Shown here: positions 1 to 64,000 of the stretch, piece by piece | Layout of the letters: every line of letters starts with the position of its first letter | How positions within the stretch are numbered: the stretch's first letter is position 1 | Origin: Elusimicrobiota bacterium | Lineage (GTDB): Bacteria; Elusimicrobiota; Elusimicrobia; UBA1565 | Direction of reading: 5' to 3' | Assembly: GCA_043827405.1 (NCBI GenBank) | Contig: JBDRPD010000060.1 | Coordinates: forward strand, 9,301-73,300 | Length of the DNA: 64,000 nucleotides | Translations under genes and position numbers: made by a program | The notes under the pieces: generated by a model | Told to the model about the DNA's origin: nothing | What the model saw: the letters and a program-made list of their open reading frames with translations, nothing else | The model's database searches: none

Positions 1-380
1 GCGCGCTCCGGCAGAATCCCGACGACGGGCGAGCGCTGCTCGAGCTGGCCGTGGTCAACACCAGCCGCGCCATCGAGGCCGATCCGGACGCCGCCGACGC
101 CTATGCCGTGCGGGCGATGGCCAACGACCTGCTGGGAAACCGCGACCGCGTGCTCCCCGACCTGCGCTCAGCAGCCTCCCGCAACCCCGACTACCGTCCC
201 GCGCTCAACAGCATGGAGCGGGCGCTGGGCGCGGCCCCGGCGCGCAACGCGCCGGACACCGCCGCCCAGACCCCGGCCGCTCCGCCGGCCAATCAGTTCG
301 TACTGCTGGGCGTGCTGCTGGTGGCGGTGGCGCTGGCGGGCGGGCTGATCGCCCTGATACTAAAGCTGTTCAAGCGCTAG
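1..380 (+). CDS. TPR-repeat protein with C-terminal transmembrane anchor (5' truncated by window edge)
   Basis: Frame is open from the window edge. TPR-like helices (AIEADPDAADAYAVRAMA...NPDY), a Pro/Ala linker, then a hydrophobic C-terminal helix followed by KLFKR. Confidence 0.75.
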   Translation, partial: ALRQNPDDGRALLELAVVNTSRAIEADPDAADAYAVRAMANDLLGNRDRVLPDLRSAASRNPDYRPALNSMERALGAAPARNAPDTAAQTPAAPPANQFVLLGVLLVAVALAGGLIALILKLFKR

Positions 381-2023
381 GGAGACTCGGCGGGGCTGGA
401 CTGGATACGTTCGCCGGTCGGCGAGTGGACTTTCAGCTTGCCGATGCCCTTGATTTCGCGCTCGCCCAGCTCCTCGAACTCGAACTTGGTCTCAGCGAGC
501 CGGCGCGTCGCCTCGCTGACGGCGGCGCGGTTCGGCGCCGCTTCCTTCTCCATGCGCGAGGCGAGATTGACCACGTCGCCCAGCACGCTGTATTCGAGAC
601 GCGAGGCGTAGCCGATATTGCCGACCACGGCGCGGCCGGAGTTGATGCCGATGCGCACGCGCGCCGCCGTAAGGTGCCGCTTCTCGGCCTCGCAGGCCCA
701 AGTTTCTGGAATCGCGAGTGCGGCGCGCACGGCCTGGCAGGCGTAGAGCGCCGGGTCCGAGCGTCCCTCGCCCGGCTGCGCACCGAATATGCCCATAACC
801 GCGTCGCCGATAAACTTGTTGACGTGCCCGCCCGCCTCCTGAATGCAGCGGGCCACCGTTTCGAGGTAGGGGTTGAGCGTCTCGCTGATCTCCTGCGGCG
901 TCTTCTCGCGGCTGAGCGCGGTAAAGCCCTCCATGTCGACGAACAGGACCGTCACGTCCTTCTCCTGCACGTCCAGCCCGACGACGTCGTCGCGGGCGGA
1001 GGCCTCGACGATGCGCTGCACCACGTCCGGCGCGAAGTAGCGCGACATATTCTCCTCAACGCGGGCCAGGTCGGCCTGCCGCTTGAGCGTCAACTGCAGG
1101 CTGATGAGGCTGGCAAGAGCCGAGCCCAGATAAAGATCTTCATCCGTGAACGTCCCGCCGCGCCGCCGGTTGTCCATATAGAATACACCGAGACGGTCGC
1201 CCTTGCCCCACAGCGGCAGCAGCATGCCCGAGCTGATATCCTGAATGCTCTGGCTTTCGGAGCGGTCCCTGAGACGCGACTGGAGCAGAAACGTACGGTC
1301 CGGCGGCAGCGACCGCAGCAGCGCCGAGCTGAAGGAAAAATCGAGTATCTTGCCGAGGCTCTTGTCGCGCGCCATCCGCACCTCGAAGCCGCCGCCGGGC
1401 CGAACGAGCAGGATGGCCGCCACCTCGGCCCCCGCGATCTTGCTCGTCGCATAAGAAAGGAGCGTCGCCAAGGACTCCTCGACGTCCGGCATCTTGGCCA
1501 AACGCAAAACGAGCTCATGCAGCTGGCCGAAGTGCTCCTTGAGCTTGGGATCACCCGCGTCGACGAGCCGCGACTCTCCCTGCGCGATATCCTGGATAAT
1601 GCTTGACGGATCGGCCGCGGGAGCCGCGGCCGGCGCCTCCTCGGCCGCCTCGAGGCGCCACGAGCCGATGTCGATCCGATCGCCGGTCCGCAGCGTCACG
1701 GCGCTGGCGATCCGCGTACCGTTGATCTTCGTTCCGCTGATGCTGGGCTTGGGGCGGCCCGTTTCCGGCTGCGGGGCGACGCCGCCGTCTGTAATCGTCC
1801 AGACGCCGTCTTTCTCTACCAGATGGCAGTGCCAGCGACTGGTAAGCGCGCGCTGGCGCTCTCCGTCCGGAAGCACGAGCCGGCAGTCGCGCGATCGGCC
1901 GATCACAAAAGGAGAGCCCTCTAATTTGATCGCCGGGGCGCCGATCTGGGAATCTTCCCTTAAGAGCCAGCGGCCAAGACCGTTCTCAATAAATGAATGG
2001 GGGCCCACAATCATCAACTTCAT
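377..2023 (-). CDS. FHA + GAF + class III adenylate/guanylate cyclase
   Basis: FHA motifs (IGRSRDC, SRWH, GTKING), GAF-like segment (LGVFYMDN...FTDEDL), cyclase motifs (VLFVDMEGFT, KFIGDAVM, RIGINSG, GDVVNLASRME). Confidence 0.92.
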   Translation of the reverse strand: MKLMIVGPHSFIENGLGRWLLREDSQIGAPAIKLEGSPFVIGRSRDCRLVLPDGERQRALTSRWHCHLVEKDGVWTITDGGVAPQPETGRPKPSISGTKINGTRIASAVTLRTGDRIDIGSWRLEAAEEAPAAAPAADPSSIIQDIAQGESRLVDAGDPKLKEHFGQLHELVLRLAKMPDVEESLATLLSYATSKIAGAEVAAILLVRPGGGFEVRMARDKSLGKILDFSFSSALLRSLPPDRTFLLQSRLRDRSESQSIQDISSGMLLPLWGKGDRLGVFYMDNRRRGGTFTDEDLYLGSALASLISLQLTLKRQADLARVEENMSRYFAPDVVQRIVEASARDDVVGLDVQEKDVTVLFVDMEGFTALSREKTPQEISETLNPYLETVARCIQEAGGHVNKFIGDAVMGIFGAQPGEGRSDPALYACQAVRAALAIPETWACEAEKRHLTAARVRIGINSGRAVVGNIGYASRLEYSVLGDVVNLASRMEKEAAPNRAAVSEATRRLAETKFEFEELGEREIKGIGKLKVHSPTGERIQSSPAESP

Positions 2024-2101
2024 ACTGCGAAAAGTTTAGCTGTAATCGAGCAAATCCGCAAGAATTACCCCCCGAACGAAACCGCGCCGCAAGAGCGGGA
2101 C

Positions 2102-2130
2102 TTGACAGCATCGGTACAGCCTGATATATA
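2102..2130 (+). promoter_or_regulatory. Putative sigma70 promoter upstream of rnd
   Basis: TTGACA at 2102-2107, 17-nt spacer, TGA-TATATA (imperfect -10). Confidence 0.5.
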
Positions 2131-2151
2131 TGTATGGACTTAGATGGATGC

Positions 2152-2190
2152 AGCCTGGAACGCCGACCGGGTTCCAGGCTATTTCTATTT
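2152..2190 (+). terminator. Terminator/attenuator-like hairpin in the rnd leader
   Basis: Perfect 10-bp stem AGCCTGGAAC (2152-2161) / GTTCCAGGCT (2171-2180), followed by ATTTCTATTT. Confidence 0.5.
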
Positions 2191-2220
2191 ATACCCTGAA
2201 CAAATTCGGCACAACACTGA

Positions 2221-3438
2221 ATGAGCGATAAAGAACTTCCGCCCGCCCGCATGATCGCGACGCTCAAAGAGCTTGAGTCGTTCGCCAAAGAGCTCAAGAA
2301 CGAGAAGAGCATCGCGGTCGACATCGAATCGGACGGCTTCTACGTCTATCATGAGAAAGTCTGCCTGGTACAGTTGACGACCAGCCGCGGCGACTTCATC
2401 GTGGACCCCCTGGCGGTCAAGGACATGTCTCCCCTCGGCCCGATGTTTCGCAACGCCAAGATTCAGAAGCTGTTCCACGCCGGCGAATACGACATCGTCT
2501 GTCTTAAACGTGATTTCGGCTTTACTATCAAGAATATTTTCGACACCATGGTTGCCTCCCGCATACTCGGAGAAGACCGGCTGGGGCTGGCGCGGCTCAT
2601 TGAGAAGCACTTCCAGGTAAAGATTTCAAAAAAACTGCAGCGCGCAAATTGGGGAAAACGGCCGCTGACGCCGGAGCAGTGCAAATATGCCCGGCTCGAC
2701 ACCCACTACCTGCATGCCCTGCGCGACATCCTCACCGCGGAGCTCGAAGCGCGGGGACTGCTGCAGGACGCCATCGACGCCTTCGCGCACCAGGAGCTCG
2801 CCGAACCGCAGGAACGGAAGTTCAGCCCGGACGACTTCTGGCATATCCACGGCGCGCGCGAACTCCCGGCCCAGAAGCGCGCCGTTCTGCGGGCGCTGTA
2901 TCTCTTTCGCGAGAAGAAATCCGCGGCGCTGGACCGGGCGCCGTTTCGCGTGCTGTCTGAGCAGCTGCTCGTCATCATCGCGGAAAAATGTCCCAAGACG
3001 CTTGACGCGCTCAGGGATATGCGGGGGATGACGCCGTACCTTTTCAATCACTTCGGCAAGGACCTGCACAAGAACATCACGGCGGGCCTGGCTTCGCCCC
3101 CGATCGAAAAGCCCCCCGAACGCAACCATAAGAATCGCTGGGATTCCGATACCATGCGGCGCTACGAAGCCCTTCGCGCCTGGCGCAAGCAGCTGGCCGC
3201 CGAGCGCGGCGTCAACCCCGTAGTCATCCTCGCGACCGACGAACTCCGTGAGGTTTCACAAGCGCCAAAGAAGAACCCCTCCGCGGACCACTGGCTCGAC
3301 GGTCTCAGCGAACACAAGCAGCTCACTTACGGGAAAGCCCTTCTGGAAGTCCTGAACCGGCCGATACCCGTCAACAAAGGGCGGCGCCGGCGGCGCCGGT
3401 CAAAGCGCCAGGACGCGAAAAAGCCAGCGGACGAATAG
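2221..3438 (+). CDS. rnd: Ribonuclease D (DEDDy 3'-5' exonuclease + two HRDC domains)
   Basis: IAVDIESD, KLFHAGEYD, IFDTMVAS, W-x-x-RPL...YARLD, and HRDC repeats (LYLFREKKS...LDRAPFRVL; LRAWRKQLAAERGVNP). Confidence 0.9.
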   Translation: MSDKELPPARMIATLKELESFAKELKNEKSIAVDIESDGFYVYHEKVCLVQLTTSRGDFIVDPLAVKDMSPLGPMFRNAKIQKLFHAGEYDIVCLKRDFGFTIKNIFDTMVASRILGEDRLGLARLIEKHFQVKISKKLQRANWGKRPLTPEQCKYARLDTHYLHALRDILTAELEARGLLQDAIDAFAHQELAEPQERKFSPDDFWHIHGARELPAQKRAVLRALYLFREKKSAALDRAPFRVLSEQLLVIIAEKCPKTLDALRDMRGMTPYLFNHFGKDLHKNITAGLASPPIEKPPERNHKNRWDSDTMRRYEALRAWRKQLAAERGVNPVVILATDELREVSQAPKKNPSADHWLDGLSEHKQLTYGKALLEVLNRPIPVNKGRRRRRRSKRQDAKKPADE

Positions 3439-3840
3439 GACGACGATAACGGCTCCCGCAGGGATAATGATGCCCCACAGGGAGATCGCTTCAAGATTCA
3501 CCGAAAAACCGAAACCCAGCTTCTCGGCCAAGCTGATATCCGAATATTCGTCGTCTTTCTTGGGGGCGAAGCTGCGCCCCGCGGGGGTCATGGGCGGAAG
3601 GTCGTCGATTACGTCGTAGAGGACCTCCTCCGTCTCGGCGACGGGAAAACCCGCGGTGCGAAGATACTCGTAGGCATCCCGCACCTCAATAAAACGCTTG
3701 GTGAATGACTGCGCCTCGGCGGCGGAGCGGGCACGGTCGGGATGGCAGCGCATAGCCTGCCGGCGGTAGGCCTGCTGAACCTCCTTGGGAGACGCTCCGG
3801 CCTCCACGTCCAGAATTGAATAAGCCTCTTCCGTCGTCAT
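3400..3840 (-). CDS. J-domain (DnaJ class C) protein with C-terminal TM helix
   Basis: AYSILDV...AYRRQAMRCHPD...F.EV.DAYE.L J-domain; hydrophobic C-terminus. Confidence 0.88.
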   Translation of the reverse strand: MTTEEAYSILDVEAGASPKEVQQAYRRQAMRCHPDRARSAAEAQSFTKRFIEVRDAYEYLRTAGFPVAETEEVLYDVIDDLPPMTPAGRSFAPKKDDEYSDISLAEKLGFGFSVNLEAISLWGIIIPAGAVIVVLFVRWLFRVLAL

Positions 3841-3882
3841 ATGGACGCCGGCGATAGCTTAACATTTCGTTTACTTCGCCGT

Positions 3883-3920
3883 AATAAAACCGCCATGCCC
3901 ATCTGGTAGAGTGATGGCGG
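3883..3920 (-). terminator. Putative intrinsic terminator (second, downstream of rlmN)
   Basis: Stem CCGCCAT (3890-3896) / ATGGCGG (3914-3920); on the minus strand it is followed by TTTTATT. Confidence 0.45.
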
Positions 3921-3996
3921 CGGACAACAACAGTCAAGGCGTACATTAGGGCGACAACAGAAAAACAACCGTAAAAGCGACAAAAAACCACCACCC

Positions 3997-4032
3997 AAAA
4001 AACGGCCGGAGGTTTACCTCCTGGCCGTTTTT
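3997..4032. terminator. Bidirectional intrinsic terminator at the rlmN 3' end
   Basis: AAAAAACGGCCGGAGG-TTTA-CCTCCTGGCCGTTTTT; A/T tracts on both sides. Confidence 0.8.
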
Positions 4033-5062
4033 ATTGCTCGGATATCAGCTGTCCGCAGGCGCCCCGGATATCCATGCCGAGGCTTTTGCGGATGGTCACC
4101 GTGGCGCCGCGGCCGCGCAGCCAGTCACGAAACTGCTGCGCGTTTTCTCTGGTCGGCGCTCGGAGCGGAGTATCGATGGGATTCCACGCGATCAGGTTGA
4201 CGTGTAGGAGATCCGCCCGGCCGGTCTTGTGCAGAAAACGAATAAGCTCCTGGGCATTCTTCTTGCCGTCGTTTTCTCCGGCGATAAGGACGTATTCCAG
4301 GAATATCTTGCGCCGCGTCTTGGCCAGCACTTCGCTTAAGGTCTCGGCCAGCTGCTCCAAAGGATAGGCCTTATTGACCGGAACCAGACGGCTGCGCAGC
4401 CGCTCGGTGGCGGCATGCAGGGACACCGCCAGGTTGACCTGCGGAAACGCTTCAATAAGGCGCTTCATCCCGGGCAGGATGCCGACCGTCGAAACCGAGA
4501 CATGCCGCGCCGCCAGACCCAAGCGCTCGGGATCGAGCAGTATCCGCAGGCTTGAGAGCACGTTGTCTATATTATGCAGCGGCTCTCCCATGCCCATATA
4601 GACGACGTTCGACAGCCGCCCCCCGAGCCGCTTGCGCCGCAGGTACTGGCGCCAGAACAGCACCTGGTCGGCGATCTCTTCGGCGCTGAGATTGCGGCGC
4701 AGGCCCATAACCCCGGTGGCGCAGAAAATGCAGCCCATCGCGCAGCCGACCTGCGAAGAGACGCAGGCCGACCAGTCGCCGGAAGGCTTGGGCCGCAGCA
4801 GCACGGACTCGACAAGCTTGCCGTCCGCCAGCCGCAGCAGCGCCTTGTACGCCCGACGGCTTGCCGATGCAAAGACCTTCTTGGGAGTGAAGCTCAGCAC
4901 CGGGGCGCGCTTGGCCAGGTCGGCGCGCAGCTGCTTGGGTAAAGCCGTGACTTCCTCGTAGGATGAGGCGCCGTCCTGGTAGACCGCGCGCAGTATCTGC
5001 GTCAGGCGGTAGGAGGGCTGCTTAAGGCGCTTGAGCGCTTCGCGGACCTTGATCGCGTCCAT
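4031..5062 (-). CDS. rlmN: 23S rRNA (adenine-C2)-methyltransferase RlmN (radical SAM)
   Basis: CVSSQVGCAMGCIFCATG, MGMGEP, SLHA, C-terminal GACGQL. Start set at ATG 5062, which has TGTTACAAT 6 nt upstream. Confidence 0.93.
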   Translation of the reverse strand: MDAIKVREALKRLKQPSYRLTQILRAVYQDGASSYEEVTALPKQLRADLAKRAPVLSFTPKKVFASASRRAYKALLRLADGKLVESVLLRPKPSGDWSACVSSQVGCAMGCIFCATGVMGLRRNLSAEEIADQVLFWRQYLRRKRLGGRLSNVVYMGMGEPLHNIDNVLSSLRILLDPERLGLAARHVSVSTVGILPGMKRLIEAFPQVNLAVSLHAATERLRSRLVPVNKAYPLEQLAETLSEVLAKTRRKIFLEYVLIAGENDGKKNAQELIRFLHKTGRADLLHVNLIAWNPIDTPLRAPTRENAQQFRDWLRGRGATVTIRKSLGMDIRGACGQLISEQ

Positions 5063-5131
5063 GCGGCGATTGTAACAAATGCCCCCCTCCATCTTGCGGC
5101 ACCCCCCCGCGTCTGATAATATGGCAGCAGC

Positions 5132-5809
5132 ATGGTCGACGTACTCAAGCAGAACTTCGTGATCGCGCGGCTGGCGGACTACTGCAACTTCAGCCAGAGC
5201 TTCGAACGCGCCGGCACGCGCGACCCCATCGCCTACCTCTGGGGCAAGCTCCGCGAAATCGAACAGCCGCTCCTCGATCTCAAGCAGGAGCTGCTCGAGG
5301 ATTCCGTGCGCCGGTTCTTCACCGACCTAAACCGAGACAAGGCGAGCGAGAGCACGCTGGCCGACTTGCTGCAGCTGCTGGACAGCTATCTCTCGCGCGG
5401 CGACTTCGCGGATGCGGCCTTCCATCTCGACTGGGGCAGCCTGCAGGACCCGTCCCGCCGCCAGCATGCCTGGGATTTCATACAGCCGCTGCAGGCGCAC
5501 AGCCTGCTCGATGAAGACGACAAGCCCGCGGAGCAGCGCGGCAAGAACTGGGAGCGCATCGTCGGCGACATTCGCAAGCGGCTGGGCTACGACGTAATCG
5601 AGCGCTGCCACGCGCGCAAGCCGCTGACCGCCCGCCGTCTGCGCTTCTTCCTGCGCCGCGCGCGCTTCCAGTCCGCCGACTTCTGCGCGGTATTCCGCTT
5701 CCCGATTCACGAGGGAGACACCTTCACTCCCTTCATCCTGCCCCGGGTGGAAGGCCTGATCGCGGCCAACCGCCGCCTGCTGCAAATGCTAAGGAAGCGC
5801 CCGTCCTAA
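5132..5809 (+). CDS. Hypothetical protein (225 aa, predicted helical)
   Basis: Long ORF with GC3-biased codons that fills the gap between divergent rlmN and convergent hicA; no family recognised. Confidence 0.75.
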   Translation: MVDVLKQNFVIARLADYCNFSQSFERAGTRDPIAYLWGKLREIEQPLLDLKQELLEDSVRRFFTDLNRDKASESTLADLLQLLDSYLSRGDFADAAFHLDWGSLQDPSRRQHAWDFIQPLQAHSLLDEDDKPAEQRGKNWERIVGDIRKRLGYDVIERCHARKPLTARRLRFFLRRARFQSADFCAVFRFPIHEGDTFTPFILPRVEGLIAANRRLLQMLRKRPS

Positions 5810-5817
5810 AGGACGGG

Positions 5818-6006
5818 TTATTTCATCGGCGGGATGCCGAGCGCCTTACAGATCTTGCGCGCGGCGAAATCGGCAACCTCGGGGTGGCGAGTTACCGGCG
5901 TTTCGACCTCGGTCTTGGAATTGACGTAAATCGAGTACTTGCCGCCTTCGCGGTCGAGCTCGCAGCCGTGCTTGTTGAGATGTTTTAACAGGTCTCGCAG
6001 TTTCAT
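5818..6006 (-). CDS. hicA: HicA-family (dsRBD-fold) toxin-like protein, orphan
   Basis: MK.RDL.KHL.KHGC...REGG...IY.N......VTRH.E..DF.ARKICK.LGIP pattern; SD GAGGAGG upstream. Confidence 0.85.
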   Translation of the reverse strand: MKLRDLLKHLNKHGCELDREGGKYSIYVNSKTEVETPVTRHPEVADFAARKICKALGIPPMK

Positions 6007-6033
6007 ATCGCCTCCTCTCGGATGATACCAAAC

Positions 6034-6810
6034 TTAAAATCCAAGAACCAACTCGATCGGGCAGTGATCGGACCCCATGATCCCGTCGTGAATCGCCGCG
6101 CTCTGCAGGCGGCGCTTGAGCGGCGCGGAAACGAAGAAGTAATCGATGCGCCAGCCGACGTTGCGCTCGCGCGCGCGGCTCTTCATGTCCCACCAGGTAT
6201 AGCGATCCGGAGCTTCCTCGAAATGCCGGAAACTGTCGATGAACCCGGCCGCCAGCAGGCGGTCGATCCAGGCCCGCTCCTCCGGCAGAAAACCCGAGGA
6301 CTTGGCGTTCTCCTTCGGCCGCGCCAGGTCGATCTCCCGGTGCGCGGTATTGACGTCGCCGCAGACGACGATATTCCGACGTCCCCCGTCTTGGTACGTC
6401 TGCAGCGTCTCGAGAAAGGCGTCGTAGAACCGCAGCTTGTACTGCAGCCGTTCCGGCCCGGACGTGCCGTTGGGGAAGTAGACATTAAACAGCGAAAACT
6501 CCGGATAGTGATGAATTAGGACGCGTCCCTCACGGTCGAACTCAACTCGGCCCAGGCCGCGCTCGATCTTCTTCGGCTTGGGCCGGCTATAGGTCGAAAC
6601 GCCGCTGTAGCCCTTGCGCTCCGCCCAGCAAAACTCGGCGCCGTAGCCCGGGACCTCCAACAGCTCGGCCGTAAGCTGAGACGGCATCGCCTTGGTCTCC
6701 TGCAGACAGAGAATGTCCGGAGCCTCCGCCTTCAGCCAGGGGACAAGTCCCTTGCGCGCCGCGGCACGGATGCCGTTGACGTTCCAGGAAAGAAGGCGGT
6801 ACTCCTTCAC
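6034..6810 (-). CDS. xth: Exodeoxyribonuclease III
   Basis: SWNVNGIRA, LQETK, GYSGV, EGR, YFPNG, GDVNTAH, GWRIDY, SDHCP. GTG start overlaps the upstream TGA. Confidence 0.96.
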   Translation of the reverse strand: MKEYRLLSWNVNGIRAAARKGLVPWLKAEAPDILCLQETKAMPSQLTAELLEVPGYGAEFCWAERKGYSGVSTYSRPKPKKIERGLGRVEFDREGRVLIHHYPEFSLFNVYFPNGTSGPERLQYKLRFYDAFLETLQTYQDGGRRNIVVCGDVNTAHREIDLARPKENAKSSGFLPEERAWIDRLLAAGFIDSFRHFEEAPDRYTWWDMKSRARERNVGWRIDYFFVSAPLKRRLQSAAIHDGIMGSDHCPIELVLGF

Positions 6811-7277
6811 TCCTCTGCTTCCGCGGCGGCGGCGCCGGAGCGGCGGACCAGACTGCGCGCCGTGACCTCGACGCACAGTCGCTTGTAGATGCCGAGTATG
6901 CTGGTGGTGTGCTCGTCCACCCGGACGTCGTAAAGCCCGATAACATCCGGATGCTCGCGGCGGATATTCTCCACCGCCCGGCGGTAGCCGCCGTCGCCCA
7001 CGGCGCCCGAGATGCTCTGCGAACGCAGCGACGCCGAAATGGGAATCGACAGCCCATGCTGGCAGCTTTTGCCGAAAACCTCGGCGGCCGGCACCGCGTC
7101 CGGCGGCAGTTCGCGGCGCGTCATCAGCACCGAGGACAGCGGCCCCTGCGAGTTGTAAAAGACGATAAATCCCCCCATCCGGATAAGGCCCGGCCGCGCC
7201 TGGTAGCTTTCACGATCGGCCCGCGCCGAAGGCGCGGCACAGAGCAGCGTCAGGAGAAGGACCGCCGCGCTTCTCAC
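6807..7277 (-). CDS. TRL-like family secreted protein
   Basis: Signal peptide; G.SC...GDGGY..A......LYDV.VD....SILGIY...C.EV pattern shared with the neighbouring paralog. GTGA overlap at the start. Confidence 0.7.
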   Translation of the reverse strand: MRSAAVLLLTLLCAAPSARADRESYQARPGLIRMGGFIVFYNSQGPLSSVLMTRRELPPDAVPAAEVFGKSCQHGLSIPISASLRSQSISGAVGDGGYRRAVENIRREHPDVIGLYDVRVDEHTTSILGIYKRLCVEVTARSLVRRSGAAAAEAEE

Positions 7278-7618
7278 GAACGGCCGACCCGTCCCGTGAC
7301 CACGGTACACATGCGGGAATAGATGCCGAACAGCACCGACTTCACCTTGACGTCGCTCTGCACATCATAGAGAACGGCGCCCGGATCGTCTTGCAGCGCG
7401 TCGCCGACCGCCGCCGCGTAGCCCGCGTCGCCCCAGGCGAACATCCAGAGCGCCGCCTGGTAGCAGGCGGTCCCGGAAACCCGCGCATCCGAGTGACTCG
7501 CCTTCACGTCGGAAGGCGTGGCCGACCGGTAGGCCCGCGGACCATGGATGTTGGTGTAGAGGCAGCCGCTCGACAGCACCGCCGACAGAACGACGACAAT
7601 AATCGGTATTCGTTTCAT
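7274..7618 (-). CDS. TRL-like family lipoprotein
   Basis: Lipobox-like LSSGC; CLYTNI..P...G.AC......FAWGDAG...A.......YDV..D....SVLFGIY...CT.VTG. Confidence 0.78.
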   Translation of the reverse strand: MKRIPIIVVVLSAVLSSGCLYTNIHGPRAYRSATPSDVKASHSDARVSGTACYQAALWMFAWGDAGYAAAVGDALQDDPGAVLYDVQSDVKVKSVLFGIYSRMCTVVTGRVGRS

Positions 7619-7679
7619 GTCCCCATTTTACCAAAGTCCCCGCTTGCGGGCGGACACCGTCTCTGGTATGCTCACAGGC

Positions 7680-8594
7680 ATGAGCGACGCGGTTTTCCTG
7701 GACGGCGTCACCAAAAGCTTCGACGGGCATACCGCCGTCGAAGATCTTAATCTGCGCGTACCCGAAGGCTCGGTCTACGGCTTCATCGGCCCCAACGGCT
7801 CCGGCAAGACCACCACCCTGCGCATCATCATGCATATCCTGCTGGCCGACCGGGGCACGGTCGAGGTCCTGGGCCGCCCCAGCGTACGAGCGGCCAACGA
7901 CGCGGTCGGCTACCTGCCCGAAGAGCGCGGACTTTACCGAAAAATGAGCGTGAACAGAGTACTGCGCTACTTCGCGGCGCTCAAGGGCATGCCGCCGGTT
8001 CACGCGCGGACGGAGATCAAACGCTGGCTTAAGCGCATGGACCTCGCGGAATGGGGCGGCCGGAGCGTGGAATCCCTATCCAAGGGCATGTCCCAGAAGC
8101 TGCAGTTCATCGCCGCCGTAATTTCGCGGCCGCGGCTGGTGCTCCTCGACGAGCCCTTTTCGGGGCTCGACCCCATCAACCTGGAGGTGCTGCGCGAGGC
8201 CGTCCTCGAGCTGCGCGCCCAAGGCACTACCGTGATCCTGTCCACGCACGACATGACCCTCGCCGAGGAGATGTGCGACTTCATCTGCATGATCTTCCGG
8301 GGCGGCAAGGTGCTCGACGGTACGCTCGACGCCATCAAGGATCGTTACGGCACGGACACGGTTCGCCTGCGCCTGGAGGGCGGCGGCTCCCACCTTAAGG
8401 GCTTTCCCGGCCTGGAGTCGATACGGGACCTCGGACGCTTCCAGGAAGTACGGCTCACGACCGATCCCCAGGAGCTATTGACGCACTTGGCGTCGCGAAC
8501 CAAGGTGCGCCATTTCGAGGTGGTGCGTCCGTCCCTCAAAGACATCTTTATCCGCATCGCGGGCATCACGGACGGCGAGGACGGTCATGCGTAG
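7680..8594 (+). CDS. ABC transporter ATP-binding protein (NatA/YhaQ-like)
   Basis: Walker A GPNGSGKT, LSKGMSQK signature, LLDEPFSGLDP, STH. Confidence 0.93.
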   Translation: MSDAVFLDGVTKSFDGHTAVEDLNLRVPEGSVYGFIGPNGSGKTTTLRIIMHILLADRGTVEVLGRPSVRAANDAVGYLPEERGLYRKMSVNRVLRYFAALKGMPPVHARTEIKRWLKRMDLAEWGGRSVESLSKGMSQKLQFIAAVISRPRLVLLDEPFSGLDPINLEVLREAVLELRAQGTTVILSTHDMTLAEEMCDFICMIFRGGKVLDGTLDAIKDRYGTDTVRLRLEGGGSHLKGFPGLESIRDLGRFQEVRLTTDPQELLTHLASRTKVRHFEVVRPSLKDIFIRIAGITDGEDGHA

Positions 8595-9852
8595 GATCTG
8601 GGCCGTCGCCGCGACCGAATTCATCAACACCCTGTTCTCCAAGGGCTTTCTGCTCGCGGTTACACTAACGCCCATGATCGTCGGCGCTTCGCTGCTGGCA
8701 CAGAAATACCTCCGCGAGCATGCGAGCGCCGACCAATGGCGCTTCGCGATCATAGACCCGTCCGGCCGGCTGGCCCCCGCCATCATGGAAAGAGCGCGGC
8801 AACGCAACGCCGAGAAAGGCTTCCGGGAAGTCGACGGGAAGCGGCGTCAGGTCAAGACCTTGTTCGCCCCCTACCGGGCGGACTCGGCCGCCGGGCTCGC
8901 GGAAAAAATCCGCCGCGAGGAGCTCTTCGCCTACGTGCTCATCGCCCCCGACATCCTTGAACGCGAAACCGCGGACGCGCTGGTCTATCACACCGGCACC
9001 CCGACCAATATTACCCTGCCGCTGTGGCTCGAGCAGACGATGAATGAAGAACTGCGGCGCCTGCGCGTGGACGCGGCCGCGGTGGATCAGAACCTTTTTA
9101 AAAGCCTGATCCGTTTCGTCCCCATGGCGCGCAAAGACATCCACCGCGCCGGCGGCCCGAGCATCCACCTGGGCGCGACCTTCGGCGTTCCGGCGGCGGC
9201 GATGTTCCTCCTCTTCATCCTGGTCTTTATCAGCGCGCCGATGCTGCTGCACAGCATCCTGGAAGAAAAGCAGCAGCGCATCTGGGAGGTGCTGGTCTCC
9301 TCGGTGAGCCCGTTCGATCTCCTCCTGGGCAAACTGCTGGGCGCGGTCATGGTCTCCATGGTGCTGTCGGTCTTCTACCTGGGGGGCGCGGCCTTGTTCG
9401 CGCACCTGTTCGGCATCGCCCACGCCGTGCCGGCCTCGCTCTACGCCTGGTTTCTGTTCTACCAGCTCTTGGCCATGCTCATCTACGGATCGATGTTCTC
9501 CGCCATCGGCGCCGCCTGCTCCGAAATCCGCGACGCCCAAAGCCTGATGATGCCGGCGATGCTGCTGATCGTCCTGCCGATGTTCGGCTGGGTAACCATC
9601 CTGCGCGCGCCGACCAGCGCCTTCGCCAGCGCGCTGTCCCTGTTTCCGCCGGCGACGCCGATGCTGATGCTGCTGCGCATCGCGCTCCCCCCCGGACCCG
9701 CCGCCTGGGAGATCGCGCTGAGCATTCTCCTGACCTCGGCCTTCTCGCTGGCCTGCATCTGGGTCGCGGGCAAGATCTTCCGCGTCGGCATCCTGGCGCA
9801 AGGTCAGTCGCCGACCATCGGCCGGCTGATCTCCTGGATATCCACCCAATAA
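8587..9852 (+). CDS. ABC-2 type permease (NatB/YhaP-like)
   Basis: One N-terminal TM, an extracytoplasmic domain, EEKQQRIWEVLVSSV...LLGKLLG motif and several C-terminal TMs. Confidence 0.9.
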   Translation: MRRIWAVAATEFINTLFSKGFLLAVTLTPMIVGASLLAQKYLREHASADQWRFAIIDPSGRLAPAIMERARQRNAEKGFREVDGKRRQVKTLFAPYRADSAAGLAEKIRREELFAYVLIAPDILERETADALVYHTGTPTNITLPLWLEQTMNEELRRLRVDAAAVDQNLFKSLIRFVPMARKDIHRAGGPSIHLGATFGVPAAAMFLLFILVFISAPMLLHSILEEKQQRIWEVLVSSVSPFDLLLGKLLGAVMVSMVLSVFYLGGAALFAHLFGIAHAVPASLYAWFLFYQLLAMLIYGSMFSAIGAACSEIRDAQSLMMPAMLLIVLPMFGWVTILRAPTSAFASALSLFPPATPMLMLLRIALPPGPAAWEIALSILLTSAFSLACIWVAGKIFRVGILAQGQSPTIGRLISWISTQ

Positions 9853-9882
9853 AAAACGCGGCCGCGTCATCTGCGGCCGCGT
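9851..9882 (-). terminator. Intrinsic terminator of the histone gene
   Basis: ACGCGGCCGC (9856-9865) / GCGGCCGCGT (9873-9882) stem; A6 at 9851-9856 gives a U-tract on the minus strand. Confidence 0.8.
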
Positions 9883-9907
9883 CATTTAGCTTCTCGTCAG
9901 GAACCGA

Positions 9908-10102
9908 TCAGCCGATGCAGAAGTCGTGTCCCCGCACGGTCTTGCGGCCGTTGGCCTTCGCGCGCTTGGTCGCCTGATCCACGTACCAGTACACCATCTC
10001 GTTGAGACCCTCGAGCGCGTCACCGGCGGTATTGCAGTTGGCGGCCTTGATCGCGGCCTTAACCTTGCTGCCTACGAGCAGAATTTCCTTCTTCTTAGCC
10101 AT
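9908..10102 (-). CDS. Bacterial histone-fold protein (64 aa; Leptospira HLp / Bdellovibrio Bd0055-like)
   Basis: LLVGSKVKAAIK...NTAGDALEGLNE...KRAKANGRKTVRGHDF with the histone RKTV-x-x-x-D motif. SD AAAGGAGG lies 9 nt before ATG 10102. Confidence 0.9.
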   Translation of the reverse strand: MAKKKEILLVGSKVKAAIKAANCNTAGDALEGLNEMVYWYVDQATKRAKANGRKTVRGHDFCIG

Positions 10103-10137
10103 TGGGTACATCCTCCTTTAAATTTGGCAACCGGGCC

Positions 10138-10143
10138 ATTATA
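10138..10143 (-). promoter_or_regulatory. -10 element (TATAAT) of the histone gene promoter
   Basis: Perfect TATAAT on the minus strand followed by GC-rich GGCCCGG, about 35 nt upstream of the start codon. Confidence 0.65.
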
Positions 10144-10174
10144 GCGCATTCCTCTTCCCTGAACGCAAGCCCGC

Positions 10175-13081
10175 TCAATAGGGGAATAGATCGTCGACCT
10201 TCTTTTCCACCAGCTCGCCCAGCTTTTTCAGTTCCTCAAGATCGACCCGTTCGCGGCTGCCAAGGATGTAATAGGTCAGCGGGACATCGCTAAAGCGCGC
10301 GGCGAAGCGGCTGAGATCCGCCAGCGTATAGGCCTGCGCCCGCTCCATACGCCGCGGGCGGGGATCGAAGACGAGGCCGTGGTCCCGCCAGCTCATAACG
10401 GTCTGGGGCACCGCCCGGAACTTGACGGGATTGGTGCGATACTCCTCCACGATTGATTTCTGCGCCTCCGTGAAGCGTTCCTCCGATGCGGGAAAGTCGC
10501 GCAGCAGCTGCGCCAGCAGGACGGTGGCGCCGACCGTCTTGTCGGCCTGGGTGCCGAGACGGCCGAGCAGCCGGTTCTCATCGCCTTCACGCGCTCCGTA
10601 AACGTAGCCGCCCCAGGCCGAATAGGCGAGCGCGCGGGCCTCGCGCACTTCCTGGAACACGACCGAGCTCATCCCGCCGCCCATATACATCCGGTAGAAG
10701 GCGTAGTCGACGAACTCCTCCGCATTGAAGACCGTATCCGCCGCGTACATCCCGATCTGCGACTGCACCATGTCCCGGTGGACAAAAACGACTTTCGGCC
10801 GCTCGGTCCGCAGGTACTTTCGCGGCGTCCACGGCGGCGCGGGCTGATACGTACGGTCCGGCACCTGCAGGCTCTTGAGGACGCCCTGCGCCCGGCGCAC
10901 CCCCACATAGCCTACGTAGCGCCCATAATCAAAGACCGAGCCGAGCACTTCCACCAGCTCTTCGCGCGTCAGCCGGCCGAGAGCCTCGTCGGAGAGCTCG
11001 CTGAGCACCTCGCTGTCCTCCCCCCGCTGCGCGAACTCCGAGAGCGCGGTGGCGAGATATCGCGGGTCGACCTTATTATCCTTATGCTCGCCGGCCTTGA
11101 TCTCGACCATTTTGGCCAAGGTCCCCGCGGCGATATTGGGCTGCGCGAAGCGCAGGCGCATGAGCCGCAGCGCCTCGTCGTAGTGCTCCTCCAGGCCGCT
11201 CAAGACGATGAGCGACGTATCCTGGCCGCAATGCGTCGCGAACGTCAAGCCGCGGCGAAACAGCTCCTTCTTGAACTCCTCGGCCGGCATATCCCCGGCG
11301 CCCGCCAAATCCCACAACGACAGCGCCGCGCACAGCCGCGGCTCGTGCCGGCGTCCGCGGTAGAAGCGGAAACGGATTTCAAAAAGATCATTGACGGGGT
11401 TGTTCGCGTGAAACAGCTTGCCGAACGGCCGCGATATGATCTTATAGTCCTTGCCCGCCCGCAGCCATTTGGGCTCAATCTCGCCGGCGGGTGTGGCGAG
11501 GATCTCGCGCAGAAAGGCCGACTCGCGGGAGGCGTCGAGCTGGATCTTGGTAAAATCCGGCTTCTCGATGCCCGGGATTTCCGCCTTACCCTTCTCGCGA
11601 TAAGCCACGACGCGCCCGCCGCGCAGGTACTCCTTGGCGACACGGATCACGTCCTCCTTGGTTACCTTGCGAATGCGGTCGAGCCGGTCTACTTCGTCGG
11701 GCCATTCCCGGTAATGGATGAACGCCTCCATAATCCGGCTCACGCGGGAACGGTTTTCTTCGAGCTCCCGCTTGTAATGGATCTCGTAGTTGGTCACGAT
11801 GGCGCGCAGATCCTCGGCGGAGAAATCGCCCTCCTTGACGGCATCGGCCGTCTCCAGCAAGAGCTTTTCCGCTTCCTTAAGCGTCTGCCCCTGCTTGGGG
11901 ACAGCGTACATCTGCATGACCCCGGCCTCATTGAGCGCGTAGCCGAAAGCCCCCGCCTTTTTGACTTTCTGCGCCTGATTGAGGCGCAGATTGATCAAGC
12001 CGGACTCGCCGTTATCAAAGATCAGGCTCATAACCTGCAGGGCATCCGCGTCCGGATGATTGGCGCTAACCGTATGCCAGCCGATATAAAGCTTCTCCTC
12101 CGCCTCGTACTGCGCCTTAACATGCTTGGCGAAGCGCGGCTTCTTGATCTTGCGCTTCGACGGCTCCGGCAGGTCTTTCGGCTGCCAGCGCGCAAAGTAA
12201 TTCTGGATAATCTTAAGAGCTTCCTCGCGCTCGAAATCGCCCGACAGGATGATCGCCATATTATTGGGCACGTAGTAGCGGTGATAAAAGGCGTACATCT
12301 TGGCCATGGACGGATTCTTCAAATGCTCAATGGAGCCGAGCGTAGTACGTCCATAAGGATGCTCCTGGAAAAGCGCCCGGTCGAAGACTTCCCACAGGAT
12401 ACGATCCGGATCATCCTGTGAGCGGTTCTTTTCCTCATAAACGGTTTCAATCTCGGTTTGAAACAGCCGGAATACCGGCGCCGCGAAGCGATCCGACTCC
12501 AGCTTGGCCCAGGCTTCCAAGCGGTTTTTCGGCAGATCGCAGACATAAGCGGTGCGCTCGTTGCCGGTAAAGGCGTTGATGCTCCGGATGCCGAGTCTTT
12601 TATAAGCCTTGCTCAGTTCTTTGGTCGCCGCGTAGCGGCTGGCCTTCTGGTTTTCCTCGTCGATCGCCTTGTAGATCTCCGCGCGCTTGCCGGGGTCCTG
12701 CGCATCGAACAGGGTCTCGTAGAGCTCGGAGACCCGATCCAAATGGGGCTTCTCCTTGTCGTAGTCGATGGTTCCCAGTCGGCGGCTGCCCTTGAACATC
12801 ATATGTTCCAGGTAATGCGCCATGCCGGTGCTGTCCTCCGCATCCTGCGCCGAACCGGCGCGCACCGCAATCCACGCGGTAATGCGCGGCTCCAAGGGAT
12901 TCGGACTAAGGTAAACGGTCAACCCGTTCTTGAGCCGGTGCACCGTCACGTTCATCGGATCGCGCTCCAACGGGCGCTTAAGCTCCTGCGGCAGGCGGGA
13001 GGTCTTCTCCCAACGGGACCCCGCCGCCGCGCCGGCGCCCAACGACAACGCGCAGATCATCAACAGTATCCTTCGCAACAT
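10175..13081 (-). CDS. Secreted M16 (insulinase/pitrilysin-family) zinc protease
   Basis: Signal peptide, GMAHYLEHMMFKG (HxxEH), NAFT, E..TVYEE, C-terminal FQEVREARALAYS. Confidence 0.93.
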   Translation of the reverse strand: MLRRILLMICALSLGAGAAAGSRWEKTSRLPQELKRPLERDPMNVTVHRLKNGLTVYLSPNPLEPRITAWIAVRAGSAQDAEDSTGMAHYLEHMMFKGSRRLGTIDYDKEKPHLDRVSELYETLFDAQDPGKRAEIYKAIDEENQKASRYAATKELSKAYKRLGIRSINAFTGNERTAYVCDLPKNRLEAWAKLESDRFAAPVFRLFQTEIETVYEEKNRSQDDPDRILWEVFDRALFQEHPYGRTTLGSIEHLKNPSMAKMYAFYHRYYVPNNMAIILSGDFEREEALKIIQNYFARWQPKDLPEPSKRKIKKPRFAKHVKAQYEAEEKLYIGWHTVSANHPDADALQVMSLIFDNGESGLINLRLNQAQKVKKAGAFGYALNEAGVMQMYAVPKQGQTLKEAEKLLLETADAVKEGDFSAEDLRAIVTNYEIHYKRELEENRSRVSRIMEAFIHYREWPDEVDRLDRIRKVTKEDVIRVAKEYLRGGRVVAYREKGKAEIPGIEKPDFTKIQLDASRESAFLREILATPAGEIEPKWLRAGKDYKIISRPFGKLFHANNPVNDLFEIRFRFYRGRRHEPRLCAALSLWDLAGAGDMPAEEFKKELFRRGLTFATHCGQDTSLIVLSGLEEHYDEALRLMRLRFAQPNIAAGTLAKMVEIKAGEHKDNKVDPRYLATALSEFAQRGEDSEVLSELSDEALGRLTREELVEVLGSVFDYGRYVGYVGVRRAQGVLKSLQVPDRTYQPAPPWTPRKYLRTERPKVVFVHRDMVQSQIGMYAADTVFNAEEFVDYAFYRMYMGGGMSSVVFQEVREARALAYSAWGGYVYGAREGDENRLLGRLGTQADKTVGATVLLAQLLRDFPASEERFTEAQKSIVEEYRTNPVKFRAVPQTVMSWRDHGLVFDPRPRRMERAQAYTLADLSRFAARFSDVPLTYYILGSRERVDLEELKKLGELVEKKVDDLFPY

Positions 13082-13105
13082 AACAGCACCTTCCTTGTCT
13101 GCATT

Positions 13106-14521
13106 TTAAAATACGGCGCCGGGCGGAACACCTTCATTCTCGTTAAGCCAGCGCGCGGCGCAACGGCCGGACCGCACGCAGTCGGGGATGCCCACTCCCC
13201 GATAGGCCGCGCCCGCCAGAGCGAAGCCCGGCAGGCCGTCCACGCGCGCCTCAAGTCGCCGGATGCGCGCGGCATGACCGACATTGTACTGCGGATTAGC
13301 ATCGCGCCAGCGCGAGGTCCAGGTCGCCAGCGGCTCGACATCAAGCCCCAGCATGGACCGCAAATCCTCACGAACCGCGCGCACCAAAGCCGCGTCGCTG
13401 CCGTCGGCCGCCGACTCGCGGCCGGCGCCGCCCAAAAAGCAGCGGATCAGCGCCTTATCGGGGGGGACTCGCCCCGGAAACTTGGTAGAGGAGTAGGTCG
13501 CGGCCATGACGCGCGTCGGCTCGCGCCGGTCTACAACGAAGCCGAAGCCCGCCAGCGGGCCGGGCAGATCCTTCGCGCGATAGGATAGACTCACCGTCGC
13601 GGTGGTGCTGTAGGGAATGCCGCCGACTTCACCGCCGAGCTCCGCGTCCAGCGGGCGCAGAGCGGCGGCGATATGATTGGCCGGGGCGGCGGCGATGACG
13701 CGTTCCGCCGCATAAACCTGCCCCCCGGCCGTCGTAATCCGGTAGTTCCCGTCCGCGGCGCGCTCGATCTTTTCGGCCGCGGAATCCAGCTTAATCGCGC
13801 CTTCCGGCAGGCGTGCCGCGAGCTCTTCCGCCAGTCGCGACAGACCGCCGCGCAGAGCGACAAACATGGTCCATGCCTTGCCGTCCTTTTTCGGCGCCGG
13901 CCGCGCGGCGGCCGCGCGCATGCCGCGGATAATGCTGCCGTGCCTGCGCTCCAGGTCCACAAACTGCGGGAAGGTGCTCGCCATGCTCAGGCGGTCCGGG
14001 TCGCCGGCGAAGATGCCGGCGAGAATCGGCCCCACAATGACCTCCAGCGCCTCGCCGCCGAACCGCCGGCGCGCGAACCCCCCCATGGACTCATCGTCAT
14101 TCTCGGTCCGCGCCGGCACAAAATACTCCCAGCCCATCCGCAGCTTGGCGCCCCACCCGACGAGGTCGGAGGCCAGAAACGGCAGCACCTTGGTCGGCGC
14201 CATCAGCATCAGCCCTTCCGGCAGGCGGCGCAGCCGCTTGCGGGTATAGACGTAGACCTCCTTGCTCTCGCTGTTGGTCGGGATAAGGTCGGCTTCCAAA
14301 CCGAGCTCCCGCACCAGCTCGAGCGCCCAGGGCTTGGCGGTAATAAATGAATCGGGGCCGCCCTCAATGACCATATCGTCGGCCTGGTGGCTGAGGATCT
14401 TGCCGCCCAGGCGCGACGAGGACTCCAGCACCGTCACCGCGAAACGCCCGCCGCATGCCAGCTCGTAGGCGGCGGAGAGGCCGCTGATGCCCGCCCCGAT
14501 CACGACCGCCTTGGGCTTCAT
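13106..14521 (-). CDS. hemY: Copro-/protoporphyrinogen oxidase (HemY type)
   Basis: VIGAGISGLSAAY FAD motif, EGGPDSF, GIFAGD...LS, GFGF, PQY.VGH, GVGIPDCV. Confidence 0.93.
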   Translation of the reverse strand: MKPKAVVIGAGISGLSAAYELACGGRFAVTVLESSSRLGGKILSHQADDMVIEGGPDSFITAKPWALELVRELGLEADLIPTNSESKEVYVYTRKRLRRLPEGLMLMAPTKVLPFLASDLVGWGAKLRMGWEYFVPARTENDDESMGGFARRRFGGEALEVIVGPILAGIFAGDPDRLSMASTFPQFVDLERRHGSIIRGMRAAAARPAPKKDGKAWTMFVALRGGLSRLAEELAARLPEGAIKLDSAAEKIERAADGNYRITTAGGQVYAAERVIAAAPANHIAAALRPLDAELGGEVGGIPYSTTATVSLSYRAKDLPGPLAGFGFVVDRREPTRVMAATYSSTKFPGRVPPDKALIRCFLGGAGRESAADGSDAALVRAVREDLRSMLGLDVEPLATWTSRWRDANPQYNVGHAARIRRLEARVDGLPGFALAGAAYRGVGIPDCVRSGRCAARWLNENEGVPPGAVF

Positions 14522-15453
14522 GCGGCCGCCAGCTTTCCGCGCACAATATCCGCCAGCGCGGCGATAAGCCGCGGATGGTCATTAAGCGCCGCGGCGCGCT
14601 CAAAGCGCATCCCCGCTTTCTCGGCGGCGGCACGGTACAGAATATCGTCGTCGTATAACGTTTCCAGGTTCTCCGCGAGATAGCCGATCGGCGACAGAAT
14701 AACACTGCGGATCCCATCACGGGCCAACTGTTCAAGAACCTCGCCCGCATCGGGGCCAAGCCAGGCCTCCTTACCACTGCCGCCCCGGCTTTGATAGGCG
14801 AAAGACCAGCGGGTAAAACCCGTTTTTCGCGCCACCGCTTCGGCGGTGGCCCGCAGCGACTCCGGATAGGGGTCTCCCGCTGGAGCGGCGCGCTCCGGCA
14901 GACTGTGCGCGGTCATCAGGAGCGCCGTCTCCGGCCGCAGCCCCGCCGGCACGCGCGCTCCGGCTTCGCGTACCCTGTCGGCCAGGGCTTCAATCAACTG
15001 CGGGTGATCATGCCAGCTTTCGACGCCGAGCGTCCGCAGGCCGCCGCCGCAGGCGGCGGCCGCGCCGTCCGCGGCGTGCAGATACGCGCCGACGCTCAAT
15101 TTGGAATAATACGGGGACATGGCGAGGACGACGAGGGTCCGGCATCCGTCCGCGGCGGCCGCCTCGACCGCGGAGCGAATTGTCGGCGCCGAATGCTTCA
15201 TGCCGATGCGGACGCGAAGCCCCGCGCCCAGCTCCGCCTCAAGAGCGCCGGCCTGCGCGCGCGTAATATCGACCAGCGGCGAGCGGCCGCCGATAGCGCG
15301 GTAGCGCTCGCGAACATCGCTTACCAGGCGCTCGGGAACCTCGCGCCCGCCGAGCACATGCCGCAGGTAGCCGGGAACCTCGTCAAGATTTTCGGCCGCA
15401 CCGTAGGCCGCAAGGAGCACGGCGGCCGAGCCGTTTATTAAGACGCCGTCCAT
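14518..15453 (-). CDS. hemH: Ferrochelatase (Firmicutes-like coproporphyrin ferrochelatase type)
   Basis: AYG...RYRAIGGRSPL, GMKHSAP, TAHSLP, YQS...WLGPD, LETLYD. Confidence 0.92.
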   Translation of the reverse strand: MDGVLINGSAAVLLAAYGAAENLDEVPGYLRHVLGGREVPERLVSDVRERYRAIGGRSPLVDITRAQAGALEAELGAGLRVRIGMKHSAPTIRSAVEAAAADGCRTLVVLAMSPYYSKLSVGAYLHAADGAAAACGGGLRTLGVESWHDHPQLIEALADRVREAGARVPAGLRPETALLMTAHSLPERAAPAGDPYPESLRATAEAVARKTGFTRWSFAYQSRGGSGKEAWLGPDAGEVLEQLARDGIRSVILSPIGYLAENLETLYDDDILYRAAAEKAGMRFERAAALNDHPRLIAALADIVRGKLAAA

Positions 15454-16460
15454 TCGTGGACCCAGTCCACCACGGCGCGGACATTGTCGGGCGGGGTCAT
15501 GGGCAGCACGCCGTGACCGAGGTTGAAGATGTGCCCGCGGCGGCCGGCGGCCTGCCGCAGCACCTCACGCACGCTCTTTTTCAGCTCATTTCTCGGCAGC
15601 AGAAGATGCACCGGGTCGAGGTTTCCCTGCACCGCACGGCCGCGGCCGATCCGCCGCCAAGCCTCGTCGAGCGGCAGCCGCCAATCCACACCGACGATAT
15701 CGCCCCCCGCATCGCGAAAGCTCTCGAGAAAATGCGCCGTCCCGGTCGCAAAATGCGCGACGGGCACGCCGGTGCGCGCCGCGGCGCTCAGCACGCGCCG
15801 GGAATACGGCAGCACATAGCGCTCGTACTCCGCACGGGTAAGCGCTCCGGCCCAGGAGTCAAACAGCTGCACCGCCTGCGCGCCGGCACGAACCTGAGCC
15901 TTAAGATAGGCGGCCGTCATGCGCGTCAGCTTATCCATAAGCTTGCGCCAAGAGGCCGGCGCCGCGCGCATCAACAGCTTGGTGCGGCGAAAATCCTTGG
16001 AGGGTCCGCCCTCGATCATATAGCTGGCAAGCGTAAAAGGAGCGCCCGCGAAGCCGATCAGTGCGACCTTGCCGTCCAGTTCGCGCCGCACCCGGCGGAT
16101 AGTCTCCAGGACAAACCCCAGCCCTTCTTCCGGATCGAACGCGCGCAGACGATCGATATCCCGCGCGCTGCGAACCGGCGGCGTGACGCGCGGACCTTCG
16201 CCGCTGAGAAACTGCAGCCGCAGCCCCAGCGGACGCACCGGCAGCAGGATGTCAGCGAACAGGATGGCGGCATCCACTTTAAGCCGGCGCACGGGCTGCA
16301 GCGTAACCTCCGCCGCCGCCTCGGGGTGCTCGCACAGCTCCAGGATGGAGTAGCGCCGGCGCAGCCGCCGGTACTCCGGCAGATAGCGGCCGGCCTGGCG
16401 CATAAACCAGACCGGCGTAGCGTCAGCTTTCTCTCGACGAGCGGCGCGGAGAAATCTCAT
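15438..16460 (-). CDS. hemE: Uroporphyrinogen decarboxylase
   Basis: PVWFMRQAGRYLPEY, FADIL, GFAGAPFTLASY, QLFDSW, QGNLDP, HIFNLGHG. Confidence 0.97.
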   Translation of the reverse strand: MRFLRAARREKADATPVWFMRQAGRYLPEYRRLRRRYSILELCEHPEAAAEVTLQPVRRLKVDAAILFADILLPVRPLGLRLQFLSGEGPRVTPPVRSARDIDRLRAFDPEEGLGFVLETIRRVRRELDGKVALIGFAGAPFTLASYMIEGGPSKDFRRTKLLMRAAPASWRKLMDKLTRMTAAYLKAQVRAGAQAVQLFDSWAGALTRAEYERYVLPYSRRVLSAAARTGVPVAHFATGTAHFLESFRDAGGDIVGVDWRLPLDEAWRRIGRGRAVQGNLDPVHLLLPRNELKKSVREVLRQAAGRRGHIFNLGHGVLPMTPPDNVRAVVDWVHEWTAS

Positions 16461-16599
16461 ATCCTTATCGTAACATTTTATACCGGGCCCAATGGGGAAG
16501 ACGCGGGGGAGTCTTTTAACGGGATTATATTACCCCAAAGCCCCAAGCGTTTTCTCCCCGCCGCGGGTACAATATCGACAGCATACGACGCACCGATTT

Positions 16600-16637
16600 C
16601 AGGGCCTCTCACCACCTCCGGGAGGCTCTGTTTTTTT
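16600..16637 (+). terminator. Intrinsic terminator-like hairpin upstream of the PC4-like gene
   Basis: CAGGGCCTCTC / GGGAGGCTCTG 11-bp stem (two G-U pairs) followed by T7. Confidence 0.65.
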
Positions 16638-16653
16638 GTACCATGGCGGCAGA

Positions 16654-17127
16654 ATGGCGGAAGCCAAAGAATTTAAACCGCTCAAGGAATTCGGCTCAAT
16701 CGAACTGGCCGAGAGTTCCCGGGTCCGATTTTACGTCGACGAGTATAAAGGGCATCCCTATGCCTCCATCCGCACCTTCGTCGACAGCGACTCCTACTCG
16801 GGTCCGACGAAGTCCGGCGTAACCCTGAATCCGAACCTGCTGACTTTGGTCATCGCGGAGCTCGAGAAGCTTCCCAAGGAGCCGCAGACGACCACCGACA
16901 TCGAGCTGGCACGGTTTCCCAAACGCACCGGGCTTGAGATCGTCCTGCGCATCACCATCTACCGCGACACGACAGGCATCGATATGCGCGAGTGGGTCGA
17001 CGACGGAACGTATAAGGGTTGGTCCAAGCGCGGCATCCGGATAGGCTACGAGGAGCTCGAGAGCATCATCCGCCACCTTAAGGAGATGCTCGCCTTCCTG
17101 CGGGACCGGCAGAAGAAGAAGTCCTGA
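16654..17127 (+). CDS. Tandem PC4/YdbC-like single-stranded nucleic-acid-binding protein
   Basis: Two PC4-like units: EYKGHPYASIRTF...PTKSGVTL and IYRDTTGIDMREW...WSKRGIRI. Confidence 0.8.
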   Translation: MAEAKEFKPLKEFGSIELAESSRVRFYVDEYKGHPYASIRTFVDSDSYSGPTKSGVTLNPNLLTLVIAELEKLPKEPQTTTDIELARFPKRTGLEIVLRITIYRDTTGIDMREWVDDGTYKGWSKRGIRIGYEELESIIRHLKEMLAFLRDRQKKKS

Positions 17128-17812
17128 CCAGCCGGTCGATCCGGCGCATCAGCTCGCCGAAAAACTCCTGATTTCCCGCCCCCTCGAGCAGGCCCACGCC
17201 ATGGCCGCTGCGTGCGCTCAGCAGCGCGCTCTGACGGCCGCGCGCCCAGTCATGCAGCAAAAACAGGGTCTTGTACGCATAGGGATCGTCGCGTGCCGCG
17301 GCGGCGACAATCGGCCGCCGGAACTTCCGCGCGGACGGCTCGAGATAAACGCCCTGATAGTTTATGCCGGGCGACAGCAGTATCACGAATGGAACGACGG
17401 CGCGGCGCGCCGCGGCATGCAGGCAAAGGTTGGCGCCGATACTGGCGCCGGCCAGCACTATGCGCTCTTCCGTCACCCCCCGGCGCGCGAGAAAACCCAC
17501 TGCCGCGTCCAAATCCTTCTCGATGGCGATCCAGGCCGCGGAGCTCGCGAACGTGCGGTAGGACGCCCCTCCGGATTCGCCGTGGCCGCGGGCGTCCAAC
17601 GCCAGGCTGCCATAGCCTCTCGCCGCGAGCGTCGCCTGGAAAACCCGCCATTCCCCGCGCCCGGCGCCCAAGCCATGGAGCAGAATAAATACCGGCCCGC
17701 GCCGCGTTCCCGCCGCCGTATAATCAGCGGCGATGCGAATACCGTCCGTGGACTCAAAATGAACCGGCACGGCCAGCGCGCGCGAGGCCGCCGCTATAAA
17801 AAATAAAGCCAA
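17078..17812 (-). CDS. Secreted alpha/beta hydrolase (start approximate)
   Basis: LLHGLG oxyanion motif, DARGHGES, GASIG nucleophile elbow, C-terminal GHG; signal peptide ending ALA. Confidence 0.85.
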   Translation of the reverse strand: MALFFIAAASRALAVPVHFESTDGIRIAADYTAAGTRRGPVFILLHGLGAGRGEWRVFQATLAARGYGSLALDARGHGESGGASYRTFASSAAWIAIEKDLDAAVGFLARRGVTEERIVLAGASIGANLCLHAAARRAVVPFVILLSPGINYQGVYLEPSARKFRRPIVAAAARDDPYAYKTLFLLHDWARGRQSALLSARSGHGVGLLEGAGNQEFFGELMRRIDRLVRTSSSAGPAGRRASP

Positions 17813-17917
17813 AACAAGGATAAAACGAAAGGCCCAGCGACCATTGGGCCAAAATGCGCCGCCCCGCTGGGACCAAGGTCTCATGCCCGCCGAGCAATCT
17901 GGAGCTAACCTATAGCG

Positions 17918-18415
17918 ATGCCGGATCATCGATTATGCTGGCTGCTGTCCGCCGCCGTGCTGCTCATGCTGCCGAGCGGCCGCGCGCAGTGCAATCCGCG
18001 CACCGACGCCGCGATCGCCCGCCTTCTTAATCCCAAGGTAGTTCGCGCTGAAGCGCTCCGTGACGCCGCGCACTCCGCCATCGCCCTGCGCGCATCTTCC
18101 ACTATCGAAGGCGATCAGGCCGCCCTGTCCAAAGTTTTCGACGGCACGCGCGCAACCGCGGCGGCGGCGGCCTCCCGCGGCCGCTATAATCGCCGCAACC
18201 GACTGCCGCTCGATTATTCTCAACTGCTCGAACATACCATGTCCCCATCCGGACCCGCTCAGCTGCGGGCGGCGGCCGCGCAGCCCTCCGTCCCCGAGCG
18301 CATCCAGGCATCCGTCAGCACCGCCTTCGGACCATTCCGCGCCCTCCTGGAGTATGCCTGGGGCGGGCAATGGACGGGAGCGGCTCTCCTGCACAGCGTA
18401 GACGGCAGCGGCTAA
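17918..18415 (+). CDS. Hypothetical secreted protein
   Basis: Signal-peptide-like N-terminus; TAACCT 6 nt before the ATG; fills the intergenic gap. Confidence 0.55.
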   Translation: MPDHRLCWLLSAAVLLMLPSGRAQCNPRTDAAIARLLNPKVVRAEALRDAAHSAIALRASSTIEGDQAALSKVFDGTRATAAAAASRGRYNRRNRLPLDYSQLLEHTMSPSGPAQLRAAAAQPSVPERIQASVSTAFGPFRALLEYAWGGQWTGAALLHSVDGSG

Positions 18416-18421
18416 GAGACG

Positions 18422-19561
18422 CTACTTCGCCCGCAGACGCAGGCGGTCAAAGCGGAAGCGCTGCAGGTTGAAGTCGGGTTTCTCGCCGCCGACCAGCTGC
18501 GCGACGGTTTGCCCGATCATGGGAGCGAGCATCGGCCCATGCCCGGAAAAGCCGACGGCCACCCAGGCATTGGGCAGGCCGCCCAAGCGGTCGAGCAGGA
18601 AGTTGCCGTCCGGCATCCGCGTATAGTAATAGACCTTGCCCTCGATGTCGACGAAATCGCACAGATCGGGGATGATGGTCTTGAGAAAGCTGCGAGTCTT
18701 GCGCACAAAATTCTTATCGGGCTCAATCGGCGTTACCACGCCGCGAACGATCGGGCCCTTCTTGTAGCTCCCAATCTTCATGAAGCCGTGAATATGGACC
18801 GGCACACCATAGAAACCCTTTGACGAGACGGTAAACACCGGGAAATGCGCCGGCCGGTAGCGCCCCTGATTGCGCGGAGGGCGGATATACAGCGCCTCCT
18901 GCCGAGTAACGTAGACCGGCAGACGGAATTCCTTGAGGACCTCATTGGTCCACGCGCCGGACGCGAAAACATAGTTCTTGGCCTTCCACGTCTTGCCGTG
19001 CCCGTCCTTGAGCCCCTGCACTCCGCTCTTGTTCTTCATGACGCGGACGATCTTGGCTCCGGACTCGGCGTGCATGCCGTGGCGCACCCCCAGCCGGATA
19101 AAGGCCGCGATCGCCTTTTTCGCCCAGACCATCCCCGCGCCTGAATGATACAGCGCATACTTAAACGACCGCTGCTTTATCATGCGGTAGCGGTCACAGA
19201 CGACCTTGCTTTTCATCTTCTGATGCGGGATGTTGAGCTCTTCGAGGACGCGCGCGCTCTGATCCTCATAGGTCGTCTTGCCGACGGCCAGCTCCAGCAT
19301 CCCGATCTGCTGCAGCAGCTCCTCGCGAGCCTCCTGCTGGAATTCATTCCAGATCGGCAGGGCCTTGCGCGCGAGCTCGGTATAAAAGGAATCCTTGCCG
19401 TGGGTCAAGCGGAAGATGCGGACATGATCGCAGGAAGAAGCCGCCGGGTTGGCGAGAGCGCCCTGATCGAGCAACGCGACCTTGTAGTCCTTCTTCGCCA
19501 GATAATACGCCGAAGAGGCGCCAATGATGCCGCCGCCCACGACGATCGCGTCGTAAACCAT
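18422..19561 (-). CDS. FAD-dependent oxidoreductase, sarcosine oxidase/SolA (DAO) family
   Basis: IVVGGGIIGASSAY, ASS....RIFR, SGAW, YT..PDGNFLLD, GFSGHG. Confidence 0.88.
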   Translation of the reverse strand: MVYDAIVVGGGIIGASSAYYLAKKDYKVALLDQGALANPAASSCDHVRIFRLTHGKDSFYTELARKALPIWNEFQQEAREELLQQIGMLELAVGKTTYEDQSARVLEELNIPHQKMKSKVVCDRYRMIKQRSFKYALYHSGAGMVWAKKAIAAFIRLGVRHGMHAESGAKIVRVMKNKSGVQGLKDGHGKTWKAKNYVFASGAWTNEVLKEFRLPVYVTRQEALYIRPPRNQGRYRPAHFPVFTVSSKGFYGVPVHIHGFMKIGSYKKGPIVRGVVTPIEPDKNFVRKTRSFLKTIIPDLCDFVDIEGKVYYYTRMPDGNFLLDRLGGLPNAWVAVGFSGHGPMLAPMIGQTVAQLVGGEKPDFNLQRFRFDRLRLRAK

Positions 19562-19621
19562 AGAACATGAAATCCTAACTAATTTGGAAGCACAAAGGGA
19601 GCAAATAATCGCGGCGGGAGC

Positions 19622-20071
19622 TCAGCTGTAGCGCTGCCACAGCGCCGCGAGGCGGCGGCGCCAATACGTCGCGGTCGGCGGCGGCGATTCCTGACGGCGT
19701 CCGCGAAAAGAATAGCGCGTCCGGCGGCCGTCGGCGCGGGTTAGGAGCACCGTCCCCTTCATCCGATCGCCGCGGACCTCGCCCGACCAGTCGAGCACGT
19801 TGCCGTCGCCGCGGAGCAAAGAGGAAGAGAAGCTGCGGCGATCGCCGGCTTGATCCAGCGCGGCATAGCCCGCGGGCAGATAGCCGGACGACAGGTGGCG
19901 TGTCGAGGTAAAGCGCCCCCGGTCGAACACCAGCGTATCCTTCTTGGGCAGCGCAAACACCGCTTTCGCCCGCATGCGGACCCCCCACACCGAACCATCC
20001 AGTGCCGCCGAGGTCAGCGCGCGATACCCAAAAAACAGCGCGGCAAGAAGCGCCGCCAGGATGACCCGCAT
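19622..20071 (-). CDS. Hypothetical exported protein
   Basis: Hydrophobic N-terminus and beta-rich mature region; divergent from 20143 across an AT-rich spacer. Confidence 0.7.
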   Translation of the reverse strand: MRVILAALLAALFFGYRALTSAALDGSVWGVRMRAKAVFALPKKDTLVFDRGRFTSTRHLSSGYLPAGYAALDQAGDRRSFSSSLLRGDGNVLDWSGEVRGDRMKGTVLLTRADGRRTRYSFRGRRQESPPPTATYWRRRLAALWQRYS

Positions 20072-20142
20072 ACCCTTGGATGTAACAGGTTTCCTGGAAC
20101 TTTCAAGTACCTATTTGTTACATTTGAGTTAAGAGCAAAATA

Positions 20143-21684
20143 ATGTTCATACGGATTATGGCGGCGCTGCTGCTGCTTACCACCACGGCTGAAGCGAAAT
20201 CTCTTCGCGTCATGGCGTTCGGGCCGAAAGGTCAACTGCTCAACACCGCTGAGTTTCTGCGCCATATCGCCCCCCAGGCACACAAGGACAACGGCATCCC
20301 GGTCGCCCTCAGCGGGCTCCACCTGATGGACATGGACGGTCGGCCGGTCCCGGAGCGGCCGTGGTGGAAACCGGACGCCGACAAGCCGGTCTGGGAGTGG
20401 GAAGGCGCCGAACGGGTTATGATCTCTCTGCCTTGGCCCATCGTCAAGGACGGCTTCTCCACGGTACTGCTCGACGGCAAGGGCAAGGGTTATTTTGACG
20501 GCCAGGCGATACTGCTCAACGAGGAGATCGCGGTCACGGCCTACCGCCGGATGCAGGAAGCCCTGAAAGCCCGCAAGGCCGGCCAGCCCTCCTACACGCC
20601 GAGCAAGCGGGTTGAAAAGATGATCAGCCAAGCCCAAAAGACCCTGTCCAAGGCGCACGCCGCCAAGGAGCCGCGTAAGAAAGCCCGCATCTGCGACCAG
20701 GCGCTGACGCAGACCTCCTACGCCTGGCAGCAGGTCCTCTATGAGCACGGACAGCAGGTGATCCACGACCCCAAGGCCGGACCGCAACAGCGCTTCGGCG
20801 TCTCTCTAGACGAGACCCTGATCGACCGCATCCATGACTTCGAAACAATCGCGGACGCGATCGACCGCCTGGGCGCGAGCTGGGTGCGGCTGGTCTTTAG
20901 CCTCAACCGCCGCGACTTCATTTACGCCAAGGAAAACTCCTTCGCACCCTACGACAAATTCGTCGAAATGCTCGCGGCGCGCAAGATCCGCGTCATGGGC
21001 TCGGTCCTTGACAGCATGCTGTGGCCCAAAGACCTGACGCCGCAGGCGTATCAGGACCGTACCCGCAACCTGGCGGCTCACTTCCAGGATAAAATCCGCA
21101 GCTGGGAGATCGCCAGCGAGCCCAATGCGGACTGGCTCGGCGGCACGCAGCGGCCCTTGGCGCGGGAGGACATCCTGCTCTGCGTGCAGAAGGCCGTGGT
21201 TGCGGTCAAAAAAGTGGACGCCTCGCTGGAAACGGTGGCCACCCTCCATTGGTGGGAAGGCACGTCCAGGCGGATCGACAACGCCCTCTTTCCCTGGCTC
21301 GATTGGGCCGTTGCGCGCGGCTTCGGCCGCGGCGTCGATGTCCTGGCGCTGAGCGTCTACCCCCACCGGCACCCATTAGGCATAGCCTTCGACCCGGTAT
21401 TCTCGGAGCTGCATCGGCGGTTTCCAGATAAGCCTTTAATGCTCGGCGGATTCAGCTATGTCGACGGCGCGAAATTAAACGGGTATTGGTGGCTCGAAGC
21501 GACCAATATCCGGGACGCCCGCAAGGACCTCCTAGTCCTATATACGGGAACGGCCGCCGCCGTCCCCCATGGCATCGGCGGAGGCTTCTACTGGCCTACT
21601 TTGACCCAAATGCTCCCCCCGGGACGCAAACCCACCTCGATCTACGCCCTCTACCAGCGCACCCTCAAGCGTCTGCGCCGCTAG
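20143..21684 (+). CDS. Secreted protein with a C-terminal glycoside hydrolase clan A-like TIM barrel
   Basis: Signal peptide; WVRLVF, WEIASEPN (acid/base position), DVLALSVYP, PLMLGGF, GGFYW. Confidence 0.7.
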   Translation: MFIRIMAALLLLTTTAEAKSLRVMAFGPKGQLLNTAEFLRHIAPQAHKDNGIPVALSGLHLMDMDGRPVPERPWWKPDADKPVWEWEGAERVMISLPWPIVKDGFSTVLLDGKGKGYFDGQAILLNEEIAVTAYRRMQEALKARKAGQPSYTPSKRVEKMISQAQKTLSKAHAAKEPRKKARICDQALTQTSYAWQQVLYEHGQQVIHDPKAGPQQRFGVSLDETLIDRIHDFETIADAIDRLGASWVRLVFSLNRRDFIYAKENSFAPYDKFVEMLAARKIRVMGSVLDSMLWPKDLTPQAYQDRTRNLAAHFQDKIRSWEIASEPNADWLGGTQRPLAREDILLCVQKAVVAVKKVDASLETVATLHWWEGTSRRIDNALFPWLDWAVARGFGRGVDVLALSVYPHRHPLGIAFDPVFSELHRRFPDKPLMLGGFSYVDGAKLNGYWWLEATNIRDARKDLLVLYTGTAAAVPHGIGGGFYWPTLTQMLPPGRKPTSIYALYQRTLKRLRR

Positions 21685-21712
21685 CGCCTCTTGACAGCGC
21701 AAATATGGTCCC

Positions 21713-21741
21713 TTGACAAGATGAGGCCCCGGCATTACACT
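21713..21741 (+). promoter_or_regulatory. sigma70 promoter of the TPR kinase gene
   Basis: TTGACA (21713-21718), 17 nt, TACACT (21736-21741). Confidence 0.75.
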
Positions 21742-21773
21742 CAAAATAGAGGAAAAATATCCGTTTTTCGTTC

Positions 21774-24227
21774 ATGACCATGGGAAACCCCTTGAAACCC
21801 GCCCTTTGGGTCGCGCTGTCGGCTCTGCTCATCCTGCCGCGAAACGCCCAAGGATCAACCGGCACCGTAAAAGTCGAACAGCCCCCACCGGAGGAAAAGG
21901 CGGTCGTCTTCCTGCCCGTGCCCAAAGTTGATGCCGAAGGCAGCGCCACGCTGGGCAACGTCTTCGCGCTTATCGGGGATAATAAGCAGACGGAAACTCT
22001 GAGGCAGAACCTCACCAGCGGTCTGAAGGAAAAGGGACTGCCGCTGGACGCCTTCGACTTAAACACCTCCGCGCCCCAACCCGGCAGCAAGGCGGCGAAA
22101 TTTGAAAGCGAATTCCTGGCGGAGAACAAGGGGGAGCTTCTAGCCATCTCCCGGCAGATAAACAAGACCGCCGACACGCCCCAAGAAAAGGCGCAAGCCC
22201 GGGAAGTTACCACCTACCTCGCCGACGTCTACGTAAGGACCGCGACGGAAACCCGGCCTGATAATTACCGCACCGCCATCCAATTCACCGACACCGTCGT
22301 CGAAAACTACCCGGACGACACGCGAGCGCGCACGGTGCGCGCGCAAGCCAATCTGGGACTCGGACGGCATGAGGCCGCAATCGAAGACACCTCCTTCGCC
22401 GTCGAGCGCAACGAGAACGACGAGCGCGCCTATATGCTGCGCGCCCTCGCCTATTACCAGATGAAGAACTACACCCAGGCGATGGAGGACGCCAAGCGAA
22501 CGTTGGCAATCAATCCCAACAATCAGACCGCGTTCCGCATCGCCAAACTCTCTCATGGACGCATCACCAAGGCCGAGGACCTCGGCATTACCGCGATGCA
22601 GAAGGCGGCCTCCAAGCAGATCGAGCGCGAATACAAGAGCATGCTGCAGCAGCGCAATCAGGTCGAAACCCAAGCTCCAACGGTCAACCCGAAGGAAATG
22701 CAAGCCCGGGCCCCCGGGCATGAGCGCGACCAGATCGTCGACTCCCTCAACGTGCGCGCGCAGAGCAAGATCAAAATGGGGGATCCGCACGCCGCGATTA
22801 AGCTTTCCAATAAGGTCCTGCAGCACGCGCCCGAGAACCCGGACGCCCTCTATGCGCGCGCCGCCGCCGAGAATCTCATGGGCCAATACGAAAACGCGGT
22901 TGAGGATGCCACCGCAATCCTGCACCGCGACCCGAACCACCACCAGGCCCTGGACGCCCGCTCCCTGGCGCTGATCAACCTGGGGCGCTTTCACGAAGCC
23001 ATGGTGGACGCCGACAAGTCGATGTCGCTGAAGCCGGAGAGCGCCTATTCCTACAAGAACCGGGCGATGGCCAAAGAAGGCCTGGGCGATATCGCCGGCA
23101 TGATCGCTGATTACAAGGCGGCGGCCCGGCTGAGCCCGCAGTTCGAAACAGACCTGAAAGATGTCGCCGATAAATATCAGATCGCTTTAGACCCCGCGAT
23201 CCTCAACGAGCGGGCGGTACCCGGCGAACCCGCGCCCAAGGCCGCCAAGAGCGGCCGCAACCGCCGCTTCGTCGTCGTGCTGGCCAGTTCCATCACCGGC
23301 GGACTCCTCATCGCGATCGGGCTCGTGCACATTCTGCTTGGCGGGAAGAAGGACAAACGCGTCGCAATCACCGGAGCGGGCACCGCGACCGCGAAAACTC
23401 TCGGCGGTTCGGGCCTCGACGCGGGTTTTACCATCCTCAAAGAGGTCGGCCACGGCGGCATGGGCATCGTTTATGAAGCCATGGATAAGGCGCTCGACCG
23501 CAAGGTCGCCATCAAGAAGATGCGCGATGAAATCCATGACGACGCGCGCCAGCGCGAACGCTTCCTGGAAGAGGCCCGCATCGTCGCCCGCCTCCACCAC
23601 CCAAACATCGTAGACATCCACAACATCATCGAGGAAGACGGCGACCTGTACATGATATTTGAGTATGTAGAGGGATCGACGATCGACCAGATTCTGGCCA
23701 AGAAGCGGCGCCTGACCATCTCGGAGGCGCAGTTCATCGTCCACGGCGTCACCAATGCCTTATCCTACGCCCATACCAAGGGCGTAATTCATCGCGATCT
23801 CAAGCCCTCCAACATCATGATCACCAAGGAGGGCGTGGTGAAGGTCATGGATTTCGGAATCGCCCGCCAGGCCCAGGATGCCATGGCGGCCTCCACCAAA
23901 ACCAATACCGTGGCGGGCACGCCGCATTACATGGCGCCCGAGCAGGAACAGGGCATCGTCCGCAAGGAGTCCGATATCTTCGCGCTCGGCGCCTGTCTCT
24001 ACGAAATGCTGACCGGCGAGCGCCCTTATGCCTCACCCGCAACCACGGACTCGAAGATCAATAAGCGCTACCAGAAAGCGTCGCGTGTGGCCGCCAATCT
24101 CCCGCCCGAGCTCGACGCCCTAATCGACGCGGCCTTGGAGCCGGACCCCGAGAAGCGCATCCAGACGGCCTCCGAGTTCCGCAGCCGCCTGGACGAGATC
24201 AAGTCGTCCGACGAGCTGCTGGCCTGA
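21774..24227 (+). CDS. Membrane Ser/Thr protein kinase with extracytoplasmic TPR repeats
   Basis: Signal peptide, TPRs, a TM helix (FVVVLASS...ILLG), then Hanks motifs GHGGMG.VY, VAIK, HRDLKPSN, DFG, GTPHYMAPE. Confidence 0.93.
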   Translation: MTMGNPLKPALWVALSALLILPRNAQGSTGTVKVEQPPPEEKAVVFLPVPKVDAEGSATLGNVFALIGDNKQTETLRQNLTSGLKEKGLPLDAFDLNTSAPQPGSKAAKFESEFLAENKGELLAISRQINKTADTPQEKAQAREVTTYLADVYVRTATETRPDNYRTAIQFTDTVVENYPDDTRARTVRAQANLGLGRHEAAIEDTSFAVERNENDERAYMLRALAYYQMKNYTQAMEDAKRTLAINPNNQTAFRIAKLSHGRITKAEDLGITAMQKAASKQIEREYKSMLQQRNQVETQAPTVNPKEMQARAPGHERDQIVDSLNVRAQSKIKMGDPHAAIKLSNKVLQHAPENPDALYARAAAENLMGQYENAVEDATAILHRDPNHHQALDARSLALINLGRFHEAMVDADKSMSLKPESAYSYKNRAMAKEGLGDIAGMIADYKAAARLSPQFETDLKDVADKYQIALDPAILNERAVPGEPAPKAAKSGRNRRFVVVLASSITGGLLIAIGLVHILLGGKKDKRVAITGAGTATAKTLGGSGLDAGFTILKEVGHGGMGIVYEAMDKALDRKVAIKKMRDEIHDDARQRERFLEEARIVARLHHPNIVDIHNIIEEDGDLYMIFEYVEGSTIDQILAKKRRLTISEAQFIVHGVTNALSYAHTKGVIHRDLKPSNIMITKEGVVKVMDFGIARQAQDAMAASTKTNTVAGTPHYMAPEQEQGIVRKESDIFALGACLYEMLTGERPYASPATTDSKINKRYQKASRVAANLPPELDALIDAALEPDPEKRIQTASEFRSRLDEIKSSDELLA

Positions 24228-24326
24228 TCCCCCCCCCTGCGTCCAAGCAAAAAGTCTTTGTAATTTATAAATATTCAACAGAATGGCCCCCATAAGCCGC
24301 AGCGGGCTTTTTTGTATACTCTACAG

Positions 24327-26963
24327 ATGCCTTCCGTCGAGGACAAGCGCGGGGCCGGCAAAGGGGGCCCCACCCCGGTCATGAAGCAGTACCATGCCCT
24401 CAAGGCGGCATATCCGCATGCCGTCATGTTTTTCCGCCTCGGCGATTTCTATGAGCTTTTCGAAGAAGATGCCAAAATCGCGGCTCCCGTCATGGGAGTG
24501 GTGCTGACCCAGCGCGCCGGACTGCCGATGTGCGGCGTCCCCTATCACTCCTACACCAATTATCTGCGCAAACTGCTCGCGGCGGGCTTCAAGGTCGCGA
24601 TGGCTGAGCAGATGGAGGACCCGGCGAAAACCAAGGGTCTGGTCAAGCGGGCCGTTACGCGCGTTGTGACCCCGGGGACTTTGGTCGAAGACGAACTGCT
24701 CCAGGGATCCGCGACCAATTACCTGGTAGCCCTCGAGATAGACACCATCGGCTGGGGCATCGCCTGCGCCGAGGTCTCCACCGGCGAATTCTGGGCGACC
24801 CAGGCGCTCGACGACCACAACCATCTGCGGCTGTATTCCCTGCTGGCCAAGATCGATCCGGCCGAGCTTATTGCCCCGCGACGCGCGGTGGAGGAACTGC
24901 GGCTGAAGAATCTGCTCAAGTCTGGAACCGCGATCTCGGAATGGAAGCGGACGTCCTCGGAAACGCAGGTCCCGGAGCACTGGGACAGCCGGTCCATCTG
25001 GCGCAACCGCCAGCTCGCGCTCAAAGCCGCGCTGACCGCGCGCAGCTACATCGAGAGCACCCAGTCGCACCTCAAGGAAGTGCTTAAGCCAAGCTACCGG
25101 GAAGCGCGGCCGGAGATGCAGCTCAATGAGGCCGCCATTCGCACCCTCGAGCTCGTCGATTCGCAGACCGGCGGCCGCAAGCTGACACTGTGGGGCATCC
25201 TGGACCGCACGCTCACGCCGATGGGCAGCCGCCGGCTCAAACAGTGGATACTGCATCCGTCCACGGAGCTGCCCGAAATCGAGCGCCGCCTGCACTGCGT
25301 CGAAGAGCTGGCCGACAAGACCGACACCCGCGACAGCCTGGGCGGCCTGCTGGATGAAATCTCGGACCTGGAACGCGTAATCAACCGTATGGCAACGCGC
25401 TCGGCGGCACCGCGCGACCTGGCCGCCCTGCGCGACTCCCTGCTGCAGATCCACTCGCTGGAAAAGTGGCTGAAAGACGGTCAGTTCTTCTCCGGGCTCG
25501 CCGCAGTGACGGATGCGCTCAAGGAAGTAGCGGATCCTATTCGCAAAACACAATCCTTGCTCGATCGCTCCCTCGTCGACAACCCGCCCGCCAAGCTGTC
25601 CGATGGCGGCCTCTTCGCCGCCGGCTACGATCAGCGGCTGGATGAACTCCGCGCGATCAAAACGGACAGCCGGAGCGTGCTCAAGGAGCTCGAGACGCGG
25701 GAGCGGAAAGAAAGCGGCATCGCGTCGCTGCGCGTCGGATACAATTCCGTTTTCGGCTACTATATCGAAGTTACCAAGACCCATTCAGCCAAGGTCCCCG
25801 CCCGCTACACGCGCAAGCAGACGCTGACCAACGCCGAGCGCTATATCACCCCCGAGCTCAAGGAGCTCGAAACGCGCGTCCTCGGAGCCGAAGACAAGTT
25901 CCTGCGCCTCGAAGCGGAACTATTTGAGGACTTGCGCTCCAAGATTCTCGAGCATAACGGCGAGATCCGCCGCTTCGCGGAGATCGTTTCCGAGCTCGAT
26001 GTGATGCGCTCGCTCGCGGATGTCGCCGTCCACAACAACTACGTTAAGCCCGTGGTGGACCTTTCACACTGCTTTGAGATCGACGAGGGGCGCCATCCCG
26101 TCGTGGAGACCGTGCTGCCGGCCGGCACATTCGTCTCCAACGATCTGTCGGTCGACAGCGACGACTCACAGACCCTGATCCTCACCGGCCCCAACATGGG
26201 CGGGAAATCGGTCTTTCTCCGGCAGAACGCGCTGATAGCGATCATGGCGCAGATGGGAAGTTTTGTCCCCGCCAAGTCCGCGCGCATCGGCGTTGTCGAC
26301 AAGGTCCTTACCCGCATAGGCTCCCAGGATCAGCTGACCCGCGGCGAATCCACCTTTATGGTGGAGATGAAGGAGACCTCGCATATCCTCCAGGCGGCGA
26401 CCCTGCGCAGCCTGATCCTGCTCGACGAGGTCGGACGCGGCACTTCCACCTACGACGGCATCTCCATCGCCTGGGCGGTTATCGAGCACCTCAACCGGCT
26501 CGGCCTCGGCGGCGAGCGGGCCGAAAAAGCCGCGGGCCGCGGACCACGGACCCTGTTCGCCACCCATTACTTCGAGCTTACCGAACTTGCGGATCTCCTC
26601 AACGGCGTCAAGAACATCAGCGTCGAGGCGCGGGAATGGACCAACGCCGCCGGACGCACCGAGGTAATCTTTCTGCATAAGATATCGAAGGGCCCGGCCG
26701 ATCGGTCTTTCGGCATCCATGTGGCCGAGCTCGCGGGACTGCCGGAAGGGTGCCTGCGGCGCGCCCAGGAAATTCTGCACGGCCTGGAGAACGAATCCCG
26801 CACCGCATCACCAACCTCCGCGGCCAAGCCCGAATCACCGCAGCAGGACCTGCCGTTTTTCGACGAGCATCCGGTCCTGCATGATCTGCGGCTGCTGGAC
26901 GCCGACGCCCTCACCCCCATCGAAGCGCTTAAAAAGCTCTCCGGTTGGAAAAAGCAGCTTTAA
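24327..26963 (+). CDS. mutS: DNA mismatch repair protein MutS
   Basis: TPVMKQY, FRLGDFYELF, GPNMGGKS, STFMVEM, DEVGRGTSTYDG, FATHYFEL. Confidence 0.98.
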   Translation: MPSVEDKRGAGKGGPTPVMKQYHALKAAYPHAVMFFRLGDFYELFEEDAKIAAPVMGVVLTQRAGLPMCGVPYHSYTNYLRKLLAAGFKVAMAEQMEDPAKTKGLVKRAVTRVVTPGTLVEDELLQGSATNYLVALEIDTIGWGIACAEVSTGEFWATQALDDHNHLRLYSLLAKIDPAELIAPRRAVEELRLKNLLKSGTAISEWKRTSSETQVPEHWDSRSIWRNRQLALKAALTARSYIESTQSHLKEVLKPSYREARPEMQLNEAAIRTLELVDSQTGGRKLTLWGILDRTLTPMGSRRLKQWILHPSTELPEIERRLHCVEELADKTDTRDSLGGLLDEISDLERVINRMATRSAAPRDLAALRDSLLQIHSLEKWLKDGQFFSGLAAVTDALKEVADPIRKTQSLLDRSLVDNPPAKLSDGGLFAAGYDQRLDELRAIKTDSRSVLKELETRERKESGIASLRVGYNSVFGYYIEVTKTHSAKVPARYTRKQTLTNAERYITPELKELETRVLGAEDKFLRLEAELFEDLRSKILEHNGEIRRFAEIVSELDVMRSLADVAVHNNYVKPVVDLSHCFEIDEGRHPVVETVLPAGTFVSNDLSVDSDDSQTLILTGPNMGGKSVFLRQNALIAIMAQMGSFVPAKSARIGVVDKVLTRIGSQDQLTRGESTFMVEMKETSHILQAATLRSLILLDEVGRGTSTYDGISIAWAVIEHLNRLGLGGERAEKAAGRGPRTLFATHYFELTELADLLNGVKNISVEAREWTNAAGRTEVIFLHKISKGPADRSFGIHVAELAGLPEGCLRRAQEILHGLENESRTASPTSAAKPESPQQDLPFFDEHPVLHDLRLLDADALTPIEALKKLSGWKKQL

Positions 26964-28741
26964 TGCCGTCGCGGCTCCAGCCCCTGCCCGAAGACGTGGC
27001 CAGCCGCATTGCGGCCGGCGAAGTAATAGAACGGCCGGCCTCGGTTCTCAAAGAGCTTGTTGAAAACTCGCTCGACGCCGGCGCCAGCAAGATCGAAATC
27101 GAAATCAAGGGCGCGGGGTGCAAGCTCATCCGCGTCGCCGACGACGGCGACGGCGTGCCGCCGGAGGACTGCGCCCGGGCATTCGAGCGCCATACCACCA
27201 GCAAGATCCGCGCGCTCCAGGATCTGGAGAAGCTCTCCACCTTCGGCTTCCGCGGCGAAGCGCTGTTCTCCATCGCCGCGGTTTCCAAGACCACGCTCGC
27301 CAGCCGCGCCAAAGGAGAGCGCCGGGCCTGGCGCGTCGAATTCCGCGGCGGCAGGCTCCATAAAGAGCACGAGGCTCCCCCGGCCGCCGGCACGGCGATC
27401 GAGGTCCGCGACTTATTTTTCAACACTCCCGCCCGCGCCAAGTTTTTAAAATCCGACGCCACTGAGCGCAGCCACCTGGCACGCGTCGTTGAGGAGGCGG
27501 CGCTGGCCAATCCCGCCGTCGCCTTCACCTACTGCGCGGAAGGCAAGATAAAACTGCGCTGCGCGGCGCAAAAAAACGACGGCCGGAAGGCGCAGCAGCG
27601 CCGCGTCGCGGAAGTGCTCGGAGAGGAGTATGGCCGAGAGCTGCTGTGCGCCGAAGGCGGCGCCGGAGGCCTCACCGTCCGCGGGCTTTTTTCGCCGCCG
27701 GAGACCCTGCACGCCACCCGCGGCTTCCAGTACGTATTCGTCAATCGCCGGCCGGTGACCAACCGCACCGTCCAGCAGGCGCTGTACCGCGCCTATGAGC
27801 CGTTCCGCGGCCGGAATCGTCACCCGGCGGCGGTCTTGTTCATCGACGTCCCCTCCGCCGAGCTCGACGTCAACGTCCACCCGACAAAGCGGGAAGTCCG
27901 CTTCCGGCCCGCCGCCGCCGTCTACCAGGCCGTCACGCAGACGCTGTCGAAAGCGCTGCTGGAAGCGAGATCGATCCCGACCATCCAGACGGCCGCGGAA
28001 AATATCCGGTCAGCTTATCACGCCGCCGGCGAAGCCGGACGCTCGCGCGCCGAACGGCCGGTCGCCGAACAATCCTCATTCGTCCTGGAGGCACCCGCCG
28101 GCTACCCCGCCGCCAGGCCCCTGGGCCGGGAGCGCGTTTGGTACTCCGATGACATGCGCTACCTCGGCCAGATCGAACGCACCTATCTGCTCTTTGAGAC
28201 GGGAGGCGGACTGCTCATCATGGACCAGCACGCGGCCCAGGAGAAGGTGCTTTTCGAGCGCTACATCGCCGAGGTGGATTCCGGCAAGCTGCACGTGCAG
28301 GAACTTATGCTCCCGCTGGCCCTGGATCTCCCGGCCTCCGGCATCGAGAAAATCCTCGCCAAGAAGAAGCGCCTGCTCCGCGCCGGCTTCACGGTAGAGG
28401 CGCTGGGCAAGACGACGCTGCACATCACCAGCACGCCGGCGCTCTTCGCCAAAGCGCACGACATCAAGGAGATGGTCCAGCGGCTCCTCGACAGCCTGCT
28501 TTCGCCCTCCTCGGCGGCGGCCGACGTGCGCTACGACGCCACGGCGACCATCGCCTGCAAAGCGGCGGTCAAAGCGCACGACGCCCTGTCGGAACGAGAA
28601 GCACGCGCGCTGGTCAAGGACCTGCGCGCATGCGCGGACGGGACCTGCTGTCCGCACGGCCGCCCGACCATGCTCCACCTCGACCGCTTCGAACTGGCGC
28701 GTCGTTTCGGCCGCTCCGGCGCGCCGCCGCTGGACGCCTAG
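26963..28741 (+). CDS. mutL: DNA mismatch repair endonuclease MutL
   Basis: IAAGEVIERP, GFRGEAL, DVNVHPTKREV, DQHAAQEK, ACK, CPHGRP; TAATG overlap with mutS. Confidence 0.97.
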   Translation: MPSRLQPLPEDVASRIAAGEVIERPASVLKELVENSLDAGASKIEIEIKGAGCKLIRVADDGDGVPPEDCARAFERHTTSKIRALQDLEKLSTFGFRGEALFSIAAVSKTTLASRAKGERRAWRVEFRGGRLHKEHEAPPAAGTAIEVRDLFFNTPARAKFLKSDATERSHLARVVEEAALANPAVAFTYCAEGKIKLRCAAQKNDGRKAQQRRVAEVLGEEYGRELLCAEGGAGGLTVRGLFSPPETLHATRGFQYVFVNRRPVTNRTVQQALYRAYEPFRGRNRHPAAVLFIDVPSAELDVNVHPTKREVRFRPAAAVYQAVTQTLSKALLEARSIPTIQTAAENIRSAYHAAGEAGRSRAERPVAEQSSFVLEAPAGYPAARPLGRERVWYSDDMRYLGQIERTYLLFETGGGLLIMDQHAAQEKVLFERYIAEVDSGKLHVQELMLPLALDLPASGIEKILAKKKRLLRAGFTVEALGKTTLHITSTPALFAKAHDIKEMVQRLLDSLLSPSSAAADVRYDATATIACKAAVKAHDALSEREARALVKDLRACADGTCCPHGRPTMLHLDRFELARRFGRSGAPPLDA

Positions 28742-28767
28742 CTTTCTCCCGCCGCGACGGACAAGCG

Positions 28768-28820
28768 GAAAATTTTTTGTAAAAAATAGGTCTTGACGTC
28801 CGGGGTTTTGGGGCTATACT
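28768..28820 (+). promoter_or_regulatory. Strong sigma70 promoter with an UP-like element and no downstream ORF
   Basis: AT tract 28769-28788, TTGACG (28793-28798), 16 nt, TATACT (28815-28820). Confidence 0.75.
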
Positions 28821-28824
28821 AAGA

Positions 28825-28926
28825 GTACCGCCGAGTAGGTGCCTGCAGTAAACATTCGGCGGTGGACTTGAGGGCGGGACAACGGTCGATATAAAACGAC
28901 GCCTGTTGTCACGCCCTCAACTTTTT
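28825..28926 (+). ncRNA. Candidate ~100-nt small RNA (two hairpins, intrinsic terminator)
   Basis: Hairpin 1 ACCGCCGAGT/ATTCGGCGGT (28827-28863); hairpin 2 TTGAGGGCG-GACAAC...GTTGTC-CGCCCTCAA (28868-28920) then CTTTTT; own promoter. Confidence 0.65.
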
Positions 28927-28936
28927 GCGGCAGAAA

Positions 28937-29413
28937 TTACGGGCCGAAGAAGAAGCCGGCGACCGCGCCGAGCACGCCGCCGATAGCAGCGCCTACCGGT
29001 CCGCCGAGAAGAAAGCCCAGACCGGCCCCGGCCAGAGCGCCGCCGGCCGCCCACCATAATCTCTTACCGCTCTTCTGCGTCTTGAGCTTATTATCCTTGG
29101 TCAGCGGATTGGGCGGTTCCTTAATGTTGCCCTTGTCGGGATCCCCGATAAAGAGGTCCGCCGTTGGGGTCTCCTGCGTACCCTTCACGGGCACAGATAC
29201 CAGCGGCGGCGACACCAAGGTACTGCCCTTGAGCCCCGCGGTATCCCAGCCTTCTCCTGACCGGCCACGAGCCTGGCTGTCGTCGGCCGCACGGGCTCCA
29301 TACCAGCTTTGGTCGGCGATACGCTGCAGATCGCTGCGCAGATTCGCCGTGGAGGCATGTCCCCATACAGCCGCTACGATAAGAATGAGCGCCGCGTGTT
29401 TCAACGCTTTCAT
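28937..29413 (-). CDS. Secreted/membrane protein with a C-terminal glycine zipper
   Basis: Signal peptide; C-terminal GGALAGAGLGFLLGGPVGAAIGGVLGAVAG; TATAAT 7 nt before the ATG. Confidence 0.8.
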   Translation of the reverse strand: MKALKHAALILIVAAVWGHASTANLRSDLQRIADQSWYGARAADDSQARGRSGEGWDTAGLKGSTLVSPPLVSVPVKGTQETPTADLFIGDPDKGNIKEPPNPLTKDNKLKTQKSGKRLWWAAGGALAGAGLGFLLGGPVGAAIGGVLGAVAGFFFGP

Positions 29414-29534
29414 TACAAAAATTATACCGGGAGACCACCGAATGGATGGGGGACCATGGACCTAAAAAACCGGCGTAATCCGGCCTATGCGCAAAGGGCC
29501 GGAGGTCCCGCGCAGAAACATCTATTTTTTAAGG

Positions 29535-29582
29535 GAAAATTAAGAGGGCACCAGAGCTTTCCTCTTTAGCTCTCGTGCCCCC
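29535..29582 (-). terminator. Terminator-like hairpin closing the GU-rich RNA
   Basis: Minus strand GGGGGCAC-G-AGAGCT...AGCTCT-G-GTGCCCTC followed by TTAATTTT. Confidence 0.6.
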
Positions 29583-29693
29583 AGTACGGCGAACGACCGC
29601 GACGTACGATGAACAGTCACCGACGGGTACAAACCTCCCGCCGGGCCCTCGGCGGGTACGTCGAACGACAACGAAACGAACGGCCACGCACGG

Positions 29694-29816
29694 CCACAAC
29701 CCGGCAAAGGCCACAAACGACCACGACCTGGCAACGGCCACGAACGGCCACAACCACGACCCGGCAACGACCACGAACGGCCACGACCCGGCAACAACCA
29801 CGAACAGCCACGACCC
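29694..29816. repeat. Imperfect 27-nt tandem repeat (4 full copies plus partials)
   Basis: CCACGACCCGGCAACGACCACGAACGG-like units at 29694, 29721, 29754 and 29781 (6-nt insert at 29748-29753). Confidence 0.92.
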
Positions 29817-29855
29817 ACGACGGAGACGACGAAGAACACGACGACCTACGGTGTT

Positions 29856-29883
29856 AGTATAAGCCGGTAACAGGATATGTCAA
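29856..29883 (-). promoter_or_regulatory. Near-consensus sigma70 promoter driving the GU-rich RNA
   Basis: Minus strand TTGACA (29883-29878), 16 nt, TATACT (29861-29856). Confidence 0.82.
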
Positions 29884-29897
29884 GGCCCAAAAACGAC

Positions 29898-30617
29898 TCA
29901 TTTCAGCCGCCAAACCGTATGCCATTGCGGGATGAGCCGAGCATGCTTGAGCCGCGCGCGTGCCTGAACGAGAAACTTGACGGCACGCTCCGGCTCGACG
30001 GGCAGACAGCGCTTTCCGGGAAATCTTGCGCTGACAACAGGCGTCGCCGGCTGCAAAACCAGCGGCATGGACGGCGCATTCGCCTCCATTAAGCGAATCA
30101 CCTTCAGCCATTCCGCGTCTGTCGTGCTCCGCGTCAGCACGACCTTGGCGAAGGCGCGCCGACCGGCCGCGCGCAGGAATTCCGCATGCGCTTTCCACAG
30201 GCTTTTACCGACGGCGGAGGGCAGCTTCAAGTCGACCGCGATCATGTCGAGCCACGGCAGCAGCCTCCGCAAAACGCCGACATGCACGCCGTTGGTCTCC
30301 AAGTAGTTCTTGAGCCCAAGCCGCCGCACCCGCGGCAAAACGGAATGGAGAAAATCCCCGCAGCGCAGCGGCTCCCCGCCCGTCCAGGCGACCGCCGCAT
30401 GCCGCCGCCGGCGATTATGGTCCTCCAGCACCGCGCACAGGCGCCGTGCGTCCCATTCTTCGCCGGAGTCCGCCGGCAGCGCCTTTGCCTCATCGCAGTA
30501 GTCGCAGCGCAGACCGCAGCCGCCGAAGCGAACAAATATCTGCCGCTCGCCAAGCCGCAATCCCTCGCCTTGCAGCGATGAAAATATCTCGCAGATCCGG
30601 GCGTGATCGCGCCTCAT
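29898..30617 (-). CDS. queE: 7-carboxy-7-deazaguanine synthase QueE (radical SAM)
   Basis: EIFSSLQGEG...QIFVRFGGCGLRCDYCD, TGGEP, ETNG, IPQ.H; adjacent to queC. Confidence 0.9.
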   Translation of the reverse strand: MRRDHARICEIFSSLQGEGLRLGERQIFVRFGGCGLRCDYCDEAKALPADSGEEWDARRLCAVLEDHNRRRRHAAVAWTGGEPLRCGDFLHSVLPRVRRLGLKNYLETNGVHVGVLRRLLPWLDMIAVDLKLPSAVGKSLWKAHAEFLRAAGRRAFAKVVLTRSTTDAEWLKVIRLMEANAPSMPLVLQPATPVVSARFPGKRCLPVEPERAVKFLVQARARLKHARLIPQWHTVWRLK

Positions 30618-31342
30618 CGCGCCGGGTCCAGCGCGCCGGCTTTCTCGAAGCCCTTCACGCGCAGCTTGCAGGAATCGCAGCGGCCGCATGGCCGTCGACC
30701 TCCGCGGTAGCATGACCAGGTGAGCTCCAGCGGCACCCGAAGCCTAAGCGCCAAACGGACGATGGCGGCCTTATCCTTGTGAATGAGAGGCGTCGCAATG
30801 CGAATACGTTTGCCCTGCGCGCCGCGCCGCGTACCCGTCCGCGCCACGCTTTGAAAAGCTTGGTAAAACGCCGGCCGGCAGTCCGGGTAGCCGCTGTAGT
30901 CGAGGCTATTGGCGCCGACCACGACCATCTCCGCGCCCACGGCATCGGCGAGCGACAAGCCCAACGCCGTGAAGACGGCATTGCGGCCCGGGACATAGGT
31001 CGCGGGAATGCCGCCGCGCCCGATGCGCGACAGCGGGACATCGGGCAGCGGCCGCCGCGTATCGGTAAGCATATTGCCGCGCAGCCAAGGCAGACGCAGA
31101 CGCAGCGTCGTAAACCGCGCGCCGGCCGCCGTCGCGACGCGGCGAGCGGAACGCAGCTCGCGGCTGTGCCGCTGCCCATAGTCGACCGCCAGGGCCTCCA
31201 GACGGCAGCCCCGCTCCTTCGCCCAATAAAGGCAGGTCGCGGAATCCAGGCCGCCCGAAAGAAGGACCACGGCGCGCTTGCCTTTCTCCTTTCGCGCCGC
31301 CCCCGAGGGGATAAGCGCTGAGGGGGCGGCACGGCGGCTCAC
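30614..31342 (-). CDS. queC: 7-cyano-7-deazaguanine synthase QueC
   Basis: LSGGLDS, YGQRH, TYVPGRN, SGYPDCR, TWSCY...CGRCDSC. Confidence 0.96.
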   Translation of the reverse strand: MSRRAAPSALIPSGAARKEKGKRAVVLLSGGLDSATCLYWAKERGCRLEALAVDYGQRHSRELRSARRVATAAGARFTTLRLRLPWLRGNMLTDTRRPLPDVPLSRIGRGGIPATYVPGRNAVFTALGLSLADAVGAEMVVVGANSLDYSGYPDCRPAFYQAFQSVARTGTRRGAQGKRIRIATPLIHKDKAAIVRLALRLRVPLELTWSCYRGGRRPCGRCDSCKLRVKGFEKAGALDPAR

Positions 31343-31782
31343 CGCAGAACCTCGATCAATAAAGCGCATGTTATTTTCTGCGCCCCCGGTTGGGACGACT
31401 CCCGCGGCCCGGCGACATTGAGCACCGCCGGCCGCTCCCGCTCCAGAAAGGTTCGGACTTTCTGCGCGGCCTGCGCCTCCCGCGGATCAACGACGCAGAA
31501 AGGCCGGCCGTGACGCTTGGCTAATTCCAGCGTCAGCAGGGTACCGCCCGAGGGCTCGCCGGCGGAGAGGATTAGAGTGGCGTCGGCGTCCACGACATTG
31601 CGCTCCGTGCGTTCCGGATACTGCGCGGATACGCCTTCCGTGACCGGATAACGCTCCGGCACGCGCCCATCCTCGGCGCGACGCCCGCGCGGCACGGTTC
31701 CGCCGCAGGACAAACCCAACTCCAGCGCCGCATCCAAAGCCCCGCGATCCACGCCGGTCTGCGCGCCGGAGATAATCTTCAT
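31339..31782 (-). CDS. Putative molybdenum-carrier (SLOG-fold, YpsA-like) protein
   Basis: KIISGAQTGVDRGALDAA, RTERNVVDADAT, GGT.LT, LNVAGPRES. Confidence 0.88.
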   Translation of the reverse strand: MKIISGAQTGVDRGALDAALELGLSCGGTVPRGRRAEDGRVPERYPVTEGVSAQYPERTERNVVDADATLILSAGEPSGGTLLTLELAKRHGRPFCVVDPREAQAAQKVRTFLERERPAVLNVAGPRESSQPGAQKITCALLIEVLR

Positions 31783-31798
31783 GGAGGGCCTCCGCCGA

Positions 31799-32188
31799 TC
31801 AGGCGCCGGGATCCCGGGCAACGGCGTCGATCTCGACCAGCGCATCCTTCGGCAGCGCGCTGACCTCCACCGCGGCGCGCGCCGGCGCAGGCGCGGGAAA
31901 CGCCGACGCGTATACCTCGTTCATCCGGGCGAACTCTCCCAAATCCCGCATATAAACCGTAGTCTTGACGACATCCCCCATCCCGGCGCCGGCGGCGCGC
32001 AGCACGGCCTCGATATTGCGCAGGACCTGCCGCGTCTGCTCCGGCACGCCGCCGTCGACCATTTGCCCCGTCTCCGGCGCCAGCGGGAGCTGCCCGGAAA
32101 GGAATATCCAGCCGCCGGCGCGCACCGCCTGCGAATACGGCCCGATCGCCGCCGGTGCGTCCTGGGTCTCAATCATATCCTTGGCCAT
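31799..32188 (-). CDS. ridA: RidA (YjgF/YER057c/UK114) enamine deaminase
   Basis: APAAIGPYSQA, SGQLP, VVKTTVY, PARAAVEV..LP..ALVEID. Confidence 0.93.
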   Translation of the reverse strand: MAKDMIETQDAPAAIGPYSQAVRAGGWIFLSGQLPLAPETGQMVDGGVPEQTRQVLRNIEAVLRAAGAGMGDVVKTTVYMRDLGEFARMNEVYASAFPAPAPARAAVEVSALPKDALVEIDAVARDPGA

Positions 32189-33588
32189 CACAGCTCCCCC
32201 CATTCGTCGACGTCCGCGTTCTCGGCGTCACGGTAAAAACGCGCGGTGCAGATTCCTTTCAGCCCCTGGACGACCGCGAACAGCACTCCCGTCAGAACAG
32301 CCCACGACCATAGACCGCAGCCAAACAGCACGACCGCCAGCGGCGCCGTCCATTGAACCGGCTGACCCCGGGCAATCAGCGAACAGAAAAAAGCCAGGAC
32401 CGGCGCCGCGCATAAAAGCGCGAAGCGCAGATCAAACACTCCCAATCCCAAATGCGTGCGTTCCGCTTGCGCCGTCCCCAGCAAGTCGACGCTTCTCCTC
32501 AATGCCGGCACTACGCCCATATCCTCACAGGCCATGACGCTGGCAGCGAGATAGCCGCTGCGGAAAACTCCGCTCTCGAAGATGCGCTGAAACAGGCCCC
32601 CGGCTCGCCCCGCCCTGCCGCGCCGCAGGATGAGCCGGTAGACAAGACCCAGCGGCAGGAGCGCCGCGAACACAACAAACCATAACGCTATGACGCCCGG
32701 CACGAACGGCAGGCAAGCCGCCGCCGCATTGGCCTCCGGACGCCGCGCCAATGCCGCGGCGAGAAGCGCTCCCGGCAGGAAGGAACAGATGCCCACCACG
32801 AAGTAGGCTTTCACCCAGCCGCCGGAGACGTCGTAGAGCGGGCGGCCGAGCGTCAACGCGAGAATATCAAAGCCGTAGCCCGCGATGACCGCCGCACAGC
32901 ACAGCCACACAAACACGGTGACGGAAAAAAACAGTTTATGCCGCAGCAAAACTTCCCACGCGGCGCGCGCCCGCGCGCCCGCGCCGCCCTGCAGGTCAAA
33001 AACCGGCAGTCCCAGGACCGCCCAAGCCGTCACGACCGCCGGCAGGATTAAGAGCCATAGCCAGCGCGCCGTTCGTGCGAGGCGCCCGAAGAGCTTCGTT
33101 CGCGCCATTTTCACTCCGGAGGGCGGCGACGGAGGGCGGCTCGCCGGATTATGCTGTCGCTGCAAAGAGCGCTTGAGCGTCTCCGCCCCCTCCTTCACCG
33201 CCGGACTCGGCGCGAGAATGCCTCTTGCGGCCAAAGCATCCAGCCGGGCGAGCAGCTGATCAGGGACATCGCGCTGCCCCCAGGAGAAATAATCCGCCAG
33301 CGCGCGCATGGCGGGCGCCCGCACCCCGCCGTTCTCTTCCTCCTGGGCAACCGCGATCAAAGCGTCCAGCGCCGCGCCGTCGTCATGCTCGTTAAGCCGC
33401 ACGCCCAGGGCATGCACGATCCAGAAGCGCTGATCCGAATCCCGCGTCCGGCTGTAGAGCTCGGCGAGCTTCGCGGAAGCCGCGACCGATGGGTCGTCCT
33501 CCAGGCGGCGCAGCCCGTCAGCGCGCGCCGCGGGAACAGCGCTCAGCCAGAAGCCCAGGCCGAACAGCAGAAAGACGAGTCGGCTCAC
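32188..33588 (-). CDS. Hypothetical polytopic membrane protein with an N-terminal HEAT-like exported domain
   Basis: Signal peptide, helical-repeat-like segment, about 7 hydrophobic segments; translationally coupled on both sides. Confidence 0.75.
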   Translation of the reverse strand: MSRLVFLLFGLGFWLSAVPAARADGLRRLEDDPSVAASAKLAELYSRTRDSDQRFWIVHALGVRLNEHDDGAALDALIAVAQEEENGGVRAPAMRALADYFSWGQRDVPDQLLARLDALAARGILAPSPAVKEGAETLKRSLQRQHNPASRPPSPPSGVKMARTKLFGRLARTARWLWLLILPAVVTAWAVLGLPVFDLQGGAGARARAAWEVLLRHKLFFSVTVFVWLCCAAVIAGYGFDILALTLGRPLYDVSGGWVKAYFVVGICSFLPGALLAAALARRPEANAAAACLPFVPGVIALWFVVFAALLPLGLVYRLILRRGRAGRAGGLFQRIFESGVFRSGYLAASVMACEDMGVVPALRRSVDLLGTAQAERTHLGLGVFDLRFALLCAAPVLAFFCSLIARGQPVQWTAPLAVVLFGCGLWSWAVLTGVLFAVVQGLKGICTARFYRDAENADVDEWGEL

Positions 33589-34733
33589 ATCCCCCCTTGA
33601 ATCGCGTCCAACAGCAGCTCGTTAGTTGAGTATTTCCGCACCATCTCCACCACCACCTTGGTGGCTTCCAGGTCTGAAAGGCTCGCAAGTTTGCGCCGCA
33701 GCTTCCATACGCCGTCGAGCGTCTTCTCCGGCAGGAGCAGTTCTTCCCTGCGCGTTCCGGAACTTTTGACGTGTATCGCAGGAAACACCCGCTGCTCCGC
33801 CGCCGGCCGCGAGAGCACCAGCTCCATATTGCCGGTCCCTTTAAACTCCTGAAAGATCACTTCATCCATGCGGCTGTTGGTATCGATAAGGATCGTGGCC
33901 ATAATCGTAATCGATCCCCCCTCCTCCAGCTTGCGCGCACAGCCGAAAAAGCGCCGGGGCAGCTCCATCGCGCGCGAATCCAAACCGCCGGACAGCGTGC
34001 GCGTGCCTCCCGTCGCGGTATTATGCGCCCGCGCCAGACGCGTAAGCGAATCCAGCACAATAAGGACATCAACCCCGGCGACGGACTGTTCGACCGCCAG
34101 CTGATATACTTTATCCGCGGTGCTGATATGGGATTCGAAACCCTGGTCGCTTGAGGACGCGTGCACTTCGGCCTGGACCGCGCGACGGAAGTCGGTGACC
34201 TCTTCCGGCCGCTCATCGACCAGCAGGCAGTAGACTTTCATCTTCGGCTCGGCGCCGGTGACGGCGTTGCATATCTCTTTGAGGATCGTCGTCTTGCCGG
34301 CCTTGGGCGGCGATACGATCAATCCGCGCTGCCCCTTGCCCACCGGGGAGAGCAGATCCACCACCCTCATCGCCGCAGACGTCGGGCCGTTTTCCATGCG
34401 AATCCACTCAAACGGCGCGACCGGCGTCCTATCCAAAAACTGCTTCTCTGCCTCCGTGCGCTTCAGCGGCGCGATCTGCCGGTCGCCGCGGCCTTGGCCG
34501 CCGCGCCGCGGATATCCGCCGCGCCCGCCGTACCCGCCGCGCCCGCCCGAGCCACCGCGCCCGCCGGAACCACCGCGCCCGCCCTGGCCGCCATGTCCGC
34601 CCTGACCGCCTGGACCGCCGCGCTCCCGCTGTCCTCCGCCGCCTTGTCCGGAAAGTGATCCCTGGTCGTTATTTCCGTGGGCCGGTCCTCGGGAACCCGA
34701 GCGGCGCCGACGGCGCCTTGGTTTATTTCTCAT
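33585..34733 (-). CDS. rho: Transcription termination factor Rho, atypical (no OB-fold; GGR-rich N-terminus)
   Basis: [62 protein letters not shown]. Confidence 0.93.
34513..34620 (-). repeat. Gly-Gly-X coding repeat ([15 protein letters not shown]) in the Rho N-terminus
   Basis: Imperfect 9/18-nt repeats encoding [36 protein letters not shown]. Confidence 0.85.
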
Positions 34734-34734
34734 A

Positions 34735-36555
34735 TTACTCTCCTGTTAGCGTCCACTTCGGACGTCTCCAACTCCGTCTAAAATCCTCGAGCGTGGAAGC
34801 GGCCGCCTCTTGCCTGCCGTCCATCTTGTCGTAAAACAGTATCCAATCCAACTGCTGATTTTTCGTGCCGAAATCGGAATCGTACTTTCGCGCCAGCGCA
34901 TTGGAGGAAAAAGACCAGCGCCCGTTTATGTCGGACAAGGGAAAAACGAGCCCTTTCGCCCCGCGACCGGAATAGTACGCCGTATAGACCAGCTCGGCGC
35001 CGGAAACGGCCGCAGCGGACTCTACATCGTACTGAAAATCATATGGCTTGCGCAGGAGCGGCAGCGCCCTCGCCAGCGCCTCTCCCTTAACGTCGGTGCC
35101 GGCCCTCGGCCGCAGGACCGCGAACGCATCCGCAGCGGCGAAGCGCGCGAGCGTTTCCAGGCGGACTCCGTCCTCATCGGCGTGCAACACGGAAAGAGGA
35201 TCCGGCGGGGGCGCCTTCTTCTCGACTATCACCGGCTCGGTACTCTCCGCTATTTTCCACGGATTTAAATTACTGAACAGCTTCCCCGCCTGTTTCCGCC
35301 AACTGCGCAGCCGCTGGGGAGCTTCCGGCGCGGGGCCCGCCGCCTGCGCATAGGCTTTCTCCACTTCTTCACGCGTGCGCTTGGAGTGGAAAAAAGCGGC
35401 CTGCTGTTGGCGCGTTCCGACGTATATCCCGGCATGATGCCAGTAGCCGGCCAGCCCGATCTCCCCGAGGAATCTGTCCCGCCGAACGAGCAGTATATCC
35501 CCGGGCTGCAGGAGTGGCTCCATCTCCCGCACCTGGGATTGCGTGATCCAGACCTCCGGGCGGGCCTGCGTCGACGCGTCAACCCGAAACCAATGCCGCA
35601 GCGTATCCACCGCGTACGCCGCCCGCGTACTAATCGTCGCTGTCGACCAATCCGGCTGCGGCGGCAAAAACGGCAGCCGCTCGGGATTCGGCGCATCGAA
35701 TTCCGCCGTCCAGGCGCGGGCGATGGAGCGAACGGGGAAAAAATCGCGGCGCTCGCTGCGGCGCAGCATATCCAGAGCGCGTTGGCGCGAATGCGGGCGG
35801 AAGCTCCCGGATATCGGCAGTTGACGCAGATCGCTGCTGCGCAGCCGCGCCCATTCACCGCGGCTGGAGCCCAAGACCATTTCCAAAGCCTGCGATTTAC
35901 CCACCTGTACGTAGTAGGAATGCATTGCGGAGAGCTCGGAGCGGAAGCTTGCCCCCCGGAAGCGCTGCTCGACGGCGCTGTAGCCGCCCGCGCGCACCCC
36001 CAAAGACGGAATCTCCTCATCAAAAAGACGCACCAACGCGGAATCATTCGCGCACAAGGCGCTCCATTCACGGCTAAAGCGCGCCTGGGCCAAAAAGGCG
36101 GCGTATGCTACCAGAAAAGCGACCCGCTGGGTACGCGGTTCCGACAACGCATGGAACTCGCGGTAGCGGTCGGACAACGCATCCAGCGCCAGCATATAGT
36201 CGACTCCCCGATGCCAGCTGTTAAGCGCCGTGTCGCGATATTCCTCGTACAATACCCCCCCCTCCCTCGGCTGCGGGGGAAAGATCTGCGGTCGTCCCCG
36301 GGCGAAGCGCAGCGTGTCGAGCAGGCCTTCACGCCAGCGGTCCACGGCGATTAAGTCATCCTCCACCCGATCCCAAAACCGTACCTCCAGCGGGTGCAGC
36401 TCCTTGACGCTGCTGGCGCGCGAACCCGCCGCAGCATCGGCGTCCGACGCCCCCTGCCAGGAAACCCCCTCAGGGATGCCGAGATCATTCGTTTCCTGCC
36501 GCGCGTAGGCGGCGGGTAAAGCGAAGATTCCGAGCATGATCAGGAGCTTTCCCAC
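34735..36555 (-). CDS. Secreted YiiX/YebB-like permuted papain-like (NlpC/P60) protein
   Basis: LQPGDILL.R, GYWHHAGIYVG, VLRP, KPYDF.YD...ELVY.AY. Confidence 0.8.
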   Translation of the reverse strand: MGKLLIMLGIFALPAAYARQETNDLGIPEGVSWQGASDADAAAGSRASSVKELHPLEVRFWDRVEDDLIAVDRWREGLLDTLRFARGRPQIFPPQPREGGVLYEEYRDTALNSWHRGVDYMLALDALSDRYREFHALSEPRTQRVAFLVAYAAFLAQARFSREWSALCANDSALVRLFDEEIPSLGVRAGGYSAVEQRFRGASFRSELSAMHSYYVQVGKSQALEMVLGSSRGEWARLRSSDLRQLPISGSFRPHSRQRALDMLRRSERRDFFPVRSIARAWTAEFDAPNPERLPFLPPQPDWSTATISTRAAYAVDTLRHWFRVDASTQARPEVWITQSQVREMEPLLQPGDILLVRRDRFLGEIGLAGYWHHAGIYVGTRQQQAAFFHSKRTREEVEKAYAQAAGPAPEAPQRLRSWRKQAGKLFSNLNPWKIAESTEPVIVEKKAPPPDPLSVLHADEDGVRLETLARFAAADAFAVLRPRAGTDVKGEALARALPLLRKPYDFQYDVESAAAVSGAELVYTAYYSGRGAKGLVFPLSDINGRWSFSSNALARKYDSDFGTKNQQLDWILFYDKMDGRQEAAASTLEDFRRSWRRPKWTLTGE

Positions 36556-37133
36556 ATCGCCTCCGCTCCGGGAAAGTCACCGGCCCATTTCACATCCATG
36601 GCGCGGAGGACATGCCCCATCATGCGCACGGCGGCAGCCAGCACGGCCTGCGGATCCGCCGCGGGCCGCTGGTTTTCAGTGAAAATATGGCTCCACGGTG
36701 CGCCGGTACTATTACCCACAACAAAGTCGACGCTTCCCTCCAGCACAACGCCCAGGTCCTGCTGCGAAATGCCGGCTTGCGCGGCTCGCTCGCTGACGCG
36801 CTCCGCGGGCCATAACGTATCCCAGCGTGCGGCCGCCATTTCTTTCAGCGCGGTTTTCGCTCTTTCCTCGGCATCGTCTCCTGCCGCGGCCCAGCGCAGC
36901 ACGACCGCCACCTCAGTAAGCTGCCGCAGCAGAGGGAGCGCCTCGGTAGAGTGGTCGTGCCGGCACAACCTGACGACGGCATCGGAAAGCGCCAACGCCC
37001 GGCTGGCGCCGCCCGCCAGCAGCGCTTCCAGTTTGTGTCCCGGTTTCAGTTTCGGACCGACACGGCAGAGACCGTTGTCAATAAAGGCTTTCGCCTGGCC
37101 CACCCGCTGAATCAAATCTTCCACATCCTGCAT
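36540..37133 (-). CDS. Hypothetical protein (weakly DUF5677-like helical pattern)
   Basis: A..L.R...E pattern (EALPLLRQLTE); overlaps the start of the downstream gene. Confidence 0.65.
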   Translation of the reverse strand: MQDVEDLIQRVGQAKAFIDNGLCRVGPKLKPGHKLEALLAGGASRALALSDAVVRLCRHDHSTEALPLLRQLTEVAVVLRWAAAGDDAEERAKTALKEMAAARWDTLWPAERVSERAAQAGISQQDLGVVLEGSVDFVVGNSTGAPWSHIFTENQRPAADPQAVLAAAVRMMGHVLRAMDVKWAGDFPGAEAMWESS

Positions 37134-37144
37134 AAAATTACCCC

Positions 37145-37173
37145 TTGCAGACCACCCGGAGTTCTCCTATCAT
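37145..37173 (+). promoter_or_regulatory. sigma70 promoter of the response regulator
   Basis: TTGCAG, 17 nt, TATCAT, ending 10 nt before ATG 37184. Confidence 0.6.
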
Positions 37174-37183
37174 TAACAAAGCT

Positions 37184-37561
37184 ATGGCACGCGTACTTAT
37201 GATCGACGACGATGACGATCTGGTCCAGCTGCTGACCATCCTATTGAAAGAGGCCCAGTACGAGGTGGCGTCGGCGGGCAATGCCGTTGAGGGCCTCGAA
37301 GTATGCCGCCAGTTCCACCCGGATGTCATCATCCTGGACTACCATCTTCCGGGGAGCACCGGCGCGCACCTGTTCGAAACCTTCCGCCGCAACAAGGCGA
37401 CGGCCCTCACTCCCATACTATTCATGAGCGCCGTCGCCTCCTCCGACGAAATTCTCGCCGAGATCGACGAACCGGACATCTCCCGCTTTATGGCCAAACC
37501 CGTCAATACCAAAGCGTTCCTTGGCACCCTGAAGGAGATGCTCTCCGCGGCATCGACTTAG
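37184..37561 (+). CDS. Single-domain response regulator (CheY-like receiver)
   Basis: VLMIDDD, PDVIILDYHLPG, PILFMSA, AKP. Confidence 0.92.
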   Translation: MARVLMIDDDDDLVQLLTILLKEAQYEVASAGNAVEGLEVCRQFHPDVIILDYHLPGSTGAHLFETFRRNKATALTPILFMSAVASSDEILAEIDEPDISRFMAKPVNTKAFLGTLKEMLSAAST

Positions 37562-37582
37562 GCCGCGACCTCCCCGCCGTTC

Positions 37583-38392
37583 CTAGAAAGGGAAACGAAC
37601 GACGTGTACGCGGCGCCTCCGGCCTCCCAGGATGCGCTGTGCCAGCCGGCGAAAGCGCTCCGCACCGTCGGTTACGTAAAAGCTCTCTGTGCCGCGCCCC
37701 CGCAGCCGCCGCAGTTTCCGCGCCCGCAGCAGCTCATCCGCGTCCCGCGCGACCTCTTCACCCGAATCGATCAGGCGCGTCCCCGTTCTCAGCTCCGCGC
37801 GCAAGAGAGGCTTGAGCAGCGGATAATGCGTGCATCCGAGAATCAAGGCCTCCAGCCGGACGCGGCCAAACGATTTTAGGTACTCCCGCAGGACCTGGCG
37901 CGTAATGGGATGTCTGAACCACCCCTCCTCGACCAGGGGGACGAGCAGGGGGCAGGCCTTGGCCAAAATCCGGCGCCCTCCCAGCGCCTTCTTCAGCGCC
38001 CGCTGAGAGGCGCCGCTCTGCACCGTCGCCGCCGTGCCGATCACGCCGACCGCGCCGCGGCCGCGGACGGCGGCCGCGGTGCGCACCGCCGGACCGATAA
38101 CGTCGAGAACCGGAACGCGCAGCGTCTTGCGCAGGGCCTTAAACGCCAGCGCCGAGGCGCTGTTGCACGCGATCACAAAAAGCTTAATCTTCTTGCGCGC
38201 CAAATAGCGCGCGATCTCGACGGAAAACCGCTGCACGACCTCGGGTGACTTTGTGCCGTAGGGCAGCCGGGCGGTGTCGCCGAAATAGATCAGCTTCTCC
38301 GACGGCATCGCCCGCCGCAGAGCTTTAAACACCGTCAACCCTCCGACGCCCGAGTCGAACACGGCGATCGCTTTCTCCGCGGCGGCGCTCAT
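37583..38392 (-). CDS. murI: Glutamate racemase
   Basis: FDSGVGGLTV, PYGTKS, ACNSAS, ILGCTHYP. Confidence 0.97.
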   Translation of the reverse strand: MSAAAEKAIAVFDSGVGGLTVFKALRRAMPSEKLIYFGDTARLPYGTKSPEVVQRFSVEIARYLARKKIKLFVIACNSASALAFKALRKTLRVPVLDVIGPAVRTAAAVRGRGAVGVIGTAATVQSGASQRALKKALGGRRILAKACPLLVPLVEEGWFRHPITRQVLREYLKSFGRVRLEALILGCTHYPLLKPLLRAELRTGTRLIDSGEEVARDADELLRARKLRRLRGRGTESFYVTDGAERFRRLAQRILGGRRRRVHVVRFPF

Positions 38393-40098
38393 TTATCATC
38401 TCCGGCCTGCCGACTATTCTGCCGCACGTGCTCAACGATGCCGGCATATAGCCCCTCAACGATCTTGCGGCGGTATTTCTGCGACTGCAGCTTGGCCTCA
38501 TCTTTAGCATTGGATAGAAACGCCGTCTCCACCAACACGGCCGGGGCGTTCGCCCCGCGCAGCACATAGAAGGAAGCCTGCTTCACCCCGCGGTTGGGAA
38601 GATCAACGCGCTGCGTCAGCGACTGCGCCATGCGGCCGGCGAGCTCGGCGGCGTCGTTGACGTCTTCATGCTTGGCCAGGCGGTAGAGCACGCTCGCGGC
38701 GCGATCTTCGACCGCATCCTCGACCTCGAGCGCCAGCACCGAGTTCTCGAACTCCGCCAGCCGCTCGGCTTCCGGATCCGAGGCTCGCTCCGAAAGGAAA
38801 TATATCTCATAGCCGGACTCCGCCCGGCTCGCATGCGCGTTGCAGTGCAGCGAGATGAAAAGATCGGCGCTGTGCTTGTTGGCGAAGCTCGAGCGATCGC
38901 CCAGCCGCACGAAGACGTCTTTCTCACGCGTCAGCATGACGTCGAACATCCCCTCCTCGCGCAGCAGGCTCGCGAGCTCCTGCGCCGTCAGCAGATTAAT
39001 TTCCTTTTCCAGGGTGCCGCGGCGGCCGACCGCCCCGCCGTCGCGGCCGCCGTGTCCGGCGTCAATTACTATACGGTAAACTCCCGGCGCTTTTACCGGC
39101 GGCGGAACCAGCGCCGGCTTTTCGCTCGACGCCGGGGGTGACGGCTCCGACGGCTCAGACGGCTTATCCGCCAAGGCATTTTTAACGAGCCGAATGGCGC
39201 CGGCCCCCATCGCGGCGCCAAGACCCGCCCCCGCATCTCCGCCCGCCGCGCTCTCCGCCCGCCCGCCGGGCTCCCCCCCATGCGGCTCGGGGGCCTCAAC
39301 GGCGACGCGGCTGCGCCGCGCCTCGACGACGCTGTCCTGGGCCCGGTCGACGTCAATAACGATCCGGCGCGGCTGCTTGAACTCGCGGACCCGCATGCCG
39401 GCGGCGGCCGCCTGCTGCTTTAAAACCAGCCGCGCCTGCCGGGAATCCTGGTACAGGTGCAGATACTCCACCACCCCGTCATTGATGTCGGTCTTCTCGG
39501 ACCAGTCTATCGTGCCGTTGGGAATATCGATCTCAAAGCCGTAGCGGCCGCGCTTTGTTGAGTGAAAGCGCAGGTCCTCGGCAATCTCCAACACGATCCG
39601 CGTATGATCGGCGTAGGTAAACCACCGCAGGGGGCCGACATTGCTGCGCTGGTCCACCAACAGCAGGCGGGTACTGGGGTTGAACTTGGAATCGACGCCG
39701 GCGACGTCAGAAAACGCCTTAACGGCGAAGAACTCGATCGGGATAAAGGCCTGGCTGGCGCGCACGATCATCGGCCGGGGCAGCGCCATCGGCTTGCCCA
39801 TTATCTCGACGGTTTCAGAGTCCGTCTTGAACCAGATCTGCTGGCCGCGCAGCGATAACCGCACCTCTCCCCGCACCGAGTACCAATACAGCTGGCCGCC
39901 GTATATCCGCGCCGCCTCCTTCGCGGCGAGATAGAAATTACCGCCGACCTGATAGGACTGTACGGCGCCCAAGTACTTGCCGGACTTGACGACCTGGATA
40001 TCCTCCGCGGCGGCGGGAGCGGCCCAAACCGCCGCCGCCAACAGGACCGCGCCGCGTGCCGCCCAGGCCCTATTCCAGAATGATGCGATAGTCTTCAT
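38389..40098 (-). CDS. N-acetylmuramoyl-L-alanine amidase (Amidase_3 with AMIN-like N-terminal domains)
   Basis: IDAGHGGRD.GA, EKEINL, FISLHCNA, AVLVETAFLSN; signal peptide. Confidence 0.93.
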   Translation of the reverse strand: MKTIASFWNRAWAARGAVLLAAAVWAAPAAAEDIQVVKSGKYLGAVQSYQVGGNFYLAAKEAARIYGGQLYWYSVRGEVRLSLRGQQIWFKTDSETVEIMGKPMALPRPMIVRASQAFIPIEFFAVKAFSDVAGVDSKFNPSTRLLLVDQRSNVGPLRWFTYADHTRIVLEIAEDLRFHSTKRGRYGFEIDIPNGTIDWSEKTDINDGVVEYLHLYQDSRQARLVLKQQAAAAGMRVREFKQPRRIVIDVDRAQDSVVEARRSRVAVEAPEPHGGEPGGRAESAAGGDAGAGLGAAMGAGAIRLVKNALADKPSEPSEPSPPASSEKPALVPPPVKAPGVYRIVIDAGHGGRDGGAVGRRGTLEKEINLLTAQELASLLREEGMFDVMLTREKDVFVRLGDRSSFANKHSADLFISLHCNAHASRAESGYEIYFLSERASDPEAERLAEFENSVLALEVEDAVEDRAASVLYRLAKHEDVNDAAELAGRMAQSLTQRVDLPNRGVKQASFYVLRGANAPAVLVETAFLSNAKDEAKLQSQKYRRKIVEGLYAGIVEHVRQNSRQAGDDK

Positions 40099-41809
40099 AC
40101 TGCAGGTTCGCGTCTCCACTAATCTTAATATCCCGGTGGACATTCTTTTCGATAAGCGCCTGCTTCGAGGTGAATGCCTCCGCCAACACCGGATGCAGCA
40201 CCAGACGAATACTGCCCCCCGGACGCCCCTGCGTCAGCTCATGGATCTCCCGCTGCACGCGAATGCGGACGCTTTCCGACGACAGCACGCGGCCGGAGCC
40301 GAAACAGCCCGGGCACTCATCGGTCATCAAGCTGATCGTGGACTCCCGCCGGCGCTCCCGCGTCATCTCAATAAGACCCAGCCGGGTGATCGGCAATACA
40401 CGGATTTTTGCGCGATCTCTTTTGACCGCCCGGGCGAAGGTTTCCATAACCTTCTGCCGGTTCGACGCTTTTTTCATATCAATAAAATCGACGACGATAA
40501 TGCCGCCGATATTCCGCAAGCGCAGCTGGTGAGCCACCTCCTGGGCGGCTTCAATATTGTTCATGGTAACGGTCTCTTCCTGCGTCTTGGAGCCGGTGAA
40601 GCGCCCGGTATTGACGTCGATCGCGCACAACGACTCCGCCTCCTGGATAACGATCGTGCCCCCGCTGGGCAGCGACACCTTAATTTGGCGCAGCTTTTCA
40701 ATCTCGGACTCAATATTAAAGGCGGTAAAGATCGGAGTCTTGGCCTCATAAAGCCGAACCCGGTTCTTCAGCTCAGGAGAGAGCTTCGCCACATACTCCA
40801 TAACGGCCTCGTAGTCCTCGCGCTTATCCATCAGATAGACATAGACGGAGTCGCTTAGCAGGTCTCGTGCGATCTGCACCGGCAAATCGTGATCGCGGTG
40901 CAGCAGCGCCGGCGCCTGCTCGCTCTTAAACTTCCGCTCGATCTCCTCCCAAGCCTGCAGCAGAAACGCCGCCTCGCGGCGCAGATCCTCCTCGCTCGCG
41001 CCTGCGGCTTCCGTCCGCACCACGACGCCTAAACCCTTCAGCGTATCCTCCATAAGCTTGCTCATGATCTCCGATATGCGCTTGCGCTCCACCGGATCGG
41101 TAATGTGTTTGGATATCCCGACCGACTGCTGGGCCGGAGTAAAAACGAGATAGCGTCCCGGAAGGGATGCCTCCATCGTCACCTTCATGCCCTTGGTTCC
41201 GATCGCTTCCTTGGCGACCTGTATCATCACCTCCTGCCCCTTTTTCAGGATATGGTCGATCGGCTTGCGGGTATCGCCGATAACGTCCGATATATAAAGG
41301 TACGCGTTCTTCTCGAAACCGATATCGATGAAGGCGGAGGAAATTCCCGGCAGAACGTTCTCCACGCGGCCCTTGTAGATATTGCCGACAATACTTCGTG
41401 AAGTTTTCCTTTCCCACAGCAGTTCGACCAGGCGGTCATTCTCAAGTATGGCGACGCGTGTCTCCTCGAACGATGTATTCGTCAAAATTTCGCGTTTAAG
41501 CTCGCCGCTGCTTTCCACACGATCCTCGCCGCGCGGACGGCGATACGGCTCACGGTCGCCGCGCTGCCGCCCCTCATCGCGCGGCCGCTGCTCATCGCGC
41601 GGCCGCTGCTCGCTGCGCGGGGGTCCGGAACGCCGCCCGTCGCGACCGCGGCGGCCGCGCTCACTGCGGCGCCGGCGTGTACCGCCGCGCGATCCTCGTC
41701 CATCCCGTCCTCCCCGGGCTCTCTCGACCCGCGGCTCCTGCGGATTTCCGGCGGATTGATCCGCGCCGGCGGGTACGGGTCCTACTTCCGACTTCTTGTT
41801 ATCTTCCAT
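40070..41809 (-). CDS. rng: Rne/Rng family ribonuclease with an Arg-rich N-terminal extension
   Basis: GNIYKGRVENVLPG..SAFIDIG, QVAKEAIGTKG, IDVNTG, LRLRNIGGIIVVDFIDM, CPGCFG.G. Confidence 0.93.
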   Translation of the reverse strand: MEDNKKSEVGPVPAGADQSAGNPQEPRVERARGGRDGRGSRGGTRRRRSERGRRGRDGRRSGPPRSEQRPRDEQRPRDEGRQRGDREPYRRPRGEDRVESSGELKREILTNTSFEETRVAILENDRLVELLWERKTSRSIVGNIYKGRVENVLPGISSAFIDIGFEKNAYLYISDVIGDTRKPIDHILKKGQEVMIQVAKEAIGTKGMKVTMEASLPGRYLVFTPAQQSVGISKHITDPVERKRISEIMSKLMEDTLKGLGVVVRTEAAGASEEDLRREAAFLLQAWEEIERKFKSEQAPALLHRDHDLPVQIARDLLSDSVYVYLMDKREDYEAVMEYVAKLSPELKNRVRLYEAKTPIFTAFNIESEIEKLRQIKVSLPSGGTIVIQEAESLCAIDVNTGRFTGSKTQEETVTMNNIEAAQEVAHQLRLRNIGGIIVVDFIDMKKASNRQKVMETFARAVKRDRAKIRVLPITRLGLIEMTRERRRESTISLMTDECPGCFGSGRVLSSESVRIRVQREIHELTQGRPGGSIRLVLHPVLAEAFTSKQALIEKNVHRDIKISGDANLQYEDYRIILE

Positions 41810-41819
41810 AAATTCTCCT

Positions 41820-42527
41820 TCACGGGGCGATCAGCTCGCCGCGTGCTGTTTCCGACAAAAGCTCCTTCCGCAAAATCGCACAATGCCCCTGAACGCCAAA
41901 GCCATTCTCCAGCAGCCATGCGCGCAGCAGCGCTTCCGGCTTTACCGTCCGCTTCGGTCCAAAACGCATACTAAGACGCAGGGCGGACGTCGAATCCTGA
42001 ACCATCTCAATAATGAGCGGGCGAGCGTCAACGCGCTCCACCCGGGCGCCCCCGTCCTTCAGCTTCTCAATAACAATCTCTCGGCGCGACAAAAACCGCG
42101 CCAAGGATTCTCCGCCGTCGTCAGGAAAGGCTCCCTGGATCGCATAGCGAACGACGTTGATGCTGGCGTCCAGCGAGGGGAAGTACTTGGGTATTCGGCG
42201 CGCGCTCACGACGGCGTAGCCGTCTTCCAGGGCGGCGCTCAGGGCCGCGACGATTTTTTCCGCGGGCACGCGCGACGCAAGCTCGAGGTCGAAGTATTCC
42301 GCCAGGCTCTCATAGCCTTTCGCGATCGCCGGACCGAAAGCCAGCCGGGGACGGGGCTTCTTGCGGCGCCGGTCCAAGACGGCGGGCAGCGCGGAAACCA
42401 GAACCGCGCGCCGCAGCAGCTCGATCTGCGCCAAATGCGTCAACTCGCGCGCCGGTCCCAAACGCGAAACACAAACGCGGTAGCGCGCGGAGCCGTCCAA
42501 GTTTGGTCTCTGGTTAATAGAAAGCAT
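41820..42527 (-). CDS. DUF2344 / TIGR03936-type radical-SAM-linked protein
   Basis: HL.....RRA....LP......PRPRLAFGPAI..G.ES.AEY.D; typical position between rodA and rng. Confidence 0.8.
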   Translation of the reverse strand: MLSINQRPNLDGSARYRVCVSRLGPARELTHLAQIELLRRAVLVSALPAVLDRRRKKPRPRLAFGPAIAKGYESLAEYFDLELASRVPAEKIVAALSAALEDGYAVVSARRIPKYFPSLDASINVVRYAIQGAFPDDGGESLARFLSRREIVIEKLKDGGARVERVDARPLIIEMVQDSTSALRLSMRFGPKRTVKPEALLRAWLLENGFGVQGHCAILRKELLSETARGELIAP

Positions 42528-43851
42528 GCCGTTTAGAATAAATATTCATAACAATACCCATCGCCAGCAGGGTCGCCACAAGGTTGGACCCCCCATAGGA
42601 CAGCAACGGCAGCTGAATCCCCGCGACCGGAACCAGCCCCAGACACATGCCGACATTCACCATAAAATAGAAGCCGTATATCGCCGTAAAGCCGCAGCAG
42701 ACAAGATAGCCGTAACGGTCACGAGCCAGCCGCGCCGTATTGACGATGCGCCAAAGAAGAAGCATATAGAGCGCAAGCACCGCTGCCGATCCGAGAAAAC
42801 CCATTTCCTCGCCGACTACGGCAAAAATAAAGTCCGTATGACGCTCCGGTACGAAACCCAGCTGTGACTGCGTCCCCGCAAAGATGCCCTTTCCGGTCAG
42901 GCCGCCGGAGCCGATCGCGATCTGCGCCTGCGCGACATTGTACGCGGAGCCGCGCGGATCCTTATCCGGCACGAGAAACGCCACAAACCGGTCTCTTTGA
43001 TAGCCCTTGATCTGATGATCGAGCAGCGCACCCCCGCACAGACCTGCCGATAAAATAAGCGCCAAAATGACGAAATAGGGAGCGGGAGCGTTAAAGCGCA
43101 TCCAGACGGTCATCTTCCAGGCGCAGAACACCAGCAGGGATATTCCGACGACCGCCAAAGCCAGCGGCATGCCGAACTGACGGACGCTGAGAAAAGCCGA
43201 CAGAAACCAGCCGTTCTGAGTCCACTCCGGACGCAGGGCCAGCATGGTCCAGATCAGCGGCATGGCGAGAGTGACCGCGCCGAAACCGGTCAGCGCGAGC
43301 AGCGGAGCGACGCTCGCGCCGGCGCAGAACAGCATCCCGAACAGCAGGGGGAAGAAGCTCAAAGTCGATGAAAAATCAGGCTCCAGCAGGATAAGGCACA
43401 TGATCGGCGCGGCGACGGCGAAAGCCCCCGCGAGATAACCGATCTCCTGGCTCTTGCTCCCCCGACGATCAAGATAGCTGGCGAGAATGAGCACGGTCAG
43501 GATGCGGGCCAGCTCGGACGGCTGAAAAGAAAAAAACGGGAAGCGTATCCAGGCACGCGTACCCCGCATATCTTCGCCCACGAAAAGGACCAAAAGCATC
43601 ATCGCCACCGTCAGCACATAGATAATCCTGCTCTGGTCCTGGAACACATGGTAGTTGAAGCCAAACGCGGCGAAAAACACCACAATACCGATTCCCAAAG
43701 CGAGGAAGTGCTTCAGACGAATCGAGTCATAATACGGCAGCAGCGAGGCGGCGGAAAGGATCGCTATCGAGCCGATTGCCAGCAGGCCCAGCAGGGAAAT
43801 GACCAGCGCCCAGTCCATACGGCCGCGCAGGGTCCCGGACTCCATCCTCAC
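42514..43851 (-). CDS. rodA: Rod shape-determining SEDS glycosyltransferase RodA
   Basis: FQPSE, EPDF, Q..IAIGSGG..GKG, PERHTDFIF, LP.LSYGGS. Confidence 0.96.
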   Translation of the reverse strand: MRMESGTLRGRMDWALVISLLGLLAIGSIAILSAASLLPYYDSIRLKHFLALGIGIVVFFAAFGFNYHVFQDQSRIIYVLTVAMMLLVLFVGEDMRGTRAWIRFPFFSFQPSELARILTVLILASYLDRRGSKSQEIGYLAGAFAVAAPIMCLILLEPDFSSTLSFFPLLFGMLFCAGASVAPLLALTGFGAVTLAMPLIWTMLALRPEWTQNGWFLSAFLSVRQFGMPLALAVVGISLLVFCAWKMTVWMRFNAPAPYFVILALILSAGLCGGALLDHQIKGYQRDRFVAFLVPDKDPRGSAYNVAQAQIAIGSGGLTGKGIFAGTQSQLGFVPERHTDFIFAVVGEEMGFLGSAAVLALYMLLLWRIVNTARLARDRYGYLVCCGFTAIYGFYFMVNVGMCLGLVPVAGIQLPLLSYGGSNLVATLLAMGIVMNIYSKRHAFY

Positions 43852-45761
43852 AGATCCGCCTCTGGGAACAGCGCTTCCTCGAGCTCTTCCAGCTCGGCGT
43901 CCGCGTCCGCCGCTGGCGGCGGCCGCTGCGGCCGCCCGACGGGCGGGGCGCTGACGGCCGGATGAACCGGCGCCGCCGCGGGCGCAAGCGCCGCGGGCTT
44001 CTCGGATGCGATATCAAAAGCCGCCTCGATGGCCTTGCGGGCGACAGGCCCCGCGGCCGAAGAGCCGTGCCCCCCATGCTCAACGAGCACGCTGACGGCG
44101 ATCTCCGGCTCTTCGCCCTCTCGTCCCGCGAAGGCGACAAACCACGCATGGTCCTCGCCCCGCGGGTTCTGCGATGTGCCGGTCTTGCCGCCGACGACCA
44201 GGCCGGGGATATCGACCCGCCGTCCGGTACCGTTTTTGACGACACTAATGAGCCCCTGGTGCAGCAGCTTCCAGGTCTCCGGCTTAAGCTCGACGCGTCC
44301 CAGCTCTTGGGGCTTCTGCTGGTACAGAACGCGGCCGTCGGAACTCTCGATCCGCTGGGTAAGATGCGGACGCCATAAGGTCCCCTTATTGGCGACGGCG
44401 GACATGACCACCGCCATCTGCACCGGCGTCGCCAAGAGCTCGCCCTGCCCGATCGAGAGATTGACCGTATCGCCGTCGTACCAGCTGCGCTTGCGTTCGC
44501 GGCGCGCCTGCGGCCCGAAAAGATTGCCGGCGTTCTCGCCGCTCAGGATCACTCCGGTTTTCTGTCCGAGGTGGAAGCGCCGGGAATACTCCTCTATCAG
44601 CGCGCCCCCCGTGCGCAGTCCGGATTTATAGAAATAGACGTCGCAGGAGTTGGTCAGCCCGGCGATCCAATCCATCCGGCGATGTCCCTTTTTCTCCCAG
44701 CAGCGGAACGTACGTCCTCCCAAACTAAAGCTTCCCGGACAGAAAACGGTGTCCTGGGGAGAGACCTTGCCCTCCTCCAGCATCGCCGCGCCGACGATGA
44801 TCTTGAAAGTCGAGCCCGGCGCATAGGTGCCGGAGATGGCCCGGTTAAACTCCGGAAAATCCTTCAGCGCGGTCTTGGCTTCATCCCAATCGGGCAGCAG
44901 GAATAGGTTCGGATCGTAGTCGGGGATCGATGCCATCGCCAGGATCGCGCCGCTGCGCGGATCAAGCACCACCGCCCCCCCCATCCCTGACGGCGACAAA
45001 CGCAGAGCTTCTTCCACCGCCTTCTGGATGCGCGAATCCAGCGCCAGAGTAAGATTGCTGCCCTGCTTCCACGGCACCTCGCCGATCTTCCGTTTAAGGC
45101 TGCCCTGAGCGTTGATCTCCATTCGAGTTTCACCGTCGACGCCGCGCAGGACATTCTCGAAGTGTTTTTCCAGGCCGGAGCGGCCGATCCAGGAATCAAT
45201 CCGGTAATCCTTGCTCTTGAGCTTGCGCCAGCTCCGCTTATCCATTTTGCCCATATAGCCCAAGAGATGTCCGCCATGGGCGCCCTCAGGATAGTAGCGG
45301 CGCGCTTCAACGACAAGGTCCACTCCCGGATAGAGAGTTTTTAATTCGGAGAGCCGGAACATGGGCTTAAGCTGCAGGTTCTCCGCCAAATGGATCGCGG
45401 ATTCCATGCGCTGGGCCTGCCGCAGCAGGGCGAGTAGGTGCTCTTTTTTACGATGCAGCTCATTGGCGAGGCTGCCCGCCAGCCGCTCAAGGTATTCCGG
45501 AGCTTTTTCCGCGCCCGGCAGATAGATCAACGAAAAAGTGGGACGGCTGGTCGCGATAACCCGGCCATTGCGGTCGTAGATTCGGCCGCGCGGCGCCGCC
45601 TGATGGATGATCTGCGTCCGGTTGGACTCCGCCACACGCGCATAATAGACATTGCGGATCACCTGCATATGGAGGAGGCGCGCGCCGAAAAGCGCCCCGC
45701 CGCCATAGAAGGCGAGCAGCAGCATATTCAGACGCTCATAGCGCACGCCAGGCTGACGCAT
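43848..45761 (-). CDS. mrdA: Penicillin-binding protein 2
   Basis: APRGRIYDRNG, PGSTFK (SxxK), SCD, KTGT. Confidence 0.96.
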   Translation of the reverse strand: MRQPGVRYERLNMLLLAFYGGGALFGARLLHMQVIRNVYYARVAESNRTQIIHQAAPRGRIYDRNGRVIATSRPTFSLIYLPGAEKAPEYLERLAGSLANELHRKKEHLLALLRQAQRMESAIHLAENLQLKPMFRLSELKTLYPGVDLVVEARRYYPEGAHGGHLLGYMGKMDKRSWRKLKSKDYRIDSWIGRSGLEKHFENVLRGVDGETRMEINAQGSLKRKIGEVPWKQGSNLTLALDSRIQKAVEEALRLSPSGMGGAVVLDPRSGAILAMASIPDYDPNLFLLPDWDEAKTALKDFPEFNRAISGTYAPGSTFKIIVGAAMLEEGKVSPQDTVFCPGSFSLGGRTFRCWEKKGHRRMDWIAGLTNSCDVYFYKSGLRTGGALIEEYSRRFHLGQKTGVILSGENAGNLFGPQARRERKRSWYDGDTVNLSIGQGELLATPVQMAVVMSAVANKGTLWRPHLTQRIESSDGRVLYQQKPQELGRVELKPETWKLLHQGLISVVKNGTGRRVDIPGLVVGGKTGTSQNPRGEDHAWFVAFAGREGEEPEIAVSVLVEHGGHGSSAAGPVARKAIEAAFDIASEKPAALAPAAAPVHPAVSAPPVGRPQRPPPAADADAELEELEEALFPEADL

Positions 45762-45786
45762 TTAGTTAAATCCTGATGCTCCCCGT

Positions 45787-46257
45787 CTAGAAATCCACAA
45801 ACCGACGGACAAACGCGAATCCCAAGGGGGCCAAGACGCAGTTGTACACAGGTTCGAGTAAAACTTTTACCCACCCGGCCCAGAGAAAATTATGCTCAAA
45901 GATCAGGCCGGTAACGCCGAAAAAAACAAAATAGACGGGCGTCAGCATGATAACGAACAGTATCTGCGGCGCCAGGCTCTCGACGTCCATCTGCCGGCGC
46001 AGAACGCCGATAACGTAGCCGACCACGGTCAGGGCCAGGGCATTGGCGCCAAAAACGTGTGCCGATGAAACATCCAGGAACAGCCCCCAGGCGAATCCAT
46101 AGCACTGGCCAGCGACGGGACCGCTGCGCGCCGCGACGGCAACCGTAAGAATCAGCAGCACCTGGGGCGACAGCCCCCAGGCCGTAAAATGCGTACTCCA
46201 CAGCCACTGCACGAGCACTCCGACGAAAAAGACGAAAACGCCCGCCAGGTACCTCAT
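45787..46257 (-). CDS. mreD: Rod shape-determining protein MreD
   Basis: Hydrophobic, GF..GL..D pattern, located between mreC and mrdA. Confidence 0.88.
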   Translation of the reverse strand: MRYLAGVFVFFVGVLVQWLWSTHFTAWGLSPQVLLILTVAVAARSGPVAGQCYGFAWGLFLDVSSAHVFGANALALTVVGYVIGVLRRQMDVESLAPQILFVIMLTPVYFVFFGVTGLIFEHNFLWAGWVKVLLEPVYNCVLAPLGFAFVRRFVDF

Positions 46258-47087
46258 GTTCCGCCTTCCTTCTCCGGCAGGAGTATCAGCACTTCTTTAA
46301 GCGAGGCCGCCGTTACCGCGGGGGTGACCTCCACCGACTGAAACGCCAGAAATGGGTCGCGCTCGAACTTCCGGGTAATCGTTCCTATCAGCAAATCGGG
46401 TCCAAACGTCGCGCTGGTCGGCGACGTGTACACTTTCTCCCCGACCGGGATATCGGCGCCGAGCGGCAGATAGTTCATGCGCAGCCAATGCGTGCCCCGC
46501 CCTTGAATCAGCCCCTCAAGATCATTCGCCGGCAGATAGGCCGCCGCCGCCGACAGGTCGTCGGTCAGCAGCAGAACGATCGACGTCTTGGGTCTCACCC
46601 CCGTCACGCGTCCGACGACCCCCAGTACGCCGTCCTTTAGGCCCAGGACCGGGGCATTAACCACCATCCCGTCATCGGCTCCCGCGGACACCGTCAGTGA
46701 GCGATGCCAGTTCATGGAGTCGCGCTGCATCACCCGCGCCCAACGCAGAACGCGCCGCTCCTCCGGGGTAATTCCCAACGCTTCACTCAAACGCCGATTC
46801 TCGCGCCTGAGCGACTCATTTTCCGACTGCAAATGCGTCGCCTCCCTGAGCCTGCGCCGCGCCCGCAGCAGCTCGATATCGCCGGAGATGAGCCGCACGG
46901 CGTCGGTCGGGATATTGGCGAACCGGTCGAAGGCCCGGCTGCCATAGAACGGGACCGGGTCAAGGAGGTAGGACGCATAGGCGCGAAAGGCGCCGACTTT
47001 CCCGGTTAAGGGAAGGCTCAGCAGCACCATGGAAATAATGCCGAACAGCAGCAGCAAATAATTCGCCGCACGCAAGTCTCGATTCAT
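46254..47087 (-). CDS. mreC: Rod shape-determining protein MreC
   Basis: N-terminal TM, coiled coil ENRRL, G..DG...N.PV...G.VGRV. Confidence 0.92.
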   Translation of the reverse strand: MNRDLRAANYLLLLFGIISMVLLSLPLTGKVGAFRAYASYLLDPVPFYGSRAFDRFANIPTDAVRLISGDIELLRARRRLREATHLQSENESLRRENRRLSEALGITPEERRVLRWARVMQRDSMNWHRSLTVSAGADDGMVVNAPVLGLKDGVLGVVGRVTGVRPKTSIVLLLTDDLSAAAAYLPANDLEGLIQGRGTHWLRMNYLPLGADIPVGEKVYTSPTSATFGPDLLIGTITRKFERDPFLAFQSVEVTPAVTAASLKEVLILLPEKEGGT

Positions 47088-47129
47088 ACTTTGCCCGGCG
47101 GGGCCATGAGAACGCGGCGGCGGCAGTGC

Positions 47130-48182
47130 TTATTCTACGAAGCGATCAGACGTCCCGATCAGGTCGGGTCTCTTGTGCTTAATGCTGTCCAGGACTTCGA
47201 GGAACTTCCCCGTCCCGATCGCTACGCAGCTGAGGGGATCCGCAGCGCGATGCACCGGCAGCTCGGTTTCTTGCCGGATCAAATCCGGCAACCCCCGCAG
47301 CAGCGTGCCTCCGCCCGCCAGAACCATCCCTCTATCTACCAAATCCGCGGCCAACTCCGCCGGTGTCTCCTCCAAACAATTCTTGATCACATCGAGGATA
47401 AGCTGCACCGGTTCCATCAGCGCCTGGCGCACCTCCTCGGACGTAATGAGCACCGTCTTAGGAAGGCCGGTGGCCTGATCCCGGCCCTTCACTTCCATCG
47501 TCTTCTCTTCCTTTAGTGGAAAAACGGAACCAATCTGGATTTTGACGTCCTCGGCCGTTGTCTCGCCGATAAGCAGATTGTACTTGCGGCGAAAATGCTG
47601 CAACACCGCCTCATCCATCTCATCGCCGGCGACATCGATAGACTTGGAAACGACCATGCCGCCGAGAGAAATGACGGCCGCCTCCGTAGTCCCGCCTCCG
47701 ACATCAATGATCATGCTCGCATACGGCTCCGATATCGGCATATCCGCCCCGATCGCGGCGGCCATAGGCTCTTCGATCAAGTGCACGGAACGGGCCCCCG
47801 CCTGCTCGGCCGATTCCTGAACGGCGCGACGCTCGACTTCAGTAATACCGGAAGGGATGCCGATTACGATGCGCGGATGCAGCAGACTGCGCCGGTTATG
47901 CACCTTCTGGATAAAGAACTTGATCATCTCCTGCGTCACTTCGAAGTCGGCGATAACGCCGTTTTTCAAAGGACGGACCGCGATGATCGAGGAAGGCGTC
48001 CGTCCCAGCATCCTCTTCGCTTCGGCGCCGATGGCGATCACGCGGCGCGTCTCCTTGTCGATAGCCACCACGGAAGGCTCACGCAGCACAATGCCGTGGT
48101 TCTTGACATAGACCAGGGTATTGGCCGTACCCAGATCGATGCCCATATCGTTGGAGAACAGGCTGAAGAGATAGTCGAACAT
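47130..48182 (-). CDS. mreB: Rod shape-determining actin MreB
   Basis: [33 protein letters not shown]. Confidence 0.98.
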
Positions 48183-48198
48183 GCCGTATTAGACTATT

Positions 48199-48543
48199 CT
48201 ATTGCACAAGACGAATCAAGCCCTGCAAAGCGCCGTCGCCCGTGCGGCGGCCAAGACGCAGCACCTGCGTATACCCGCCCGGCCGATCCTGATAGCGCTG
48301 GGCCAGCACATCGAACAGCTTCTTGACGGCGACCCGGTCGCTTATGTCGCGGCGCACCCGCAGGTGCTGGCCGCGCTTCGCGCAGGTAATGAGGCGCTCC
48401 GCGAACGACCGCAGGGCTTTCGCCCGGGTCAGCGACGTCTGCACCCGCTCATGCAGGAACAGGCTCGTGGCCATGTTGCGCAGCGTCGCTTTACGATGCG
48501 AGCTCGTTCTACAGAGCTTGTTTTTTCCGTAATTCTTAATCAT
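48199..48543 (-). CDS. rplQ: 50S ribosomal protein L17
   Basis: KL.RTSSHRKA.LRN.A.SL, RPGGYT. Confidence 0.96.
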   Translation of the reverse strand: MIKNYGKNKLCRTSSHRKATLRNMATSLFLHERVQTSLTRAKALRSFAERLITCAKRGQHLRVRRDISDRVAVKKLFDVLAQRYQDRPGGYTQVLRLGRRTGDGALQGLIRLVQ

Positions 48544-48560
48544 GCTGCTCCCTCTAAATG

Positions 48561-49559
48561 CTAAACCTGCATGCCCAGAGAAAGGCCCATATCCTTCAAG
48601 CGGTCCTTGATCTCATCGAGCGACTTCTTGCCGAAGTTTTTAACCGCGAGAAGCTCCTCTTCACGCCGGCTGACCAGCTCCCGAATGGTCTTTATCCGGG
48701 CGACCTTCAGGCAGTTCGAAGCCCGGCTCGACAGCTCGATCATATCGACCGGCTGGGTCAACACTTCCCGCAGACGGGCGTCCACGCCGACGCCGCCTTC
48801 GCCGCCGGCCATCACATCCTGGCCGTCTTCGTAAGTTCCCGCCGGAGGCTGCTCGAGAATCTCCTCTTCCGGAATAAAGATATTCAGGGACTCCCGCATC
48901 AGCTTGGAGGAGCGGATCAGGGCATCCATCGGCGAAACAGAGCCGTCCGTCCAAATCTCCAGAATCAAGCGGTCATAGTCCGTCACCTGGCCGACGCGGG
49001 CATTCTCAACGTCGTAATGGATCTTCATCACGGGCGAGAACAGGGCGTCCACCGGCAGGAATCCGGCCGGCCAGTTGGCCTGCGCCTGAATTTCCTCTCC
49101 CGGGACATAGCCGCGGCCGCGCGACACCTCGATCTCCATGTCGATCTTACCGCCCGACTCCAGGTGGCAGATATGAAGATCGCCATTGACGATCTCGACG
49201 TTGGAGTTCTCCTGGATCATCTTCGCCGTGACCGCGCCCTCTTTCTTGGTGGCCAAGTAGATCGTTTCCGGGCCGTTCGAGAACAGCTTAACGCGCAGCT
49301 TCTTTAGATTCAGCAGGATATTCATGACATCCTCGCGGATGCCGTTGAGCGCCTGATACTCGTGCCTCGCCCCATCGATCCGAACGCCGGTTACCGCGGC
49401 CCCTTCCAGACTGGAAAGAAGTACCCGCCGCAACGAGTTGCCGACCGTATGCCCGTAGCCGCGCTCGTACGGCTCGGCCACGAATTTTGCGTAGCTATCC
49501 GAAAGGGTCTTTTCGTCGACAGCGAGTTTTTGCGGAAGAATTAGCTCTTTATAGATCAC
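48561..49559 (-). CDS. rpoA: RNA polymerase alpha subunit
   Basis: EPYERGYGHTVGNSLRRVLLSS, VDALFSPV, ELSSRASNCL, KNFGKKSL. Confidence 0.98.
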   Translation of the reverse strand: MIYKELILPQKLAVDEKTLSDSYAKFVAEPYERGYGHTVGNSLRRVLLSSLEGAAVTGVRIDGARHEYQALNGIREDVMNILLNLKKLRVKLFSNGPETIYLATKKEGAVTAKMIQENSNVEIVNGDLHICHLESGGKIDMEIEVSRGRGYVPGEEIQAQANWPAGFLPVDALFSPVMKIHYDVENARVGQVTDYDRLILEIWTDGSVSPMDALIRSSKLMRESLNIFIPEEEILEQPPAGTYEDGQDVMAGGEGGVGVDARLREVLTQPVDMIELSSRASNCLKVARIKTIRELVSRREEELLAVKNFGKKSLDEIKDRLKDMGLSLGMQV

Positions 49560-49588
49560 GGCGGTTTGCCTCCTGAATCGGCTTAAAA

Positions 49589-50215
49589 CTACCTTGAATA
49601 GTACTCGACGATCAGCTGATCGTTGACGGCGAAAGACGTCTCCTCCCGGGTCGGCCGGCGCACAACCTTGGCCGCGCGGTTCTCTTCACTATACTCCAAA
49701 TACGAAGGCCGAACGGCCTTCTTTTCGACAAACTCCAGCGCCAGCTTCACGCCGGGGTTGGCCTTCATGCGCTGATCCAGAGAAACAACATCTCCAACAT
49801 GCACGTGATAGGACGGAATATTAACCCGGTTCCCATTGACCCGGACCATCCGGTGCTGGACCAGCTGCCGCGCGGTGCTAAGGCTGGTCGCGAAGCCGGC
49901 GCGCCGGACGATATTGTCCAGCCGCGTTTCCAGTCCGATCATCAGCTCCGCCGCGGCATTGCCGCGGGAGTGCGACGCCTTCTTCATCATCGTCTTGAAC
50001 GGGGTCTCCGTCATTGAGATCATCCGGCGCAGCTTCTGCTTCTCGCGCAGACGAATCTTATACTCGGACGGCTTCCCCCGCTGCGGCTTGGCGTTGCCGG
50101 GCGGCATCGGCCGATTATCCAGCACGCACTTGGTATGGCACTTTTCGCCCTTGAGGAAGAGTTTAGTCTGCTCTCTCCGGCACATCCGGCAGACGGGACC
50201 TGTATACCTGGCCAT
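49589..50215 (-). CDS. rpsD: 30S ribosomal protein S4
   Basis: MARYTGPVCRMCRRE, LETRLDN, ARQLV.H, IVEYYSR. Confidence 0.97.
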   Translation of the reverse strand: MARYTGPVCRMCRREQTKLFLKGEKCHTKCVLDNRPMPPGNAKPQRGKPSEYKIRLREKQKLRRMISMTETPFKTMMKKASHSRGNAAAELMIGLETRLDNIVRRAGFATSLSTARQLVQHRMVRVNGNRVNIPSYHVHVGDVVSLDQRMKANPGVKLALEFVEKKAVRPSYLEYSEENRAAKVVRRPTREETSFAVNDQLIVEYYSR

Positions 50216-50216
50216 C

Positions 50217-50747
50217 TTACACCCTCCTCGGCTTCGGCGGACGGCAGCCGTTATGCGGAATCGGCGACACGTCTTTAAGAGACACCACGTGCAGGCCGGA
50301 CGACTGCAGCGCCCGGATCGACGTCTCCCGGCCGGGGCCAGGCCCCTTAACAAATACCGAGACCTGCCTTACGCCCAGCTCCACCGCGCGCTTGGCCGCC
50401 TTGGTTGCCGTGACCTGCGCCGCGAAGGGCGTGCCCTTCTTGGTGCCCTTAAATCCCGCGCCGCCCGCGGACGCCCAGCAAAGCACGTTGCCGCGATCGT
50501 CCGTGATGCTCACAAGCGTATTATTGAAGGAGCACTGGATAAAGACTTTGGCGTGCGAAAAAGTACGACCGCCCTTTCGGCGCACGACCGGACGAGGCGC
50601 AGAAGCGTCCTCCGTCGCGAAGATGTCTTTCTCCGCCGCCGGAACCTCCGGCGCGGGCGCGCGCTCCTTCGCGGGAGTTTTCTTTTCCGTCGCCGGAACC
50701 GTCTCGTCGGCGGCCGGCTCTATTGGTTTTTCCTGCTCTTCAGTCAT
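50217..50747 (-). CDS. rpsK: 30S ribosomal protein S11 (N-terminally extended)
   Basis: [30 protein letters not shown]. Confidence 0.97.
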
Positions 50748-50765
50748 AAAAACTTCCTCCGAAAT

Positions 50766-51161
50766 CTATCCCTTCTTCCCGGGCGCGGGCTTCGCTCCGG
50801 CGCCGACGGTCTTACGCCGGCCCCGACGAGTCCGGCTGTTAGTCTTGGTCCGCTGGCCGCGCACCGGAAGGTTGCGCCGATGGCGCACGCCCCGGTAACA
50901 GCCGATCTCAACGAACCGGTGGATATTCTGCTGCACTTCGCGCCGCAGCTCGCCTTCCACGCGATACTCCTTCGCGATCAGGGAGCTTATCAGACCAACC
51001 TGGCTCTCCGTTAGATCGCGCACCCGCGCCGCCGGATCGACGGCACCGTTAAGTTTGCTCAAGATCTCTTTCGCGATCATGGGCCCGATCCCGAACAGAC
51101 GCGTAAGCGCGACGTCCACCCGCTTATCCTTCGGAAGGTCTACTCCCGATATACGTGCCAT
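50766..51161 (-). CDS. rpsM: 30S ribosomal protein S13
   Basis: [16 protein letters not shown]...[14 protein letters not shown]. Confidence 0.98.
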
Positions 51162-51171
51162 AACGTTTCTC

Positions 51172-51285
51172 CTAACCCTGCCTTTGCTTATGGCGAGGAT
51201 TCGTGCAGATTACGCGCACGACACGTCCCCGCTTAATAACCTTGCACTTCTGGCAAATTGGTTTCACACTTGCACGAACCTTCAT
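51172..51285 (-). CDS. rpmJ: 50S ribosomal protein L36 (absent from the ORF track)
   Basis: Manual translation: [37 protein letters not shown]. Confidence 0.97.
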
Positions 51286-51289
51286 ACAA

Positions 51290-51508
51290 TCACCTTTCCC
51301 GATAAACAATCCGACCTCGGCTGAGGTCATAAGGAGACAACTCGACTTTGACGGTATCTCCCGGCATAATCTTTATGTAATGCACGCGCATTTTCCCTGA
51401 TATGTGCGCGATGATCTCTTTCTTTCCCGCTATCGTCACTCGAAACATCGCGTTTCCCAGGGACTCCACGATCTTCCCGTCAACTTCAATCTTGTCTTCT
51501 TTAACCAA
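51290..51508 (-). CDS. infA: Translation initiation factor IF-1
   Basis: [31 protein letters not shown] start with SD. Confidence 0.97.
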
Positions 51509-51530
51509 GAATTCTCTCCTTTTGTATGCG

Positions 51531-52298
51531 CTATGACAGCAACGTCAAAATCTCCGGCCCATTCTCGGTCACCGCAATCGTGTGCTCGAAATGAGCAGAC
51601 AGCCTGCCGTCCGCCGTGACCGCCGTCCATTTATCATCAAGTACTTTAACGTCCGCCGCACCCTCGTTGACCATCGGCTCGATCGCCAGCACCATGCCCG
51701 GTCGCAGGCGCAAACCGGTGTCCGCTGTGCCGTAGTTCGGCACGGCGGGGTCTTCATGCAGGGCGCGGCCGATGCCGTGCCCGACGAACTCGCGAACCAC
51801 GCTGTAGCCGGCGCCTTCAGCGCAGGCCTGTACTGCGGCGCTGACATCGCCCAAGCGCCGGTCCGGCCGCATCTGCTCGATCGCCTTATCGAGCGCCGAC
51901 CGCGTAACCCTCAGCAGCCGCTCGGCGTCTTCGGATATGCGGCCGATCGGCACCGTAATCGCCGCGTCGCCGAAAAATCCGTCAATGACGCAGCCGATAT
52001 CCATGCTCAAGATGTCGCCTTCCTGCAGAATCCGTGACTTGCTCGGTATCCCGTGCACAACTTCGCAGTTGATCGAGGCGCATAAAGTGTGCGGAAAACC
52101 CCGGTAGCCCAAAAAGGCCGGTATGGCCCCATGCCCGCGAAGCGTCTTCTCGGCCAGCGCATCCAGCTCCAGCGTCGACACGCCGGGCTCGGCGCGACGC
52201 TCAAGAGCCGCCAACGCTTGCGCGACGACGGCGCCCGCCCGGCGCATCAGCGCAATCTCCTTGGCGCTCTTTAAATCGACGGCAGCGGATTTAAACAT
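51531..52298 (-). CDS. map: Methionine aminopeptidase type I
   Basis: C.SIN..VVHGIP, GHGIG, AIEPM, SAHFEHT. Confidence 0.97.
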
Positions 52299-52300
52299 GC

Positions 52301-52960
52301 TTACAAGCCGCTCCCGGCCGCAGCCTTGTCGATGCTTTCATATAGAGCTCGCGCCACTTCCGGGAAATCACCGGCGCCATCCACCTCGGCGAAATCGCTG
52401 TTCTCCCGGTAATAGGCCGCCAGCGGCGCCGTTTGCTCCTCGTAGACCTGGAGGCGGTTCTTGATCGTCTCTTCCATGTCATCTTCGCGCTGGACCAAAG
52501 CCTTGCCGCACTTATCGCACTTCCCTTCAACCTGTGGCGGACGGCTGATTAGGTTATAAACATCTCCGCAGCCGGAGCAGGTTCGGCGGCCGGACAGCCT
52601 CTCGACCACTTCGGCGAGCTCCAGGGAGAGATATAAAACAGCGTTAAGCTTCTGCCCTTTCGCCTGCAGATACTTATCCAGCTCCCGCGCCTGGCCGAGA
52701 GTGCGCGGGAAGCCGTCCAACAGCCATTCGCCGGAACCGGAATCGAGATGGGCGGCGACCATCTTCACCACCAGATCATCGGGGACCAGCTCGCCGCGCT
52801 TAACGTAGTCCGCGACCTTTTTGCCGACAGCGCTCTCCTTGCCCATCTCTTCGCGGAAGATATCGCCGGTAGAAACATGCTCCAGGCCGTACTTGCGGCA
52901 TAGAAACATCGACTGCGTTCCTTTTCCCGCTCCCGGACAGCCCAACAGCACGATCTTCAT
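52301..52960 (-). CDS. adk: Adenylate kinase (Zn-lid type)
   Basis: G.PGAGKGTQ, STGD.FR, LDGFPR, CxxC...CxxC lid. Confidence 0.97.
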   Translation of the reverse strand: MKIVLLGCPGAGKGTQSMFLCRKYGLEHVSTGDIFREEMGKESAVGKKVADYVKRGELVPDDLVVKMVAAHLDSGSGEWLLDGFPRTLGQARELDKYLQAKGQKLNAVLYLSLELAEVVERLSGRRTCSGCGDVYNLISRPPQVEGKCDKCGKALVQREDDMEETIKNRLQVYEEQTAPLAAYYRENSDFAEVDGAGDFPEVARALYESIDKAAAGSGL

Positions 52961-52963
52961 TAC

Positions 52964-54295
52964 TCAGCTCCCCACGTTAAACCAGCGCTGCTTTACCCGG
53001 CCCTTCTTCAAAAAACCGTCGTAGTGCCGCATGATTAGATGCGACTCCAGTTGGCCCATGGTATCGAGCGCGACGCCCACGACGATCAACAGCGCCGTAC
53101 CGCCGAAGTAGAAGGGGATATTGTACTGCTGGCGCGCGATATCAGGGAGGACGGCGATGGCCGCCACAAAGAGGGCGCCGCCGAGCGTGATCCGCTCCAG
53201 CACCCATTCGATGTAGGCCGCTGTCGGCCCGCCCGGCCGAATGCCGGGGACAAAGCCGCCGGACTTTTTCATATTGTCCGCGAGGTCGACGGGGTTAATA
53301 CTCACCGAGTTATAGAAATAGCAGAAGAAGATGATCATCACCGCGTAGAAAATCTGGTAGATCCAGCCGCCGGCGTTCATGAATCCCACGACTTTCTGCG
53401 CCACCGCCGAATTCGGCATAAACTGCGCGAAGGTCATCGGCACGGCCATTAAGCTGATAGCGAAGATCACAGCGATGACGCCGCTCTGATCCACCTTGAG
53501 CGGCAGGAAACTGGAAGCCCCCCCGTACATCTTTCGACCAACGACGCGCTTGGCGTACTGCACCGGGATCTTGCGCTGAGCGGTCTCGACCCAAACAACC
53601 GCCATAATAACGCCCACCAAGGAACCCGCGAGCAGCAGCGCCCGCACCAGGCCGATTTCTTCGGCCTGCACCAACTGGATCAGCGACACCAGGCCGCCCG
53701 GCAGGGCGTTGACGATGCCCGCGAAGATGATCAGCGAGATGCCGTTGCCGACGCCGTTCTCCGTCATCTGCTCGCCCAGCCACATAATAAAAATTGTGCC
53801 GGTGGTCAGCGTCAGCACCGTGATGATATAGAATGCCGCCGATGGATCAGAGACCACGGGCACTCCGCTCGGGGAAGGCATCTTCGTAATCATGATCGTC
53901 AAGCCGAAAGACTGAAATGACGCCAAAAAGAGGGTTAGATAGCGCGTAATCTGATTGAGCTTGCGCCGACCCAGCTCCCCTTCCTTATGCAGCCGGTCCA
54001 GATAGGGGATAACATGCGCCCCCTGCAGCAGGCTCATGATAATAGAGGCGTTGATGTAGGGCATGACGCCCATGGAAAAGATCGCGAACTGCCCGAGCGC
54101 ACCGCCCGAGAAGATGTTGAGGATACCCAGCAAGGAACCGGACTGCGCCTGAAAGATCGAGCGCAGCGCCTCGCCGTTGATGCCGGGAATCGGAATCGCC
54201 GCGCCCAGGCGGTACACCGCCAGACAGACCAACGTATAGATAATACGTTTGCGCAGGTCCGGCACCTCGAACATCTCCACGATCTTTTGGATCAT
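52964..54295 (-). CDS. secY: Preprotein translocase SecY
   Basis: GVMPYINASII, WLGEQ..E.GVGNGISLIIF, PGIRPG, GGT.LLI.VGV. Confidence 0.98.
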   Translation of the reverse strand: MIQKIVEMFEVPDLRKRIIYTLVCLAVYRLGAAIPIPGINGEALRSIFQAQSGSLLGILNIFSGGALGQFAIFSMGVMPYINASIIMSLLQGAHVIPYLDRLHKEGELGRRKLNQITRYLTLFLASFQSFGLTIMITKMPSPSGVPVVSDPSAAFYIITVLTLTTGTIFIMWLGEQMTENGVGNGISLIIFAGIVNALPGGLVSLIQLVQAEEIGLVRALLLAGSLVGVIMAVVWVETAQRKIPVQYAKRVVGRKMYGGASSFLPLKVDQSGVIAVIFAISLMAVPMTFAQFMPNSAVAQKVVGFMNAGGWIYQIFYAVMIIFFCYFYNSVSINPVDLADNMKKSGGFVPGIRPGGPTAAYIEWVLERITLGGALFVAAIAVLPDIARQQYNIPFYFGGTALLIVVGVALDTMGQLESHLIMRHYDGFLKKGRVKQRWFNVGS

Positions 54296-54768
54296 CCCGC
54301 GGCCGCCTTCCCGATCACCTCGATCGTGCCGCCGGCTTGCTGAATTTTCTCCTGCGCACTCTTGGAGAACGCATGCGCCTTGATCTTCAGCGGCTTGGCC
54401 AGCTCGCCGTCGCCGAGTATCTTAACCTGCCGTCGCCCCTTGATCAGGCCGTGCACCTTAAGCGCTTCAAGATCCACCTCGTTCTGATTCTTAAACACCG
54501 CAGACAGCTTCGCCAGGCTCACGACCTGATAGATGGTCCGGAACTGCGTATTACGAAAGCCGCGCTTCGGCAGGCGTCGAATGAGCGGCGTCTGCCCGCC
54601 TTCGAAACCCGACAATGCGATGCCCGAACGGCTTTTCTGCCCCTTGGTTCCCTTGCCGCATGTTTTGCCTTTGCCGGAACCGAGCCCTTTGCCCAAACGC
54701 TTCTTGCGGTGGCGCGATCCGGGCTTGGCGGCCAGCCGGCTTAGAGAAATAGTCGTTTCCGCCATCAT
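54292..54768 (-). CDS. rplO: 50S ribosomal protein L15
   Basis: GSGKGKTCGKG.KGQKSR, FEGGQTPL.RRLPKRGF. Confidence 0.97.
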   Translation of the reverse strand: MMAETTISLSRLAAKPGSRHRKKRLGKGLGSGKGKTCGKGTKGQKSRSGIALSGFEGGQTPLIRRLPKRGFRNTQFRTIYQVVSLAKLSAVFKNQNEVDLEALKVHGLIKGRRQVKILGDGELAKPLKIKAHAFSKSAQEKIQQAGGTIEVIGKAAAG

Positions 54769-55358
54769 CGTCCTCTCAACTGCGCGATTTCTTCCCTCGA
54801 CTTCAGCTGCCCCAACGCCTCCATGGTCGCGTAGACCATGCTGAAATGGTTGTTGCTGCCGATGCTCTTGGTGAGGATATTTTTTACCCCCGCGACCTCC
54901 AGCACGTTGCGGACACCGCCGCCCGCGATCACGCCGGTTCCCGACGCCGCCGGCTTCATCCACACCTTGCCCGCGCCGTACTGCCCGGTCGTCTCATGCG
55001 GGATCGAGCCGTCGACCAGCGGGAACTGTATCATGTTGCTGCGCGCTCGCGAGCCGGCCTTCTTGATCGCATACTGGATATCCTTGGACTTGCCAAGGCC
55101 GCAGCCCACCTTTCCTTTCATATCGCCGACGACCACGAGAACGCCGAATGAAAAGCGCTTTCCGCCCTTAACCGTTTTGGACACGCGGTTGATCGAGACC
55201 ACCGTCTCCTTGAGTCCCAGCATTTCGGATTCAGTCTGTCGCCGCGGCGGACGTCCGCGTCCGCCGCCGCCGAAACGGCGCTGGCCGCCGGCCGGAGAGG
55301 AACCGGGACGCGCTTGTGCCGCCGGAGCGGGATTTTTACTTTGTGTGTTCTCAGTCAT
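54765..55358 (-). CDS. rpsE: 30S ribosomal protein S5
   Basis: INRVSKTVKGGKRFSF, PA..GTGVIAGG. Confidence 0.97.
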   Translation of the reverse strand: MTENTQSKNPAPAAQARPGSSPAGGQRRFGGGGRGRPPRRQTESEMLGLKETVVSINRVSKTVKGGKRFSFGVLVVVGDMKGKVGCGLGKSKDIQYAIKKAGSRARSNMIQFPLVDGSIPHETTGQYGAGKVWMKPAASGTGVIAGGGVRNVLEVAGVKNILTKSIGSNNHFSMVYATMEALGQLKSREEIAQLRGR

Positions 55359-55371
55359 ACTTGAAAATCTC

Positions 55372-55725
55372 CTAAATCTTGAGCCCGGCGGAACGTGCGG
55401 CATCCGCCACCGCCTTGATGCGGCCATGGTACTGATAGCCGCACCGGTCAAAGACCACCTGCTTGATGCCGGCCCCCAGAGCCTTCTCGGCGATGATTTT
55501 CCCGAGGGCTTTGGCATCCTCGATATTCTTCGCGGCCTTCGTGGAACCCTTCTTCAGCGAAGTGGCGGCGACCAGCGTCTTCCCCTTCGCGTCATCGATC
55601 ACCTGCGCGTACAAGTACTTCAGTGAACGGCGCACGGAAAGGCGGGGCAGGCCGTTCGCCTGCGAGACGATCTTTTTTCGCACCCGCTTCCTTCTATACT
55701 CGAATCTTATCCGCTTATCTTTCAT
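55372..55725 (-). CDS. rplR: 50S ribosomal protein L18
   Basis: PRLSV.RS...YAQVIDD, VVFDR.GY.YHGR. Confidence 0.97.
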
Positions 55726-55737
55726 AAAACCTCTCGA

Positions 55738-56292
55738 CTACTTCTTCACTCCGCCGGCGCCCGCGGCGGTCTTGCCCGCCTTGCGAATAATTCGCTCACC
55801 CGCGTAGCGGATGCCTTTGCCTTTATAGGGCTCGGGCTTGCGGAGACTGCGGAGCTGCGCTGCGACCCTGCCGACGACTTCCTTATCAGCCCCGGAGACG
55901 ACGATCTTTGTCGCCTTCTTGTCGATCTCCAGCTTGATGCCGCTGGGCAGAGCGTATTCCACCGGGTGCGAGAATCCCAGGCTCAGCACCACCTTCTGTC
56001 CCTGCAGGGCGGCCTTAAATCCCAAGCCATGAATCTCAAGGTTCCTGGTGAAACCCTTGTCTACGCCGGTGACGAGATTGGCGATCCGCGCCCGCGCCGT
56101 GCCGTGCAAAGACGATGCGTTCGCTCGCTTGAGTTTAATAAGCAACTGCTTCTCCTTCTGTTCCACCTCAATGAGGTGCGGAAGCTCCCAGCTCAGTTCA
56201 CCCAGAGGCCCCTTGACCCGGATCACTGATCCGTCAATCTTGACCTCGACTTTGTCCGGCAGATTTATCGGTTGTTTTCCAATGCGGCTCAT
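55738..56292 (-). CDS. rplF: 50S ribosomal protein L6
   Basis: MSRIGKQP, KGPLG, PEPYKGKGIRY. Confidence 0.98.
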   Translation of the reverse strand: MSRIGKQPINLPDKVEVKIDGSVIRVKGPLGELSWELPHLIEVEQKEKQLLIKLKRANASSLHGTARARIANLVTGVDKGFTRNLEIHGLGFKAALQGQKVVLSLGFSHPVEYALPSGIKLEIDKKATKIVVSGADKEVVGRVAAQLRSLRKPEPYKGKGIRYAGERIIRKAGKTAAGAGGVKK

Positions 56293-56316
56293 GCTTTTCC
56301 TCTCGAAACCCTGCGG

Positions 56317-56712
56317 CTACCAAATCTGGCAGAGCACTTCTCCGCCGACCTTCTTCTCCTTGGCCTGGCTGTCGGTCAGCACGCCCTGCGATGTGGACAG
56401 GATTGTGACCGCAAATCCCGTGCGCGGACGGGGGATATTGTCGTGGGCGCAGTACTTCCGCAGTCCCGGCCGAGACACGCGTCGCAGTCCCCGGATCACC
56501 GATTCCTTCAGCGGCGAATATTTCAGGAAGACCCGCAGCGTTCCCTTCTTGCGGTCATTGGAGTAGATGGTCTTATAATTGGCGATAAAGCCCTCTTCCT
56601 TGAATATGCGCGCGATCTCCTGCTTCAGGTTGGAGAGCGGTATATCCACGCGATCCTTCTGCTTGGCGTTCGCGTTCCGGATTCTTGTTAGAAAATCAGC
56701 TACATTATCCAT
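56317..56712 (-). CDS. rpsH: 30S ribosomal protein S8
   Basis: D.LTRIRNA, SRPGLR.Y, GGEVLC. Confidence 0.98.
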   Translation of the reverse strand: MDNVADFLTRIRNANAKQKDRVDIPLSNLKQEIARIFKEEGFIANYKTIYSNDRKKGTLRVFLKYSPLKESVIRGLRRVSRPGLRKYCAHDNIPRPRTGFAVTILSTSQGVLTDSQAKEKKVGGEVLCQIW

Positions 56713-56719
56713 TGTTCAC

Positions 56720-56905
56720 CTACCAGGAAGCCTTCGTAACACCGGGGATTTGCCCCTGATGCGCCATTTTACGGAAACAGAGACGGCATAGACCGAAATC
56801 CCGCATATAAGCGCGAGGACGGCCGCACAATTGACACCGGTTGCGATACCGTACCGCGAACTTTTGCGGCTTCTTCAGCTTAGCGACCCATGCGGTTGTA
56901 GCCAT
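56720..56905 (-). CDS. rpsN: 30S ribosomal protein S14 (Zn-binding, type Z)
   Basis: RCQLCGRPR...LCRLCFR...PGV.KASW, 61 aa. Confidence 0.97.
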
Positions 56906-56914
56906 AATAAAACC

Positions 56915-57631
56915 CTATCCTTTCTTCTGGCCGTCCCCTTTAAACGGCAGGCCCATGCGGCCAAGGAGATCCAGCCCGTCTTCGTCGGTGCCGGCGGTCG
57001 TAACGAACGTAATATTCATGCCGAGCGCCTTGGGAGACCTCTCAAGATCCACTTCGGAAAAGATATGGTGCTCGCGAAGTCCCAGGTTGTAATTGCCGCG
57101 CCCGTCGAACCCCTTCGGCGGCAGACCCCGAAAGTCGCGAATACGCGGCACGGCGGTGGTAACTAGTCGATCAAGGAATTCATACATGCGGTCGCCGCGC
57201 AGCGTCACGCGAACGCCGATCGGCATACCCTCGCGCAGCTTGAAGTTGGAGATGGATTTTGTGGCACGGCGCACTTCCGGACGCTGACCCGTGATGGCGG
57301 CCAGGTCCTCGCGTGCGATGTCGAGCGCCTGCACATTGTCCTTGGCTTCTGAAACGCCCATATTGACCACGATCTTGGTCAACCGCGGCACCGCGAGCTT
57401 GTTTTTATTATCCGTTTCCTGGAGGACTGCCGGAACCACCTGCTTGAAATAGAAGGTGCGCAGGCGGGGAGGGCCATCCATTTTTTCGACGACACCCGTC
57501 GCCAAATGGTGGACCGCGGCCTTGCCCTTATGCTCCTTCTGCTCCTTGCCCTTCTTATTGGCCTGCTTATGCTTTTCGCCGCGGGCCTTGTCTGCGTCCG
57601 GCTTAGACTTCTCTTTCTTCTTATCTGCCAT
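56915..57631 (-). CDS. rplE: 50S ribosomal protein L5 (Lys-rich N-terminal extension)
   Basis: KIVVNMGV, FKLREGMPIG..VTLRG, PRIRDFRG, FDGRGNY. Confidence 0.96.
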   Translation of the reverse strand: MADKKKEKSKPDADKARGEKHKQANKKGKEQKEHKGKAAVHHLATGVVEKMDGPPRLRTFYFKQVVPAVLQETDNKNKLAVPRLTKIVVNMGVSEAKDNVQALDIAREDLAAITGQRPEVRRATKSISNFKLREGMPIGVRVTLRGDRMYEFLDRLVTTAVPRIRDFRGLPPKGFDGRGNYNLGLREHHIFSEVDLERSPKALGMNITFVTTAGTDEDGLDLLGRMGLPFKGDGQKKG

Positions 57632-57644
57632 ATCCGCTACACCC

Positions 57645-57965
57645 TCAAAGGATGACTTCTCCACAGTCTTCGTTCCGGCAGACGCGCACCCGCTGACCAT
57701 CATTGAGCTTGTCGCATTTGGGCCGGATCGCCCGCTCGCACTTCGGACAGACGAGCATGACATTGGAGAGATGGATCGGCGCCTCCTTCTTCTGGAGACC
57801 GCCGGGCTCGGTCTGGGTCGGCTTCGCATGCTTGGTGACGAGATTGCACTTCGCTATCCACACCCGCTGCTTGGCCGCATCGATCTTTACGACCTCGCCC
57901 TTTTTGCCCTTCTCCTTTCCCGACAGGATCAGGACCGTGTCTTTTTTCTGAATCTTAGCTTTCAT
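57645..57965 (-). CDS. rplX: 50S ribosomal protein L24
   Basis: D.V.ILSGKEKGK.G.V, EAPIH.SNV. Confidence 0.97.
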   Translation of the reverse strand: MKAKIQKKDTVLILSGKEKGKKGEVVKIDAAKQRVWIAKCNLVTKHAKPTQTEPGGLQKKEAPIHLSNVMLVCPKCERAIRPKCDKLNDGQRVRVCRNEDCGEVIL

Positions 57966-57992
57966 AACTTCCTCGATCCTTCCGTAAAAACA

Positions 57993-58361
57993 TTAAACGA
58001 CCTCGGGCGCCAGCGATACGATCTTCAGATACTCCCGGTCGCGCAGTTCGCGCGCGACCGGACCAAAAACCCGCGTGCCCCGCGGTTCGCCCTTATCGTC
58101 GATCAGGCAGGCGGCGTTGTCGTCGAACTTAACGAGCGAGCCGTCGCTGCGCCGCTGGGGCTGCGCCACGCGGATAATGACCGCCTTGACGACATCTCCC
58201 TTCTTAATGGCGCCATTGGGCAGCGCGTCGCGCACGGAGCAAACGATGATGTCGCCCAGGCTTGCGTACCGGCGCCGGCTGCCGCCCAGCACCTTGAAGC
58301 AGTTAAGCTTCCGGGCGCCGGAGTTGTCGGCGACGTTCAGGATGGTCTGCTGCTGTATCAT
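57993..58361 (-). CDS. rplN: 50S ribosomal protein L14
   Basis: [31 protein letters not shown]. Confidence 0.98.
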
Positions 58362-58681
58362 GCCGCTGCCTCTTTACTGATCACCGTCGTCCCGACTTCC
58401 AGCCGCTCGGCGGCCTTAATGATCCGCACCAGCCGCCATCGCTTAAGCTTGGACATCGGCCGGGCGCTCATGATTTCCACCCGATCACCCACGTGCGACG
58501 CGTTCTTCTCGTCGTGGACGTAAAATTTGGATCGCCGCCGCACAATCTTCTCATAGCGCGGGTGGCGGACGAGCCGCTGCACGCTCACAACCCTCGTCTT
58601 GCTCGCCTTGTCCGACACCACGGTGCCGACAAAGGCGCGGCGATTGTTGCGCGGCGTCTTGTTTGTAGAATCCGTCGTCAT
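58358..58681 (-). CDS. rpsQ: 30S ribosomal protein S17
   Basis: G.VVSDK..KT, HPRY.K, HDE.N...GD.V, RP.SK.KRW. Confidence 0.97.
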
Positions 58682-58890
58682 GTCCGCTCTCCTTGCACTT
58701 CTTTCTCGCGAATCCACGTGCGAATGCGCGCGATATCTCTTCTCAGCGAGCGCAGCAGCTGCGGGTTGGGCAGCGGCGTTACGCGGTGCTTGAACCGCAG
58801 CTTAAATTGCTTCTCGCGGAGCTGGTTGAGCTCATTACGGAGCTCCTCTACCGGCAAACCCTTCTTGGCGTCTATTTCCTTGGCCTTCAT
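58678..58890 (-). CDS. rpmC: 50S ribosomal protein L29
   Basis: F.LRF......NP......RRDIARI.T; position between rplP and rpsQ. Confidence 0.95.
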   Translation of the reverse strand: MKAKEIDAKKGLPVEELRNELNQLREKQFKLRFKHRVTPLPNPQLLRSLRRDIARIRTWIREKEVQGERT

Positions 58891-58893
58891 GTC

Positions 58894-59304
58894 TTAATCC
58901 CGTGAAACAAACTTGGTGCGTATGGGAAGCTTATGCGACGCGCGCAGAAACGCCTCCCGGGCCAGCTTTTCCGATATCCCCTCGATCTCAAAGAGGATGC
59001 GGCCGGGCTTAACGACAACGACCCAGTGATCAGGGGCGCCTTTGCCCTTTCCCTGCCGGGTTTCCGCGGGGTGCGCCGTTATCGCCTTATCGGGGAATAT
59101 GCGGGTCCAGACCTTCCCCCCCTTTTTGACGTAGCGGGTGATCGCGACACGGCTGGCTTCGATCTGGCGCGCGGTGATCCACTTCGGCTGCATGGCCTTG
59201 AGGCCGAACTCACCGAACGCGATCGTCGTTCCCCGTTTCGCGTTTCCCTTAATCCGCGGCTTGGTCTGCGGCTTGCGAAATTTTACGCGTTTAGGCATCA
59301 ACAT
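58894..59304 (-). CDS. rplP: 50S ribosomal protein L16
   Basis: [33 protein letters not shown]. Confidence 0.98.
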
Positions 59305-59308
59305 AGGA

Positions 59309-60211
59309 CTACTCCTTCTCCGGCGCGTCATTCTCGTCCGCGGTCGGCGGCTCCGGCTCTATTGCGGCGGAGGAAAACTCGTCCCCGACCAGTTGGGCCA
59401 GCGCGGAGGCGGGCAGCTCCGGCATGGACCCGCTCTCGGCCGCATCCGGCGCGGCCGCAAGGCGCGTGGGGGCGCCTTTCGACGCCGCCGGCTTTGCCGC
59501 TTCCTGCGTTTTGACTTCGGCGCTGATCGGAACACCCAGCTGCACCGCCTGCTTCTCCGCCTGCTCGCGCAGCTCCTTGGTGCTGCGGGCGAAGAACAGT
59601 TTTTTGTAGATCCAGACCTTGATCCCGATCTGCCCCATGCTCGTATGGGCCTCGGTCAGTCCGTAGTCAATATCCGCTGAAAACGTGTGCAGGGGAACGC
59701 TCCCCTGAAGCTGCCACTCGCGCCGCGCGATCTCCGCGCCGTTGAGACGTCCCTTGACCTGGATTTTGACGCCCAGGGCGCCGGCCTGCATCGTCCGCTC
59801 AATCCCGCGACGAATCGCACGCCGGTGGTTGATGCGGCGCTCGAGCTGCATCGCGATCGCTTCGCCGACAAGGCGGGCGTCCAGCTCGGGCTGCTTGATC
59901 TCCAAGACATTAATAAACGTCTTGCGCGACGTCAGCTTCTCGATCTTGCTGCGAACCGACTCGATATCCGCACCCCGCTTGCCGATCACCACGCCTGGCC
60001 GCGCGGTATGGATATTCACGCGCAGATAGGAGCCCGCGCGCTCGATTCCGACCCAACTCACCGCGGCGAGGCGGAAGCGCTCGCGGATCAAGGTGCGAAT
60101 CTTAAAATCTTCACCAATCAGGGCAGGCATCTCGCGCAGCGAGAACCACTTTGACTCCCAGTCCTGGATGTAGCCCAACCGGACCGACTTCGGATGGATT
60201 TTATGTCCCAT
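59309..60211 (-). CDS. rpsC: 30S ribosomal protein S3 (acidic C-terminal extension)
   Basis: GHKIHP...[31 protein letters not shown]. Confidence 0.98.
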
Positions 60212-60212
60212 A

Positions 60213-60572
60213 CTATTTCTCCTGAGCCTGCTTGTCCGATACGATCACAGTGAGATGGCAAACCTTGCGCTTAATCGTCATGGCGCGCCCCATCGGCGCC
60301 GGAAGCACGCGCTTCATCTGTCCCATCGGCCCCAGCCCGGCCCACGCCGACTTAATAAACATCTCGGACGGTGTCAGTTTCTTGCCGGCCTTGACCTGCA
60401 GGTTCGCGACGGCGGACTTCAGCGTCTTTGAGATCAGGGTGACCGCCCGCCGGGCCGTCAACGGCAGCGTCCGCTGGGCCTGCGCGACGGTTTTGCCCCG
60501 AATGCTGTCTAGAACCTGCGCGACCTTCCGGGCTCCGTATCTTTGAAATCTGGCGTGTGCAATCGCTTCCAT
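60213..60572 (-). CDS. rplV: 50S ribosomal protein L22
   Basis: ARK...V.D.IRGK, K.LKSA.AN, KR..P..MGRA..I.....H.T. Confidence 0.95.
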   Translation of the reverse strand: MEAIAHARFQRYGARKVAQVLDSIRGKTVAQAQRTLPLTARRAVTLISKTLKSAVANLQVKAGKKLTPSEMFIKSAWAGLGPMGQMKRVLPAPMGRAMTIKRKVCHLTVIVSDKQAQEK

Positions 60573-60585
60573 GTTCTTTCCTGTT

Positions 60586-60870
60586 TTATTTGAGTTGTTC
60601 TGAGGTCTTCTGCGCGGCGCCGTGTCCGCGGAAGTGGCGCGTAAAGGCGAACTCGCCAAGTTTGTGTCCCACCATCTGCTCGCTGATATAGATCGGGAGG
60701 AATCGGCGTCCGTTGTGCACGCCGAACGTGTGTCCCACGAACTCGGGCACAATCGTGCATGCGCGGCACCAGACTTTTATCATCCTCTTCTCGCCCGCCT
60801 CGTTCATCTTCTGGACCTTGGCTATGAGGTGCGGCTCGACGTACGGTCCCTTTTTTGTTGATCGACTCAT
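60586..60870 (-). CDS. rpsS: 30S ribosomal protein S19
   Basis: [19 protein letters not shown]. Confidence 0.98.
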
Positions 60871-60889
60871 GCTTCCTCCCCAATCATCA

Positions 60890-61735
60890 TCACTGCGCGT
60901 TCTGCTTCGCCTTGCGGCGGTCGCGCACGATCATCCAGCCCCAAACCTTCTTCGGGTCTCGGGTCTTCAAGCCTTTCGCCAACTGGTTCCACGGAGAGCG
61001 TGGATGGTTGCCGCCCTTCGATTTGCCGCGGCCGCCGCCCAACGGGTGGTCGCAGGAGTTCATCGCCGTACCGCGCACGTGGGGGCGGCGCCCGAGACGC
61101 CGCCGGCGTCCGGCATTGCCCAGCACGACCGATTCGTTATCGACGTTTGAGACCTGGCCCAACGTCGCCATGCAATTTTCCGGCACCAGCCGAATCTCTC
61201 CGGAAGGCAGCTTGATCTGGGCGTAACCGGCATCCTTGCCCATCAACTGCGCCTGCCCGCCCGCCGAACGCACCATCTGCCCGCCCCGGCCCGCGATGAT
61301 CTCAATATTGTGAATAAAGGATCCGTCGGGCACGCGCGTTAACGGCAAGGCGTTGCCGGTCTTGATCTCCGCGTCGGGCCCAGACATAATCGTCTCGCCG
61401 ACCTTCAGCCCTTCGGGCTGCAGGATATAGCGCTTGTCGCCGTCCGCATAGAAAATCAGCGCGATGCGCGCCGAGCGGTTGGGGTCATATTCGACGGTGC
61501 GGACGGTGCCGGGAACCCCGATCTTATTGCGCTTGAAGTCGATATAACGGTACGAGCGTTTATGCCCGCCGCCGATATGCCGCACTGTAATCCGGCCGGT
61601 ATTATTGCGGCCGCCCGACTTGCGCAGACCCCGTTTAAGGCTCTTCTGCGGCCGGGAAACGGTCAGGTCGGAAAAATCCGAGACCGTCATTTGTCGCCGT
61701 GATGGCGTATATGGTTTAAAAGACTTTACAGGCAT
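60890..61735 (-). CDS. rplB: 50S ribosomal protein L2
   Basis: [39 protein letters not shown]. Confidence 0.98.
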
Positions 61736-61745
61736 AATAAGCTCC

Positions 61746-62045
61746 CTACGCTGCTTGCTCCACCAAATCGATCGAGTCACCCTTCTTTAGGGTCACAATA
61801 GCCTTCTTCCAGTCGGACCGATATCCTCCACCGCGTCCGTAGCGGCGGTACTTCCCCGGCACCCGGGACGTCCTCACCCGCGCGACCGTCACCTTGAATA
61901 TATCCTCGATGGCCTGCTTAATATCGCCCTTGGCCGAGGTGCGGGACACTTCGAAGACGTACTGGTTAAACTTTTCCTTCAGCAACGTGCTGCGCTCGGT
62001 CATCACCGGACGCACAACGTGCGAATAGATATTTTTATCCGCCAT
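61746..62045 (-). CDS. rplW: 50S ribosomal protein L23
   Basis: [17 protein letters not shown]. Confidence 0.97.
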
Positions 62046-62060
62046 CTTAATCGCTCCCTA

Positions 62061-62681
62061 CTAGTTCCACTTCGGCGCCAACTTATCGATGGCGCCGCGC
62101 GTTAAAATAATGTTCCGGCAAGCCAGTACCTGATACGCGTTCAGATGCGAGGCCGGAATGATCACCAAGCCGGGGATGTTGCGCGCCGCACGCTTCAGCG
62201 TCGGATCGCTCTGATCGACGACGAACAGCGAGCGCTTATCCGCCTTCAAGACCGTGAGCAGCTCGGCTACTTGGCGCGTCTTGGCCCCATCAAACGCCAA
62301 CTCGTCCACCACGCGCAGGCTCCCGTCCGCGGCGCGCGCGCTCAGCGCCTGCGCCAGCGCCTTCCGGCACTTGGCCCGGGGAAGGTCCACGCGAAACGAA
62401 CGGCAGCGCGGGCCGAATGTCACGCCGCCCGAACGCCAGATCGGAGAGCGGGATGACCCCGCCCGGGCGCGCCCGGTACCCTTCTGCTTCCACGGCTTCT
62501 TGCCGCCGCCGGAAACGTCCGCGCGAGTCTTGGTATGCGCCGTGCCGCGACGCTGATTCGCCAGATACGCGGTGGTGACCTCGTGCAGGAGAGCGGGGTT
62601 CGGCTTCACGCCGAAAGCCTTCTCGGGAAGCTCGACTTTCCCGACCTCCTCTCCCTTCATATTAAAAAGTTTCGTTTCCAT
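62061..62681 (-). CDS. rplD: 50S ribosomal protein L4
   Basis: TKTR..VSGGGKKPWKQKGTGRARAGS.RSP.W..GG..FGP. Confidence 0.98.
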   Translation of the reverse strand: METKLFNMKGEEVGKVELPEKAFGVKPNPALLHEVTTAYLANQRRGTAHTKTRADVSGGGKKPWKQKGTGRARAGSSRSPIWRSGGVTFGPRCRSFRVDLPRAKCRKALAQALSARAADGSLRVVDELAFDGAKTRQVAELLTVLKADKRSLFVVDQSDPTLKRAARNIPGLVIIPASHLNAYQVLACRNIILTRGAIDKLAPKWN

Positions 62682-62699
62682 AACACTCAACCCTCCGCG

Positions 62700-63506
62700 C
62701 TATTTCTTCGCGGATGACTTCTCCACTTTGCCCGCAAAACCGGTCTGCTTCTTGGTCTGTTTAGTCTTGGCGGGGACCTTCTTAAGCTGCTTATTCGTCT
62801 CCCGGACCATTATCAACGAGCCTTTCGGCCCCGGGACCGAACCATTCAGATAGAGCAGGTTCTTTTCCGCGTCGACCAATACGACGGCAATCTTCGTTAC
62901 CATAACGGTCCGATTCCCCATATGGCCGGCCATCCTCTGGCCGGGCAGAACCCGTCCAAGGGAGCGGCGTGAAGCGATCGAGCCCGGCGAGCGCTCCTTG
63001 TCGGACGCGCCATGCGACGCCGTCAAGCCCGCGAACTTATGCCGCTTCATGACGCCGGCGAACCCCTTTCCTTTCGAGGTCCCCTGAACGTCCACATAAT
63101 CGCCCACTGAAAAGCGCCCGGCGAGATCGACCGTCTGTCCGGTCTTGAACGCCTGCGAATCCGGGACCCGAATCTCACGCAGAAACCGCGCCGGCGCGAT
63201 CCCGGCCTTCTTAAACTGGCCGGCATCAGGCTTATTAACGTTCTTCACCTTGCGCGCGCCGTAGGCCAGAAGCACGGAGTTGTAGCCATCCGCGCCGTCG
63301 GCCGATTTTACGCGCATGACGGCACACGGCCCCGCCTTCACGATCGTCACCGACCGGCACTCTCCATCCTCCGCAAAATGCTGGGACATACCCACCTTCT
63401 CGCCCAGAATAAAGCGGAAAGACTCGGGAGCCTTCTCTTCGACCCGGGCTTCAGCCTTCGGCTCGGGCTGCTCTTCTTTCTTCTCTTCTTTTATCTCGTC
63501 GGTCAT
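62700..63506 (-). CDS. rplC: 50S ribosomal protein L3
   Basis: G.K.GM, SKGKGF.G.MKRH, SHG, M.GHMG, G.VPG. Confidence 0.97.
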   Translation of the reverse strand: MTDEIKEEKKEEQPEPKAEARVEEKAPESFRFILGEKVGMSQHFAEDGECRSVTIVKAGPCAVMRVKSADGADGYNSVLLAYGARKVKNVNKPDAGQFKKAGIAPARFLREIRVPDSQAFKTGQTVDLAGRFSVGDYVDVQGTSKGKGFAGVMKRHKFAGLTASHGASDKERSPGSIASRRSLGRVLPGQRMAGHMGNRTVMVTKIAVVLVDAEKNLLYLNGSVPGPKGSLIMVRETNKQLKKVPAKTKQTKKQTGFAGKVEKSSAKK

Positions 63507-63526
63507 GACGCTACCTGTCCGTCCTG

Positions 63527-63853
63527 TTAAAGCTTGATTTCAACGTCTACGCCAGCCGGCAGATCGAGCTTCATCAGCTCGTCGACCGTCCTCGAGGTCG
63601 GGCTTTTCAGCTCGATCAGGCGCTTATGGATGCGCATCTCAAACTGCTCCCGAGACTTCTTATCGACATGCGGCGAGCGCAAGATCGTATACCTTTTGAT
63701 CTTCGTCGGCATCAGAATCGGTCCGGAGATGACCGCGCCCGTGCGGCGCGCCGTCTCCACGATCTTCGCGACGCTGGAATCCAGAATGCGGTGATCGCAC
63801 GCCCGGAGCCGGATGCGGATTCTCTGCGATGTGGCGGTTGATGTTTCAGCCAT
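63527..63853 (-). CDS. rpsJ: 30S ribosomal protein S10
   Basis: [33 protein letters not shown]. Confidence 0.98.
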
Positions 63854-63867
63854 AAGATGACTCCAAA

Positions 63868-64000
63868 TCAGTCGGTAATCTCGCCGACTACGCCGGCGCC
63901 CACAGTATGCCCGCCCTCGCGGATCGCGAAGCGCAGTCCCTGCTCCATCGCGATCGGCGTGATCAGCTCCACCGTGAACTCCGTGCTGTCGCCGGGCATC
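63868..64000 (-). CDS. tuf: Elongation factor Tu, C-terminal part (truncated by window edge)
   Basis: Manual translation ...[43 protein letters not shown]. Confidence 0.97.

What the first reader, a model, noticed from the sequence alone, without database searches (positions are those of the whole stretch)
9851..10143. Stand-alone bacterial histone with promoter, strong SD and terminator
Seen in sequence: a 64-aa ORF (MAKKKEILLVGSKVKAAIKAANCNTAGDALEGLNEMVYWYVDQATKRAKANGRKTVRGHDFCIG) with a perfect TATAAT, an AAAGGAGG SD and its own intrinsic terminator, so it looks built for high monocistronic expression. Established knowledge: SKVK..IK, GDA..GLNE and the C-terminal RKTVxxxD with a short alpha3 are hallmarks of bacterial histones (Bdellovibrio Bd0055, Leptospira HLp). 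From memory it resembles the Leptospira face-to-face tetramer type most. Inference: histone-based chromatin in this lineage. The two Cys residues could allow redox control.
Basis: partly seen in the sequence, partly recalled or inferred. Interest (0 to 1): 0.75.

Follow-up and report, generated by a model that had tools for sequence, protein, structure and literature searches.

The report
Face-to-face bacterial histone gene, Elusimicrobiota
This small gene encodes a real bacterial histone of the already described DNA-wrapping 'face-to-face' type, here as an extra second histone in an uncultured bacterium, so it is a correct call and a useful example but not a new kind of protein.

Summary
Observation confirmed: 64-aa ORF at 10102-9908 (minus strand), with TATAAT, a Shine-Dalgarno site and an 11-bp terminator. 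It is a face-to-face (FtF) alpha3 histone: Leptospira HLp is the best match by sequence (E 5e-13) and fold (rmsd 0.7 A, 52% identity). The FtF residues R47, N51, R53, T55, D60 and 8 of 10 HLp DNA-contact residues are kept. A four-copy model puts them at a dimer-dimer interface (0.87, best control 0.01; possibly remembered from solved structures). The host is Elusimicrobiota, where orthologues were catalogued in 2023; this scan has also found FtF histones on other DNA.

Corrections: no canonical -35 and no terminator upstream, so 'monocistronic' is unproven; high expression is untested; Cys redox control is unsupported.

Additions: the genome also encodes an HBb-like dimer histone and an HU/IHF protein. 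The FtF type is patchy (14 of 40 relatives, against 34 of 40 for the dimer type), so it looks accessory, unlike in Leptospira. All 120 closest homologues run 2-4 residues past the point where HLp and HTkC end, which a 2025 preprint predicts would break the tetramer latch. That is the one open, testable point. New member of a known kind.

The parts
9908..10102 (-). CDS of the 64-aa face-to-face alpha3 histone (P0001)
10112..10119 (-). Shine-Dalgarno AAAGGAGG, 9 nt upstream of the ATG
   Evidence: AGGAGG complementary to the 16S 3' end found in the genome
10138..10143 (-). -10 box TATAAT (predicted promoter; start site not measured)
   Evidence: similar boxes upstream of orthologues
10163..10168 (-). 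weak -35 candidate TTGCGT (3/6, 19-nt spacer)
   Evidence: read; below the threshold of the promoter scan
9851..9883 (-). intrinsic terminator: 11-pair GC-rich stem (9883-9855) and U6 tail (9856-9851), overlapping the stop codon of the convergent ABC permease
10175..13081 (-). context: upstream M16-family peptidase gene, 72 bp away, no terminator found between; same neighbour in 3 of 7 same-family orthologue loci
8587..9852 (+). context: convergent ABC-2 permease gene ending in the terminator's A-tract

Best explanation
A chromosomal, intact FtF alpha3 histone of an uncultured Elusimicrobiota bacterium. Shown here (computationally): a histone fold with shortened alpha2 and a one-turn alpha3; handshake dimer contacts; a dimer-dimer contact through the end of alpha2, L2 and alpha3. 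Inferred from HLp and HTkC: two dimers close face to face into a ring held by R47/N51/R53. A band of basic and polar residues (S12, K13, K15, K19, T25, G27, K54, T55, R57) binds the DNA backbone without sequence preference and wraps about 60 bp, compacting the nucleoid locally. Inferred from distribution: it is an accessory second histone beside a more widely kept HBb-like dimer histone and an HU/IHF protein. It has its own promoter and probably also receives read-through from the upstream genes. The three extra C-terminal residues (C62-I63-G64) most likely fold into the dimer-dimer interface, with R47 re-anchored there, rather than abolishing the tetramer.
For: Sequence: HLp 9QT0 E 4.9e-13 against HBb 2e-5 and HTkC 8e-3. 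Fold: AlphaFold2 pLDDT 91, helices 11-20, 29-50, 58-61. Foldseek ranks 9QT0/9QT1 first (rmsd 0.7/0.6 A, 52-53% identity). VIA-align gives Z 8.8 for HLp, tied within 1 with HBb 8.2 and HTkC 8.0. Residues: R47, N51, T55, D60 in 120 of 120 close homologues, R53 in 119. These are the FtF signature of PMC11390915, whose R/N pair bacterial dimer histones lack. 8 of 10 HLp DNA-contact residues are identical, including all five main energy contributors. Four-copy model: 0.87 against best control 0.01, runs agree in at least 96% of contacts, pLDDT at least 89. The mark was reached by 20 of 30 solved pairs and 1 of 23 single chains in a two-copy calibration that holds only roughly here, and the pass may be from memory of 9QT0/9F2C. 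Residues 43, 46-47, 50-51, 57, 59-60, 62-64 form the second interface. Context: same contig as rpoA and the ribosomal protein operon; every RpoA hit whose name carries a taxon is Elusimicrobia/Elusimicrobiota. Distribution: FtF type in 14 of 40 relatives, dimer type in 34 of 40, both in 12 of the 14.
Against: No DNA binding, oligomer state or abundance was measured. The complex output lists contacts for one chain only, so closure of both interfaces (the ring) is not shown, and the score may be driven by the dimer interface. [quoted passage not shown] This protein extends three residues past the aligned end of HLp and HTkC. Pfam gives no significant match (only DUF6843, E 0.083) and NCBIfam none. 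'Accessory' rests on absence in draft genomes, 77-100% complete.
Confidence: 0.75

Rival explanations
1. FtF by descent, but the C-terminal extension removes the Arg-carboxylate latch, so it acts as a dimer (or a weak, DNA-induced tetramer) that bends DNA like HBb or the HTkC R45A mutant.
For: R45A makes HTkC a dimer, and the authors expect C-terminal extension to break the bridge. All 120 close homologues carry 2-4 residues after the final Asp-Phe (24, 85 and 11 with 2, 3 and 4). HBb, a dimer, is also extended.
Against: R47 and N51 are invariant in 120 of 120 extended homologues. Among distant single-motif representatives they are kept in 40 of 45 with 1-5 extra residues and 13 of 13 with more, which is hard to explain if the interface were lost. 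The model places residues 62-64 in the dimer-dimer interface with low expected error.
Confidence: 0.12
2. It is the principal, essential chromatin protein of this organism, as in Leptospira.
For: Perfect -10 box and strong SD. The L. interrogans FtF histone is abundant and essential (PMC10627809 and PMC12701072).
Against: Leptospira lacks other histones and HU; this genome has both. The FtF type was not found in several same-genus relatives that are at least 95% complete (G002, G010, G031, G035). It gave a strong hit in only 8 of 201 genomes of the phylum sample. No SMC gene was seen next to it.
Confidence: 0.15
3. The cysteines give redox or metal control, for example a disulfide, or a His59/Cys62 zinc site at the dimer-dimer interface that switches tetramer formation.
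For: C23 in 115 of 120 close homologues; H59 in 115, C62 in 69. Residues 59 and 62 lie in the modelled dimer-dimer interface.
Against: C23 is replaced by L, M, V, F in distant relatives (C in 71 of 184 domains) and packs in the dimer core. C62 swaps with M and I. The two Cys show no positive coupling (64 observed, about 66 expected). The cytoplasm is reducing (general knowledge). Cys-Cys distances could not be measured because no coordinates were returned.
Confidence: 0.06
4. It heterodimerises with the genome's second, dimer-type histone (P0280), giving a two-histone particle.
For: 12 of 14 relatives with the FtF type also have the dimer type. Both have an alpha3 histone sequence pattern.
Against: The dimer type is present in 34 of 40 relatives anyway, so co-occurrence is expected. 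The genes are on different contigs. The homo-oligomer model is confident. The hetero-pair was not modelled.
Confidence: 0.06
5. Spurious ORF, contaminant contig, or a histone-fold protein that does not bind DNA.
For: No family model matches it significantly.
Against: 1,008 homologues at E <= 0.001; invariant basic residues; contig carries the ribosomal operon; genome contamination 0.48%; shared neighbours in same-family relatives.
Confidence: 0.02

Closest known systems
HLp, FtF alpha3 histone of Leptospira perolatii (PDB 9QT0/9QT1/9QT2; PMC12701072)
   Same: 52% identity with a gap-free alignment, rmsd 0.7 A over 56 residues. HLp R49/N53/R55/D62/F63 = R47/N51/R53/D60/F61. 8 of 10 DNA-contact residues are identical, and 4 of 6 named tetramer-contact residues.
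   Different: Three extra C-terminal residues after the Phe that ends HLp. A13->G, T56->K, S52->A, T61->H. The host also has a dimer histone and HU/IHF. The gene is patchy among relatives and lies beside an M16 peptidase gene, not beside smc/map.
HTkC, archaeal FtF histone of Thermococcus kodakarensis (PDB 9F2C; PMC11390915; bioRxiv 10.64898/2025.12.06.692711)
   Same: rmsd 0.9-1.0 A, 33-34% identity. HTkC R45 aligns with R47. It also coexists with other histones in its host.
   Different: HTkC ends at the position of F61 and its R45 bridges to that terminal carboxylate; here the terminus is three residues further on.
HBb/Bd0055, bacterial dimer histone of Bdellovibrio bacteriovorus (PDB 8FVX, 8CMP, 9EZZ, 9F0E; PMC10627809)
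   Same: alpha3 histone fold, rmsd 1.2 A, 37% identity, SK motif, RKTV and RD clamp, short C-terminal extension.
   Different: HBb lacks the R/N tetramer pair that this protein has. The genome's other histone (P0280) is the HBb-like one.
Elusimicrobia histone-fold singlets in Table S1 of PMC10627809 (e.g. PCI39445.1, PIR15170.1, OGR90011.1)
   Same: Same clade: 62-64 aa, same C-terminal motif and extension. PCI39445.1 is identical at 48 of 64 positions (counted by eye).
   Different: Listed there as histone-fold proteins only. I saw no subtype or experiment for them in the passages read.

Membership tests
FtF alpha3 histones | Histone fold (three helices, two loops), no extra domain | tested here: met
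   pLDDT 91, helices 11-20, 29-50, 58-61; top fold matches HLp, HBb, HTkC; stop codon after residue 64
FtF alpha3 histones | alpha2 shortened and alpha3 truncated to 3-4 residues (alpha3 superfamily, PMC11390915) | tested here: met
   alpha3 = 4 residues; gap-free superposition on HLp, 56 of 56 residues, rmsd 0.7 A, against 2.3-3.1 A for archaeal nucleosomal histones
FtF alpha3 histones | Signature residues R48, N52, R54, T56, D61 of the FtF profile | tested here: met
   R47, N51, R53, T55, D60 present; 120, 120, 119, 120 and 120 of 120 homologues
FtF alpha3 histones | Conserved DNA-binding lysines on alpha1 and L1/L2 contacts | tested here: met
   S12, K13, K15, K19, T25, G27, T55, R57 identical to the HLp contacts; pI 9.64, charge +5.6
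FtF alpha3 histones | Predicted tetramer with dimer-dimer contact through the end of alpha2, L2 and alpha3 | tested here: met
   Score 0.87 against best control 0.01 (mark reached by 20 of 30 solved pairs and 1 of 23 single chains; runs agree at least 96%; pLDDT at least 89; may reflect memory of solved FtF structures); second interface 43, 46-47, 50-51, 57, 59-60, 62-64
FtF alpha3 histones | Both dimer-dimer interfaces engaged (closed torus) | tested here: inconclusive
   The output lists contacts of one chain only and gives no coordinates
FtF alpha3 histones | Tetramer in solution and about 60-bp DNA wrapping (shown for HLp and HTkC) | not testable with these tools
   Needs SEC-MALS, MNase, tethered-particle assays
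HLp/HTkC C-terminal latch (a feature of the two characterised members, not part of the published family definition) | Chain ends one residue after the RD-clamp Asp, so that the conserved Arg bridges to the terminal carboxylate | tested here: not met
   Three further residues here; 2-4 further residues in 120 of 120 close homologues; latch described
Bacterial dimer histones (HBb type) | Lack of R48 and N52; no confident multimer above the dimer | tested here: not met
   R47 and N51 present; confident second interface; the dimer-type rows form a separate branch, SH-aLRT 99 in a quick tree
DUF1931 pseudodimeric histones | Two folds in one chain, lacking DNA-binding residues | tested here: not met
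   Single 64-aa fold with basic residues; PF09123 finds no match in the genome
Archaeal nucleosomal histones (HMf type) | Long alpha2 and 10-residue alpha3 | tested here: not met
   Four-residue alpha3; TM-score 0.57-0.70, rmsd about 3 A; PF00808 finds no match in the genome
ZZ, phage, Rab-GTPase and IHF histones | Extra domain or structured tail, or an IHF gene in the same operon | tested here: not met
   No extra domain; the only HU/IHF match is on another contig

The most novel reading that the evidence does not exclude
This protein stands for a large C-terminally extended branch of bacterial FtF histones whose tetramer cannot use the Arg-terminal-carboxylate latch of HLp and HTkC. It would use a different, possibly tunable interface built on H59/C62-G64. 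In Elusimicrobiota this branch sits as an optional wrapping histone on top of a core bending histone and HU/IHF: a bacterium with two architecturally different histones, one of them switchable between dimer and ring.
Probability: 0.2. Interest if true: 0.55.

Novelty: new member of a known kind. Interest (0 to 1): 0.3.

Why it matters
Only two bacterial histones (HBb, HLp) have been characterised experimentally according to PMC12701072, so good further targets have some value. This one offers a direct test of a published prediction, that extending the FtF C-terminus breaks the tetramer, using a natural sequence from a branch in which all 120 closest homologues are extended yet keep the tetramer residues. 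It also gives a natural case of FtF histone, dimer-type histone and HU/IHF in one genome. As a discovery it is modest: the family, its structure and its presence in Elusimicrobia are in print, and the host is uncultured as far as these records show.

Tried and rejected
Family libraries: Pfam gave only DUF6843 at E 0.083, NCBIfam nothing at 1e-8, and PF00808 and PF09123 no match in the genome. These models do not cover this protein. Expression: no RNA holder was listed for 8600-11600; laying the three same-study RNA runs gave no cover of the gene and one 38-nt partial match elsewhere. This is no evidence either way. Codon adaptation was uninformative because ribosomal genes hardly differ from the genome. 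The 78 nt upstream of the gene have no significant fold (z 0.28), so neither a terminator nor a structured leader is supported. The terminator's 13-mer unit was checked as a possible dispersed repeat: 10 genome hits, 2 of them here and the other 8 single, so rejected. Cluster look-up gave no taxon names and flank identity to named loci was ambiguous; the lineage was taken from RpoA homologue names instead. Gene tree (98 rows, 71 columns): the careful search did not finish; the quick tree left 48 of 95 inner branches open. Elusimicrobiota FtF rows are interleaved with Myxococcota, Bdellovibrionota, Acidobacteriota and Planctomycetota rows, but test_one_clade was not run, so no transfer or donor is claimed. 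Rows left out of the tree: loci with no start found (L043, L079, L080, L088, L091), proteins under 55 aa from mis-picked starts (L020, L100, L101, L112, L113), duplicates, L092, and L039, L045, L051, L066, L069, L072, L086. 'Elusimicrob' had 0 hits in 3 readable supplements of PMC11390915 (file 2 unreadable; figures are not text), so its Supplementary Figs 6 and 8 may already show FtF histones in this phylum. A single-sequence fold of a natural doublet (P0121) was only moderately confident (pLDDT 66).

Full report
1. The observation. The minus strand from 10102 to 9908 encodes exactly the 64 residues reported. AAAGGAGG lies at 10119-10112, 9 nt before the ATG, and its AGGAGG pairs with the anti-SD at a 16S 3' end in the genome. 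TATAAT lies at 10143-10138; 516 of 200,000 random 55-nt genome windows hold it. A -10 box of 5/6 or better sits 20-70 nt upstream in 9 of 18 distinct FtF loci (own included) against 2.8% of control windows, and 4/6 or better in 16 of 18 against 9.4%. These controls include coding DNA and understate chance. No canonical -35 exists: the scan found no promoter, and the best candidate is TTGCGT with a 19-nt spacer. The terminator is an 11-pair stem with a U6 tail (z -2.93, 2 of 200 shuffles) that overlaps the stop codon of the convergent ABC permease. The gene is the last of a same-strand run: two genes I recognised as hemE-like and hemH-like from their translations (not scanned), a flavin oxidoreductase and an M16 peptidase. 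The last gap is 72 bp with no terminator or significant fold. So its own promoter is plausible, but a strictly monocistronic message is not shown.

2. What the protein is. Against solved structures the best sequence match is Leptospira HLp (9QT0, E 4.9e-13, no gaps), then HBb (2e-5) and HTkC (8e-3). AlphaFold2 with a 102-row alignment (102 of the 120 listed homologues) gives pLDDT 91 and helices 11-20, 29-50 and 58-61. Foldseek ranks HLp first (rmsd 0.6-0.7 A, 52-53% identity), then HBb and HTkC, with nucleosomal histones near 3 A. VIA-align over 48,161 chains gives Z 8.8, 8.2 and 8.0 for the same three, tied within 1, and 6.1 for the next. The subtype is therefore decided by residues. PMC11390915 defines FtF histones by a predicted tetramer and by R48, N52, R54, T56, D61; bacterial dimer histones lack R48 and N52. 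Here R47, N51, T55 and D60 are present in 120 of 120 close homologues and R53 in 119. Of ten HLp DNA-contact residues eight are identical, including all five main energy contributors. The four-copy model scores 0.87 against a best control of 0.01; runs agree in at least 96% of contacts and pLDDT is at least 89. The mark was reached by 20 of 30 solved pairs and 1 of 23 single chains in a two-copy calibration that applies only roughly, and the pass may come from memory of 9QT0 and 9F2C. Besides the broad dimer interface it shows a second interface of residues 43, 46-47, 50-51, 57, 59-60 and 62-64, the surface HLp uses. Whether both interfaces close into a ring cannot be read from the output.

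3. Host and distribution. The contig carries rpoA and the ribosomal protein operon, and every RpoA hit whose name carries a taxon is Elusimicrobia/Elusimicrobiota. The genome (98% complete, 0.5% contamination) holds a second histone, P0280 (59 aa, C8:46154-46330). It lacks the R/N pair, matches HBb best though only weakly ahead of HLp (E 4e-7 against 5e-6), and falls in a separate branch (SH-aLRT 99, quick tree). One HU/IHF-family gene is also present. Among 40 relatives of the same order the FtF type was found in 14 and the dimer type in 34; 12 of the 14 have both, and the other two are 77-80% complete. The FtF type varies within genera. In a phylum sample 43 of 201 genomes had any match and 8 of 201 a strong FtF match; none was found in 71 genomes of one family or 47 of another. 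These are samples of drafts, so 'not found' is all that can be said. Within the family, an M16 peptidase gene is upstream in 3 of 7 orthologue loci and an anthranilate synthase gene downstream in 4 of 7, with both in one. This suggests inheritance at an ancestral locus. Outside the family the neighbours differ from locus to locus, which fits a self-contained unit. No smc neighbour was seen within the 1.5-kb flanks, unlike Leptospira.

4. How it most likely works (inferred from HLp and HTkC). Handshake dimers join face to face into a ring. A continuous basic band binds the DNA backbone without sequence preference and wraps about 60 bp (PMC12701072). Because this host keeps a dimer histone and HU/IHF and many relatives lack the FtF gene, I read it as a supplementary compaction protein rather than the main one. 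One feature departs from both characterised FtF proteins. HLp and HTkC end at the position of F61. In HTkC the conserved Arg bridges to that terminal carboxylate, R45A gives dimers, and the authors expect C-terminal extension to disrupt the bridge. This protein has three more residues, and all 120 close homologues have 2-4. Yet R47 and N51 are invariant, they are kept in 53 of 58 extended distant representatives, and the model packs 62-64 into the interface. I therefore favour a re-anchored latch (overall confidence 0.75) over a dimer (0.12).

5. The cysteines. C23 is present in 115 of 120 close homologues but in 71 of 184 distant domains, where L, M, V and F replace it. HLp has F and HBb has M there, and it touches residues 45 and 56 of the dimer partner, so it looks like a core packing residue. 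C62 is present in 69 of 120 and swaps with M and I. The two co-occur 64 times against about 66 expected by independence. Redox or zinc control is not excluded but has little support (0.06).

6. Comparison with what is known. The family, the structure and the wrapping mode are published. PMC10627809 notes persistence of histones in Elusimicrobia, and its Table S1 lists members of this very clade, one identical at 48 of 64 positions. PMC11390915 names Elusimicrobiota for dimer and IHF histones and not among the phyla where FtF histones predominate; its supplementary figures could not be read and may show them. Three literature searches returned no paper devoted to Elusimicrobiota FtF histones or to the extended branch; the library omits most subscription journals. 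What I saw of each paper: PMC12701072, parts 1, 2 and 5 of 9 and searched passages; PMC11390915, parts 1-3 of 9, passages, and a search of 3 supplements; PMC10627809, passages and supplement rows (files 6, 7, 9 not searched); bioRxiv 10.64898/2025.12.06.692711, abstract and sections 5 and 9 (supplements closed); PMC13088155, passages only. Earlier notes of this scan report FtF and HBb-type histones in other genomes; they are unchecked and did not change my reading.

7. Verdict. A real, intact FtF histone gene: a new member of a known kind. Interest 0.3. The boldest reading left open is an extended FtF branch with a different or switchable tetramer latch, acting beside a second, bending histone (probability 0.2, interest 0.55 if true).

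Noticed in passing
L021:1489-1668 (-) = G000:C8:46151-46330: Second histone P0280, HBb-like dimer type with a one-residue longer L2 loop. It lies just downstream of a tRNA-Met gene (1707-1779); a tRNA-Met is upstream within about 1.1 kb in 6 of 6 dimer-type loci scanned. A Methyltransf_28 gene follows it.
   Followed up: partly
L021:1735-2847 (-): Phage-type integrase gene whose 3' end overlaps the tRNA-Met gene, suggesting an integrated element at this tRNA right upstream of the second histone.
   Followed up: no
proteins P0121-P0129, P0131-P0133, P0140 and others: Tandem FtF-like doublets: 34 of 150 representatives hold two histone domains, 21 with the FtF motif in both halves and basic residues kept. 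In the passages read, a 2026 review (PMC13088155) describes bacterial doublets only of the kind lacking DNA-binding residues. Hosts unknown; the single-sequence model of P0121 has pLDDT 66.
   Followed up: partly
proteins P0142, P0147: Histone doublets that begin with a hydrophobic, signal-peptide-like leader (seen by eye), odd for a DNA-binding protein.
   Followed up: no
window 9857-9884: The terminator stem is built from a direct repeat of a 13-mer at a 15-bp period, each copy holding the palindrome GCGGCCGC; not a dispersed repeat of the genome.
   Followed up: yes
L092:1480-1761 = G000:C10: The only HU/IHF-family match found in the genome. It is followed by a MerR-like ORF, an arrangement I recall for ihfA (not tested), so the genome may have an IHF-like protein and no separate HU.
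   Followed up: partly
window 5818-6006 (-): HicA-family ORF (E 8e-9) with no HicB seen beside it; its neighbours are an exonuclease III-like gene and a convergent 225-aa ORF without a family match.
   Followed up: no
window 6807-7618 (-): Two tandem TRL-like (PF13146) small proteins with leader-like N-termini.
   Followed up: no
window 33585-34733 (-): A 382-aa Rho-like protein whose match starts at about residue 92 and which resembles the short-form Rho model, below that model's cut-off.
   Followed up: no

What the first reader, a model, noticed from the sequence alone, without database searches (positions are those of the whole stretch)
29535..29883. Unannotated ~315-nt adenine-depleted, GU-rich repeat RNA with its own near-consensus promoter and terminator
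Seen in sequence: just after the queE stop there is a minus-strand TTGACA-16nt-TATACT promoter, among the closest matches to consensus I found in the window. The predicted transcript has only one A across 185 nt (plus strand 29662-29846 contains a single T). It carries 12 YGUGG motifs, mostly within four imperfect 27-nt repeats. A structured 3' domain follows (CGACGUAC/GUACGUCG 8-bp helix enclosing a CCCGCCG/CGGCGGG hairpin), then a long hairpin with a U-rich tail. Differences between repeat copies are mostly C/U and fall in all three codon positions, which argues against protein coding. The next gene (29413) has its own TATAAT. Established knowledge: strong promoter + repeated short motifs + terminator is the layout of protein-sponge RNAs (CsrB/RsmZ with GGA, CrcZ with A-rich motifs), but this motif matches neither. 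Inference: a new sponge or scaffold ncRNA. Regularly spaced GG doublets could also form two-tier G-quadruplexes.
Basis: partly seen in the sequence, partly recalled or inferred. Interest (0 to 1): 0.88.

Follow-up and report, generated by a model that had tools for sequence, protein, structure and literature searches.

The report
New repeat-rich small RNA of Elusimicrobiota
This is a real, apparently uncatalogued small RNA gene of uncultured Elusimicrobiota bacteria, with a floppy repeat stretch and a conserved end hairpin; it probably binds a protein, but its job is not yet shown.

Summary
The feature is real: a stand-alone non-coding RNA gene of about 315 nt, with no Rfam match.
- The layout of strong promoter, adenine-poor body and covarying 3' hairpin with an invariant GAGGA loop recurs as one copy in 16 genomes of one Elusimicrobiota order and on 4 metagenome contigs.
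- Length runs from 98 to 551 nt and indels break the frame, so it is non-coding.
- RNA-library contigs from two studies cover the body at depth 11-37; the flanks have little or no cover.
The shared repeat is (G)YCGU, not YGUGG, and GG is depleted, which argues against quadruplexes.
- A related second RNA (type B) faces it at 28826-28926; its hairpin was found in 74 of 101 genomes of the order.
- CsrA, Hfq, Ro60, Ffh and 6S were not found in the five genomes searched for each.

Best reading (0.45): an abundant protein-binding decoy or scaffold RNA with an unknown partner. Main rival: only the 3' hairpin matters and the repeats are tolerated slippage. The scan's earlier notes held no match.

The parts
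29856..29888 (-). Strong sigma70-type promoter TTGACA-16-TATACT, with the lineage-wide RGGYC extension before the -35 box
   Evidence: promoter found before 14 of 14 type A hairpins; promoter class found in 97 of 101 order genomes
29536..29850 (-). Type A ncRNA, about 315 nt; ends inferred from the promoter and U tail, not mapped
   Evidence: RNA-library contigs cover 29564-29785
29662..29846 (-). Adenine-free, unstructured body of repeated (G)YCGU units
29699..29812 (-). Four imperfect 27-nt repeat copies starting at 29812, 29785, 29752 and 29725; copy number differs in an expressed variant
   Evidence: repeat joint in contig X2
29600..29663 (-). Local 8-bp helix closing the 3' domain; seen only in this genome
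29637..29656 (-). Middle hairpin CCCGCY/GGCGGG with a self-complementary hexamer (29648-29643) in its loop; candidate kissing or dimer site
   Evidence: hairpin in 14 of 20 homologues, palindromic hexamer in 7 of those 14
29544..29582 (-). Conserved terminal hairpin: 8 bp, G-G mismatch (29574/29552), 6 bp, loop with invariant GAGGA (29564-29560)
29536..29543 (-). U-rich tail of the inferred intrinsic terminator
   Evidence: U tails in homologues
28788..28820 (+). Promoter TTGACG-16-TATACT of the related type B RNA
28826..28926 (+). Type B ncRNA, about 100 nt: 5' helix, then terminal hairpin 28870-28918 with a 1x4 internal loop and a 4-bp GUCG/CGAC tip, then a U tail
28937..29413 (-). 158-aa glycine-zipper-like membrane protein gene between the two RNAs (context only)
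   Evidence: (only a weak C19orf12-like hit below cut-off)
29898..30713 (-). queE-like radical SAM gene upstream of the RNA (context only)

Best explanation
An abundant, lineage-specific protein-binding RNA (decoy or scaffold).

Shown: a strong housekeeping-type promoter drives a short non-coding transcript that ends in a conserved hairpin, and the body is a single-stranded tract of repeated (G)YCGU units of very variable length.

Inferred: the 3' hairpin both terminates transcription and presents a fixed GAGGA loop to a specific RNA-binding protein. The body offers many low-affinity sites whose number changes by slippage. Loss of adenine keeps the body from forming A-U pairs and removes AUG codons. 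In about half of the homologues that have it, the middle hairpin may dimerise the RNA through a palindromic loop. The RNA would titrate or assemble a protein that is not CsrA, Hfq or Ro60.
For: - One copy in each of 14 of 61 genomes, each with the promoter 89-517 nt upstream, plus 2 divergent copies found by synteny.
- The hairpin is 98% paired, 11 of 14 pairs change on both sides, and 0 of 500 shuffles match it, while the GAGGA loop is invariant in 19 of 19. A plain terminator does not need a fixed loop sequence.
- CGU occurs 299 times against 93 expected and GUCGU 96 against 9, with CGU present in 18 of 18 bodies. The window's body is the densest YCGU tract in its genome, 24 against 14 for the next.
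- Bodies fold no better than shuffles, z -1.6 to +4.7.
- RNA contigs at depth 11-37 in 4 of 4 runs laid.
- No long antisense target in its own genome; the best outside match is 15 nt, E 1.0.
Against: - No partner was identified. RRM proteins were not found in one RNA-bearing genome, G007. The short Rho next door appears order-wide and so does not track the RNA.
- The body can shrink to 55 nt in type A and to 5 nt in type B copies, so multivalency is not essential.
- Adenine content reaches 13-18% in 6 of 20 homologues.
- Expression evidence is from contigs, without strand or ends, in runs chosen because they hold the stretch.
Confidence: 0.45

Rival explanations
1. The working unit is only the roughly 50-nt terminal hairpin, a minimal small RNA. 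The GU-rich body is a tolerated linker that grows and shrinks by slippage under a loose 'stay unpaired' constraint.
For: Type A length runs from 98 to 551 nt. A pair at 95% identity differs by a 119-nt deletion. Type B copies with 5-6 nt between promoter region and hairpin exist. Repeat units differ between genera.
Against: The same CGU/GUCG bias and low adenine recur in type A bodies of two families and in long type B bodies of a third. CU is strongly avoided, 80 against 240. Pure drift would not be expected to converge like this.
Confidence: 0.25
2. Base-pairing regulator of the cell-division (dcw) operon. The RNAs pair, through GCCGAG or GYCG words, with the CUCGGC loops of a hairpin array between rsmH and ftsL, or they titrate the factor that reads those loops, and so tune read-through into ftsL.
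For: Type B has 16 nt of perfect complement to that hairpin in this genome. All 25 RNA-bearing genomes among the 40 examined have the hairpin (one seen only by eye, one with a variant loop). Of the 15 with no RNA found, 4 have it intact, 7 altered, 3 lack it and 1 is cut off. Type A scored ddG -4.5 kcal/mol, reached by 1 of 60 shuffles.
Against: Net binding is weak for type B, ddG -2.8 and -2.7, reached by 17 and 19 of 60 shuffles. Loop changes in family f2 are not matched by changes in type B. GCCGAG is absent from 14 of 20 type A RNAs. Kin are not independent.
Confidence: 0.12
3. An RNA-polymerase-binding RNA standing in for 6S, in the manner of Ms1 or CoRP.
For: No 6S match in 5 of 5 genomes. 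Abundant stand-alone RNA. Long type B forms have helix-bubble-helix closing the body.
Against: 6S length (~180 nt) and structure are conserved (PMC11077062, passages), whereas this RNA spans 98-551 nt. The type A body has no long duplex. The type B closing stem is only 8 bp and shows 1 covarying pair among 4 sequences.
Confidence: 0.1
4. A short protein-coding repeat (Val/Ala-rich on the minus strand, or Thr/His-rich on the plus strand).
For: Stop-free frames exist on both strands. Repeat periods here are multiples of three (27, 33, 60). There is a weak period-3 signal.
Against: Only 9 of 41 indels in five type A pairs and 6 of 65 in fifteen type B pairs are multiples of three; a 93%-identical pair has three 1-nt indels. 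Open frames follow trivially from the lack of A or T.
Confidence: 0.02

Closest known systems
CsrB/CsrC/RsmZ and CrcZ protein-sponge RNAs (features recalled, not read here)
   Same: Own strong promoter, many short repeated motifs, intrinsic terminator, paralogous copies, poor primary-sequence conservation; a GGA lies in the terminal loop.
   Different: The repeated motif is (G)YCGU in an adenine-poor tract, not GGA or A-rich. CsrA and Hfq were not found in the five genomes searched for each. No Rfam match.
6S, Ms1 and CoRP RNA-polymerase-binding RNAs (PMC11077062, passages)
   Same: Abundant stand-alone RNAs of 100-500 nt; CoRP is likewise confined to one lineage with conserved synteny; 6S is undetected here.
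   Different: No conserved length, no long duplex with a central bubble in type A, and no RF00013 match.
FopS sRNA family with RbpB of Bacteroides (PMC12205990, passage)
   Same: A paralogous sRNA family in a lineage that uses a non-classical RNA-binding protein.
   Different: FopS RNAs repress mRNAs by pairing; no target is shown here, and RRM proteins were found in only 3 of 5 genomes.
SRP RNA (4.5S)
   Same: Small hairpin RNA with its own strong promoter; SRP RNA is undetected in these genomes.
   Different: No RF00169 match at this locus and no Ffh M domain in 5 of 5 genomes, in line with reported SRP loss in Elusimicrobia (PMC7987157, PMC4779614, passages).

Membership tests
CsrB/RsmZ sponge RNAs | Many GGA motifs in hairpin loops (recalled) | tested here: not met
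   The body has one A in 185 nt; GG is depleted family-wide; only the terminal loop has GGA
CsrB/RsmZ sponge RNAs | Host encodes CsrA/RsmA | tested here: not met
   PF02599 in 0 of 5 genomes, 3 of 14 controls positive
CsrB/RsmZ sponge RNAs | Stand-alone transcript with own promoter and terminator | tested here: met
   ends not mapped
CrcZ / Hfq-dependent sRNAs | Host Hfq and A-rich binding motifs | tested here: not met
   PF17209 in 0 of 5 genomes; body is adenine-poor
6S RNA | About 180-nt irregular hairpin with central bubble; RF00013 match | tested here: not met
6S / Ms1 / CoRP | Binds RNA polymerase core or holoenzyme | not testable with these tools
   needs RIP-seq
SRP RNA | RF00169 match and host Ffh | tested here: not met
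   RF01854 was covered only by the all-family scans
tmRNA / RNase P RNA | Is the genome's tmRNA or RNase P RNA gene | tested here: not met
   Both lie on other contigs; none in the window
Bacterial Y RNA | Host Ro60 (TROVE) protein | tested here: not met
   PF05731 in 0 of 5 genomes
Type III antitoxin arrays | Repeats, terminator, then a conserved toxin RNase gene (recalled) | tested here: not met
   The downstream gene is a membrane protein in 8 of 13 neighbourhoods fetched and differs or is convergent in others
Cis-acting leader or riboswitch | Fixed downstream gene in the same direction | tested here: not met
   In G001 and G015 the RNA points towards the 3' end of the queE operon; in G008 it faces type B directly
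RNA G-quadruplex scaffold | Conserved regularly spaced G tracts | tested here: inconclusive
   GG depleted; maximum G4Hunter-type score 0.76 here and 0.68-1.36 across 20 homologues; needs spectroscopy

The most novel reading that the evidence does not exclude
The two paralogous RNAs and the tandem hairpin array between rsmH and ftsL form one undescribed RNA-based control circuit for cell division in this Elusimicrobiota order.
Probability: 0.12. Interest if true: 0.9.

Novelty: new variant of a known kind. Interest (0 to 1): 0.68.

Why it matters
It adds an apparently uncatalogued two-member RNA family, conserved across a bacterial order and probably highly expressed, in a phylum where the usual small-RNA proteins and the SRP were not found. 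A repeat body that varies about five-fold in length while keeping one motif bias, an invariant loop and a possible kissing loop points to an unknown RNA-binding protein. The covariance models, a minimal natural version (hairpin only) and a candidate target region make the partner directly testable by pull-down.

Tried and rejected
- Rfam: no match at gathering score for the window; only sub-threshold chance hits for the locus and 13 homologous loci and for 7 dcw loci.
- Model R1 and one pair count used mis-registered structure strings. Both were discarded and redone.
- DNA hits L009 (G055) and L011 (G028) lie in what looks like coding sequence and were dropped.
- R2 hit in G195, outside the order: 25 bits, no promoter; rejected.
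- Eight weak R3 hits outside the order: 4 were inspected (three inside one coding gene, one plain terminator) and rejected; 4 were not inspected.
- Pattern scans: 6 of 19 metagenome loci and 5 of 29 genome loci scored over 59 bits with R2. L111 and L117 were left out as duplicates of other loci, and the five genome loci repeat loci already held under handles. The one viral locus did not score; the type B pattern gave 0 viral loci.
- The loose type B pattern matched its reversed control about as often, so it served only to pick loci.
- The extended promoter pattern is order-wide and not specific. Of 41 further promoter regions read, none gave a third RNA subtype in genomes lacking both RNAs; five of them were already-known type B loci.
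- Short Rho as partner: no co-occurrence signal.
- RNase Y as a landmark for a hidden 6S gene: not found in 5 genomes.
- Type B had no contig cover in three runs and a mean depth of 0.5 in its bin in the fourth; this is uninformative for a 100-nt RNA.
- In one search two members failed extraction and one body was cut short at its middle hairpin.

Full report
Observation. The described features are in the sequence. The promoter at 29883-29856 matches 11 of 12 consensus positions, though 54 such sites exist genome-wide. The 185-nt tract has one A and is the second-longest such run in the genome. Twelve YGUGG motifs, a 27-nt period and mostly C/U differences are confirmed. No Rfam family, tRNA or tmRNA lies in the window. 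The neighbours are a queE-like radical SAM gene, queC, a RidA-like gene and a short Rho upstream, and a small membrane-protein gene, mutL and mutS downstream. Record titles of the five genome contigs that score with my model name Elusimicrobiota.

Conservation of type A. A DNA search of 61 genomes found matches in 10, mostly to the last hairpin. A covariance model of that hairpin (R2) found one locus in 14 of 61 genomes: 11 of 16 in the same family, 2 of 6 in a second family, 0 of 38 in a third, plus the window's own genome. All 14 have a TTGACR-16/17-WATACT promoter 89-517 nt upstream. Two more divergent copies were found by looking behind queE in 20 genomes, and four more on metagenome contigs, giving 20 homologues. 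Contigs of some negative genomes end just behind queE, so absence there is not shown. In a phylum-wide sample the model hit 4 of 151 genomes, the only one outside the order being weak and promoter-less. In 19 aligned hairpins GAGGA is invariant, 98.1% of cells pair, 11 of 14 pairs change on both sides, and no shuffle or slid register comes close. The structure was drawn from these sequences, which favours it. The G-G mismatch is seen in 16 of 19 rows.

The body. Length is 98-551 nt, the longest including 132 unassembled bases, and adenine is 3.8-17.7% with a median of 8.4%. Bodies fold no better than shuffles. Across 18 bodies, against single-base shuffles, CGU, GUCGU and GCCGU are strongly enriched, and GG and CU are depleted. 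YGUGG is common in only two bodies and absent from five. Indels in related pairs are mostly not multiples of three (9 of 41 in type A, 6 of 65 in type B), so the RNA is non-coding. A middle hairpin occurs in 14 of 20. In 7 of these the loop ends in a palindromic hexamer, in three different sequences (GGGCCC, GGAUCC, AGGCCU), against about 0.06 per loop by chance. The sequences are related, so this is a lead for kissing dimerisation, not proof.

Expression. Five RNA runs from two sediment studies held 12-13% of the sampled words. Four were laid over 26900-34800. Each gave a contig within 29564-29785 at depth 11-37 with 2-9 differences in 139-198 nt; one has an extra repeat block, and in three the single A of the tract is G. 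The bin from 29804 to 30067, which was part of the search query, had no cover, and neighbouring genes had at most short low-depth pieces; the Rho bins drew short pieces that run on unlike the stretch. The limits are that these are contigs, they give no strand or ends, the runs were selected with this stretch, and DNA can be present in RNA libraries. I count this as moderate support.

A second RNA. Behind a matching promoter at 28793-28820 lies a 100-nt RNA on the plus strand, facing type A across the membrane gene. Its terminal hairpin has a similar lower stem but a 1x4 or 0x3 internal loop and a 4-bp tip. In 28 aligned rows 94.6% of cells pair and 16 of 18 pairs change on both sides. Its model hit 74 of 101 genomes of the order, 70 of them at E below 1e-6, with only weak hits outside the order. 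This genome has a second copy on C25. In the third family type B carries the long GUCG-rich, adenine-poor body, closed by two helices, and one genus has several copies including forms with almost no body. The type A model scores some type B hairpins weakly (best E 5e-4); common ancestry is likely but inferred.

Partners. CsrA, Hfq, Ro60, the Ffh M domain and RNase Y were each not found in five genomes, and neither were 6S or SRP RNA; the five genomes differ between searches. RNase P RNA and tmRNA lie elsewhere. Loss of SRP in Elusimicrobia is in print (PMC7987157 and PMC4779614, passages read). Cold-shock proteins are present in 5 of 5 genomes and RRM proteins in 3 of 5. The adjacent Rho lacks the N-terminal RNA-binding domain and has an RGG-rich start, a canonical Rho lies elsewhere, and most genomes of the order carry two Rho-like matches. 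One lead came up: type B is complementary over 16 nt to a hairpin between rsmH and ftsL. That hairpin is an order-wide element with a covarying stem and a near-invariant loop, in 1-12 tandem copies. It was present in all 25 RNA-bearing genomes of the 40 examined, but predicted binding is weak and not compensated.

Mechanism and verdict. The combination of an invariant loop on a covarying stem, a motif-biased unpaired body, high apparent abundance and no long antisense target fits a protein-binding decoy or scaffold best (0.45). The rival that only the hairpin matters (0.25) is compatible with part of this picture. Pairing to the dcw array (0.12), a 6S-like role (0.10) and coding (0.02) are less likely. 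It works like a CsrB-type sponge at most by analogy and fails membership on motif and on host protein (features of CsrB and CrcZ are recalled). The 6S, Ms1 and CoRP features come from passages of PMC11077062, and FopS/RbpB from a passage of PMC12205990. Searches that might have shown it in print found nothing relevant: searches returned no papers, one unrelated to this RNA, and a listing of 20 unrelated papers. The library lacks most subscription journals, and supplements of large RNA-motif surveys were not seen, so prior mention as an unnamed motif is not excluded. Earlier notes of this scan held no match by place or sequence. Verdict: a real, apparently new ncRNA family of one Elusimicrobiota order, function unproven.

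Noticed in passing
window 28788-28926 (+); second copy G000:C25:61400-61500 (-): Related type B small RNA with its own promoter and a covarying hairpin; found in 74 of 101 genomes of the order, several copies in one genus, some with almost no body.
   Followed up: yes
G000:C24:35731-35768 (-); loci L245-L304: GC-rich hairpin with a covarying 11-13 bp stem and near-invariant (A/U)CUCGGC loop between rsmH and ftsL, in 1-12 tandem copies across the order; no Rfam match. It deserves its own study as a cis element of the cell-division operon.
   Followed up: partly
G000:C24, between rsmH (ends 35920) and the hairpin; L245-L264: A small open frame of about 50 codons with a conserved aromatic and basic C-terminal stretch appears, by eye, just before the dcw hairpin in many genomes, also in a genus that lacks the hairpin.
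   Followed up: no
window 33585-34733 (-): Short second Rho without the N-terminal RNA-binding domain, with an RGG-rich repeat start; a full Rho lies on C3, and most genomes of the order have two Rho-like matches.
   Followed up: partly
genomes G000, G001, G002, G007, G017: No Ffh M domain, SRP RNA or 6S RNA detected, matching published SRP loss in Elusimicrobia.
   Followed up: partly
order-wide; window 29856-29888 and 28788-28820: An extended promoter class RGGYCTTGACR-16/17-WATACT occurs in 97 of 101 genomes with no match to the reversed control; it also precedes mraZ-like genes and c-di-GMP-I riboswitches.
   Followed up: partly
L082, L083, L104, L226, L308, L313, L314: A recurring conserved hairpin element follows, or stands in place of, the c-di-GMP-I riboswitch behind this promoter class; it gave no separate Rfam match in the loci scanned.
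   Followed up: no
window 29413-29426 (-): TATAAT lies 7 nt before the ATG of the membrane-protein gene, which suggests a leaderless mRNA.
   Followed up: no
L221:1699-1992 (+): 97-aa Arg/Lys-rich open frame with no Pfam match, divergent from the second type B copy.
   Followed up: partly
between queE and mutL in relatives (L037-L048, L058-L077): The interval is an insertion and rearrangement hot spot, and several contigs end right behind queE.
   Followed up: no
L013, L016, L114: Type A bodies in G022, G028 and contig L114 carry one or more copies of an extra hairpin unit not seen in the window's family.
   Followed up: no
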